In this document: positions 1 to 64,000 of the stretch, piece by piece | Position numbering within the stretch: position 1 is the stretch's first letter | How the letters are laid out: each line of letters opens with the position of its first letter | Origin: Squalus acanthias | Lineage: Eukaryota | Assembly (NCBI GenBank): GCA_030390025.1 | Contig: JASTWF010000337.1 | Span: forward strand, 372,001-436,000 | Length of the DNA stretch: 64,000 nucleotides | Direction: 5' to 3' | Translations under genes and position numbers: made by a program | The notes under the pieces: generated by a model | Told to the model about the DNA's origin: nothing | Database searches by the model: none | Seen by the model: the letters and a program-made list of their open reading frames with translations, nothing else

Positions 1-647
1 CTTTAATCAAGGCACTGACATATGTTTCATAGAGAAACCAACCTTTTTATGAAACAATCAGGATAGAGTTAAACACAGAGGGATTGAAATTGAAGTAAAG
101 AGGGACATAGAATTTGGATTTACGAAATCCGTGGGTTGGGTTCCTTTGAGTTAACAATGAAATTGGAACAATTGAGGGCTAGGGAGAAATAATACTTTGC
201 AAGAATTATCCACAAAATGGATAAGGGTAAAGGGAGTGCTGAGAATCTTTGAAGTCCATGATTTCTCGATAATATGGGACACTGTAGCTTTCTGTACAAT
301 GTATTATGATCTTCTCTGTCTGGATCATGATGTGTAGTATTGGGCAAATGAGACTTGGATTAGTGATCACGTACATGCTGCTTGGACAAGCCCTTAAAAA
401 CTGAAGAGGGAAACAGATCCCGGTTAGAGGAGAGCTCTATCAAATATGCTGTGTAAAGGACGATTACCAACAGCTGAAATAAAAGGGGCTCGTTGGCACA
501 ATATGTATATGGTACGTTTGTTTGTGTGAATGTAACATCAACCGACTGTAAACTCAAGGTGATCTAAGGTGAGGCCAGAAAGGAAATTCACGGGTAAAAG
601 TGAAAGTCGACCCAGTGTGGTTCCAACTCAGGTTCAAAAGGAGGGAA
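1..647 (+). mobile_element. Degenerate 3' internal region of an LTR element/ERV, ending in a polypurine tract
   Basis: PPT AAAAGGAGGGAA at 636-647 directly abuts the LTR. The upstream frames contain many stops, with a hydrophobic stretch near 290-400 (QCIMIFSVWIMMCSI...) that could be an env transmembrane remnant (weak). Confidence 0.5.
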
Positions 648-1186
648 TATTAGAATAGTGACCATTTCTAGTTGACCATCTTCCCATCAGACCCTGCCTG
701 TGTACAGCAAGTTAAAATGTCCTTGTGACGTGCTGGCTCTTGACGTTCGAGCTGAGCTTACAGATAACAGGTTTTCTTTGGGAACAGACTGAGCTTGTAG
801 CTGCAAGAACCAGACACTTACAGATAATAGATGGATAACAACAAGATACGGTCAGGGACAAGGCCAGTATGTTTGTAATTAGAGACCGACTTATTGGGTA
901 TAATTATAGGACGAGTGGTCAGTGGTTGTTCGAGCTCTCAAGACAATCGGAAGTAGCGCAGCCTAGTGACGGAGGGCGAGCTAATCACCTTGAAGTCCGC
1001 GGGGAAACCAGGTTGTATTAATTGCATGTCATTTAATGTAATACTGTAGAACAGTTGTATAAGAACAATAATGTTATTAGTCAATATATATTAAAGCTTG
1101 TTGTTTAAAACCATTCGGCCAGAGTTTTTGTTGCAGGTCTAACAACCCTTTATTGCTACAGTAACCGCGGAAAAAATCCGCTAACA
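648..1186 (+). mobile_element. 3' LTR (~540 bp)
   Basis: Begins TATTAG (one mismatch from TGTTAG) right after the PPT and ends CTAACA, its inverted complement. There is a TATA-like TATAATTATA near 899 and an ATTAAA near 1090. Sequence switches abruptly to satellite after the terminal CA. Confidence 0.7.
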
Positions 1187-1188
1187 GA

Positions 1189-1664
1189 TCCCTCTACACT
1201 GTCCCATCAAACACTCCCAGGGCAGGTACAGCACGGGGTTAGATACAGAGTAAAGCTCCCTCTACACTGTCCCATCAAACTCTTCCAGGGCAGGTACAGC
1301 ACGGGTTAGATACAGAGTAAAGCTCCCTCTACACTGTCCCATCAAACACTCCCAGGGCAGGTACAGCACGGGTTAGATACAGAGTAAAGCTCCCTCTACA
1401 CTGTCCCATCAAACACTCCCAGGGCAGGTGCAGCACAGGTTAGATACAGAGTAAAGCTCCCTCTACACTGTCCCATCAAACACTCCCAGGTCAGGTACAG
1501 TATGGGTTAGATACAGAGTAAAGCTCCCTCTACACTGTCCCATCAAACACTCCCAGGGCAGGTACAGCATGGGTTAGATACAGAGTAAAGCTCCCTCTAC
1601 ACTGTCCCATCAAACACTCCCAGGGCAGGTACAGCACGGGGTTAGATACAGAGTTAAACTCCCT
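1189..1664. repeat. 67-bp tandem repeat, about 7 copies
   Basis: Unit CTCCCTCTACACTGTCCCATCAAACACTCCCAGGGCAGGTACAGCACGGGTTAGATACAGAGTAAAG repeated with few changes. Confidence 0.97.
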
Positions 1665-1702
1665 AAAACAAATTCTAACTCGTGAAAAACAGCAGAATGT
1701 AC

Positions 1703-1773
1703 CTGTATGTTTTACACAGCACTAGTCGAGAATACACCGAGTCGAAGTCTCGTTCCACCTCCTTACCAGCAGC
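1703..1773 (-). CDS. SGSM3: SGSM3 internal coding exon (71 bp, RUN domain): [23 protein letters not shown](R)
   Basis: Acceptor cttatttcatAG and donor GTacat. Translation matches remembered vertebrate SGSM3 [24 protein letters not shown]. The phase 0 start fits the preceding exon. Confidence 0.92.
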
Positions 1774-1785
1774 CTATGAAATAAG

Positions 1786-2080
1786 GGATGGGTGGCAGTG
1801 GGGGGAGGAGGGGGAAGAGAGAAAAAAAGGGGGCGAGGGAGCAAAGGGGAGAAAGAAGAAAGGGGGGGGGGGAAGATGAGGCGAAAGAGAAAGGGCAGAC
1901 AGACGGTACGAGTGGGTAACAAGGGAAGACAGAAACAGGGGGAAGGGAAGATAGAGAGCGGGGAAGAGAGGGGAGCGGAAGAGAGAAACAGGGAGGGGAA
2001 GAAAGGGGGAGAGGAGAGGTAGAGTTGGAAAGAGAGGATAGGGAAGAGGAGAGAGAGAGAAAGGGAAAGAAGAAAAACAA
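1786..2080. repeat. GA-rich low-complexity tract filling most of a 405-bp SGSM3 intron
   Basis: Almost pure purine on the + strand, so polypyrimidine on the transcribed strand. Confidence 0.9.
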
Positions 2081-2178
2081 AATTGAGAGGCACACCACAA
2101 ATTGTTTATGTACGAAAACAGTGTGAAATATCGGAGAAGTTGAAATGTTTTTCACAATCCAGGGACAGCCTCCATTAC

Positions 2179-2331
2179 CTCTTCAATAAAAAGCCAGGGA
2201 TGGCAGGGGCCACCGAGAATAGATGGTTTCTTCAAACCCTGCTCAAATATTGCCTTAAGTGCTGGACACAGTGATCCTCGGACCAGGTCTGTTACTGCTT
2301 CTGTTACCGAATCATCTCCAGCCACCGAGTA
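2179..2331 (-). CDS. SGSM3: SGSM3 internal coding exon (153 bp): [51 protein letters not shown]
   Basis: Acceptor tttttgtttgtAG and donor GTaatg, 51 codons, phase 0/0. Matches the start of the SGSM3 RUN domain. Confidence 0.95.
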
Positions 2332-2414
2332 CTACAAACAAAAACATAAATCACACCGTCAGCGGCAAATACACAGCAGAGAAAACCTTTCAGAGCAAAG
2401 CAGACAGTCCATTC

Positions 2415-3021
2415 TGGAACAGGGTGAGGATGGGATGCCTGTATTCAGCACACTATATGGAACAGGGCGAGGATGGGATGCCTGTACCCGGCACACTATA
2501 TGGAACAGGGTGAGGATGGGATGCCTGTACCCGGCACACTATATGGAACAGGGTGAGGATGGGATGCCTGTATTCAGTACACTATATGGAACAGGGTGAG
2601 GATGGGACGCCTGTACCCGGCACACTATATGGAACAGGGTGAGGATGGGATGCCTGTATTCAGCACACTATATGGAACAGGGCGAGGATGGGATGCCTGT
2701 ACCCGACACACTATATGGAACAGGGCGAGGATGGGATGCCTGTATTCAGCACACTATATGGAACAGGGCGGGGATGGGATGCCTGTACCCGATACACTAT
2801 ATGGAACAGGGCGAGGATGGGATGCCTGTATTCAGCACACTATATGGAACAGGGCGAGGATGGGATGCCTGTACCCGATACACTATATGGAACAGGGCGA
2901 GGATGGGATGCCTGTATTCAGCACACTATATGGAACAGGGCGAGGATGGGATGCCTGTACCCGACACACTATATGGAACAGGGCGAGGATGGGATGCCTG
3001 TATTCAGCACACTATATGGAA
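2415..3021. repeat. 43-bp minisatellite, about 14 copies, two alternating variants
   Basis: Unit TATGGAACAGGGCGAGGATGGGATGCCTGT[ATTCAGC/ACCCGRY]ACACTA. Confidence 0.96.
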
Positions 3022-3024
3022 ACA

Positions 3025-3800
3025 CCTGGTTCCATTCTTATCTATCTGGTTGTAGCCAGAGAATCTCCTGCAATGGCTTCTCACCCGCTCCATTACCTCT
3101 GGTGCCCCTCAAGGATCTATCCTTGGTCCGCTTCTATTTCTCATCTACATGCTGCCTCTCGGTGACATCATCCGAACACACAGCATCAGGTTCCACATGT
3201 ACGCTGACGACACCCAGCACTACCTCACCACCCCATCTCTCGACCCCTCCACGGTCTCTAATTGTCTAACTGCCTGTCCGACATCCAGTATTCGATGAGC
3301 AGAAGTTTCCTCCAGCTAAATATTGGGAAGACTGAAGTCTTCGGTCCCCGCCACAATCTCCATTCCCTAGCTACAAACTCCATGCCTCTCCCTGGCAACT
3401 GTCTGAGGCTGAACCAGACTGTTTGCAACCTTGGCGTCCTATTTGACTGAGAGTGAGCTTCCGACCACATATCCGCGCTGTCACTAAGACCGCCTATTTC
3501 CACCTCCCCAACATCGCCCGATTCCGCCTCAGCTCATCTGCTGCTGAAACCCTCATCCATGCCTTTGTTACTTCTAGACTGGACTATTCTAACGCTCTCC
3601 TGGCCGACCTCCCACCTTGCATGCTCCGTAAACTTGAGGTCATCCAAACCTCTGCTGCCGGTGTCCTAACTCGCACCAAGTCCAGTTCACCCATCACTCC
3701 TGTGCTCGCTGACCAACACTGGCTCTCAGTTAAGCAACGCCTCGATTTTAAAATTATCATTCTTGTTTTCAAATCCCTCCGTGGCCTCGCCTCTCCCTAT
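3025..3800 (+). mobile_element. L2 LINE fragment (RT C-terminal part, frameshifted)
   Basis: [13 protein letters not shown] motif near 3190 and the peptide SFRPHI...AYFHL...LIHAFVTSRLDYSNALL, typical of L2 ORF2. Confidence 0.85.
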
Positions 3801-4295
3801 CCTCCCCTCGGCCTCTCTTCTCCACTACAAACCGTCCAGGAGCTCCTCGCACTTCTTGTTGGAGGTGAGCGTGGAGGAGACAGGGGAGAGGGGTTTAAGA
3901 AGACGGTTGGTAGTGGAAAAGAGAAGCCGAGGGCTATCTTTACATTCCTGGATGATCCTGGAACAGTGAGCAGTTTTGGCAGAGGAGTGTAGGACCTGAT
4001 GGCGCTTTGTGGTCCAGTCAGATCTGGCGATGAATGGCTAAACCAGTTGTCCACCATAAATGTTCAAGTCTGCATCCCTTGAACTAAGGGAGCAGAAATG
4101 GGGGCCGTACCAGGGTGAACGACCATGGTGAGAGAGAGTGATGGTTTCAGTGGGGACAAGGGTGTCAAAGGTGGAGGTGAGGGTGTGATTGAACAGATTG
4201 GTAGCTGCAGCAATGTCGTGGTGAATGAAGGGCCAAAGGCTAGAGAGTTGGGAATTTGAAAGTGCCGCTGTAAGTGACTTGGGGGGGAGAATTTT
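3801..4295 (-). mobile_element. L2 LINE fragment (EN-RT linker region), opposite orientation
   Basis: ORF 4038-4298 (...NLFNHTLTSTFDTLVP...SPWY...) resembles the linker region of L2 ORF2. Confidence 0.65.
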
Positions 4296-4471
4296 CACAG
4301 AGGTCGCCCGTGACCCGGTTTGGGGGAGTGTGTCTCTCTTGTTCCAGGGTGCGGGGTGCTTTCTGGATTGAGTGGGGGGGGGGGGGGTTCTCTGGATGAG
4401 GGGATGGTGTGTGGCTTATGGAGACTGGAAAAAACTACAATACAACACCTGAAAATTAAAACATTTATAAT

Positions 4472-5515
4472 ATAAGAACATAAGAAATAGGAGCAGGAGT
4501 AGGCCAATCGGCCCCTCGAGCCTGCTCCGCCATTCAATAAGATCATGGCTGATCTGATCCTAACCTCAAATCTAAAGAACGCAAGAAGTAGGAGCAGGAC
4601 CCGGCCACTCAGCCCCTGGGCCCGCTCCGCCACCCACAGGGCCCTGACCAATCCGAACTCAGCCTCATGTCCAATTTCCTGCCCGCTCCCCGTAACCCCT
4701 AATTCCCTTTACTTCTAGGAAACTGTCTATTTCTGTTTTAAATTTATTTAATGATGTAGCTTCCACAGCTTCCTGGGGCAGCAAATTCCACAGACCTACT
4801 ACCCTCTGAGTGAAGAAGTTTCTCCTCATCTCAGTTTTGAAAGAGCAGCCCCTTATTCTAAGATTATGCCGCCTAGTTCTAGTTTCACCCATCCTTGGGA
4901 ACATCCTTACCGCATCCACCCGATCAAGCCCCTTCACAACCTTATATGTTTCAATAAGATCGCCTCTCATTCTTCTGAACTCCAATGAGTAGAGTCCCAA
5001 TCTACTCAACCTCTCCTCATATGTCCACCCCCTCATCCCCGGGATTAACCGAGTGAACCTTCTTTGTACTGCCTCGAGAGCAAGTATGTCTTTTCTTAAG
5101 TATGGACACCAAAACTGTATGCAGTATTCCAGGTGCGGTCTCACCAATACCTTATATAACTGCAGCAATACCTCCCTGTTTTTATAATCTATCCCCCAAG
5201 CAATAAAATCCAACATTCCGTTGGCCTTCTTGATCACCTGCTGCACCTGCGTACTAACTTTTTGATTTTCTTGCACTAGGACCCCCAGATCCCTTTGTAC
5301 TGCAGTACTTTCCAGTTTCTCGCCATTAAGATAATAACTTGCTCTCTGATTTTTCCTGCCGAAGTTCATAACGTCACATTTTCCAATATTGTATTGCATC
5401 TGCCAAATCTCCGCCCACTCACCCAGCCTGTCTATATCCCCTTGTAGGTTTTTTATGTCCTCCTCACTTTCTACTTTCCCTCCCATCTTTGTATCATCTG
5501 CAAACTTTGATATGT
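4472..5515 (-). mobile_element. 5'-truncated CR1 LINE with open ORF2 C-terminus and 3' UTR
   Basis: ISKFADDTK...LVRPHLEYC...RRNFFTQRVV, followed by a 3' UTR stem-loop and a (TTCTTATG)n tail. Confidence 0.95.
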
Positions 5516-5548
5516 CAGTTTTCTCTTCTCTCCTGAAGGCAATGAACA

Positions 5549-6561
5549 CTGCACAGACTCCGAGAGCCCACCAGTACCGTGCTCAATGACCATTCACTGA
5601 CCGCTGCACAGACTCCGAGAGCCCACCAGTACCGTACTCACTGACCGCTGCACAGACTCCGAGAGCCCACCAGTACCGTGCTCACTGACCGCTGCACAGA
5701 CTCCGAGAGCCCACCAGTACCGTGCTCACTGACCGCTGCACAGACTCCGAGAGGCACCAGTACCGTGCTCAATGACCATTCACTGACCGCTGCACAGACT
5801 CCGAGAGCCCACCAGTACCATGCTCACTGACCGCTGCACAGACTCCGAGAGCCCACCGGTACCGTGCTCACTGACCATTCACTGACCGCTGCACAGACTC
5901 CGAGAGCACACCGGTACCGTGCTCAATGACCATTCACTGACCGCTGCACAGACTCCGAGAGCCCACCAGTACCATGCTCACTGACCGCTGCACAGACTCC
6001 GAGAGCCCACCGGTACCGTGCTCACTGACCATTCACTGACCGCTGCACAGACTCCGAGAGCACACCGGTACCGTGTTCAATGACCATTCACTGACCGCTG
6101 CACAGACTCCGAGAGCCCACCAGTACCGTGCTCACTGACCGCTGCACAGACTCCGAGAGCCCACCAGTACCGTGCTCACTGACCGCTGCACAGACTCCGA
6201 GAGCCCACCAGTACCATGCTCAATAACCATTCATTGACCGCTGCACAGACTCCGAGAGCCCACCAGTACCGTGCTCAATGACCATTCACTGACCGCTGAA
6301 CAGACTCCGAGAGCCCACCAGTACCGTGCTCAATGAACATTCACTGACCGCTGCACAGAGTCCGAGAGCCCACCAGTACCGTGCTCAATGAACATTCACT
6401 GACCGGTGCACAGAGTCCGAGAGCCCACCAGTACCGTACTCAATGACCATTCACTGACCACTGCACAGACTCCGAGAACCCACCAGTACCGTGCTCAATG
6501 ACCATTCACTGACCGCTGCACAGACTCCGAGAACCCACCAGTACCGTGCTCAATGACTATT
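5549..6561. repeat. Minisatellite with 44-bp and 55-bp unit variants
   Basis: GCACAGACTCCGAGAGCCCACCAGTACCGTGCTC[AATGACCATTC]ACTGACCGCT, where the 11-bp block is optional. Confidence 0.95.
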
Positions 6562-6724
6562 CTATACATGTGACTGAAGACTGTGTGAGCAATCTGTGAT
6601 CATGGAAAGCCATCACACAAGAGGGGCCCAATTCTGTCCTCATGTGATATACAGCAGTGACTGGACAGTGAACATAAACAGGAAGGAGGCCTTTATTTTT
6701 CCCCTCCCTCGCCCAGGAGCAGAA

Positions 6725-7039
6725 GGAGGTGGTGAGCCGCCTTCTTGAACCGCTGCAGTCCGTGTGGTGAAGGTGCTCCCACAGTGCTGTTAGAGAGGGA
6801 TTTTGACCCAGCGACGATGAAGGATCAGCGATATACTTCTAAGTCAGGATGGTGTGTGACTTGGAGGGGAACTTGGAGGTGGTGGTGTTCCCATGCGCCT
6901 GCTGCCCTTGTCCTTCTAGGTGGAAGTGGTTGTGGGTTTGGGAGGTGTTGCCGAAGAAGCCTTGGCGAGTTGCTGCAGTGTATCTTGTAGATGGTACACA
7001 CTGCAGCCATGGTCCACCGATGGTAGAAGGAGTGAATGT
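6725..7039 (-). mobile_element. 3' fragment of a second non-LTR retrotransposon family (CR1/jockey group, clade not assigned)
   Basis: Peptide AVCTIYKIHCSNSPRLL... resembles a LINE ORF2 C-terminus. Probably the same family as 8109-8408 and 11149-11815. Confidence 0.65.
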
Positions 7040-8108
7040 AATATATTAGCATGGATAGGGGATTGGCTAAGTAATACAAAACAGAGAGTCGGGATACAAT
7101 CAGTAACTAGTGGGGCGCCACAGGGATCAGTGCTGGGGCCTCAATTATTACAATCTATATTAATGACTTGGATGAAGGGACCAAGTGTACTGTAGCCAAA
7201 TTTTCTGATGATACAAAGATAGGTGGGTTAGCAAGTTGTGAGGAGGACACTGTGAGGGAGTCTGCAAAGGGATATAGATAGGTTAATTGAGTGGGCAAAA
7301 ATTTGGCAGATGGAGTATAATGTGGGAAAATGTGAGGTTATCCACTTTGGAAGGAAGAATGAAAAAGCAAATTATTATTTAAATGGAGTGACTACAAAAT
7401 GCTGCGGTACAAAGGGATCTGGGGGTCCTAGTACAGGAAACACAAAAAGGTAGCAAGCAGGTACAGCAAGTAATTAGGAAGGCTAATGGAATGTTGGCCT
7501 TTATTGCAAGGGCGATGGAGTATAAAAGTAGGGAAGTTTTGATGCAACTTTACAGGGCGCTGGTGAGACCGCACCTGGAGCACTGCGTACAGTTTTGGTC
7601 TCCATATTTAAGGAAGGATATACTCGCATTGGAGGCAGTTCAGAGAAGGTTCACTAGGTTGATTCCTGGGATGAAGGGGTTGACGTATGAGGAAAGGTTG
7701 AGCAGGTTGGGCCCTATACTCATTGGAGTTTAGAAGAATGAGAGGTGATCTTATTGAAACATATAAGATACTGAGGGGGATTGATAGGGTAGATGCTGAG
7801 AGGATGTTTCCCCTAGTGGGGGTATCTAGAACTAGGGGCATAATTTCAGAATAAGGGGCCGCCCATTTAAGACGGAGATGATGAGGAATTTATTCTCTCA
7901 GAGGGTCGTGAATCTTTGGAATTCTCTTCCCCAGAGAGCTGTGGAGGCGGAGTCATTGAATATGTCCAAGGTGGAGATTGACAGACATTTGAACTACAAG
8001 GGAGTCAAGGAGTATGGGGAGAGAGCGGGAAAGTGGTGTTGAGGCCAAGATTGGATCAGCCATGATCTTATTGAATGGCCGACTCCTGCTTCTGCTTCTT
8101 ATGTTCTT
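7040..8108 (+). mobile_element. Degenerate 5'-truncated CR1 LINE
   Basis: [10 protein letters not shown] and LVRPHLEHCVQFWSPYLRKDI motifs with frameshifts, ending in a TTCTTATGTTCTTA tail. Confidence 0.92.
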
Positions 8109-8408
8109 AAGGTGGTGGATGGGGTGCCAAACAAATGGGCTGCTTTGTCCTGGATGGTGTCGAGTTTCTTGAGTGCTGTTGGAGCTGCACTCATCCAGGC
8201 AAGTGGAGAGTATCCCATCACATTCCTTACTTGTGCCTTGTAGATGGTGAAAAGGCTTTGGGGAGTCAGGAGGTGAGACACTCGCCGCAGAATACGTAGC
8301 CTCTGATCTGCTCTTGTTGCCACAGTGTTTATGTGGCCAGTCCAGTTAAGTTTCTGGTCAATGGTGACCCCCAGGATGTTGATGATGGGGGATTCGGTGA
8401 TGGTAATG
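8109..8408 (-). mobile_element. Non-LTR retrotransposon fragment (RT thumb region)
   Basis: INILGVTIDQKLNWTGHIN...IYKAQVRNVMGYSPLAW. Confidence 0.8.
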
Positions 8409-10299
8409 AGAACATAAGAAATAGGAGTAGGCCATTCGGCCCTTCGAGCCTGCTCCGCCATTCAATGAGATCATGGCTGATCTTCTGCCTCAACTCCATT
8501 CACCGGCCCTATCACCATATCCCTTGAGCCTTTACTAGTCAGAAATCTATCGACTTCTGTTTTGAATAGACCCAATGACTGAGCCTCCACAGCCCTCTGG
8601 GGTAGGGAATTCCAAAGATTTACCACCCCCTGTGTGAAGAAATTTCTTCTCATCTCAGTCCTGCATGTCCTACCCTTTATCCTGAGGCTGTGGCCCCTGG
8701 TTCTAGATTCCCCAGCCAAGGGAAACATTCTCCCAGCATCCACCCTATCAAGCCCTGTAATAATTTTGTATGCTTCAATGAGATCCCCTCTCATTCTTCT
8801 GAATTCAACAGAATACAGGCCTAGTTTACTCAATCTCTTCTCATACAACAGTCCCGCCATCCCAGGAATCAATCTCGTGAACCTTCATTGCACTCCCTCT
8901 ATGGCAAGTATATCCTTCCTTAGGTAAGGAGACCAAAATTGTACACAGTTCTCCAGGTGTGGTCTCACCAAGGCCCTATATAATTGGAGTAAGACTTCTT
9001 TACTCCTGTACTCAAATCCTCTTGTAATGAAGGCCAGCATACCATTTGCCTTCCTAATGGCTTGCTGCACCTGCACATTCATTTTCAGTGACTCATGTAC
9101 AAGGACACCCAGGTCCCTTTGAGCATCTGCATTCCCCAATCTTTCACCATTTAGGAAATACTCTGCCATTCTGTTTTTTCTACCAAAGTGGATAGCTTCA
9201 CATTTATCCACATTATATTCCATCTGCCATGTTCTCGCCCACTCACTGAGCCTTTCAAGATCCCCTTGAAGCCTCTTCACAACTGACACTGCCAACTAGC
9301 TTTGTATCATCAGCAAATTTGGAAATGTTACTTTTAGTCCCCTCATCCAAATCATTGATATAGATTGCGAATAGCTGGGGCCCAAGCACCGATCCTTGCA
9401 GTGCTCCACTAGTCACAGCCTGCCATCCTGAAAAAGACCCGTTTATCCCTACTCTTTGTTTTCTGTCTGTTAACCAATTCTCAATCCATGCTAGTATATT
9501 ACCCCCAATTCCATGTGCCCTAATTTTGTTCACCAACCTCTTGTGTGGGACCTTATCGAAGGCCTTCTGAAAATCCAAATACACCACATCTACCAGTTCC
9601 CCTTTGTCTACTCCACTAGTTACATCCTCAAAGAACTCCAGTAGGTTTGTCAAACAGGATTTCTCTTTCATAAATCCATGTTGACTCTGCCCAATCTTAC
9701 TATTAGTTTCTATGCACCCAGTTATTGCATCCTTTATAATAGATTCCAGCATTTTCCCAACTACTGATGTGAGGCTAACAGGTCTGTAGTTCCCCATTTT
9801 CTCTCTCTCTCCTTTCTTAAATAGCGGGGTTACATTTGTTATCCTCCAATCTGCAGGAACCGTTCCAGAATCTATAGAATTTCGTAAGATGACAACCAAT
9901 GCGTCCACTATCCCAATGGCCACCTCTTTCAAAACCTTAGGATGTAGGTCATCCAGTCCTAGGGATTTATCGATTTTTAGTCCCATTAATTTTGCTAGTA
10001 CTGTTTTTTTACTAATAATAATTTCTTTAAGTTCCTCATTCTCGCCACACCCTTGGTTTTCTCGTATTTCTGGGAGGTTTTTTGTGTCTTCCTCCATGAA
10101 GACAGAAACAAAGTATTTATTTAATTTCTCAGCCATTTCCTCATTCCTCATTATAAATTCTCCCGTCTCTGACTGTAAAGGACCTACATTTACCTTCGCC
10201 AGTCTTTTCCTTTTCACATACCTACAGAAGCTTTTACAATCCGTTTTTATATTTTTCGCTAGTTTGTGCTTATATTCCATTTTCCCTTTCTTTATCAAT
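8409..10299 (-). mobile_element. 5'-truncated CR1 LINE, frameshifted ORF2
   Basis: ORFs 9255-10298, 8885-9295 and 8471-8872 are consecutive RT pieces ([20 protein letters not shown]). The 3' UTR and tail lie at about 8409-8490. Confidence 0.95.
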
Positions 10300-11148
10300 T
10301 TAAAAAGGGTAGTAGGCAGAAGGCTGGAAATTATAGACCAGTTAGCCTAACATCTGTGGTGGGTAAAATTTTGGAGTCTATTATTAAGGAGACAGTAACG
10401 GAACATTTAGATAAACATAATTTAATAGGACAAAGTCAGCATGGCTTTATGAAGGGGAAGTCATGTCTGACAAATTTGCTCGAGTTCTTTGAGGACATAA
10501 CGTACAGGGTGGATAAAGGGGAACCAGTGGACGTAGTGTATTTAGACTTCCAGAAGGCATTCGACAAGGTGCCACATAAAAGATTATTGCTCAAGATAAA
10601 AAAAATCACTGGATTGCGGGTAATATTCTGGCATGGGTGGAGGATTGGTTATCTAACAGGAAGCAGAGAGTTGGGATAAATGGTTGATTCTCGGACTGGC
10701 AACCAGGGGTCGGTGCTGGGTCCCCAACTCTTTACAATCTATATTAACGATTTGGAGGAGGGGACCGAGTGTAACATATCAAAGTTTGCAGATGATACAA
10801 AGATGGGCGGGAAAGTAGAAAGTGAGGAGGACATAAAAAACCTACAAGGGGATATAGACAGGCTGGGTGAGTGGGCGGAGATTTGGCAGATGCAATACAA
10901 TATTGGAAAATGTGAGCTTATGCACTTTGGCAGGAAAAATCAGAGAGCAAGTTATTATCTTAATGGCGAGAAACTGGAAAGTACTGCAGTACAAAGGGAT
11001 TTGGGGGTCCTAGTGCAAGAAAATCAAAAAGTTAGTACGCAGGTGCAGCAGGTGATAAAGAAGGCCAACGGAATGTTGGCTTTTATTGCTAGGGGGATAG
11101 ATTATAAAAACAGGGAGGTATTGCTGCAGTTATATAAGGTATTGGTGA
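10300..11148 (+). mobile_element. Internal CR1 RT fragment, same family as 4472-5515
   Basis: [10 protein letters not shown]...FADDTKMGGKVESEEDIK. The overlap with the copy at 4472-5515 is near-identical. Confidence 0.92.
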
Positions 11149-11815
11149 CTTCAGTTTTACTAGGGCTCCTTGATGCCACACTCAGTCAAATGCTGCCTTG
11201 ATGTCAAGGGCAGTCACTCGCACCTCACCTCTGGAATTCAGCTCCTTTGTCCATGTTTGGACCAAGGCTGTAATGAGGTCTGGAGCCGAGTGGTCTTGGC
11301 GGAACCCAAACTGGGCATCAGTGAGCAGATTATTGGTGAGTAAGTACCACTTGATAGCACTGTTGGTGACACCTTCCATCACTTTGTTGATGATTGAGAG
11401 TAGACTGATGGGGCGGTAATTGGCCGGGTTGGATTTGTCCTGCTTTTTGTGGACAGGACATACCTGGGCAGTTTTCCACATTGTTGGATAGATGCCAGTG
11501 TTGTAGCTGTACTGGAGCAGCTTGGCTAGAGGCGCGGCTAGTTCTGGAGCACAAGTCTTCAGCACGACAGCTGGGATGTTGTCGGGGCCCACAGCCTTTG
11601 CTGTATACAGTGCGCTCGGCCGTTTCTTGATATCACGTGGAGTGAATCGAATTGGCTGAAGATTGGCTTCTGTGATGGTGGGGACCTCAGGAGTAGGCCG
11701 ATATGGATCATCCACTCGGCACTTCTGGCTGAAGATGGTTGCAAACGCTTTAGCCTTGTCTTTTGCACTCACGTGCTGGGCCCCACCATCATTGAGGATG
11801 GGGTTATTCATGGAG
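11149..11815 (-). mobile_element. Non-LTR retrotransposon RT N-terminal fragment
   Basis: KAVGPDNIP...NYRPISLLS...QFGFR...ALDIKAAFD (RT domains 0-3). Confidence 0.9.
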
Positions 11816-12391
11816 TTAATGATTCCCAACTGACATCAGGGAATTCAGCAAAGGCTGGATATTGAAGCTAAGTTTCTGGTTGGTACATCTCAGCCCCACG
11901 CTGGGTGCAGCAGTTACTCAAAGCGAGCAGGGACCCATACATGTAAATTTATTTGATGCTACATTACTGAATGAGCAGTGAAAACCTTCCTCCATTTACA
12001 GGGCAACCATGGAATCCATCCCGGCACACAAGGGTACATTTTGTAAAGTCGCTGGGGCAGAACCTTTCTCAACAGGAGCACGGAGATCACTAGCCCGCAC
12101 TGTGGCCCTCTCATTATCAGGTGGCACAGTCAATCACCGGGAAATCAGGAGCACGGCAAATTGGGCCTTGAGAGCCCGGTTCACCAATCCATGCCAGGAG
12201 CCGAGCCTGGCAACATGTAGCACAGTGTATCGGCAGGGCCATTCGAAACCGTACGCGAGAAGGGACTGCCATTTCTGCATGTGCGGTTACAGTTGACACT
12301 GTACACAGGTGCCCTGTACATAATTACAAATGTGGCCAAAAGCTGGAGAACTCTCACACTCGGTACCAACACATTTCATCACTGAACTCAC

Positions 12392-12441
12392 CTCTTTACT
12401 TCGTTCATCCAGAACCTCCACAAATTTCGCAGGAAACCAGC
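12392..12441 (-). CDS. SGSM3: SGSM3 internal coding exon (50 bp, end of SH3 domain): (G)WFPAKFVEVLDERSKE
   Basis: Acceptor ctttcttccgacAG and donor GTgagt. Identical to the remembered SGSM3 peptide, and it splices in frame to exon 2179-2331. Confidence 0.93.
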
Positions 12442-12854
12442 CTGTCGGAAGAAAGGGTCAAAGGTTAATTGTAACAAAACTTCCCAGGCACGGTAGGTCC
12501 AGACGCTGCAGAGCTCCAAGTGCGCCTGTGTATTTGAAGTGTTAGTTCAATGTATTGGATGGGCCATTTTGCAGTCGCACGATATAAACAGTGCAGCAGC
12601 CTGGGGCCACCCGAGCCTGCAGTGATCAGGGCGAGATTGTTTTCTGTACCAATTAGTTAATTTAAGGCAAGCACAACAGTCCTCCTATCCTCACTGCAAT
12701 CCCAAGGTCAAGCACAAATTTTTAATTTCCAGAGAGGGAGTGAAAACAGTGCGTCAGTCGGTTTGAAATCTGAGATTGCTGCTGTCAGCTACTGCGTCAA
12801 CAATTTCAGGACCATCCAACAAAACAGAACATAAAGATGCACAACAATCTATAA

Positions 12855-12980
12855 TAAAAACAGAAACATTAACTCTGTTTCTCTCTTCACAGATGCTGCC
12901 TGACCTGCTGAGTATCTCCAGCATTTTCTATTTTTATTTCTATTTTATTTCTATTTCCAGCATCTGCAGTATTTTCTTTT
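12855..12980 (+). mobile_element. Penelope-like element terminal-repeat remnant
   Basis: GAAACATTAACTCTGTTTCTCTC...CACAGATGCTGCCTGACCTGCTGAG...CCAGCATTTTC, related to 54535-54625 (reverse) and 63676-63770. Confidence 0.6.
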
Positions 12981-13604
12981 TGTATCACAACAATCTATAG
13001 TTCTGCGACAAATATGCAAATCTTCCCTCGACATGTTGCAAAATCTCATGACATTTAAGTGTTCAGTACTGCCGTGCCCATTCACAAGCTGACGAATGCA
13101 GCACGGCTGCAACACTCTGCTTAGCTCAGCAGTAAGAAGCTGTGCCTATCTAACGAGCCAGAGAATTTACTCAAATACATCGTTCAGAGAAGGGTCGTTG
13201 TCTAATGACATTGCTCAGTGAATATCGACTGAACTGACCCACTCAGTTCAGCACTGGAGCATGAACTGCAGGGCCTTATCCCTCGATCACTCTTCTTCAT
13301 AATACAGCCTGTGTTATGGGTTGTCAGATAGCCACCAACACCAGCCCTCCCCCACTCTAGACTCAATAATTCTCCTCCTCAATTGAGTGTTACCCAGCCC
13401 TTCCCGACTCCCAGCCCTCCAAGAGAGAAAGAGAGAGAGCGAGACAGAGGCAGAGAGAGAGACAGAGAGAGACAGAGAACGGGCGAGGGGGCGACAGAGC
13501 GGGGGCGGGGCGGGGGGGGGGGGACCGAGGGAGGGCGACCGACCGAGGCAGCGCGCGACAGAGAGAGCGCGCGGCAGAGAGCGCCCGACAGAGAGAGGGT
13601 GACA

Positions 13605-13772
13605 AAACATAAGAAATAGGAGCAGGAGTAGGCCATTCGGCCCTTCGAGCCTGCTCCGCCATTCAATGAGATCAAGGCTGATCTTCTGCCTCAACTCCAT
13701 TCACCGGCCCTATCGCCATATCCCTTGATGTCTTTACTAGTCAGAAATCTATCGACTTCTGTTTTGAATATA
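13605..13772 (-). mobile_element. 3' end of an older CR1, interrupted by the young CR1
   Basis: Matches 8410-8570 and continues seamlessly at 17284. Confidence 0.9.
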
Positions 13773-13860
13773 GAAACATAGAAAATAGGTACAGGAGTAG
13801 ACCATTCGGTCCTTCGAGCCTGCACCGCCATTCAATGCGTTCATGGCTGAACATGCTACC

Positions 13861-16797
13861 TCAGTACCCCATTCCTGCTTTCTCGCCATACCCCTTGATC
13901 CCCTTAGTTGTGAGTGTTATATCTAACTCCCTTTTGAATATATTTAGCGAACTGGCCTCAACAACCTTCTGTGGAAGAGAATTCCATAGATTCACCACTC
14001 TCTGGGTGAAGAAGTTCCTCCTCAGCTCAGTCCTAAATGGCTTCCCCTTAATCCTTAGACTGTGACCCCTGGTTCTAGTTTTCCCTACCATTGGGAACAT
14101 TCTGCCCGCATCTAATTTGTCTAAACCAGTCAGGATTTTAAATGTCTCTATAAGATCCCCCCTCATTCTTCTGAACTCCAGAGGATACAAGTTCAGTTGA
14201 CCCAATCTTTCTTGATATGTCAGTCCGGCCATCCCAGGAATCAATCTAGTGAACCTTCGCTGCACTCCCTCAATAGCAAGAATGTCCTTCCTTAAGTTAG
14301 GAGACCAAAACTGCGCACAATACTCCAGGTGTGGCCTCACCAAGGCCCTGTACAACTGTAGCATCACCTCCCTACTCCTGTACTCAAATCCCCTTGCTAT
14401 GAAGGCCATCATTCCGTTTGCTTTCTTGACTGCCTGCTGCACTTGCATTCCCACCTTCAGTGACTGATGTACCATGACGCCCAGGTCTCGTTGCACGTCC
14501 CCTTTCCCTAATCTGCCACCATTCAGGTAATAGTCCGCCTCTCTATTTTTACCACCAAAGTGGATAACCTCACATTTATCCACATTGTACTTCATCTGCC
14601 ATACATTTGCCCATTCACCCAACCTGTCCAAGTCACTCTGTAGCCTCCTAGCATCCTCCTCATTGTTCACACTGCCTCCCAATTTAGTGTCATCCGCAAA
14701 TTTGGAGATATTACATTTAATCCCTTCGTCCAAATCATTAATATATAATGTAAACAGCTGGGGTCCCAGCACCGAACCCTGCGGTACCCCGCTGGTCACT
14801 GCCTGCCATTCTGAAAAGTACCCATTTACTCCTACTCTTTGTTTCCTGTGTGCCAACCAGTTCTCAATCCACGTCAACACATTACCCCCAATCCCATGTG
14901 CTTTAACTTTGCTCACCAATCTCTTGTGTGGGACCTTGTCGAAGGCCTTCTGAAAGTCCAAATACACCACATCTACTGGTTCCCCCCTGTCCACCCTATT
15001 GGAAACATCCTCAAAAAATTCCAGAAGATTTGTCAAGCATGATTTCCCTTTCACAAATCCATGCTGACTTGGACCTATCATGTCGCCACTTTCCAAATGG
15101 TCTGTTATGACATCTTTAATAATTGCTTCCATCATTTTACCCACGACCGATGTCAGGCTGACTGGTCTATAATTCCCTGCTTTCTCCCTCCCTCCTTTTT
15201 TAAAAAGAGGGGTTACATTGGCCACCCTCCACTCCATCGGAACTGATCCAGAGTCTAAGGAATGTTGGAAAATGATCGTCAATGCATCCACTATTTCCAA
15301 GGCCACCTCCTTAAGTACTCTGGGATGCAGACCATCAGGCCCCGGGGATTTTTCAGCCTTCAGTCCCATCAATTTCCCCAATACCTTTTCCCGACTAATA
15401 AGGATTTCCCTCAGCTCCTCCCTCTTACCAGATCCTCTGACCCCTTTTATTTCCGGCAGGTTGTGTGTGTCCTCCACAGTAAACACCGAACCAAAGTACT
15501 TGTTTAATTGATCTGCCATTTCCTTGTTCCCCATTACGACTTCCCCTGTTTCCGACTGCAGGGGACCTACGTTTGTTTTTACTAACCTCTTTCTTTTTAC
15601 ATATTTATAGAAGCTTTTGCAGTCCATTTTAATGTTCTCTGCAAGCTTCCTTTCATATTTTATTTTCCCTGCCCTAATCAAACCCTTCGTCCTCCTCTGC
15701 TGAGTTTTGAAGTTCTCCCAGTCCCCGGGTTTGCTGCTACTTCTGGCCAATTTGTATGCAACTTCCTTGGTTTTAATACTATCCCTGATTTCCCTTGTTA
15801 GCCATGGTTGAGCCACCTTCCCTTTTTTATTTTTACGCCAGACCGGGATGTACAATTGTTGTAGTTCATCCATGCGATCTCTAAATGTCTGCCATTGCCC
15901 TTCCACTGATAGCCCCTTAAATATCGCTTGCCAATTTAACCTCGCCAATTCACGCCTCATACCCTCAAAGTTGCCCTTATTTAAGTTCTGGACCATGGTC
16001 TCTGACTTAACTGATTCCTTCTCCATCCTAATGTAGAACTCCACCATACTATGGTCACTCTTCCCCAGGGGGCCTCGTACCACAAGATTGCTGATTAGTC
16101 CCTCCTCATTACACAACACCCAGTCCAGGATGGCCTCCCCTCGAGTTGGTTCCTCAACATATTGGTTTAGGAAACCATCCCTTAAACACTCCAGGAAATC
16201 CTCCTCCACCGTATTGCTTCCAGTTTGAGTAGCCCAATCTATATGCATATTAAAGTCACCCATGATAACTGCCGTGCCTTTTTTGCACGCACCTCTGATT
16301 TCCTGTTTCATACCCTCCCCCACCTCACTACTGCTGTTTGGAGGTCTGTACACAACTCCCACTAACGTTTTCTGCCCTTTGGTGTTCTGCAGCTCAACCC
16401 ATATTGATTCCACATCCTCCAAGCTGATGTCCTTCCTAGCTATTGCATTAATCTCCTCTTTAACCAGCAATGCTACCCCACCCCCTTTTCCTTTTATTCT
16501 ATCCTTTCTGAATGTTGAATACCCCTGGATGTTCAGTTCCCAGCCTTGATTGTTCTGGAGCCACGTCTCTGTAATCCCAATCACATCGTATCCGTTAACA
16601 TCTATTTGCACAGTCAATTCATCCACCTTATTACGGATACTCCTTGCATTAAGACACAGAGCCTTTAGGCTTGTTTTATTAACATCCTTTGTCCGTTTAG
16701 ACTTATGATTTAGTATGGCCCTTTGTGTTTCTTGCCTTTGTTTACTCGGCCTTCCCCTATTATTGCTCACCCTTCTAACATTTGTTTCTGACTGCAT
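13861..16797 (-). CDS. CR1 ORF2: APE-like endonuclease plus reverse transcriptase, 978 aa, uninterrupted
   Basis: EN motifs LNARSI, ITETW, MGDFN, LDWVL and SDH. RT motifs [19 protein letters not shown] and FADD. Confidence 0.95.
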   Translation of the reverse strand: MQSETNVRRVSNNRGRPSKQRQETQRAILNHKSKRTKDVNKTSLKALCLNARSIRNKVDELTVQIDVNGYDVIGITETWLQNNQGWELNIQGYSTFRKDRIKGKGGGVALLVKEEINAIARKDISLEDVESIWVELQNTKGQKTLVGVVYRPPNSSSEVGEGMKQEIRGACKKGTAVIMGDFNMHIDWATQTGSNTVEEDFLECLRDGFLNQYVEEPTRGEAILDWVLCNEEGLISNLVVRGPLGKSDHSMVEFYIRMEKESVKSETMVQNLNKGNFEGMRRELARLNWQAIFKGLSVEGQWQTFRDRMDELQQLYIPVWRKNKKGKVAQPWLTREIRDSIKTKEVAYKLARSSSKPGDWENFKTQQRRTKGLIRAGKIKYERKLAENIKMDCKSFYKYVKRKRLVKTNVGPLQSETGEVVMGNKEMADQLNKYFGSVFTVEDTHNLPEIKGVRGSGKREELREILISREKVLGKLMGLKAEKSPGPDGLHPRVLKEVALEIVDALTIIFQHSLDSGSVPMEWRVANVTPLFKKGGREKAGNYRPVSLTSVVGKMMEAIIKDVITDHLESGDMIGPSQHGFVKGKSCLTNLLEFFEDVSNRVDRGEPVDVVYLDFQKAFDKVPHKRLVSKVKAHGIGGNVLTWIENWLAHRKQRVGVNGYFSEWQAVTSGVPQGSVLGPQLFTLYINDLDEGIKCNISKFADDTKLGGSVNNEEDARRLQSDLDRLGEWANVWQMKYNVDKCEVIHFGGKNREADYYLNGGRLGKGDVQRDLGVMVHQSLKVGMQVQQAVKKANGMMAFIARGFEYRSREVMLQLYRALVRPHLEYCAQFWSPNLRKDILAIEGVQRRFTRLIPGMAGLTYQERLGQLNLYPLEFRRMRGDLIETFKILTGLDKLDAGRMFPMVGKTRTRGHSLRIKGKPFRTELRRNFFTQRVVNLWNSLPQKVVEASSLNIFKRELDITLTTKGIKGYGEKAGMGY

Positions 16798-16844
16798 ATT
16801 ACTTCCCCCTGTTTCGCTACATAGGTTCCCATTCCCCTGCCATA

Positions 16845-17283
16845 TTAGTTTAAATCCTCCCGAACTGCTTTAGCAAATATTACCCCGAGGACATCGGTTC
16901 CAGTCCTGCCCAAGTGCAGACCGTCCCTTTTGTACAGGTCCCACTTCCCCCAGAACTGGTTCCAATGCCTCAGGAATTTGAATCCCTCCCTCCTGCACCA
17001 CTGCTCAAGCCACGTATTCAATCTCACTATCCTGTTCTCTCTATTCTGATTAGCACGTGGCCCTGGTAGCAATCCAGAGATTACTACCTTAGAGGTCCTA
17101 CTTTTTAATTTAGCTCCTAGCTCCCTCAATTCTGCTTGTAGGACCTCTTCCCGCTTTTTACCTATATCGTTGGTACCTACATGCACCACGACAGCTGGCT
17201 GTTCACCCTCCCTCTTCAGAATGTTCTGCAGCTGCTCCGAGACATCCTTGACCCTTGCACCAGGGAGGCAACATACCATCCTG
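16845..17283 (-). CDS. CR1 ORF1 C-terminal part (SGNH/esterase-like domain), 5'-truncated
   Basis: VCCLPGARVKDV...VHVGTND...DGLHL...EDLN*. GTND and DGLH are the esterase-like motifs known from CR1 ORF1. Confidence 0.88.
16848..16854 (-). promoter_or_regulatory. Candidate -1 ribosomal frameshift slippery heptamer U_UUA_AAC at the ORF1/ORF2 overlap
   Basis: ORF1 ends GAU UUA AAC UAA. The -1 frame UUU AAA CUA AUA UGG CAG GGG... is open for 19 codons and is in frame with the ORF2 AUG at 16797. Confidence 0.6.
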
Positions 17284-18230
17284 GAATATACCCAATGACT
17301 GAGCCTCCACAACCCTCTGGGGTACAGAATTCCAAAGATTCACCACCCCGTGTGTGAAGAAATTTCTTCTCATCTCAGTTCTGAATGGCCTACCCTTTAT
17401 CCGGAGGCTGTGGCCCCTGGTTCTAGACTCCCCAGCCAAGGGAAACATTCTCCCAGCATCCACTCTATCAAGCCCTGTAATAATTTTGTATGCTTCAATG
17501 AGATCCCCTCATTTTTCTGAATTCAAGAGAATACAGGCCTAGTTTACTCAATCTCTTCTCATACGACGGTCCCGCCATCCCAGGAATCAATCTCGTGAAC
17601 CTTCATTGCACTCCCTCTATGGCAAGTATATCCTTCCTTAGGTAAGGAGACCAAAATTGTACACAGTACTCCAGGTGTGGTCTCACCAAGGCCCTATATA
17701 ATTGGAGTAAGACTTCTTTACTCCTGTACTCAAATCCTCTTGTAATGAAGGCCAGCATACCATTTGCCTTCCTAATGGCTTGCTGCACCTGCACATTCAC
17801 TTTCAGTGACTCATGTACAAGGACACCCAGGTCCCTTTGAGCATCTGCATTCCCCAACCTTTCACCATTTAAGAAATAGTCTGCCTTTCTGTTTTTTCTA
17901 CCAAAGTGGTTAACTTCACATTTATCCACATTATATTCCATCTGCCATGTTCTCGCCCACTCACTAAGCCTGTCGAGATTCCCTTGAAGCCTCTTCACAT
18001 CTGACACTGCCACCTAGCTTTGTATCATCAGCAAATTTGGAAATGTTACATTTAGTCCCCTCATCCAAATCATTGATATAGATTGTGAATAGCTGGGGCC
18101 CAAGCACCGATCCTTGCGGTACCCCACTAGTCACAGCCTGCCATCCTAAAAAAGACCCGTTTATCCCTACTCTGTTTACTGTCTGTTAACCAATTCTCAA
18201 TCCATGCTAGCACATTACCCCCAATTCCAT
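17284..18230 (-). mobile_element. Remainder of the older CR1 that hosts the young insertion
   Basis: Closely similar to 8570-9515, with frameshifted RT C-terminal ORFs. Confidence 0.92.
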
Positions 18231-18922
18231 ATTATGGCTATTAGATCAAACCTGTTAATTTCTATCTGTGCTATTAATTCATCTATTTTGTTGCGAATGC
18301 TTCGCACATTCAGAGATAGTGCCTTTAGCTTTAACATTTCTATTTTTCCTGATGTCACCTTAATCACTGATGCCTTATTACCTTTGTTACTCTTCCTGAC
18401 TCACTGCTTATTTTTACCCAAAACTCTACTCTGCTCTAGAGCCTTGACATTTTCTCGCTGCTTTTAAATTTACTCTTTCCTGAATCCTCCCACCCACCCC
18501 GCCCCCCCTTCATTAGTTTAAAGCCCTGTCTACTGTCCTAGTTATTCGGTTCGCCAGGACACTGGTCCCAGCCCAGTTTAAGTGGAGCCCGTCCCAACGG
18601 AACAGCTCCCTCTTTCCCCAGTACTGGTGCCAGTGCCCCATGAATTGAAACTCCTTCCTCCCACACCACTCTTTGAGCCACACATTTAAACCTCTAATCT
18701 GTTTATCCCTATGCCAATTTGTGCATGGCTCAGGTAACAATCCAGAGATTATTACCTTTGAGGTTCTGCTTTTTAATTTTGATCCTAGCTGCTCAACCTC
18801 ATTCCTAGTTCTACCTATGTTGTTGGTTCCTATGTGGACCACGACAACTGGAACGTCCCCCTCCCACTCCAAGTTCTTCTCCAGCCGCGAGGAGATGTCT
18901 TTAACCCTGGCACTGGGCAGGC
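18231..18922 (-). mobile_element. CR1 fragment spanning the ORF1 esterase domain and the start of the ORF2 endonuclease
   Basis: ORF 18513-18980 reads ...HIGTNN...DGLHL...DRALN*. Downstream is LKALSLNVRSIRNKIDEL. Confidence 0.88.
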
Positions 18923-18954
18923 AAGAGAGAGAGAGAGAGTGTGACAGAGCACAG

Positions 18955-19871
18955 CATATCCAAGTTTGCTGACGATACAAAGCTAGGTGGGAAAGTAAGC
19001 TGTGAGGAAAACAGAAAAAGACTGCAAAGGGATTTAGATAGACTAAGTGAGTAGGCTTTAAGGTGGCAGATGGCGCATAATGTAGGGAAATGTGAAATTA
19101 TTCACTTTGGTAAGAATAGGAAAACAGAATATTTTTTAAATGGTGACAAACTATTAAATATTGGTGTTCAGAGAGATTTCGGTGTCCTAGTACAAGAAAC
19201 ACGGAAAGTTAACATGCAGGTATAAGTAATTCGGAAGGAAAATGGGCTTTATTGCAAGAGGGTTGGAGTACAAGAGTAAGGAAGTCTTGCTACAATTGTA
19301 CAGGGTCTTGGTGAGGCCACACCTGGAGTACTGTGCACAGTTTTGGTCTCCTTATCTAAGGAAGGATATACTTGCCTTGGAGGTGGTGCAACGAAGATTC
19401 ACTAGATTGATTCCTGGGATGAGAGGGTTGTCCTATTATGAGATTGTGTAGAATGGGCCTATACTCTCTGGAGTTTAGAAGAATGAGAGGTGATCTCATT
19501 GAAACATACAAGATTCTGAAGGGGATTGACAGGGTTGATGCTGAGAGGTTGTTTCCCCTGGCTGGAGTGTCTAGAACCAGGGGTCACAGTCTCAGGATAA
19601 GGGGCCAGACTTTTAAGACTGAGATCAGGAGGAATTTCTTCACTCAGAGCGTTGTGAATCTTTGGAATTCTCTGCCCCAGAGGGTTGTGGATGCTCAGTC
19701 GTTGAGTTGTCAAGGCTGAGATAGATAGATTTTCGGAATCAAGGGATATGGGGATAGGGCAGGAAAGTGGAGTTGAGGTAGAAGATCAGCCATGATCTTA
19801 TTGAATGGCGGAGCAGGCTCGAGGGGGCCGTATGACCTACTCCTGCTCCTAATTCTTATGTTATGTTCTTA
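18955..19871 (+). mobile_element. Degenerate 5'-truncated CR1
   Basis: Runs from SKFADDTKL through the 3' UTR stem-loop to the TTCTTATG tail. Confidence 0.9.
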
Positions 19872-20014
19872 TTTATAGTCACTAGTTCTGGTCTCCCCAC
19901 AAAATGGAAACATTTTCTTTACTTCTACCCTATCAAACCCTTTCATAATCAGGTCTCTATCAGGTCACCCCTCAACCTTCTCCTTTTGAGAGAGACAAGC
20001 ACCAGTCTGTTCAG

Positions 20015-20628
20015 TCATAGAATCATAGAATGGTTACAGCACAGAAGGAGGCCATTCGGCCCGTCAAGTCCGTGCTGGCTCTCTGCAAAAGCACTTCAGA
20101 TAGTCCCACTCCCCCGCCCGTTCCACTGCAAAAAAAATTTTCAGGCACTGACCCAATTCCCTTTGAAAGCCGTGATTGAATCTGCCTCCACCACCCTTTC
20201 AGGCAGTGCATTCCAGATCCTAACCACTCGCTGCGTAAAAAGGTTTTCCCTCATGTCACCTTTGGTTCTTCTGCCAATCACCTTAAATCTGTGTCCTCTG
20301 GTTCTCGGCCCTTCCGCCAATGGGAACAGTTTCTCTCTATCTACTCTGTCTCGACCCCTCATGATTTTGAACACCTCTATCAAATCTCCTCTCAACCTTC
20401 TCTGCTCCAAGGAGAACAACCCCAGCTTCTCCAGTCTATCCTCGTAACTGAAATCCCTCATTCCTGGAATCATTCTTGTAAATCTTTTCTGCACCCTCTC
20501 TAAGGCCTTCACATCCTTCCTAAAGTGCGGTGGCCAGAATTGGACACAATACTCCCGTTGAGGCCGAACCAGTGTTTTATAAAAGTACATTGTAACTTCC
20601 TTGCTTTTGTACTCTATGCCTCTATTTA
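20015..20628 (-). mobile_element. CR1 3' fragment, (ATTCTATG)n-tail family
   Basis: RGIEYKSKEV...RRLRGDLIEVFK...FTQRVV, with the tail read as CATAGAATCATAGAA on the + strand. Confidence 0.9.
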
Positions 20629-20707
20629 TGGGAGACGGAGATGGGGGGAGGGGGGAGAAGGGGGGAGAAGGGGGGAGGAGGGGGGAGAAGGGGGGAAGAG
20701 GGGGGAA

Positions 20708-21356
20708 NNNNNNNNNNNNNNNNNNNNNNNNNNNNNNNNNNNNNNNNNNNNNNNNNNNNNNNNNNNNNNNNNNNNNNNNNNNNNNNNNNNNNNNNNNNNN
20801 NNNNNNNNNNNNNNNNNNNNNNNNNNNNNNNNNNNNNNNNNNNNNNNNNNNNNNNNNNNNNNNNNNNNNNNNNNNNNNNNNNNNNNNNNNNNNNNNNNNN
20901 NNNNNNNNNNNNNNNNNNNNNNNNNNNNNNNNNNNNNNNNNNNNNNNNNNNNNNNNNNNNNNNNNNNNNNNNNNNNNNNNNNNNNNNNNNNNNNNNNNNN
21001 NNNNNNNNNNNNNNNNNNNNNNNNNNNNNNNNNNNNNNNNNNNNNNNNNNNNNNNNNNNNNNNNNNNNNNNNNNNNNNNNNNNNNNNNNNNNNNNNNNNN
21101 NNNNNNNNNNNNNNNNNNNNNNNNNNNNNNNNNNNNNNNNNNNNNNNNNNNNNNNNNNNNNNNNNNNNNNNNNNNNNNNNNNNNNNNNNNNNNNNNNNNN
21201 NNNNNNNNNNNNNNNNNNNNNNNNNNNNNNNNNNNNNNNNNNNNNNNNNNNNNNNNNNNNNNNNNNNNNNNNNNNNNNNNNNNNNNNNNNNNNNNNNNNN
21301 NNNNNNNNNNNNNNNNNNNNNNNNNNNNNNNNNNNNNNNNNNNNNNNNNNNNNNNN
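20708..21356. other. Assembly gap (649 N), flanked by a G/A-rich tract and the satellite
   Basis: Run of N. Confidence 1.
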
Positions 21357-23940
21357 TGATAACTGGACAAGGAACTGATAACTGGACAAGGAACTGAAAA
21401 ATTGACTAGGAACTGATAACTGGACAAGGAGCAGATAACTGGACAAGGAGCAGCTCACTGGACATGGAGCAGATAACTGGACAAGGAACTGATAACTGGA
21501 CAAGGAACTGATAACTGCACAAGGAGCAGATAACTGGACAAGGAGCAGATAACTGGACAAGGAGCAGATAACTGCACAAGGACCAGATAACTGGACAAGG
21601 AGCAGATAACTGGACAAGGAGCAGATAACTGGACAAGGAGCAGATAACTGGACAAGGAGCAGATAACTGGACACGGAGCAGATAACTGGAAAAGGAACAG
21701 ATAACTGGACAAGGAGCAGATAACTGGACAAGGAGCAGATAACTGGACAGGAAACTGATAACTGGACAAGGAGCAGATTACTGGCCAAGGATCAGATAAC
21801 TGGACAAGGAGCAGATAACTGGACAAGGAGCCGATAACTGGACAGGAAACTGATAACTGGACAAGGAACTGATAACTGGACAAGGAACTGATAACTGGAC
21901 AAGGAACTGATAACTGGACAAGGAACAGATAACTGGACAAGGAACTGATAACTGGACAAGGAGCAGATAACTGGACAAGGAACTGATAACTGGACAAGGA
22001 GCCGATAACTGGAGAAGGAACTGATAACTGGACATGGAGTAGAAAACTGGACAAGGAACTGATAACTGGACAAGGAGCAGATAACTGGACAAGGAACTGA
22101 TAACTGGACAAATACTGATAACTGGACAAGGAACTGATTACTGGAGATTGAACTGATAACTGGACAGTGAACTGATAACTGGACAAGGAACTGATAACTG
22201 GACAAGGAACTGATAACTGGACAAGGAACTGATAACTGGACAAGGAACTGATAACTGGACAAGGAACTGATAACTGGAAAAGGAGCAGATTACGGGACAA
22301 GGAACTGATAACTGGACAAGGAGTAGATTACTGGACAAGGAACTGATAACTGGACAGGGAGCAGATAATTGGACAAGGAACTGATAACTGGACAAGGAAC
22401 TGATAACTGGACAAGGAACTGATAACTGGACAAGGAACTGATAACTGGACAAGGAACTGATAACTGGACAAGGAACTGATAACTGGACAATGAGCAGATA
22501 ACTGGACAAGGAGCAGATAACTGGACAAGGAGCAGATAACTGGACAAGGAGCAGATAACTGGACAAGGAGCAGATAACTGGACAAGGAGCAGATAACTGG
22601 ACAAGGTGCAGATAACTGGACAAGGAACTGATAACTGGACAAGGAACTGATAACTGGACAAGGAACTGATAACTGGACAAGGAACTGATAACTGGACAAG
22701 GAACTGATAACTGGACAAGGAACTGATAACTGGACAAGGAGCAGATAACTGGACAAGGAGCAGATAACTGGACAAGGAGCAGATAACTGGACAAGGAGCC
22801 GATAACTGGAGAAGGAACTGATAACTGGACATGGAGTAGAAAACTGGACAAGGAACTGATAACTGGACAAGGAGCAGATAACTGGACAAGGAACTGATAA
22901 CTGGACAAATACTGATAACTGGACAAGGAACTGATTACTGGAGATTGAACTGATAACTGGACAGTGAACTGATAACTGGACAAGGAACTGATAACTGGAC
23001 AAGGAACTGATAACTGGACAAGGAACTGATAACTGGACAAGGAACTGATAACTGGAAAAGGAGCAGATTACGGGACAAGGAACTGATAACTGGACAAGGA
23101 GTAGATTACTGGACAAGGAACTGATCACTGGACAAGGAGCAGATAATTGGACAAGGAACTGATAACTGGACAAGGAACTGCTAACTGGAAAAGGAACTGA
23201 TAACTGGACAAGGAACTGATAACTGGACAAGGAATTGATAACTGGACAAGGAACTGATAACTGGACAAGGAACAGATAACTGGACAAGGAACTGATAACT
23301 GGACAAGGAGCCGATAACTGGAGAAGGAACTGATAACTGGACATGGAGTAGAAAACTGGACAAGGAACTGATAACTGGACAAGGAGCAGATAACTGGACA
23401 TGGCGTAGAAAACTGGACAAGGAACTGATAACTGGACAAGGAACTGATAACTGGACATGGAGTAGAAAACTGGACAAGGAACTGATAACTGGACAAGGTG
23501 CAGATAACTGGACAAGGAACTGATAACTGGACAAGGAGCAGATAACTGGACAAGGAGCAGATAACTGGACACGGAGCAGATAACTGGACACGGAGCAGAT
23601 AACTGGACAAGAAACTGATAACTGGACAAGGAACTGATAAGTGGACAAGGAACTGATAAGTGGACAAGGAACTGAAAACTGGACAGGGAACTGAAAACTG
23701 GACAGGGAACTGATAACTGGACAGGGAACTGATAACTGGACAGGGAACTGATAACTGGACAAGGAACTGATAACTGGACAAGGAACTGATAACTGGACAA
23801 GGAGCAGATAACTGGACAAGGAACTGATAACTGGACAAGGAACTGATAACTGGACAAGGAGCAGATAACTGGACAAGGAACTGATAACTGGACAAGGAAC
23901 TGATAACTGGACAAGGAACTGATAACTGGACAAGAATCAG

Positions 23941-25470
23941 ATAGAAACATAGAAACATAGAAAATAGGTGCAGGAGTAGACCATTCGGTCCTTTGAGCCT
24001 GCACCGCCATTCAATGCGTTCATGGCTGAACATGCTACCTCAGTACCCCATTCCTGCTTTCTCGCCATACCCCTTGATCCCCCTAGTTGTGAGTGTTATA
24101 TCTAACTCCCTTTTGAATATATTTACCGAACTGGCCTCAACATCCTTCTGTGGTAGAGCATTCCACAGATTCACCACTTTCTGGGTGAAGAAGTTCCTCC
24201 TCATCTCAGTCTTAAATGGCTTCCCCTTTATCCTTGGACTGTGACCCCGGTTCTAGTTTTCCCTAACATTGGAAACATTCTGCCCGCATCTAATTTGTCT
24301 AAACCAGTCAGGATTTTAAACGTCTCTATAAGATCCCCCCTCTTTCTTCTGAACTCCAGAGGATACAAGTTCAGTTGATCCAGTCTTTCTTGATATGTCA
24401 GTCTGGCCATCCCAGGAATCAATCTAGTGAACCTTCGTTGCACTCCCTCAATAGCAAGAATGTCCTTCCTCAAGTTAGGACACCAAAACTGCACACAATA
24501 CTCCAGGTGTGGCATCACCAAGGCCCTGTACAACTGTAGCATCACCTCCCTACTCCTGTACTCAAATCCCCTTGCTATGAAGGCCATCATGCCATTTGCT
24601 TTCTTGACTGCCTGCTGCACTTGCCTTCCCACCTTCAGTGACTGATGTACCATGACGCCCAGGTCTCGTTGCACCTCCCCTTTCCCTAATCTGCCACCAT
24701 TCAGGTAGTAGTCTGCCTCCCTATTTTTACCACCAAAGTGGATAACCTCACATTTATCCACATTGTACTTCATCTGCCATACATTTGCCCATTCACCCAA
24801 CCTGTCCAAGTCACTCTGTAGCCTCCTAGCATCCTCCTCATTGTTCACACTGCCACCCAATTTAGTGTCATCTGCAAATTTGGAGATATTACAATTAATC
24901 CCTTCGTCCAAATCATTAATATATAATGTAAACAGCTGGGGCCCCAGCACCGAACCCTGTGGTACCCTGCTGGTCACTGCCTGCCATTCTGAAAAGTACC
25001 CATTTACTCCTACTCTTTGTTTCCTGTGTGCCAACCAGTTCTCAATCCACGTCAACACATTACCCCCAATCCCATGTGCTTTAACTTTACACACCAATCT
25101 CTTGTGTGGGACCTTGTCGAAGGCCTTCTGAAAGTCCAAATACACCACATCTACTGGTTCCCCCCCGTCCACCCTATTGGAAACATCCTCAAAAAATTCC
25201 AGAAGATTTGTCAAGCATGATTTCCCTTTCACAAATCCATGCTGACTTGGACCTATCATGTCGCCACTTTCCAAATGGTCTGTTATGACATCTTTAATAA
25301 TTGATTCCATCATTTTACTAACCACCGATGTCAGGCTGACCGGTCTATAATTCCCTGCTTTCTCCCTCCCTCCTTTTTTAAAAAGAGGGGTTACATTAGC
25401 CACCCTCCACTCCTTCGGAACTGATCCAGAGTCTAAGGAATGTTGGAAAATGATCGTCAATGCATCCACT
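23941..25470 (-). mobile_element. 1.53-kb 5'-truncated CR1 in satellite, copy 1
   Basis: Same subfamily as 13773-17283. Junctions are ...CAAGAATCAG|ATAGAAAC and ...GCATCCACT|satellite. Confidence 0.96.
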
Positions 25471-25964
25471 AGAACTGGACAAGGAGCAGATAACTGGACA
25501 AGGAGCAGATAACTGGACAAGGAGCAGATAACTGGACAAGGAACTGATAACTGGACAAGGAGCAGATAACTGGACAAGGAGCAGATAACTTGACAAGGAG
25601 CAGATAACTGGACAGGAAACTGATAACTGGACAGGAAACTGATAACTGGACAAGGAACTGATAACTGGACAAGGAACTGATAACTGGACAAGGAGCAGAT
25701 AACTGGACAAGGAACTGATAACTGGACAAGGAACTGATAACTGGACAAGGAACTGATAACTGGACAAGGAACTGATAACTGGACAAGGAACTGATAACTG
25801 GACAAGGAACTGATAACTGGACAAGGAGCAGATAACTGGACAAGGAACTGATAACTGGACAAGGAACTGATAACTGGACAAGGAGCAGATAACTGGACAA
25901 GGAACTGATAACTGGACAAGGAACTGATAACTGGACAAGGAACTGATAACTGGACAAGAATCAG

Positions 25965-27494
25965 ATAGAAACATAGAAACATAGAAAATAGGTGCAGGAG
26001 TAGACCATTCGGTCCTTTGAGCCTGCACCGCCATTCAATGCGTTCATGGCTGAACATGCTACCTCAGTACCCCATTCCTGCTTTCTCGCCATACCCCTTG
26101 ATCCCCCTAGTTGTGAGTGTTATATCTAACTCCCTTTTGAATATATTTACCGAACTGGCCTCAACATCCTTCTGTGGTAGAGCATTCCACAGATTCACCA
26201 CTTTCTGGGTGAAGAAGTTCCTCCTCATCTCAGTCTTAAATGGCTTCCCCTTTATCCTTGGACTGTGACCCCGGTTCTAGTTTTCCCTAACATTGGAAAC
26301 ATTCTGCCCGCATCTAATTTGTCTAAACCAGTCAGGATTTTAAACGTCTCTATAAGATCCCCCCTCTTTCTTCTGAACTCCAGAGGATACAAGTTCAGTT
26401 GATCCAGTCTTTCTTGATATGTCAGTCTGGCCATCCCAGGAATCAATCTAGTGAACCTTCGTTGCACTCCCTCAATAGCAAGAATGTCCTTCCTCAAGTT
26501 AGGACACCAAAACTGCACACAATACTCCAGGTGTGGCATCACCAAGGCCCTGTACAACTGTAGCATCACCTCCCTACTCCTGTACTCAAATCCCCTTGCT
26601 ATGAAGGCCATCATGCCATTTGCTTTCTTGACTGCCTGCTGCACTTGCCTTCCCACCTTCAGTGACTGATGTACCATGACGCCCAGGTCTCGTTGCACCT
26701 CCCCTTTCCCTAATCTGCCACCATTCAGGTAGTAGTCTGCCTCCCTATTTTTACCACCAAAGTGGATAACCTCACATTTATCCACATTGTACTTCATCTG
26801 CCATACATTTGCCCATTCACCCAACCTGTCCAAGTCACTCTGTAGCCTCCTAGCATCCTCCTCATTGTTCACACTGCCACCCAATTTAGTGTCATCTGCA
26901 AATTTGGAGATATTACAATTAATCCCTTCGTCCAAATCATTAATATATAATGTAAACAGCTGGGGCCCCAGCACCGAACCCTGTGGTACCCTGCTGGTCA
27001 CTGCCTGCCATTCTGAAAAGTACCCATTTACTCCTACTCTTTGTTTCCTGTGTGCCAACCAGTTCTCAATCCACGTCAACACATTACCCCCAATCCCATG
27101 TGCTTTAACTTTACACACCAATCTCTTGTGTGGGACCTTGTCGAAGGCCTTCTGAAAGTCCAAATACACCACATCTACTGGTTCCCCCCCGTCCACCCTA
27201 TTGGAAACATCCTCAAAAAATTCCAGAAGATTTGTCAAGCATGATTTCCCTTTCACAAATCCATGCTGACTTGGACCTATCATGTCGCCACTTTCCAAAT
27301 GGTCTGTTATGACATCTTTAATAATTGATTCCATCATTTTACTAACCACCGATGTCAGGCTGACCGGTCTATAATTCCCTGCTTTCTCCCTCCCTCCTTT
27401 TTTAAAAAGAGGGGTTACATTAGCCACCCTCCACTCCTTCGGAACTGATCCAGAGTCTAAGGAATGTTGGAAAATGATCGTCAATGCATCCACT
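25965..27494 (-). mobile_element. 1.53-kb 5'-truncated CR1 in satellite, copy 2
   Basis: Offset 2024 bp from copy 1, with the same endpoints and the same 1-bp deletion near the ORF2 end. Confidence 0.96.
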
Positions 27495-30400
27495 ATAACT
27501 GGACAAGGAGCAGATAACTGGACAAGGAGCAGATAACTGGACAAGGAGCAGATAACTGGACAAGGAACTGATAACTGGACAAGGAGCAGATAACTGGACA
27601 AGGAGCAGATAACTTGACAAGGAGCAGATAACTAGAAAAGGAGCAGATAGCTGGACAAGGAGCAGATAACTGGACACGGAGCAGATAACTGGACAAGGAG
27701 CAGATAACTGGACAGGGAGCAGATAATTGGACAAGGAGCAGATAACTGGACAAGCAGCAGATAACTAGACACAGAGCAAATAACTGGACACGGAGCAGAT
27801 AAATGCAAAAGGAACAGATAACTGGACAAGGAGCAGATAACTGGACAAGGAGCAGATAACTAGACACGGAGCAGATAACTAGACACGGAGCAGATAACTG
27901 GACACGGAGCAGATAACTGGACACGGAGCAGATAACTGGACAAGGAACTGATAACTGGACAAGGAGCAGATAACTGGATAAGGTGCAGATATCTGGACAA
28001 GGAGCAGATAACTGGACAAGGAGCAGATAACTGGACAAGGAGCAGATAACTGGACAAGGAACTGATAACTGGACAAGGAACTGATAACTGGACAAGGAAC
28101 TGATAACTGGACAAGGAACTGATAACTGGACAAGGAGCAAAAAACTGGACAAGGAACTGATAACTGGACAAGGAACTGATAACTGGACAAAGAACTGATA
28201 ACTGGACAAAGAGCAGATAACTGGACAAGGAACTGATAACTGGACAAATACTGATAACTGGACAAGGAACTGATTACTGGAGATTGAACTGATAACTGGA
28301 CAGTGAACTGATAACTGGACAAGGAACTGATAACTGGACAAGGAGCAGATAACTGGACAGGGAGCAGATAACTGAACAAGGAACTGATAACTGGAAAAGG
28401 AGCAGATTACGGGACAAGGAACTGATAACTGTACAAGGAGTAGATTACTGGACAAGGAACTGATCACTGGACAAGGAGCAGATAATTGGACAAGGAACTG
28501 ATAACTGAACAGGTAGCAGATAACTTGTCAAGGATCAGATAACTGGATAAGGAACTGATAACTGGACAAGGAACTGATAACTGGACAAGGAACTGATAAC
28601 TGGACAAGGAGCAGATAATTGGACAAGGAGCAGATAACTGGACAAGGAGCAGATAACTGGACAGGAAACCGAGTACTGGACAAGGAACTGGTAACTGGAC
28701 AAGGAACTGATAACTGGACAAGGAGCAGATAACTGGACAAGGAACTGATAACTGGACAAGGAACTGATAACTGGACAAGGAACTGATAACTGGACAAGGA
28801 GCAGATAACTGGACAGGAACTGATAACTGGACAAGGAACTGATAACTGGACAAGGAGCAGATAACTGGACAAGGAACTGATAACTGGACAAGGAACTGAT
28901 AACTGGACAAGGAACTGATAACTGGACAAGGAACAGATAACTGGACAAGGAACTGATAACTGGACAAGGAGCAGATAACTGGACAAGGAACTGATAACTG
29001 GACAAGGAGCCGATAACTGGAGAAGGAACTGATAACTGGACATGGAGTAGAAAACTGGACAAGGAACTGATAACTGGACAAGGAGCAGATAACTGGACAA
29101 GGAACTGATAACTGGACAAATACTGATAACTGGACAAGGAACTGATTACTGGAGATTGAACTGATAACTGGACAGTGAACTGATAACTAGACAAGGAACT
29201 GATAACTGGACAAGGAACTGATAACTGGACAAGGAACTGATAACTGGACAAGGAACTGATAACTGGACAAGGAACTGATAACTGGAAAAGGAGCAGATTA
29301 CGGGAAAAGGAACTGATAACTGGACAAGGAGTAGATTACTGGACAAGGAACTGATCACTGGACAAGGAGCAGATAATTGGACAAGTAACTGATAACTGGA
29401 CAAGGAACTGATAACTGGACAAGGAGTAGAAAACTGGACAAGGAACAGATAACTGGACAAGGAACTGATAACTGGACAAGGAACTGATAACTGGACAAGG
29501 AACAGATAACTGGACAAGGAACTGATAACTGGACAAGGAACTGATAACTGGACAAGGAGCCGATAACTGGAGAAGGAACTGATAACTGGACATGGAGTAG
29601 AAAACTGGACAAGGAACTGATAACTGGACAAGGAGCAGATAACTGGACATGGCGTAGAAAACTGGACAAATACTGATAACTGGACAAGGAACTGATAACT
29701 GGACATGGAGTAGAAAACTGGACAAGGAACTGATAACTGGACAAGGTGCAGATAACAGGAAAAGGAACTGATAACTGGACAAGGAACTGATAACTGGACA
29801 AGGAACTGATAACTGGACAAGGAACTGATAACTGGACATGGAGTAGAAAACTGGACAAAGAACTGATAACTGGACAAGGAACTGATAACTGGACAAGGAA
29901 CTGATAACTGGACAATGAGCAGATAACTGGACAAGGAGCAGATAACTGGACAAGGAGCAGATAACTGGACAAGGAGCAGATAACCGGACAAGGAACAGAT
30001 AACCGGACAAGGAGCAGATAACTGGACACGGAGCAGATAACTGGACACGGAGCAGATAACTGGACACGGAGCAGATAACTGGACAAGAAACTGATAACTG
30101 GACAAGGAACTGATAACTGGACAAGGAACTGATAACTGGACAAGGAACTGATAACTGGACAAGGAGCAAAAAACTGGACAAGGAACTGATAACTGGACAA
30201 GGAACTGATAACTGGACAAATACTGATAACTGGACAAGGAACTGATTACTGGAGATTGAACTGATAACTGGACAAGGAACTGATAACTGGACAAGGAGCA
30301 GATAACTGGACAGGGAGCAGATAACAGAACAAGGAGCAGATAACTGGACAAGGAACTGATAACTGGACAAGGAGTAGATTACTGGACAAGGAACTGATCA

Positions 30401-33400
30401 CTGGACAAGGAGCAGATAATTGGACAAGGAACTGATAACTGGACAAGGAACTGATAACTGGACAAGAAACTGAAAAATTGACTAGGAACTGATAACTGGA
30501 CAAGGAGCAGATAACTGGACAAGGAGCAGCTCACTGGACATGGAGCAGATAACTGGACAAGGAACTGATAACTGGACAAGGAGCAGATAACTGGACAGGG
30601 AGCAGATAACTGGACAAGGAGCAGATAACTGGACAAGGAGCAGATAACTGGACAAGCAGCAGATAACTAGACACAGAGCAAATAACTGGACACGGAGCAG
30701 ATAACTGGACACGGAGCAGATAACTGGAAAAGGAACAGATAACTGGACAAGGAGCAGATAACTCGACAAGGAGCAGATAACTGGAGAGGAAACTGATAAC
30801 TGGACAAGGAGCAGATAACTGGACAAGGAGCAGATAACTAGACACGGAGCAGATAACTGGACACGGAGCAGATAACTGGACACGGAGCAGATAACTGGAC
30901 ACGGAGCAGATAACTGGACAAGGAACTGATAACTGGACAAGGAGCAGATAACTGGACAAGGTGCAGATAACTGGACAAGGAGCTGATAACTGGACAAGGA
31001 GCCGATAACTGGAGAAGGAACTGATAACTGGACATGGAGTAGAAAACTGGACAAGGAACTGATAACTGGACAAGGAGCAGATAACTGGACATGGCGTAGA
31101 AAACTGGACAAATACTGATAACTGGACAAGGAACTGATAACTGGACATGGAGTAGAAAACTGGACAAGGAACTGATAACTGGACAAGGTGCAGATAACAG
31201 GAAAAGGAACTGATAACTGGACAAGGAACTGATAACTGGACAAGGAACTGATAAGTGGACAAGGAACTGATAAGTGGACAAGGAACTGATAAGTGGACAA
31301 GGAACTGAAAACTGGACAGGGAACTGATAACTGGACAAGGAGCAGATAACTGGACAAGGAGCAGATAACTGGACAAGGAGCAGATAACTGGACAGGAAAC
31401 TGATAACTGGACAGGAAACTGATAACTGGACAAGGAACTGATAATTGGACAGGGAGCAGTTAACTGGACAAGGAACTGATAACTGGACAAGGAACTGATA
31501 ACTGGACAGGGAGCAGATAACTGGACAAGGAGCAGATAACTGGACAAGGAGCAGATAACTGGACAAGGAGCAGATAACTGGACAAGGAGCAGGTAACTGG
31601 AAAAGGAGCAGATAACTGGACAAGGAGCAGATAACTGGACAAGGAGCAGATAACTGGACAAGGAGCAGATAACTAGACAAGGAGCAGATAACTGGACAGG
31701 GAGCAGATAACTGGACAAGGAGCAGATAACTGCACAAGGAGCAGATAACTGGACAAGGAGCAGATAACTGGACAAGGAGCAGATAACTGGACAAGGAGCA
31801 GGTAACTGGAAAAGGAGCAGATAACTGGACAAGGAGCAGATAACTGGACAAGGAGCAGGTAACTGGAAAAGGAGCAGATAACTGGACAAGGAGCAGATAA
31901 CTGGACAAGGAGCAGATAACTGGACAAGGAGCAGATAACTGGACAGGGAGCAGATAACTGGACAAGGAGCAGATAACTAGACACGGAGCAGATAACTGGA
32001 CACGGAGCAGATAACTGGACAAGGAGCAGATAACTGGACAAGCAGCAGATAACTAGACACAGAGCAAATAACTGGACACGGAGCAGATAACTGGACACGG
32101 AGCAGATAACTGGAAAAGGAACAGATAACTGGACAAGGAGCAGATAACTCGACAAGGAGCAGATAACTGGAGAGGAAACTGATAACTGGACACGGAGCAG
32201 ATAACTAGACACGGAGCAGATAACTGGACAAGGAGCAGATAACTGGACAAGCAGCAGATAACTAGACACAGAGCAAATAACTGGACACGGAGCAGATAAC
32301 TGGACACGGAGCAGATAACTGGAAAAGGAACAGATAACTGGACAAGGAGCAGATAACTCGACAAGGAGCAGATAACTGGAGAGGAAACTGATAACTGGAC
32401 AAGGAGCAGATAACTGGACAAGGAGCAGATAACTAGACACGGAGCAGATAACTGGACACGGAGCAGATAACTGGACACGGAGCAGATAACTGGACAAGGA
32501 ACTGATAACTGGACAAGGAGCAGATAACTGGACAAGGTGCAGATAACTGGACAAGGAGCAGATAACTGGACAAGGAGCAGATAACTGGACAAGGAACAGA
32601 TAACTGGACAAGGAGCAGATAACTGGACAAGGAGCAGATAACTGGACAAGGAGCAGATAACTGGACAAGGAACTGATAACTGGACAAGGAACTGATAACT
32701 GGACAAGGAACTGATAACTGGACAAGGAACTGATAACTGGACAAGGAGCAAAAAACTGGACAAGGAACTGATAACTGGACAAGGAACTGATAACTGGACA
32801 AATACTGATAACTGGACAAGGAACTGATTACTGGAGATTGAACTGATAACTGGACAAGGAACTGATAACTGGACAAGGAGCAGATAACTGGACAGGGAAC
32901 TGATAACTGGACAAGGAGTAGATTACTGGACAAGGAACTGATCACTGGACAAGGAGCAGATAATTGGACAAGGAACTGATAACTGGACAAGGAACTGATA
33001 ACTGGACAAGAAACTGAAAAATTGACTAGGAACTGATAACTGGACAAGGAGCAGATAACTGGACAAGGAGCAGCTCACTGGACATGGAGCAGATAACTGG
33101 ACAAGGAACTGATAACTGGACAAGGAGCAGATAACTGGACACGGAACTGATAACTGCAAAAGGAGCAGATAACTGGACAGGAACTGATAACTGGACAAGG
33201 AACTGATAACTGGACAAGGAGCAGATAACTGGACAAGGAGCAGATAACAGGACAAGGAACTGATAACTGGACAAGGAACTGATAACTGGACAAGGAACTG
33301 ATAACTGGACAAGGAACAGATAACTGGACAAGGAACTGATAACTGGACAAGGAGCAGATAACTGGACAAGGAACTGATAACTGGACAAGGAGCCGATAAC

Positions 33401-36400
33401 TGGAGAAGGAACTGCTAACTGGACATGGAGTAGAAAACTGGACAAGGAACTGATAACTGGACAAGGAGCAGGTAACTGGACAAGGAACTGATAACTGGAC
33501 AAATACTGATAACTGGACAAGGAACTGATTACTGGAGATTGAACTGATAACTGGACAGTGAACTGATAACTGGACAGTGAACTGATAACTGGACAAGGAA
33601 CTGATAACTGGACAAGGAACTGATAACTGGACAAGGAACTGATAACTGGAAAAGGAGCAGATTACGGGACAAGGAACTGATAACTGGACAAGGAGTAGAT
33701 TACTGGACAAGGAACTGATCACTGGACAAGGAGCAGATAATTGGACAAGTAACTGATAACTGGACAAGGAACTGATAACTGGACAAGGAGTAGAAAACTG
33801 GACAAGGAACAGATAACTGGAAAAGGAACTGATAACTGGACAAGGAACTGATAACTGGACAAGGAACAGATAACTGGACAAGGAACTGATAACTGGACAA
33901 GGAACTGATAACTGGACAAGGAGCCGATAACTGGAGAAGGAACTGATAACTGGACATGGAGTAGAAAACTGGACAAGGAACTGATAACTGGACAAGGAGC
34001 AGATAACTGGACATGGCGTAGAAAACTGGACAAATACTGATAACTGGACAAGGAACTGATAACTGGACAAGGTGCAGATAACAGGAAAAGGAACTGATAA
34101 CTGGACAAGGAACTGATAACTGGACAAGGAACTGATAACTGGACAAGGAACTGATAAGTGGACATGGAGTAGAAAACTGGACAAAGAACTGATAACTGGA
34201 CAAGGAACTGATAACTGGACAAGGAACTGATAACTGGACAATGAGCAGATAACTGGACAAGGAGCAGATAACTGGACAAGGAGCAGATAACTGGACAAGG
34301 AGCAGATAACTGGACAAGGAGCAGATAACCGGACAAGGAACAGATAACTGGACACGGAGCAGATAACTGGACAAGGAGCAGATAACTGGACAAGAAACTG
34401 ATAAGTGGACAAGGAACTGAAAACTGGACAGGGAACTGATAACTGGACGAGGAGCAGATAACTGGACAAGGAGCAGATAACTGGACAGGAAACTGATAAC
34501 TGGACAAGGAACTGATAATTGGACAGGGAGCAGTTAACTGGACAAGGAACTGATAACTGGACAGGGAGCAGATAACTGGACAAGGAGCAGATAACTGGAC
34601 AAGGAGCAGATAACTGGACAAGGAGCAGATAACTGGACAAGGAGCAGATAACTGGAAAAGGAGCAGATAACTGGACAAGGAGCAGATAACTGGACATGGA
34701 GCAGATAACTGGACAAGGAGCAGATAACTGGACAAGGAGCAGATAACTGGACAGGGAGCAGATAACTGGACAAGGAGCAGATAACTGGACAAGGAGCAGA
34801 TAACTAGACACAGAGCAAATAACTGGACACGGAGCAGATAACTGGAAAAGGAACAGATAACTGGACAAGGAGCAGATAACTGGCGAGGAAACTGATAACT
34901 GGACAAGGAGCAGATAACTGGACAAGGAGCAGATAACTAGACACGGAGCAAGTAACTGGACACGGAGCAGATAACTGGAAAAGGAACAGATAACTGGACA
35001 AGGAGCAGATAACTGGAGAGGAAACTGATAACTGGACAAGGAGCAGATAACTGGACAAGGAGCAGATAACTGGACACGGAGCAGAGAACTGGACACGGAG
35101 CAGAGAACTGGACACGGAGCAGAGAACTGTACACGGAGCAGAGAACTGGACACGGAGCAGAGAACTGGACACGGAGCAGAGAACTGGACACGGAGCAGAG
35201 AACTGGACACGGAACTGATAACTGGACAAGGAGCAGATAACTGGACAGGGAACTGATAACTGGACGAGGAGCAGATAACTGGACGAGGAGCAGATAACTG
35301 GACAGGAAACTGATAACTGGACAGGGAACTGATAACTGGACGAGGAGCAGATAACTGGACAAGGAGCAGATAACTGGAAAAGGAACAGATAACTGGACAA
35401 GGAGCAGATAACTGGAGAGGTAACTGATAACTGGACAAGGAGCAGATAACTGGACACAGAGCAGATAACTAGACACGGAGCAAATAACTGGACACGGATC
35501 AGATAACTGGAAAAGGAACAGATAACTGGACAAGGAGCAGATAACTGGAGAGGAAACTGATAACTGGACAAGGAGCAGATAACTGGACAAGGTGCAGATA
35601 ACTAGACACGGAGCAGATAACTGGACACGGAGCAGATAACTGGACACGGAGCAGAGAACTGGACACGGAGCAGAGAACTGGACACGGAGCAGAGAACTGG
35701 ACACGGAGCAGAGAACTGGACACGGAGCAGAGAACTGGACACGGAACTGATAACTGGACAAGGCACTGATAACTGGACAAGGAGCAGATAACTGGACACG
35801 GAGCAGATAACTGGACAAGGAGCAGATAACTGGAAAAGGAGCAGATAACTGGACACGGAGCAGATAACTGGACAAGGAGCAGATAACTGGACAAGGAGCA
35901 GATAACTAGACACGGAGCAGATAACTGGACACGGAGCAGATAACTGGACACGGAGCAGATAACTGGACACGGAGCAGATAACTGGACACGGAGCAGATAA
36001 CTGGACACGGAGCAGATAACTGGACACGGAGCAGATAACTGGACACGGAGCAGATAACTGGACACGGAGCAGATAACTGGACACGGAGCAGATAACTGGA
36101 CACGGAGCAGATAACTGGACCAGGAACTGATAACTGGACAAGGCACTGACAACTGGACAAGGAGCAGATAACTGGACAAGGTGCAGATAACTGGACAAGG
36201 AACTGATAACTGGACAAGGAGCAGATAACTGGACAAGGAACTGATAACTGGACAAGGAACTGATAACTGCACAAGGAGCAGATAACTGGACAAGGAGCAG
36301 ATAACTGGACAAGGAGCAGATAACTGGACAAGGAGCAGATAACTGGACACGGAACTGATAACTGCACAAGGAGCAGATAACTGGACAAGGAACTGATAAC

Positions 36401-39400
36401 TGGACAAGGAACTGATAACTGGACAAGGAGCAGATAACTGGACAAGGAACTGCTAACTGGAAAAGGAACTGATAACTGGACAAGGAACTGATAACTGGAC
36501 AAGGAACTGATAACTGGACAAGGAATTGATAACTGGACAAGGAACTGATAACTGGACAAGGAACAGATAACTGGACAAGGAACTGATAACTGGACAAGGA
36601 ACTGATAACTGGACATGGAGTAGAAAACTGGACAAGGAACTGATAACTGGACAAGGAGCAGATAACTGGACATGGCGTAGAAAACTGGACAAATACTGAT
36701 AACTGGACAAGGAACTGATATCTGGACAAGGTGCAGATAACAGGAAATGGAACTGATAACTGGACAAGGAACTGATAACTGGACAAGGAACTGATAACTG
36801 GACAAGGAACTGATAACTGGACATGGAGTAGAAAACTGGACAAAGAACTGATAACTGGACAAGGAGCAGATAACTGGACAAGGAGCAGCTCACTGGACAT
36901 GGAGCAGATAACTGGACAAGGAACTGATAACTGCACAAGGAGCAGATAACTGGACAAGGTGCAGATAACTGGACAAGGTGCAGATAACTGGACAAGGAGC
37001 AGATAACTGGACACGGAACTGATAACTGCACAAGGAGCAGATAACTGGACAAGGAACTGATAACTGGACAAGGAACTGATAACTGGACAAGGAGCAGATA
37101 ACTGGACAAGGAGCAGATAACTGGACAAGGAGCAGATAACTGGACAAGGAACTGATAACTGGACAAGGAGCAGATAACTGGACAAGGAGCAGCTCACTGG
37201 ACAAGGAGCAGCTCACTGGACATGGAGCAGATAACTGGACAAGGAACTGATAACTGGACAAGGAACTGATAACTGCACAAGGAGCAGATAACTGGACAAG
37301 GAGCAGATAACTGGACAAGGAGCAGATAACTGCACAAGGAGCAGATAACTGGACAAGGAACTGATAACTGGACAAGGAACTGATAACTGGACAAGGAACT
37401 GATAACTGGACAAGGAACTGATAACTGGACAAGGAGCAGATAACTGGACAAGGAGCCGATAACTGGACAAGGAGCCGATAACTGGAGAAGGAACTGATAA
37501 CTGGACATGGAGTAGAAAACTGGACAAGGAACTGATAATTGGACAAGGAGCTGATAACTGGACAACGAACTGATAACTGGACAAATACTGATAACTGGAC
37601 AAGGAACTGATTACTGGAGATTGAACTGATAACTGGACAGTGAACTGATAACTGGACAAGGAACTGATAACTGGACAAGGAACTGATAACTGGACAAGGA
37701 ACTGATAACTGGACAAGGAACTGATAACTGGACAAGGAACTGATAACTGGAATAGGAGCAGATTACGGGACAAGGAACTGATAACTGGACAAGGAGTAGA
37801 TTACTGGACAAGGAACTGATAACTGGACAGGGAGCAGATAATTGGACAAGGAACTGAGAACTGGACAAGGAACTGCTAACTGGAAAAGGAACTGATAACT
37901 GGACAAGGAACTGATAACTGGACAAGGAACTGATAACTGGACAAGGAACTGATAACTGGACAAGGAACAGATAACTGGACAAGGAACTGATAACTGGACA
38001 AGGAGCCGATAACTGGAGAAGGAACTGATAACTGGATATGGAGTAGAAAACTGGACAAGGAACTGATAACTGGACAAGGAGCAGATAACTGGTCAAGGAA
38101 CTGATAACTGGACAAATACTGATAACTGGACAAGGAACTGATTACTGGAGATTGAACTGATAACTGGACAGTGAACTGATAACTGGACAAGGAACTGATA
38201 ACTGGACAAGGAACTGATAACTGGACAAGGAACTGATAACTGGAAAAGGAGCAGATTACGGGACAAGGAACTGATAACTGGACAAGGAGTAGATTACTGG
38301 ACAAGGAACTGATCACTGGACAAGGAGCAGATAATTGGACAAGGAACTGATAACTGGACAAGGAACTGCTAACTGGAAAAGGAACTGATAACTGGACAAG
38401 GAACTGATAACTGGACAAGGAATTGATAACTGGACAAGGAACTGATAACTGGACAAGGAACAGATAACTGGACAAGGAACTGATAACTGGACAAGGAGCC
38501 GATAACTGGAGAAGGAACTGATAACTGGACATGGAGTAGAAAACTGGACAAGGAACTGATAACTGGACAAGGAGCAGATAACTGGACATGGCGTAGAAAA
38601 CTGGACAAGGAACTGATAACTGGACAAGGATCTGATAACTGGACATGGAGTAGAAAACTGGACAAGGAACTGATAACTGGACAAGGTGCAGATAACTGGA
38701 CAAGGAACTGATAACTGGACAAGGAACTGATAACTGGACAAGGAACTGATAACTGGACAAGGAACTGATAACTGGACAATGAACTGATAACTGGACATGG
38801 AGTAGAAAACTGGACAAAGAACTGATAACTGGACAAGGAACTGATAACTGGACATGGAGTAGAAAACTGGACAAAGAACTGATAACTGGACAAGGAACTG
38901 ATAACTGGACATGGAGTAGAAAACTGGACAAGGAACTGATAACTGGACAAGGTGCAGATAACAGGAAAAGGAACTGATAACTGGACAAGGAACTGATAAC
39001 TGGACAAGGAACTGATAACTGGACAAGGAACTGATAACTGGACAAGGAACTGATAACTGGACAAGGAGCAGGTAACTGGACAAGGAACTGCTAACTGGAA
39101 AAGGAACTGATAACTGGACAAGGAACTGATAACTGGACATGGAGTAGAAAACTGGACAAGGAACTGATAACTGGACAAGGAGCAGATAACTGGACATGGC
39201 GTAGAAAACTGGACAAATACTGATAACTGGATAAGGAACTGATAACTGGACATAGAGTAGAAAACTGGACAAGGAGCAGATAACTGGACAAGGAGCAGAT
39301 AACTGGACAAGGAGCAGATAACTGGACAAGGAGCAGATAACTGGACAAGGAGCAGATAACTGGACAAGGAGCAGATAACTGGACAAGGAGCAGATAACTG

Positions 39401-42373
39401 GACACGGAACTGATAACTGCACAAGGAGCAGATAACTGGACAAGGAACTGATAACTGGACAAGGAACTGATAACTGGACAAGGAGCAGATAACTGGACAA
39501 GGAGCAGATAACTGGACAAGGAACTGATAACTGGACAAGGAACTGATAACTGGACAAGGAACTGAAAAATTGACTAGGAACTGATAACTGGACAAGGAGC
39601 AGATAACTGGACAAGGAGCAGCTCACTGGACATGGAGCAGATAACTGGACAAGGAACTGATAACTGGACAAGGAACTGATAACTGCACAAGGAGCAGATA
39701 ACTGGACAAGGAGCAGATAACTGGACAAGGACCAGATAACTGCACAAGGACCAGATAACTGGACAAGGAGCAGATAACTGGACAAGGAGCAGATAACTGG
39801 ACAAGGAGCAGATAACTGGACAAGGAGCAGATAACTGGACAAGGAGCAGATAACTGGAAAAGGAACAGATAACTGGACAAGGAGCAGATAACTGGACAAG
39901 GAGCAGATAACTGGACAAGGATCAGATAACTGGACAAGGAGCAGATTACTGGACAAGGATCAGATAACTGGACAAGGAGCAGATAACTGGACAAGGAGCA
40001 GATAACTGGACAGGAAACTGATAACTGGACAAGGAACTGATAACTGGACAAGGAACTGATAACTGGACAAGGAACTGATAACTGGACAAGGAACAGATAA
40101 CTGGACAAGGAACTGATAACTGGACAAGGAGCAGATAACTGGACAAGGAACTGATAACTGGACAAGGAGCCGATAACTGGACAAGGAACTGATAACTGGA
40201 CAAGGAGCAGATAACTGGACAAGGAACTGATAACTGGACAAGGAGCAGATAACTGGACAAGGAACTGATAACTGGACAAATACTGATAACTGGACAAGGA
40301 ACTGATTACTGGAGATTGAACTGATAACTGGACAGTGAACTGATAACTGGACAAGGAACTGATAACTGGACAAGGAACTGATAACTGGACAAGGAACTGA
40401 TAACTGGACAAGGAACTGATAACTGGACAAGGAACTGATAACTGGAAAAGGAGCAGATTACGGGACAAGGAACTGATAACTGGACAAGGAGTAGATTACT
40501 GGACAAGGAACTGATAACTGGACAGGGAGCAGATAATTGGACAAGGAACTGATAACTGGACAAGGAACTGCTAACTGGAAAAGGAACTGATAACTGGACA
40601 AGGAACTGATAACTGGACAAGGAACTGATAACTGGACAAGGAACTGATAACTGGACAAGGAACTGATAACTGGACAAGGAGCAGATAACTGGACAAGGAG
40701 CAGATAACTGGACAAGGAGCCGATAACTGGAGAAGGAACTGATAACTGGACATGGAGTAGAAAACTGGACAAGGAACTGATAACTGGACAAGGAGCAGAT
40801 AACTGGACAAGGAACTGATAACTGGACAAATACTGATAACTGGACAAGGAACTGATTACTGGAGATTGAACTGATAACTGGACAGTGAACTGATAACTGG
40901 ACAAGGAACTGATAACTGGACAAGGAACTGATAACTGGACAAGGAACTGATAACTGGACAAGGAACTGATAACTGGAAAAGGAGCAGATTACGGGACAAG
41001 GAACTGATAACTGGACAAGGAGTAGATTACTGGACAAGGAACTGATCACTGGACAAGGAGCAGATAATTGGACAAGGAACTGATAACTGGACAAGGAACT
41101 GCTAACTGGAAAAGGAACTGATAACTGGACAAGGAACTGATAACTGGACAAGGAATTGATAACTGGACAAGGAACTGTAACTGGACAAGGAACAGATAAC
41201 TGGACAAGGAACTGATAACTGGACAAGGAGCCGATAACTGGAGAAGGAACTGATAACTGGACATGGAGTAGAAAACTGGACAAGGAACTGATAACTGGAC
41301 AAGGAGCAGATAACTGGACATGGAGTAGAAAACTGGACAAGGAACTGATAACTGGACAAGGTGCAGATAACTGGACAAGGAACTGATAACTGGACAAGGA
41401 ACTGATAACTGGACAAGGAACTGATAACTGGACAAGGAACTGATAACTGGACAAGGAACTGATAACTGGACATGGAGTAGAAAACTGGACAAGGAACTGA
41501 TAACTGGACAAGGTGCAGATAACTGGACAAGGAACTGATAACTGGACAAGGAGCAGATAACTGGACAAGGAGCAGATAACTGGACACGGAGCAGATAACT
41601 GGACAAGAAACTGATAACTGGACAAGGAACTGATAAGTGGACAAGGAACTGATAAGTGGACAAGGAACTGATAAGTGGACAAGGAACTGAAAACTGGACA
41701 GGGAACTGAAAACTGGACAGGGAACTGATAACTGGACAGGGAACTGATAACTGGACAGGGAACTGATAACTGGACAAGGAACTGATAACTGGACAAGGAA
41801 CTGATAACTGGACAAGGAGCAGATAACTGGACAAGGAACTGATAACTGGACAAGGAACTGATAACTGGACAAGGAACTGATAACTGGACAAGGAACTGAT
41901 AACTGGACATGGAGTAGAAAACTGGACAAGGAACTGATAACTGGACAAGGTGCAGATAACTGGACAAGGAACTGATAACTGGACAAGGAGCAGATAACTG
42001 GACAAGGAGCAGATAACTGGACACGGAGCAGATAACTGGACAAGAAACTGATAACTGGACAAGGAACTGATAAGTGGACAAGGAACTGATAAGTGGACAA
42101 GGAACTGATAAGTGGACAAGGAACTGAAAACTGGACAGGGAACTGAAAACTGGACAGGGAACTGATAACTGGACAGGGAACTGATAACTGGACAGGGAAC
42201 TGATAACTGGACAAGGAACTGATAACTGGACAAGGAACTGATAACTGGACAAGGAGCAGATAACTGGACAAGGAACTGATAACTGGACAAGGAACTGATA
42301 ACTGGACAAGGAGCAGATAACTGGACAAGGAACTGATAACTGGACAAGGAACTGATAACTGGACAAGAATCAG

Positions 42374-43903
42374 ATAGAAACATAGAAACATAGAAAATAG
42401 GTGCAGGAGTAGACCATTCGGTCCTTTGAGCCTGCACCGCCATTCAATGCGTTCATGGCTGAACATGCTACCTCAGTACCCCATTCCTGCTTTCTCGCCA
42501 TACCCCTTGATACCCCTAGTTGTGAGTGTTATATCTAACTCCCTTTTGAATATATTTACCGAACTGGCCTCAACATCCTTCTGTGGTAGAGCATTCCACA
42601 GATTCACCACTTTCTGGGTGAAGAAGTTCCTCCTCATCTCAGTCTTAAATGGCTTCCCCTTTATCCTTGGACTGTGACCCCGGTTCTAGTTTTCCCTAAC
42701 ATTGGAAACATTCTGCCCGCATCTAATTTGTCTAAACCAGTCAGGATTTTAAACGTCTCTATAAGATCCCCCCTCTTTCTTCTGAACTCCAGAGGATACA
42801 AGTTCAGTTGATCCAGTCTTTCTTGATATGTCAGTCTGGCCATCCCAGGAATCAATCTAGTGAACCTTCGTTGCACTCCCTCAATAGCAAGAATGTCCTT
42901 CCTCAAGTTAGGACACCAAAACTGCACACAATACTCCAGGTGTGGCATCACCAAGGCCCTGTACAACTGTAGCATCACCTCCCTACTCCTGTACTCAAAT
43001 CCCCTTGCTATGAAGGCCATCATGCCATTTGCTTTCTTGACTGCCTGCTGCACTTGCCTTCCCACCTTCAGTGACTGATGTACCATGACGCCCAGGTCTC
43101 GTTGCACCTCCCCTTTCCCTAATCTGCCACCATTCAGGTAGTAGTCTGCCTCCCTATTTTTACCACCAAAGTGGATAACCTCACATTTATCCACATTGTA
43201 CTTCATCTGCCATACATTTGCCCATTCACCCAACCTGTCCAAGTCACTCTGTAGCCTCCTAGCATCCTCCTCATTGTTCACACTGCCACCCAATTTAGTG
43301 TCATCTGCAAATTTGGAGATATTACAATTAATCCCTTCGTCCAAATCATTAATATATAATGTAAACAGCTGGGGCCCCAGCACCGAACCCTGTGGTACCC
43401 TGCTGGTCACTGCCTGCCATTCTGAAAAGTACCCATTTACTCCTACTCTTTGTTTCCTGTGTGCCAACCAGTTCTCAATCCACGTCAACACATTACCCCC
43501 AATCCCATGTGCTTTAACTTTACACACCAATCTCTTGTGTGGGACCTTGTCGAAGGCCTTCTGAAAGTCCAAATACACCACATCTACTGGTTCCCCCCCG
43601 TCCACCCTATTGGAAACATCCTCAAAAAATTCCAGAAGATTTGTCAAGCATGATTTCCCTTTCACAAATCCATGCTGACTTGGACCTATCATGTCGCCAC
43701 TTTCCAAATGGTCTGTTATGACATCTTTAATAATTGATTCCATCATTTTACTAACCACCGATGTCAGGCTGACCGGTCTATAATTCCCTGCTTTCTCCCT
43801 CCCTCCTTTTTAAAAAAGAGGGGTTACATTAGCCACCCTCCACTCCTTCGGAACTGATCCAGAGTCTAAGGAATGTTGGAAAATGATCGTCAATGCATCC
43901 ACT
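42374..43903 (-). mobile_element. 1.53-kb 5'-truncated CR1 in satellite, copy 3
   Basis: Same endpoints and deletion, plus at least two private substitutions, one creating a TAA stop at about 43810. Confidence 0.96.
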
Positions 43904-44984
43904 ATAACTGGACAAGGAGCAGATAACTGGACAAGGAGCAGATAACTGGACAAGGAGCAGATAACTGGACAAGGAACTGATAACTGGACAAGGAGCAGAT
44001 AACTGGACAAGGAACTGATAACTGGACAAGGAGCAGATAACTGGACAAGGAGCAGATAACTGGACAAGGAACTGATAACTGGACAAGGAACTGATAACTG
44101 GACAAGGAACTGATAACTGGAGAAGGAACTGATAACTGGACTAGGAACTGATAACTGGACAAGGAGCAGATAACTGGACAAGGAGCAGATAACTGGACAA
44201 GGAGCAGATAACTGGACAAGGAGCAGATAACTGGACAAGGAACTGATAACTGGACAAGGAGCAGATAACTAGACAAGGAACTGATAACTGGACAAGGAGC
44301 AGATAACTGGACAAGGAACTGATAACTGGAGAAGGAACTGATAACTGGACAAAACAGTTTATGATTTTTAACACCTCTTTTAACTCTCCCTTTTACCTTC
44401 ACTGCTCTAAAGAGAACAACTTCGAGGTGCTGAGACTAACGGCACCTGCTGCAGCAGGAGGGAGCGAGTCACTGAATTGCCTGATGTTCATCTTGCTGAT
44501 GTGCTGTGGTGAAGGCCTCGCTCACGGGGAAGGCCCCGCTCTGACAGTTTATGCAGGCCCCTCATTTGACATCTGAATGCTGGACGCTCAGGTACCCCTG
44601 CATTAAGTGTTTGAACACTTTCTGTCCCTCACTGCAATTTAATTTGTACAGACCCACCCATGTGGGCAGGTGCATGGGAGCTGGGGTGTGGGGAGGGCCA
44701 GGGGCCAGGGGAGGTAAGCACAGGACAGCGCTAATATCCATCAGTTTAAGACAAACAAACAGCAATGGATCCTCATCATCCCAAACTCATTTGCAAACTT
44801 TTCAATTCAAACTGTTAGAATTCTAATGGTAATGTTCACTTCTCAGTGACCTCATCAGCATTTAAACCTAAATATTCAGAAATCACAGAAATGCAAAAAT
44901 ATGCAGTTACATTTTAAATGAGTCTTTCTCAACATTTGATTTCAAATTTCAAGAGTTCCTCTTTGAACAACTGCAATTCAAAAG

Positions 44985-45100
44985 TGTGTCTTTTACTACG
45001 TTAAAGGCGCGATATAAATACAAGTTGTTGTTGTATTCGCTGTAAAGTGCTTTGGGAATTCTCAGGCTGTGAAAGGTGCTGATCAATACAGGTTCTTTGC
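44985..45100 (+). mobile_element. L2-type 3' tail remnants
   Basis: TTTTACTACGTTAAAGGCGCGATATAAATACAAGTTGTTGTTG resembles the reverse complement of the L2 tail at 54832-54890. Confidence 0.6.
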
Positions 45101-45134
45101 TGCAACTAAACCCAGTCAGAAACTTACCCTGAGT

Positions 45135-46950
45135 CATTAACGTCTATCAAAAACAGCAGTGGTCCAAGGACTGAGCCCTGGGAAACACCACTGTATCCCT
45201 CCCTCCAGTTCCAAAAACAGTCATTCACCACAACTTGCTGTTTTTCATCCCTTAGCCAATTTTGTATCCCTGCTGCTACTGTCCCTTTTTACCCCAGGGA
45301 CTTCAATTTTGCTAACAAGCCTAATATGTGGTAGTTTATCAAACGCCTTTTGAAATGCCATCAACTGCACTGCCCTCATCCACCCTCCCTGTTGCCTCAT
45401 CAAAAAACTCAATCAATAAAGCTTCCCCACCGCCAACGTTAAATTAACTGGCCAGGTTTATCCTTCTCCCCTTTGTGAACAAGGGTGCAACATTTGCAAT
45501 CCTCCAGTCCTCTGACACCACCTCTGTATCTGAGGAAGTTTGGAAGATTGTGGCTAGCACCTCCACAATTTCTACCATTACTTCCCTCAGCAACCTAGGA
45601 TGCATCCCACCCTGACCTAGTGACTTATCCACTTTAAGTACAGCCAGCCTTTCTAGTATCTCCTCTTTATCTATTTTTATTTCACTCAGTATCCCAATAA
45701 CCTCCTTGTTTACCAAAGCCTTGGTAAAGTCCTCTTCCTTGGTAAACACCGCTGCAAATTACTCATTTAGTACCTCAGCTACACCTTCTGCCTCCACCAA
45801 CAGATCTCCATTTTGGTCCCGAATGGGCCCCATCACTCCGCTGACAACCCTTTTACTGTTAATATGCTTATAGAAGACCTTTGGATTCCTTTTATGTTAG
45901 CCGCCAATCTATACTCTCACTGTCTCTTTGCCCCTCTTATTTCCTTTTTCACTTCTTTACTTTTTATATTCTCCCTTGTATTATCAAGCTCACGTCTATT
46001 ATACGCCCCCTTTCTGCTTTATCCTACTCTCTAATTCCTTCGTCAGCCAGGGAGCTCTGGCTTTGGTTTCCCTCCCTTTCCCCCTTGTGGGAATGTACCT
46101 AGACTGTACCTGAACCATCTCCTCTTTAAAGGCCGCCCATTGCTCCATTACATTTCTGGCTCCCTGTCTTTGACTCCAATTTGCCTGGGCCAGATCCCGC
46201 CTCAATTCACTGAAATTAAACCTCCTTCAATTCACAGAAATCACAGAATCCCCACAGTGCAGATAGAGGCCATTTCAGCCCATCGAGCCTGCACCGACAC
46301 ATATCACACCCTATTTAATCCCCCTAACACTAAGGGTCAATTTATCATAGCCAAATCAACCTAACCCGCACATCTTTGGACTGTGGGAGGAAACCGGAGC
46401 ACCCGGAGGAAACCCACGCAGACACGGGGAGAATGTGCAAACTCCACACAGACAGTCAACTGAGGCCGGATTCGAACCCGGGTCCCTGGCGCTGTGAGGT
46501 AACAGTGCTAACCACTATGCCACCATGGTATTTTTATTCCAGATTTCTCCTTGTCCTTCTCCATAACTAATCCAAACCTTATACTATGATCACTATTCCC
46601 GAGATACTCCCTGACTGTGACATTCTCCACTTCATTCCTCAGAACTAGACCCAGCAATACCTCCTTCCTCGGGGAACATACTGATCAAAAAGGTTCTCCT
46701 GAATACACTTCAGAAATTCCTCCCCCCTCTCTGCCCTTAACACAATCACTGCCCCATTCAATATTGGTGTAGTTAAAGTCTCCCATTATCACTACTCTAT
46801 AGTTCTTTCATCGCTCAGCAATTTCTTTTCAAATCTGCTTCTCTATCTTCTTCCCACTATTTGGTGGCCTATAAAATACACCAAGTAGCGTAATAGCTCC
46901 TCTATTGTTTCTTAACTGCTACCAAATAGATTCCGTCTTTCTAACACTAA
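45135..46950 (-). mobile_element. Old, internally deleted CR1 (EN-linker-RT), interrupted by a SINE
   Basis: Fragments WAAFKEEMVQVQSRYIP and LKVDKSLG...HPRLLREV...DWRIANVAPLF. Confidence 0.85.
46232..46527 (-). mobile_element. V-SINE (HE1-like): tRNA-derived head, V domain, CR1-type tail
   Basis: A box TGGCATAGTGG, B box GGTTCGAATCC, and V core GTGTGGAGTTTGCACATTCTCCCCGTGTCTGCGTGGGTTTCCTCCGGGTGCTCCGGTTTCCTCCCACA. Confidence 0.9.
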
Positions 46951-47425
46951 TATTTTCAACACACATGGTCGCACAGAGGCTTCTCAGATGCTGCATGTGA
47001 TACCTTCTCCATCCTCGTTAGGTTGTTTAACCTTTTTTAGAGCTGCACAGCTGAACGGGACGTTGACACACTGGGCCAAAGCCAACTCCCACCACTGGTC
47101 TGGATGGATTCCTGCCCCGACACCCAGTCCATCCTTCTCCTCACCTCATCGTTAATGGAGGCTGAGCACTGGCCAGAACGTACCCGTTTTTTCTGCGTTC
47201 CTGATTCCCCCTTTAAACTGTTGCAGTAGCAGCAGGATTTCCACTCCCTCCCTCTGCCAGAGCACTAATGACTGGCAAAATGTTAGCAGGAATGTGCCTC
47301 CGACTGGCTCAGTGGATCCCCGACTTCCCCGATCCAACTGGCAAACACAAGCTGCAGGCCATCACCTGTAAGGAAAGGGGTGCAGTAAAGCGCAGGGACA
47401 CACAACGCCAGTAACCCAGTGTTCC

Positions 47426-47431
47426 TTTATT
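47426..47431 (-). promoter_or_regulatory. SGSM3: Candidate SGSM3 polyadenylation signal (3' UTR about 47405-48755)
   Basis: AATAAA followed about 20 nt later by GU- and pyrimidine-rich sequence. The 1.3 kb up to the stop codon has no recognisable repeats. An alternative AATAAA lies at 48155-48160. Confidence 0.5.
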
Positions 47432-48755
47432 TCTTATTTACAAATAGCTAACATGATATAAAGTTTATACACACAGACTGGGCAATGATTAAATAAAAGT
47501 CAAGGAAGACAAGGAATAAAGTAAAACCCGCTACCAGGAGACTCAAATTGCGAGAAGGTGTACGGATGATAATGAATCCAAGGCCCTACAGGACCTGCAC
47601 TGCACAAAAACGCCACATACTTTCCGCTGCTGGACTCTGAATGAAGCTGTTTTCATTCAGGAATGTCTGAAATGGGAATAATATGGGTCTGCCAGGGATA
47701 GTGAGAAGATGGAACAGCTGCCACACTTCTATGGGAGACACTTTAAATGATTGCTTAATTAGGGACTCAACCCCAGGCTTAAACAAACTTGAATTTTAAA
47801 TATACAGAGCAATTCCCACTGTTTCACAGCTGTAACCAGCCCTGCAAGCTCACCCAGCAGACTGGTGACCAGAAATGTACCATTTATGGCAGTTTTGAGG
47901 CCTGTTCATGCACTGGTTGGTATTTGTGACTTCCACCTGTTGGAATTGAGCATCTCAGGCTGTCGCATATTCTGGGAATGTGAAGGAAGTTGGGAAATCT
48001 AAACATAAATAGCTCCCACAGCAGGAATCAGCGGGCTGTCAGCTGTTGCCTCCCCCTGCACTGCCTACAATTACTGCTCCCGGAAACAAGCACCGAGGCT
48101 GCTGCCGAGGCTGGCTGCAGGTTTTTGCTCCCAGAGGCAGTCCCTCCTGTTTTGTTTATTAGTGTCAGCAATCTGCAAAGCACACACTTTTTTCTCTAAT
48201 CTAATCTTTTTAAAGCCTGTCCCATGCTGCCGACGATGTGTGCTATAACCAGCCCTGCATGCCTGTCACCAGCAAGCTCAGCTAGTACAGTTACAGTTCC
48301 AGCAGGGTGGCAACCCCGAGCTCGGGCCGCTCTATCGATGGGCTGGAACCCTGCGTGTGATGAGATGCAGAAAGTGCCCCTTCAGTAGATTTGGACTCCC
48401 CAGGGGGGAAGGATTACAGTGTCGGTCACCCCACCAGGTGAAACCAGGCTAGCAAACACCCCCAGCCAGGTTAGTGCCCATTAACGGGAATTATGCAAGA
48501 GCTCTGTGTAACCTTTGGGGGGGAGAGAGTGGGGAGGGGGATGAGAGTGGGGAGGGGGATAGAACAACAGCTCCCAAAGATTAATATTTGCAGGGTTACA
48601 ATGATGCAGCGTTTCCTTGTCTCTTGTAGTGTGGGTGCAAAGCAGCACTCCGCAAATCCTGATCCTGATTGGGTGATCGCTATGTACACAGGCACCTGCA
48701 GTGTAACATGCTGATGGTGATTTGGCGTAGTGTTTGATTGGAGGAGAGTAGTTAG

Positions 48756-48839
48756 TTAACCATCAATATCCCAGCTGAACAGATGATGCTTCACCAACAT
48801 GTCCTGGACTCCGTCTTTCAGAGGCTTCTTCTCTTTATC
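48756..48839 (-). CDS. SGSM3: SGSM3 last coding exon: [27 protein letters not shown]
   Basis: Acceptor ttttttttcatcatcAG. Matches the remembered SGSM3 C-terminus [22 protein letters not shown] and ends in TAA. Confidence 0.94.
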
Positions 48840-49214
48840 CTGATGATGAAAAAAAAATGAATCATGTGCCGCTTGCGACAGTCGGACGATATCTCAACCA
48901 GAGCGGAGCCAGGGGATGTGATCAGGAACAGCAGGCAGCCCCTCACCACACCTCCCACTTCGCAGAGTCCGCAGCCTCAGCCCCACCCAGGCTGCAACTA
49001 ATAATAAAAGACATGAAGCTCAGCCCCCACCACCCAACACAGACCCCAAGAGACAGACCCCTCCCCATACAGAACCTCCCCCCACACACAGATCCCTCCC
49101 CACCTAGACCCTCTCCCCCCGCACAGAAACCTCCTCCACAGAACCTCTCCACAAAAAAATCACACCCCACACAAAACCACCCAACACAGGACCCCCACGC
49201 CCCAACACGCAGAG

Positions 49215-49335
49215 AACACACACACACACACACACACAGAAACCCCCTCCCACACACACAGAAACCCCCTCCCACACACACAGAAACCCCCTCCCACACA
49301 CACAGAAACCCCCTCCCACACACACAGAAACCCCC
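49215..49335. repeat. (CA)n followed by a 22-bp repeat CACACACAGAAACCCCCTCCCA x5
   Basis: GAAACC recurs at 49239, 49261, 49283, 49305 and 49327. Confidence 0.9.
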
Positions 49336-49390
49336 CAGAGACTCCTCTCTATTGTGTTCGGATACACAGATCTGGAATCATCAGGCATCA

Positions 49391-51106
49391 GGACACTGGC
49401 TCACTGTACGGGTGTAATGTCCAGTGGAGTGGACACTGGCTCACTGTACGGGTGTAATGTCCAGTGGAGTGGACACTGGCTCACTGTATGGGTGTAATGT
49501 CCAGTGGAGTGGACACTGACTCACTGTATGGGTGTAATGTCCAGTGGAGTGGACACTGGCTCACTGTACGGGTGTAATGTCCAGTGGAGTGGACAGTGAC
49601 TCACTGTACGGGTGTAATGTCCAGTGGAGTGGACACTGACTCACTGTACGGGTGTAATGTCCAGTGGAGTGGACACTGGCTCACTGTAAGGGGTGTAATG
49701 TCCAGTGGAGTGGACACTGGCTCACTGTAAGGGGTGTAATGTCCAGTGGAGTGGACACTGGCTCACTGTAAGGGGTGTAATGTCCAGTGGAGTGGACACT
49801 GGCTCACTGTAAGGGGTGTAATGTCCAGTGGAGTGGACACTGGCTCACTGTACGGGTATAATGTCCAGTGGAGTGGACACTGGCTCACTGTAAGGGGTGT
49901 AATGTCCAGTGGAGTGGACACTGGCTCACTGTAAGGGGTGTAATGTCCAGTGGAGTGGACACTGACTCACTGTACGGGTGTAATGTCCAGTGGAGTGGAC
50001 ACTGACTCACTGTACGGGTGTAATGCCCAGTGGAGTGGACACTGGCTCACTGTAAGGGGTGTAATGTCCAGTGGAGTGGACACTGGCTCACTGTACGGGT
50101 ATAATGTCCAGTGGAGTGGACACTGGCTCACTGTACAGGTGTAATGTCCAGTGGCAACACGGTGGCATAGTGGTTAGCACTGGTGCCTCACAGCGCCAGA
50201 GACCCGGGTTCGAATCTGACCTCGGGTGACTGTCTGTGTGGAGTTTGCACATTCTCCCCGTGTCTGCGTGGGTTTCCTCCGGGTGCTCCGGTTTCCTCCC
50301 ACAGTCCAAAAATGTGTGGGTTAGGTTGATTTGGCTATGATAAATTGACCCTTAGTGTTAGGGGGGATTAAATATGTGGGGTTATGGGGATAGGATGGGA
50401 TATGTTAGGGGGAATTAAATACGTGGGGTTACGGGGGTAGGGTGGGATATGTGTACTGTGGGGATTAAAGCAGGGACAGGGTACTGGATTTGGATGATCA
50501 GCCATGATCGTATTGAATGGCGGAGCAGGCTCGACGGGCCGAATGGCCTACTCCTGCTCCTAGATTCTATGTTTCTATGTTTCTATGGAGTGGACACTGG
50601 CTCACTGTACGGGTGTAATGTCCAGTGGAGTGGACACTGGCTCACTGTACGGGTGTAATGTCCAGTGGAGTGGACACTGGCTCACTGTGCGGGTGTAATG
50701 TCCAGTGGAGTGGACACTGGCGCACTGTACAGGTATAATGTCCAGAGGAGTGGACACTGGCTCACTGTACAGGTATAATGTCCAGTGGAGTGGACACTGG
50801 CTCACTGTACGGGTGTAATGTCCAGGGGAGTGGACACTGGCTCACTGTACGGGTGTAATGTCCAGTGGAGTGGCCACTGGCTCACTGTACAGGTATAATG
50901 TCCAGTGGAGTGGACACTGGCTCACTGTACGGGTGTAATGTCCAGGGGAGTGGACACTGGCTCACTGTACGGGTGTAATGTCCAGTGGAGTGGACACTGG
51001 CTCACTGTACGGGTATAATGTCCAGTGGAGTGGACACTGGCTCACTGTACGGGTATAATGTCCAGTGGAGTGGACACTGGCTCACTGTACGGGTGTAATG
51101 TCCAGG
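49391..51106. repeat. 40/41-bp minisatellite in the last SGSM3 intron, interrupted by a SINE
   Basis: Unit GGACACTGGCTCACTGTACGGGTGTAATGTCCAGTGGAGT, about 32 copies. Confidence 0.97.
50153..50587 (+). mobile_element. V-SINE with a different CR1-derived tail, inserted in the 40-bp array
   Basis: A/B boxes and V core, then GATCAGCCATGATCGTATTGAATGGCGGAGCAGGCTCG...(TTCTATGT)n. The array resumes in register after the insertion. Confidence 0.92.
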
Positions 51107-51147
51107 GGATGAGATACACGGCACCTTCAGCATTCTTTTTTCTTTAC

Positions 51148-51208
51148 CTCTTTCTTGATGGGAAGCTCCCAGTCCTGAGAAAGGCTAAACGCAAACCTGG
51201 ACAACACC
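51148..51208 (-). CDS. SGSM3: SGSM3 penultimate coding exon (61 bp): (R)VLSRFAFSLSQDWELPIKKE
   Basis: Acceptor tctgtgttgcAG and donor GTaaag. Phases fit both neighbouring exons. Confidence 0.93.
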
Positions 51209-51979
51209 CTGCAACACAGAGGCAGAAAACTCAGTCGAGATGTTATGTTGCAGAATGAAAGAAAAATAGTACCTGACCTTAACGACAGTTTATACAAGTG
51301 TAATCCTCTTTGTTAATCGAGTGCTTTAATCTTGGGGCTCTCTCAGGAGATGCTTTCCTAACATGATCCAATATCTTAGTCTCCCTGCTGTAAAACCAGC
51401 AACATATATACAGGACTGACACGGCTCTGTGGCGCCTCTCAGAGCATCGCACAGCAGCACCTCCTGGGGGTGGGGGTGGGATGCTGCATGCAGGGGGGCA
51501 TCTTTGATGGGGTAAAGAATGGAGCTATTAGCAACATGGGGACAAGCGAGCGGTTACTGATGTCTCAGCAGGCAGAGTATAGCCAAGCCACACAGACCAG
51601 AAGGCTTAGGTCCAATCCCTGGCCTGTACAGACCGGCTGATCTCTGGGGGACAGCAAAATGTGTGGCTGCAACTGGTCTCAGTCCCCTCCCCACCCCCCG
51701 GGCTGGGAAACCAGAGAATTCCTGCTCCTTGTGACAATTCAATCAATGCTGCTGGAAGCTGATCTTGCGTGTGGCAGGTTTGGAATCTGCACTGAAGACC
51801 TCCAGTCCGAACTCTCACACAAAGACATCACTGAGGCCTGTGCGATCACATAACTCTACGCCAGAGAAAGTCAGTGTCCCGACAAGAGAGTCGGAAATTG
51901 GCACAGAAATACGAGCACGAATAGGCCTTGCACCCAGCACGAGCTGCCCCAGCTACCATAATATGGAGCAGTTCCTTAC

Positions 51980-52102
51980 CTCAGTTCACACTTGATCTGG
52001 ACCCAGCCAGGACTGCGTAGGAACGACCAGGGCTGGTACCATTTCTCCACTGTCTGCATACTCGAACAGAGCACCTCCAGCCACAGCGGCAGAACCTGCT
52101 CA
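51980..52102 (-). CDS. SGSM3: SGSM3 coding exon (123 bp): (N)[40 protein letters not shown](R)
   Basis: Acceptor cctttgtgcAG and donor GTaagg. Encodes the RUN-domain core. Confidence 0.95.
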
Positions 52103-52574
52103 CTGCACAAAGGCACCATTAGTAATAACCAAACCATGCATTCATGCCCTATATCAATTCACATTAATAACATCACAACCCTGACAGGAATGAAGAGGAG
52201 CACACCAGGTACCAGAGGGAGTGAGACCCCTGCACACAACAACAATCTTGCCAATCGCACTCAGGAAGAACCCAGGAAGGCTGCTGTGGGAAATGGAAAA
52301 CTAACACGCGAGTACAGTAGGAGTGCTCGACTGAGAGATGGAGCGTTAACCTGCAGATACTGCATAGCTGCAATGGAAAATTGTCCATCCCAAAATATCC
52401 CACAACTTGCAGAGTAAAAAAACCAACACAGCCACAAAAAGGCAAAACCAGCAGCATTTTACAGAATGAGGAACATCACTCACTGCAGTTACCGGGACAG
52501 CCCATAACCTGACACAGACTGACCCACAACACAGACCCAGGTTATATGGATTTGGGGAGCGTGTGTGAGAGATT

Positions 52575-52727
52575 TGCGGAGCGTGCGAGGGGGATTCCGG
52601 GTGTGCGAGGGGGATTTGGGGCGTGCGAGGGGGTTTCCGGGCGTGCGAGGGGGATTCCGGGTGTGCGAGGGGGATTCCGGGTGTGCGAGGGGGACTCGGG
52701 GTGTGCGAGGGGGACTCGGGGTGTGCG
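52575..52727. repeat. 20-bp G/CpG-rich minisatellite GTGTGCGAGGGGGATTCCGG, about 7 copies
   Basis: Direct tandem repetition. Confidence 0.9.
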
Positions 52728-53501
52728 TGTGTCAGAGAGCAGCTGATTTAAGATGTGAGGCGATGCGGATGGTGAAGCAAGATTGTGATTAGCAAAGAGA
52801 TGAACACGACAGATGGACAATAGCATGGAACCAGAATTGGGATTCTAAGCATCGTGGGGTCGAGCTTTCACTTTGGGCGCAATTGGCAATCCCTTCGTCC
52901 ATTTTGAGAAATGTTATTTTTCCTCACATTTCCACTCAGAAGTATTTGCATATCGCCGAATACAAAATCTGCCATGAACCAGCGCAATCTGGTAGCGTTT
53001 TAAAACATAATTTAAAAAAAAATCTTCCCTGCTGTATTTAAGAGCGGTAACTGGGTGCAGTTTGATTAATACAGCTAGAAATGGCTTTATCACAAAAAAT
53101 AAGCATTTTTAATCAGTGTTAATCTACCACCTGTGAGTAACACGATTTTAAATGACTCAAAATAACTTTAAAATTATGCAGAACCATTTGTTGGTTTTAT
53201 TGTGATACAGGAGTCAGTTTGTTAGTAAGTTTAAAAAAAATATATATTCAAAACCTTTTAAAACATGCCTATTCGTGTCCTTGTGCCCCCAAAATCCAGC
53301 TTAATTTTTGGAGCCTCCTCGAAGAGCTGCAAACAGGTAGTTAGCGGAAACTCCCAACGGTGAATAATTCACCCTGGGGGGGTGTGGCCAGTTTTGTGGG
53401 CGGGGCCTGCTTCTAACGTGATGTTTTTAAAACTAGCGCAAAAGATGGCGGAAACGCGCTTTGTGCTGAACGTAATTTGCTCTTAAAATTCAGAGAGTCC
53501 T

Positions 53502-54108
53502 TACAACACAGAAGGAGGCCACTCGGCCCATCGAGTCCGTGCCGGCTCTCTGTAGAGCAATCCAGTCAGTCCCATTCCCCCGCTCTATCCCCGTAGCCCT
53601 GCAAGTTTATTTCCCCCAAGCGGCTATCCTATTTCCTTTTGAAATCATTGATCGTCTCCGCTACACCACCCTCGTTGGCAGCGAGTTCCAGGTCATTACT
53701 ACTCGCTGCGTAAAAAAGTTCTTCCTCACATCCCTCCTGTATCTCTTGCCCAAAACCTTAAATCTGTGTCCCCTAGTCCTTGTACCATCAGCCAATGGGA
53801 ACAGCCTTTCTGTGTCTACCTTATCCAAACCCGTCATAATCTTGTACACCTCTATCAAATCTCCCCTCATCCTCCTTTGCTAAAGGAGTACAACGCCAGC
53901 TTCTCCAACCTGTCCTTGTAGCTAAGATCCCCCATCCCCAGAACCATTCTGGTAAATCTCCTCTGCACCCTCTCAAGGATCTTCACATCCTTCCTAAAGT
54001 GTGGTGACCAGAACTGAACACAATACTCCAGTTGTGGGCTAACCAGAGCTTTATAAAGGTTCAGCATAACTTCCCTGCTTTTGTACTCAATACCTCTATT
54101 TATGAAGC
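53502..54108 (-). mobile_element. CR1 3' fragment
   Basis: RGIEYKSREV...PQLEYCVQFWSPHFRKDV...RGDLIEVYK, followed by the 3' UTR. Confidence 0.9.
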
Positions 54109-54287
54109 TTTTCCTGATAATGTACTTCACAAGAGAAATGTTGCCCTTCTTGGTCCTAATGCCCTGTTTAAGTTGGGGCTGCACTGAGCCCTGAATCACA
54201 CACCGAGCACTATTTGTTCCCTGTACAGTATGTCTTGGTCTCAAAGGAACAGGATTATAAAGTCAAGAATTGAAGATTTTCACTTAC

Positions 54288-54373
54288 TTTAGTCCCACAC
54301 AGATCAGTGATCGGAATTTCACATCCATCTGTGCATGCGCAGCATCGTGACTCATGTTCACGGACTGGACAGC
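54288..54373 (-). CDS. SGSM3: SGSM3 coding exon (86 bp): [28 protein letters not shown](N)
   Basis: Acceptor cttcccttctttcAG and donor GTaagt. Matches remembered [29 protein letters not shown]. Confidence 0.94.
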
Positions 54374-54534
54374 CTGAAAGAAGGGAAGCAAAGTTTGGTG
54401 TTGGATGGAGTGCACAGCTTCAGAAAGGAGAATGGCTGATCAATCTCATACTCCGGTTTTTAGGGCCTATAATTGGTACAAATATTGCATCTTTATTGGT
54501 CCCATTATTAGCCACAGTTATAGCTCCTACAACA

Positions 54535-54831
54535 AAAAAACTGCAAATGTTGGAATCGTGAAACAAAAAGAGAAAATGCTGGAAACACTCAAGTTATCAA
54601 GCATCTGTGGAGAGAGAGAGAAAAAGAGAGCTGAATATTTTAGACATGGTCCATCCCTGGAATCGAAGCACAGCTTCCCCTCTCCTCTTTCTGGAGGGTT
54701 TGATCCCTCCACAAGACTCTTGTCCTCCACCCCAGCTTTTCCGCTGCCGTTCCATTATCATTTTCCTATGGACCTGTAGCAGCTGCAACACCTGTCCATT
54801 CACCTCCGCCCACACGATCCAGGGCCCCAAA
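54535..54831. mobile_element. Penelope-like element remnant: inverted terminal repeat plus coding fragment
   Basis: Reverse copy of the 12855-12980 repeat, followed on + by CSSCNTCPFTSAHTIQGPKQ, which resembles the Cys motif preceding the PLE GIY-YIG domain. Confidence 0.6.
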
Positions 54832-56355
54832 CAACAACTTGCATTTATATAGTGCCTTTATCACGGTAAAACGTCCCAAGGCGCTTCACAGGAGTGGTGT
54901 CAAATCTTGTTTGATAATCGAGCCACATAAGGAGATATTAGGATAGGTGACCAAAAGCTTGGTCAAAGAGGTAGGTTTTAAGGTGCGTCTTAAAGGAGGA
55001 GAGAGAGGTAGAGAGGTGGAGAGGTTTAGGGAGGGAATTCCAGAGCTTAGGGTCCAGGCAACTGAAGGCACGACCACCAATGGTGGAGCGACGAAGATCG
55101 GGGAAGCACAAGAGGCCAGAATTGGAGGAGCGCAGAGATCTCAGAGGGTTGTGGGGCTGGAGGAGACTACAGAGATAGTGAGGGGCGAGGCCATGGAGGG
55201 ATTTGAAAACAAGGACGAGAATTTTAAAATCGAGGGGTTGCCAAACCGAGAGCCAATGGAGGGCAGTGAGCACAGGGGTGATGGGTGAATGGGACTTGGT
55301 GAGATGAGGAGGAACTACTTCACTCAGAGGGTGGTAGGTCCATGGAATATGCTGCCACAAAAAGCTGTAGAAGCTACATCATTAAATAAATTTAAAACAG
55401 AAATAGACAGTTTCCTAGAAGTAAAGGGCATTAAGGGTTACGGGGAGCGGGCAGGAATTTGGACATGAGTCTAGGTTCGGATCGGTCATGGCCCTGTGGG
55501 TAGGGGAGCGGGCCCAGGGACCGTGTAGGCTGATTCTGCTCCTATTTCGTGTGTGCAATTCTGTTAGATGCAGGAGATGGTTCTGTGATAGTAGATAGTA
55601 GATTGGCGGTTAGGATCAGATCAGCCATGATCTTATTGAATGGCGGAGCAGGCTCGAGGGGCCGATTGGCCTACTCCTGCTCCTATTTCTTATGTTCTTA
55701 TGTTCTTATGGTGCGAATTAGGACTCGGGCAGCCGAGTTTTGGATGAGCTCAAGTTTACGGATGGTGCAAGATGGGAGGCCAGCCAGGAGAGCATTAGAA
55801 TAGTCAAATCTAGAGGTAACAAAGGCATGGATGAGGGTTTCAGCAGCAGATGAGCTGAGGCGGGGCGGAGCTGGGCGATGTTACAGAGCTGGAAGTAGGC
55901 GGTCTTTGTGATGGAACGAATATGTGGTCGGAAACTCATTTCGGGGTCAAATAGGACGCCAAGTTTGCAGTCTGGTTCAGCCTCAGACAGATGTTAGGGA
56001 GAGGGATGGAGTCGGTGGCTAGGGAACGGAGTTTGTGACGGGAACCAAAGACAATGACTTCGGTCTTCACAATATTTAATTGGAAGGCATTTCTGCTCAT
56101 CGAATACTGGATGTCGGACAAGCAGCAGGACAAATGAGAGGCAGTGGATGGGTCGAAAGAGGCGGTGGCAAGGTAGAGCTGGGTGTCGGCAGCGTACATG
56201 TGGAACCTAATGTTATGTTTTCGGATGACGTCGCCAAGGGGCAGCATGAGGATGAGAAATAGGAGGGGGCCAAGGATAGATCCTTGGGGGACTCCAGAGG
56301 TAACGGTGCGGGAGCGTGAAGAGAAGCCGTTGCAGGAGATTCTCTGACTACGACT
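54832..56355 (-). mobile_element. L2 LINE 3' part, split by a CR1 insertion at 55302-55708
   Basis: [14 protein letters not shown]...HMYAADTQLY and ...GGRAFSCLDPKLWNSLP...FKTHLKTYLF, ending in a (TTG)n tail. Confidence 0.92.
55302..55708 (+). mobile_element. Short CR1 3' fragment with TSD TGGTG
   Basis: TGGTG at 55297-55301 and 55709-55713. Near-identical to 57438-57838. Confidence 0.92.
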
Positions 56356-56396
56356 GGACTCCTCTGCATTGTGGAGAACAAACATAGATAGGGGAT

Positions 56397-59300
56397 GTCA
56401 TAGAATCATAGAAAGTTACAGCACGGAAGGAGGTCATTTCGGCCCATTGTGTCCGCGCCGGCCAACAAAGAGCTATCCAGCCTAATCCCACTTCCCAGCT
56501 CTTGGTCCATAGCCCTGCAGGTTAGAGCATCCCAAGTGCACATCCAAGTACTTTTTAAATGTGGTTAGGGTTCCTGCCTCTCCCACCCTTTCAGTCAGTG
56601 AGTTCCAGACCCCCTAACAGAAAGCAAAGAGTTGGGATAAATGGTTCATTCTCAGACTGGCAATCAGTAACTAGTGATGTTCCACAGGGGTCAGTGCTGG
56701 GTCCCCAACTCTTTACAATCTATATTAACGATTTGGAGGAAGGGACCAAGTGTAACATATCAAAATTTGCAGATGATACAAAGATGGGAGGGAAAGTAGT
56801 GAGTGAGGAGGACATAAAAAACCTGCAAGGGGACATAGACAGGCTAAGTAAGTGGGCAGAGATTTGGCAGATGGAATACAACACTGGAAAGTGTGAGGTG
56901 ATGCACTTTGGCTGGAAAAATCCTAGAGCAATTTATTATCTTAATGGCAAGAAACTGGAGAGTACTGAAGTGCAAAGGGATCTGGGGGTCCTGGTGCACG
57001 AAACTCAAAAGGTTAGTATGCAGGTGCAGCAAGTGATTAAGAAGGCAAATGGAATGTTGGCTTTCATTGCTAGGGGGATAGAATATAAAAATAGGGAGGT
57101 ATTGCTTCAGTTGTACAAGGTATTGGTGAGACCGCACCTGGAATACTGCATACAGTTTTGGTGTCCTTACTTAAGGAAAGACATCCTTGCTCTCGAGGCA
57201 GTGCAAAAAAGGTTCACTCGGTTAATCCCGGGGATGAGGGGGTGGTCATATGAGGAGAGGTTGGGTAGATTGGGACTCTACTCATTGGAGTTCAGAAGAA
57301 TGAGAGGCGATCTTATTGAAACATATAAGATTGTGAAGGGGTTGGATCGGGTGGATGCGGGGAGGATGTTCCCGATGACGGGTGAGACTAGAACTAGGGG
57401 ACATAGTCTTAGAATAAGGGGCTGCTCTTTCAAAACTGAGATGAGGAGGAACTACTTCACTCAGAGGGTGGTAGGTCCATGGAATATGCTGCCACAAAAA
57501 GCTGTAGAAGCTACATCATTAAATAAATTTAAAACAGAAATAGACAGTTTCCTAGAAGTAAAGGGCATTAAGGGTTACGGGGAGCGGGCAGGAATTTGGA
57601 CATGAGTCTAGGTTCGGATCGGTCATGGCCCTGTGGGTAGTGGAGCGGGCCCAGGGACCGTGTAGCCTGATTCTGCTCCTATTTCGTGTGTGCAATTCTG
57701 TTAGATGCAGGAGATGGTTCTGTGATAGTAGATTGGCGGTTAGGATCAGATCAGCCATGATCTTATTGAATGGCGGAGCAGGCTCGAGGGGCCGATTGGC
57801 CTACTCCTGCTCCTATTTCTTATGTTCTTATGTTCTTACAACCCTCTGGGTGAAGAAATTTCCCCTCAAATCCCTTCTAAACCTTCCACCAATTACTTTA
57901 AATCTGTGCCCCCCGGTTTTTGACCCTTCTGCTAAGGGAAATAGGTCCTTTCTATCCACTTTATCTATGCCCCTCATAATTTTATACACTTCAATAACGT
58001 CTCCCCTCAGCCTCCTCTGTTCCAAGGAAAACAGACCCAGCTTTTCCTCATAGCTAAGATTCTCTACTCCCAGCAACATCCTTGTAAATCTCCTCTGTAC
58101 CCTCTAGTGCAATCACATCTTTCCTGTAATGTGGTGACCAGAACTGCACGCAGTACTCTAGCTGAGGCCTAACTAGTGTTTTATACAGTTGAAGCATAAC
58201 CACCCTGCTCTTATATTCTATGCCACGGCTAATAAAGGCAAGCATTCCATATGCCTTCTTAACCACCTTATCCACCTGGCCTGCTACCTTCAGGGATCTG
58301 TGGACATGCACTCCAAGGTCCCTTTGTTCCTCTACACTACTCAGTGTCCTACCATTTAATGTGTATTCCCTTTCCTTGTTAGCCCTCCCCAAATGCATTA
58401 CCTCACACTTCTCCGGATTGAATTCCATTTGCCACTGTTCTGCTCAATTTATTGATATCTTCCTGCAGTCTACAGCTTCTTTCTTCAGTATCAACCACTC
58501 AGCCGATTTTAGTATCATCTGCAAACTTCTTAATCATACCCCCTATATTCAAGTCAAGATCGTTGATATATACCACAAAAAGCAAGGGACCTAGTACTGA
58601 GCCCTGCGGAACTCCACTGGAAACAGCCTTCCAGTCACAAAAACACCCATCAACCATTGCCCTCTGCTTCCTGCCTCTGAGCCAGTTTTGAATCCAACTT
58701 GACACTTTACCCTGGATCCCATGGGCTTTTAACTTCGTGACCAGTCTGCCATGTGGAACCTTATCAAAAGCCTTGCTAAAGTCCATATACGCACTACCCT
58801 CATCTACCCTCCTTGTTACCTCCTCAAAAAATTCAATCAAGTTTGTCAGACATGACCTTCCCTTAACAAATCCATGCTGACTATCCTTGATTAATCAGTG
58901 TCTTTCTAAATGAAGATTTATCCTGTCCTTCAGAATTCTTTCCAATAATTTTCCCACCACCGAGGTTAGGCTGACTGGCCTGTAATTACTTGGTTTATCC
59001 TTTTCTCCCTTTTTAAACACGGGTACCACATTAACAGTCCTCCAGCACCACACCTGAAGCCAGAGAGGATTGAAAAATGATGGTCAGGGCCTCTGCTATT
59101 TCCTCTTTTGCTTCACTTAACAACCTGGGATACATTTCATCCGGGCCTGGGGATTTATCCACTTTTAAAGCTGCGAAACCCCTTAATACTTCCTCTCTCA
59201 CTATGTTTATTTCATCTAATATTTCACACTCCTCCCCCGATAGCAATGTCTGCTTCGCCCCTCTCCTTTGTGAAAACAGATGCAAAGTATTCATTAAGAA

Positions 59301-59972
59301 CCCTACCGACATCTCCCGCCTCCACACACAGATTACCCTCATGATCTCTAATAGGTCCTACCCTTTCTTTAGTAATCCTCTTACTCTTAATATATTTATA
59401 AAACATCTTTGGGTTTTCCTTGATTTTACTTGCCAAGAATTTTTCACGCTCTCTCTTTGCTTTCCTAATATCCTTTTTAATTGCACCCCTGCACTTTCTG
59501 TACTCCTCTAAAGATTCTGCAGTATTTAGCCCTCGGTATCTGTCATACGCCTCCCTTTTTTTCTTTACCCTACCCTGTATGTCCCTAGACATCCAGGGGG
59601 CTCAAGATTTGTTAGTCCCACCTTTTTTCTTTAAGGGCACATATTTGGTCTGAATCCTCCAGATCTCCTCCTTGAATGTCTCCCACTGCTCTGACACTGA
59701 TTTACCTTCAAGTAGCTGTTTCCAGTCCACTGTGGCTAAATCCCCTCTGAGCTTAGCAAAATTTGCTTTTCCCCAATTTAGAATTTTTATTCCTGGTCTA
59801 TCCTTGTCCTTTTCCATAACTACCTTAAATCTAACAGAATTATGGTCACTAGCACCAAAATGCTCCCCCACTGATATGCCTTCTACCTGCCCAGCTTCAA
59901 TCCCTAAAACTAAGTCCAGAACCAGCCCCTCCCTTGTTCGGCTTGCTACATACTGGCTAAAAAAGTTCTCCT
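56397..59972 (-). mobile_element. Degenerate CR1 ((ATTCTATG)n tail family), split by a CR1 insertion at 56615-57838
   Basis: 3' UTR at 56397-56614 continues at 57839. ORF2 pieces run from GEHFGASDH through YMDFSKAFD and FADD. Confidence 0.92.
56615..57838 (+). mobile_element. Young 5'-truncated CR1 with open ORF2 C-terminus
   Basis: [14 protein letters not shown]...GERAGIWT* (stop at 57605), then a 3' UTR and (TTCTTATG)n tail. Confidence 0.95.
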
Positions 59973-60239
59973 GCTGAATACTTTATTTCTGTCTGCAAGT
60001 TGTGACCCTGAGCCCCCTATGGCTCTCTTTAAATCCCCCTCCCATTATCGCTCTGACCACCCAGTTTTTGATTTTCTACACAATGCAAGTGATAGGATCA
60101 GTATCACATCCTTCTCCCAGTTGCTCTGCTACGCTGAGGCCTGAACACTGACCTTACTACAACCTCAATTCTCCTGCATTTCTCCCTTTTTTCCCCCAAT
60201 TTTCCACTACTTTCCCTCCTTTGCCCACAGGTAGGCCTC

Positions 60240-62757
60240 TCACTAACTTAGCTTAGAGAGCTTGGGCACAGAGCTGTGGAGAATCGCAATCGGAGTGGAA
60301 GCTGAGAATTTGGTGATAGTAGGAATTCGGTGGCAAGGTGGAAGGCAGTTCTCATGCCCAACTCAAAAAAAGGACTGGAGCTGCAGAACCCGAGGACTCG
60401 AAGATAAGTATCTAGGTTAAGTATCTAGTTATCTAATATTTAGGTTCTGTGTGTTTAGTGATCTCAGTGGTTCTTGTTAAGCTAGAATAAATAATTAGTC
60501 TTTGGTTAATTCACTTTAAGGATCAAAGAGAAAAATAACAGTATAATTTAATATATTCAAATAATTTAGACCTAGTTAACAGCAATTATATAAATAATCA
60601 CCTAAGGAGGTTTATTAAGGTATAATTAGAATGGAGAGACAGCTGCGACCCGTAGCCTGTAATTCCTGCACCATGTGGGAACTTCAGGATGCTTCATGTG
60701 TCCCAGAGGCCCACGTGTGCAGAAGGTGCCTCCAGCTGCTCGACCTCATGCTGAGGGTTTCTGAGCTTGAGGTACAGCTGGATTCACTGCAGGGTATACG
60801 GGTGGCTGAGTGTTTCCTGGATCGCAGGTTCCAGGAGCTGGTCACCCCACAATCAGATAGAGTTCAGAATAGCAAGTCGGTGGCCATCCGGAAGGATAGG
60901 AAAAGGCAGTGCAGGAATCCTCCGGGAGTGTGGCACTCTCAAACCAGTATTCAGCATTGAATTCTAGTGAGGATGATGACACCTCAAAGGAGTGCAGTCC
61001 TGAGCCTGGCACTGTGAGGCAAAGAACTGCAGGGGGGCACAGCAAAGTGTAGGAACACAGTAGTAATTGTGAAATTGGATAGTCTGGGAGACAGACAGGC
61101 AGTTCTGCTACCACCAACGTGAGTCCCGTATAGTATGTTGCCTTGCTGGTGCCAGGGTAAGGGACATCACGGAGAGGGAGCAGAACATTCAGCGGGGGGA
61201 AGGGGAAGAGCCAGAAATCGTGGTCCATGTCAGAACCAACGACATAGGGAGGAAGACGGTTGAAGTCCTGCACTCAGAGTTTAAGGAGCTAGGGAGGAAG
61301 TTAAAAAGCAGGACCTCAAAGGTAGTCATTTCTGGATTATGCCTAATGCCACGTGCTAGTTAGAGTAGAAATAGGAGGATATGGCAGGCTAATTCATGGC
61401 TACAGACATGGTGCAGGAGGGAGGGCTTCAGATTCCTGGGACATTGGGACCTGTTGTGTGGCAGGAGGGACCTGTTCAAGATGGACGGGTTGCACCTGAA
61501 CAAAGCTGGGACCAATATCCTTGCGGACAGGTTAACTAGTGCTGTGGGGGTAGGTTTAAACTAACGTGGCAGGGGGTTGGGCACCAGGATGTAATATTAA
61601 AAAGTAGAAACAAGGTGCACAGAGGACTGTGAGAGACAGAGTTAGAAATAATACAGAATTAGGTGGGATCATAGAAAATACAAAGAGGTCTAAGTTAGAT
61701 TTGGCGGGCATGTGTGTAAATGCACGACGTGTGGTTAATAAGGTTGGTAGGAGCAAATAGCCACGTGGGAATATGATGTAGAGGTGATAACTTAGATCTG
61801 GCTCAAAAAAAGTGAGGATTGGATGCTTAATATTCTGGGTACAAGGTATTCAGGAAACAGAGGGAAGGAAAAAAAAGTAGGGGTAGCATTTTTGATAAAG
61901 GAAAATATTAGAGCTAGAAAGAGAGAATGACCTTGAGGGGTCAAAGACAAAATCTATTTGGTTGGAGTTAAGAAATAATAAAGGAGTTATTCAGCTACTT
62001 CGTGTATTTTGTATAGGTCACCAAATAGTGGGAAGGAGATCGAAGAGCAGATTTGCAGTGAAATTACTGAGAGATGCATGAACTACAGAGAAGTGATAAT
62101 GAAATACTTTAACTACCCCAATATTGAATGGGGCAGTGATTGTGTTAAGGGCAGAGAGAGGGGGTGGAATTTCTGAACTTTCTTGATCAGTAAGTTCTCT
62201 GCCCAACGAGGAAGGTTGGCATTGCTGGATCTAGTCCTGGGAAATAAAGTGGGTCAAGTGGAGATTGTCACATTGGGGAAGCATCTCGGGAATAGTGATC
62301 ATAAGGTTTAGATTAGTTATGGAGAAGGACAAGGAGCAATCTAGAATAGAAATACTGAACTGGAGGAGGGCTAATTTCAGAGAATTGAGGAGAGATTTGT
62401 CCCGGGTAAAATGGAGTCAAAGACTGGCAGGCAGAAATGTAATGGAGCAATGGGCGGGCTTTAAAGAGGAGATGGTTCGGGTACAGTCTAGGTACATTCC
62501 CACAAGGGGGCAAGGGAGGGAAACCAAAGCCAGAGCTCCCTGGATGACGAAGGAGTTAGAGAGTAGGATGAAGCAGAAAAAGGGGGCATATGATAGATGT
62601 CAGCTTGATAATCAGGCTGAATATAAAACGTACAGAGGAGAAGTGAAAAAGGAAATAAGAGGCATAAAGAGATAGTATGAGAAGCGACTGGCGGCTAACA
62701 TAAAAGGAAATCCAAAGGTCTTCTATAGGCATATTAACAGTAAAAGGGTTGTCAATA
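60240..62757 (+). mobile_element. Degenerate 5' half of a CR1: 5' UTR, ORF1 (zinc finger, coiled coil, esterase) and ORF2 endonuclease/linker
   Basis: ATG at 60631 opens CNSC-x16-CRRC followed by a Leu heptad. DGLHLNKAGT...GVGLN* ends at 61564, and EN remnants follow. Confidence 0.88.
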
Positions 62758-63540
62758 GGTATGAGTGGCAAGTTGGCTAAGGTAGATTGGGAAATAAGAT
62801 TAAAAGGTATGACAGTAGATAAGTAGTGACAAACATTTAAAGAAATATTCCAAAATTCTCAATGACTATACACTCCATTGAGAAATAAAAACTCCATGGG
62901 AAAAGTGATCCATCCATGGCTAACTAAAGAAGTTAATGATAGTATTAAATTAAAAGAAGAGGCTCAAGTACTAGGTCCCTTGCTTTTTGTGGTATACATC
63001 AATGAGTTAGACATCAATGTAGGGGGCATGATCAAGAAGTTTGCAGATGATACAAAAATTGGCCGTGTGGTTGATAGTGAGGAAGAAAACTGTAGACTAC
63101 AATTGTACAGGGCTTTGGTGAGACCACACCTGGAGTACTGTGCACAGTTCTGGTCTCCTTATCTAAGGAAGGGCATACTTGCCTTAGAGCCACTAGATTG
63201 ATCCCTGGGATGAGAGGGTTGTTGTATGAGGAGAGATTGAGCCTATACTCTCTGGAGTTTAGAAGAATGAGAGGTGATCTCATTGAAACATATAAGATTC
63301 TGAAGGGGATTGACAGGGTAGATACTGAGAGGTTGTTTCCCCTGGCTGGAGACTCTAGAACTAGGGGGCATAGTCTCAGGATAAGGGGTCGGACATGTAA
63401 AACTGAGATGAGGAGGAATTTCTTCACTCAGAGGGTTGTGAATCTTTGGAATTCTCTGCCCCGGAGGGCTGTGGATGCCAGAGTACAAAAGCCAGGAGGC
63501 TATGCTAAACCTATATAAAACACTAGTTCTATGATTCTAT
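62758..63540 (+). mobile_element. Patchwork of CR1 ORF2 fragments
   Basis: HPWLTKEV, IKKFADDTK and LVRPHLEYC pieces, with a TTCTATGATTCTAT tail. Confidence 0.85.
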
Positions 63541-63675
63541 GGTTGGCTGATTATTGAACAATCTCCGGCTTTTATTTCAAGCAGGTGGCAGGGTCCCTGC
63601 TGCGACTGCAGTGTGTTGTCTTTTCCTTCCTTCTTATTCCAGATTCTATTAAAATTCGTCTTTGTCTGTCACTAT

Positions 63676-63770
63676 TCAGTTCTGACGAAGGGCTTTGTCT
63701 GAAATAATAACCTTTCTTTTCCTGCCTCCACTTGCTGATTGACCTGTTTGCAGCATTTTGGTCTGATTGT
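63676..63770 (+). mobile_element. Penelope-like terminal repeat with degenerate hammerhead-type core
   Basis: CTGACGA (63682-63688), a short stem, then GAAA (63701-63704), followed by sequence similar to 12865-12930. Confidence 0.45.
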
Positions 63771-64000
63771 TCTACACACTTTCAATACAGTCACAATCCT
63801 GGACGCCAACCTCCTTTAATCCCACGGATGCCCAGCCCAAAACCTGTCCCCCCTGCCCAGAAAACCCCACTACCTCCTAGACCCTTGCCCCGCCCAGCAA
63901 ACCCCGTCCAGACCCTGCGCCCCTGCCCAGAAACCCCCCTCTCCATGAACCTTTCCCCGCCCAGAAAACCCCATCCAGAACCCGCCCCCCTGCCAGACCC

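Follow-up and report, generated by a model that had tools for sequence, protein, structure and literature searches.

An ordinary CR1 copy in the genome of Squalus acanthias carries a real and deeply conserved translational signal. The signal probably serves programmed −1 ribosomal frameshifting, by which CR1 LINEs with an esterase ORF1 would produce an ORF1–endonuclease (EN)–reverse transcriptase (RT) fusion protein. At the level of sequence, the evidence is the slippery signal itself, its phase, its invariance at synonymous positions, the open linker that leads from it to the EN, and the lack of a conserved AUG. The window, i.e., the whole 64-kb stretch of DNA that was analysed (contig JASTWF010000337.1, assembly GCA_030390025.1), contains the focal junction and two further ones, with the following features:

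16848–16854, minus strand: slippery heptamer U_UUA_AAC in X_XXY_YYZ phase, made up of the last base of an Asp codon and then the Leu and Asn codons of ORF1
16845–16847, minus strand: ORF1 stop UAA, adjoining the heptamer (UAA or UAG across lineages, UGA in none)
16845–17287, minus strand: 3′ remnant of ORF1 with its SGNH/GDSL esterase domain (PF13472), 99.3% identical to copy L005 from 17287 down
16834–16837, minus strand: G-run at +11 to +14 past the heptamer, conserved among lineages; candidate stimulator or candidate protein-binding site
16651–16847, minus strand: basic linker, free of stops when read in the −1 frame, that connects the putative shift site with the endonuclease; AUGs out of frame at 16843, 16832 and 16822, in frame at 16797
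13861–16854, minus strand: ORF2 frame, 997 codons counted from the heptamer; encodes an APE endonuclease, whose first conserved Asn is at 16650, and a reverse transcriptase
18513–18522, minus strand: second junction, in a decayed family B copy; heptamer and UAA, the latter overlapped by an AUG of the ORF2 frame (UAAUG)
61555–61564, plus strand: third junction, in a decayed copy of a different family; heptamer and UAA

The focal element is plainly a CR1 LINE with an esterase ORF1. Its ORF1 matches the SGNH/GDSL esterase family PF13472 in Pfam (E 8.7e-13) and, by profile, the ZfL2-1 ORF1 esterase 4c1b (E 7.6e-41); PF03372 and PF14529 (EN) and PF00078 (RT) are present in its ORF2. The closest named protein relatives come from cartilaginous fish. 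By eye, the junctions match rows labelled CR1 in Table S2 of PMC13343379, and the element shares with canonical vertebrate CR1 an esterase ORF1, an APE–RT ORF2 and, in published consensus rows, the same junction. The copy is 5′-truncated at about 17287, within ORF1, and is embedded in older CR1 debris; from 17287 down it is 99.3% identical to the longer copy L005 elsewhere. Its family (A) has a full-length ORF1 of about 314 aa and is young and abundant, 146 of 150 scored matches being identical across 71 aa.

On the minus strand the focal ORF1 ends GAT TTA AAC TAA, just as the initial annotation had read it, with the heptamer at 16854–16848 in X_XXY_YYZ phase. The −1 frame, which had been described as stop-free and identical to that of ORF2, runs open from the heptamer over 997 codons until a stop at 13863–13861, spans 978 aa counted from the ATG at 16797, and encodes both EN and RT according to Pfam. 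The same annotation placed the AUG at 16843 out of the ORF2 frame, correctly so (it lies in the +1 frame), and concluded that simple stop–start reinitiation there does not account for ORF2. An in-frame AUG (16797) lies 47 nt past the stop, preceded by three out-of-frame AUGs, and this copy taken alone is therefore compatible with reinitiation. The motif had also been noticed at two other ORF1 ends, and indeed TTTAAACTAA occurs exactly three times in the window when both strands are searched (16854 minus, 18522 minus, and 61555 plus), and each occurrence terminates an esterase ORF1 (3/3). Both of these other copies are decayed, their −1 frames meeting stops after 28 and 25 codons; for the 18522 copy, the majority sequence of its family has an open −1 frame.

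Junctions were collected with several kinds of query, some lacking the ORF1 tail, some consisting of linker DNA, and some including the tail, the last of which bias families A, F, and J. A further sample was taken from 60 evenly spaced 10-kb stretches of the genome. An HMM ending short of the ORF1 tail yielded 209 distinct segments, 195 of them in nine families (A–D and F–J) and 14 singletons; loci L132–L279 were left out of this HMM and family step. The ten lineages compared below are the nine genome family majorities together with L131, a contig from another organism; birds are not among the sources of the junctions seen. Exact TTTAAACTAR is found in 174 of the 209 copies, 158 times in phase with ORF1, and the remaining copies mostly carry single substitutions or indels, matching decay after insertion. 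Five of the six HMM matches from the evenly spaced stretches carry the signal; the sixth, a weak match, does not run on into a junction. The nine-letter motif occurs once per element, at the junction, in 19 of 20 longer copies.

All ten lineages (nine families and one foreign contig) have the same nine letters, TTTAAACTA. Free synonymous variation at the heptamer had been named at the outset as a result that would speak against frameshifting; no such variation is seen in the ten lineages, whose ORF1 ends are 39–94% identical in protein and 22–95% identical at four-fold sites. Its wobble T is retained whether the codon specifies Asp, Ala, Gly, or His. Synonymous change is possible in 26 invariant ORF1 columns, of which 22 vary synonymously and 4 use a single codon, and all eight invariant upstream Leu columns (8/8) use two to six codons; in the ORF1 ends, TTA accounts for 22% of Leu and AAC for 37% of Asn codons. 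Judged from these alignments, the heptamer is conserved past the need of the protein. Further downstream, G is invariant at +11 to +13 in 10/10 lineages and at +14 in 9/10. An in-phase U_UUA_AAC also lies inside ORF2 of family I; because it is tolerated there, the heptamer alone must be insufficient, and context must matter.

Protein sequences extend the pattern. An alignment of 21 ORF1 proteins shows no variation at the terminal L and N, and of 229 proteins retrieved, 145 carry a DGLHL-like anchor close to the C-terminus (a pattern that excludes a catfish L2-like group with a different ending), of which 136 terminate in L-N. Named sources of such proteins include sharks, rays, coelacanth, mormyrid fish, and turtles; one lizard protein has L-K at its end. 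Among 60 distinct tails, the residue preceding L-N is one without a possible U-ending codon in a single case, compared with 28 and 20 cases at the two preceding positions; position −7 is equally low in such residues, but is filled by small hydrophobic ones. An ORF1 group whose tail is 6 aa longer still terminates in Y-L-N, as seen in protein only. In a published consensus table (Supplementary Table 2, PMC13343379), whose cells were read over 400 letters and thus provide no denominator for either count, 16 of the 22 nine-letter matches shown (of 23) lie by eye at a CR1-group ORF1 end, and, for synonymous variants of the motif, 23 of 50 places were displayed, not one of them at an ORF1 end. The row labels of these matches, as read, are alligator, crocodile, bowfin, bullfrog, elephant shark, stingray, sawfish, catshark, dogfish, coelacanth, and halosaur. 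Scans of bacterial genomes and viral contigs contained no vertebrate-type CR1 junction among the loci analysed (69 loci from one scan were taken no further).

In 10/10 lineages the EN is encoded in the −1 frame, behind a linker of 35–73 codons that is free of stops in the family majorities. Stops between heptamer and EN had been proposed as a second thing to look for; none interrupts the −1 linker of any family majority, compared with 2–13 in each of the other two frames in the eight genome families tabulated. The family D majority is shifted by a G-run, and the frame of this family was assessed separately; family D copies with ORF1 and ORF2 in frame were not counted as evidence, as the upstream G-run varies both ways. 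Upstream of any in-frame AUG, 282 codons are stop-free. The probability of this under shuffling goes down to 0.004 in a single family, and the product of these probabilities, about 1e-10 assuming independent lineages, is overstated, the lineages being related.

The position of potential start codons is not conserved. An in-frame AUG precedes the EN in 8/10 lineages, with the first in-frame Met at codons 3, 3, 16, 19, 30, 43, 52, and 57, and in the other two lineages there is none before the EN. A UAAUG overlapping the stop in the ORF2 frame is confined to families B and J (2/10) and is absent in the focal family; the −1 codon that overlaps the stop is CUA, and the codon after it is freely variable. 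In L131, the first Met lies past the first EN motif. The young family I, with intact frames of 983 and 1080 codons in copies 0.3% from the majority, has its first Met at codon 255, past EN motifs at 54, 80, 184, and 251. Because this Met follows four located EN motifs, an AUG-started ORF2p of family I would be devoid of endonuclease.

Two hallmarks of programmed −1 frameshifting, a phased heptamer and a −1 ORF open from that heptamer, are thus present in 10/10 lineages. Since the invariant U_UUA_AAC abuts the ORF1 stop and the open −1 frame leads into ORF2, slippage by a minority of ribosomes is likely. The majority would stop at the end of ORF1 and release ORF1p; the minority would slip back one base at U_UUA_AAC and go on to make an ORF1–linker–endonuclease–RT fusion. 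In such an event the Leu and Asn tRNAs would presumably re-pair on UUU and AAA by tandem slippage, decoding would restart at CUA, and the junction would read ...L-N-L.... A low shift rate would then set a gag-pol-like ratio of ORF1p to polymerase. The family A fusion would read ...D-L-N-L-I-W-Q-G and measure about 1,310 aa for a full element. The trans-frame peptide originally predicted, EDL/FKLIWQG, needs correcting in this respect, as tandem slippage would give ...E-D-L-N followed by L-I-W-Q-G. The broader idea put forward with it, a gag-pol-like ORF1–EN–RT fusion, gains support from the invariance of the signal, the open linker, and the late first AUG of family I.

No stimulatory RNA structure was found at the junction, where the conserved G-run at +11 to +14 is a candidate stimulator. 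Canonical −1 signals have a 3′ structure 5–9 nt downstream (PMC3542737). Folds of 60, 90, and 130 nt disclosed no local downstream structure above shuffles (z between −1.95 and +1.55; pseudoknots not explicitly modelled), a duplex scan across the 20 longer copies found no shared long-range pairing partner, the best partners differing by family, and Rfam had no match at the junction. A two-tier G-quadruplex is predicted in only 5/10 lineages (B, C, D, F, and J). Earlier work reports that G-quadruplexes are able to stimulate −1 shifts at U_UUA_AAC in reporters (PMC3919603), that a nearby stop is required at the shift site of the virus PEMV, and that U_UUA_AAC is among the most shift-prone heptamers on mammalian ribosomes (both PMC5009743). 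Conceivably, the pause comes from the adjacent stop and the G-run instead of a classical pseudoknot.

Were ORF2 reached by AUG-independent termination–reinitiation, ribosomes would restart near the UAA or UAG in the −1 frame and make a free ORF2p, and the conserved letters would be a reinitiation or pausing signal. This unlikely explanation has a precedent in mammalian L1, would, just like frameshifting, call for a linker with no stops and no fixed AUG, and is favoured by the null search for a frameshift stimulator. However, it leaves unexplained both the exact X_XXY_YYZ phase with its wobble U upstream of the stop and the constant −1 frame; moreover, the stop-overlapping codon is CUA with a variable successor, and UGA, which would turn it into the near-cognate CUG, appears in 0/10 lineages. 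Reinitiation at an AUG is less probable still as the main route, whether a UAAUG couples stop and start, as it does in SART1, or ribosomes scan as far as the nearest in-frame AUG (16797 in the focal copy). The position of that AUG is not conserved across lineages, family A presents three out-of-frame AUGs first, and for family I, without an AUG until codon 255, the explanation fails altogether; the heptamer and the open upstream linker would be left without a reason. Nonetheless, the SART1 precedent, the UAAUG in the ORF2 frame of families B and J, and the focal-family AUG 47 nt downstream speak for this route, which could operate alongside frameshifting in those families.

Equally remote is a role outside translation, in which the motif is kept for the C-terminal Leu-Asn of ORF1p or as an internal promoter or splice signal, ORF2 being expressed from a separate transcript. 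L-N does close the last predicted ORF1 helix (AlphaFold), and the nine letters also appear in the AT-rich 5′ region of two shark consensus rows in the published table. Yet a protein need for L-N is unable to fix synonymous letters, the alignment of the ZfL2-1 esterase structure 4c1b reaches no further than profile position 312 of 316, and L-N is missing from the ends of catfish L2-like ORF1s. A promoter or splice site would not require ORF1 phase and would still leave family I without an AUG, and a general DNA- or RNA-level site sits poorly with one occurrence per element, at the junction, in 19/20 longer copies. Transcriptional slippage was rejected by reasoning, the runs being just three T and three A; a splice acceptor was rejected for want of a pyrimidine tract after the motif.

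The proposed frameshift resembles retroviral gag-pol and nidovirus ORF1a/1b expression, where a phased heptamer ends the first ORF and the polymerase ORF, in the −1 frame, has no start of its own, and it would likewise fix the ratio of structural protein to polymerase; the nidovirus IBV uses U_UUA_AAC itself (PMC3542737, PMC5009743). Unlike these systems, CR1 is a non-LTR retrotransposon, its stop directly follows the heptamer, no pseudoknot or stem–loop was found, and there is no protease, so the fusion would remain intact unless cleaved by the host. L1 and silkworm SART1 share with CR1 a bicistronic LINE RNA and low ORF2 output, and the UAAUG of families B and J resembles that of SART1. Mammalian L1 ORF2 reportedly initiates independently of its AUG. 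L1 and SART1 use reinitiation and make free ORF2p, whereas CR1 has no conserved AUG position and a conserved slippery heptamer. Among APE-type non-LTR elements, Dictyostelium TRE5-A and TRE3-A are reported to require a −1 frameshift for ORF2 (PMC5911963, a review); the idea is therefore not new for non-LTR elements overall. These elements differ from CR1 in clade and in ORF1, and the likeness is drawn from that review statement. In the literature searched, beyond whose reach lies early CR1 work that may discuss the junction, no report of CR1 frameshifting was found: the available portions of PMC13343379, PMC11303007, and PMC3905857 give no mechanism for CR1 ORF2 translation and use "frameshift" 0 times, and "CR1" occurs 0 times in the first 300,000 characters of PMC5009743.

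LINE ORF2 translation has been described as an open question (PMC3894237), and the LINE cases studied so far point to reinitiation. If the −1 shift is true, the CR1 polymerase would be an ORF1–EN–RT fusion, annotations that begin ORF2 at the first AUG would be wrong at the N-terminus, and engineered CR1 constructs would require the native junction. A deeply conserved shift site without obvious structure would also provide a new model for recoding.

A second kind of recoding signature is found in distant esterase LINEs from metagenome contigs (group L133–L204). The heptamer is absent from their fifteen junctions; instead, the stop is UGA in 15/15, the next base is C in 14, and the next three are CUA in 10 (L150 and L189 being possibly the same sequence). 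UGA-CUA is the context of type II readthrough, as in alphavirus replicase (PMC3542737), and it matches this group, not the focal element. No extended stem–loop was seen past the UGA in the five copies folded (z −1.8 to +1.8). These junctions point to the same ORF1–ORF2 fusion, which would here be made via readthrough. Because two distinct recoding signatures occupy the same place, selection for a fusion protein fits better than reinitiation. It is possible, and suggested here tentatively, that a recoded ORF1–ORF2 fusion is an ancient rule for esterase CR1-group LINEs, with the vertebrate −1 site kept since before the split of sharks and bony vertebrates, the invertebrate-type distant group employing UGA-C readthrough, and the −1 signal needing no folded stimulator but relying on the adjacent stop and the G-run. 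In most vertebrate species the CR1 group is described as the dominant retrotransposon (PMC13343379); if the ancient rule is true, most vertebrates would have a dominant LINE whose polymerase is gag-pol-like and co-assembles with ORF1p. Within the distant group, the EN start motif lies in the ORF1 frame in 10/15 junctions by a strict pattern, and in L138, 329 open ORF1 codons are followed by one UGA and then by 1022 open codons with EN and RT.

A single UGA separates ORF1 from an in-frame ORF2 in 15 distant esterase LINEs of metagenome contigs, with junctions devoid of the slippery heptamer U_UUA_AAC that ends CR1 ORF1:

L133, L136, L138, L141, L144, L147, L150, L153, L169, L180, L183, L189, L194, L203, L204: UGA-junction LINEs (n = 15)
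L138:990: UGA junction of L138, whose ORF1 bears a PHD besides the esterase

The base following the UGA is C in 14 of the 15, and CUA directly follows it in 10. In L153, L169 and L194, Met is absent upstream of the start of the APE endonuclease (EN). On its sequence, this junction is a candidate for programmed readthrough. Among database ORF1 proteins, P0141–P0229 form a large group of esterase ORF1s from metagenome assemblies, ending in Y-L-N with a tail longer by 6 aa; if confirmed by DNA, the slippery signal would reach beyond vertebrates. Two vertebrate-type CR1 proteins, P0008 and P0136, carry bacterium and plant labels in public databases, likely a result of contamination.

Family I (L430, L431), a young CR1 family, has an ORF2 frame without Met for 255 codons, and a second in-phase U_UUA_AAC at codon 276 within ORF2. 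The G-run immediately 5′ of the heptamer is unstable in family D (e.g., L285, L286, L293, L298), and because of this instability the affected copies hold ORF1 and ORF2 in one frame. Such in-frame copies may reflect homopolymer errors, or may constitute one clade. The stingray protein P0032 is a natural ORF1–ORF2 fusion resembling them.

Two features of the window involve CR1 copies:

17287–18930: nested insertions
20600–44300: long tandem-repeat array, known from repetitive translations alone

At the former, the focal CR1 copy is inserted within an older CR1 RT fragment, which itself splits a family B copy shortly past its EN start. The array contains several near-identical, 5′-truncated CR1 ORF2 fragments (e.g., at 24228, 26252 and 42661), possibly reflecting array duplication or an assembly effect.
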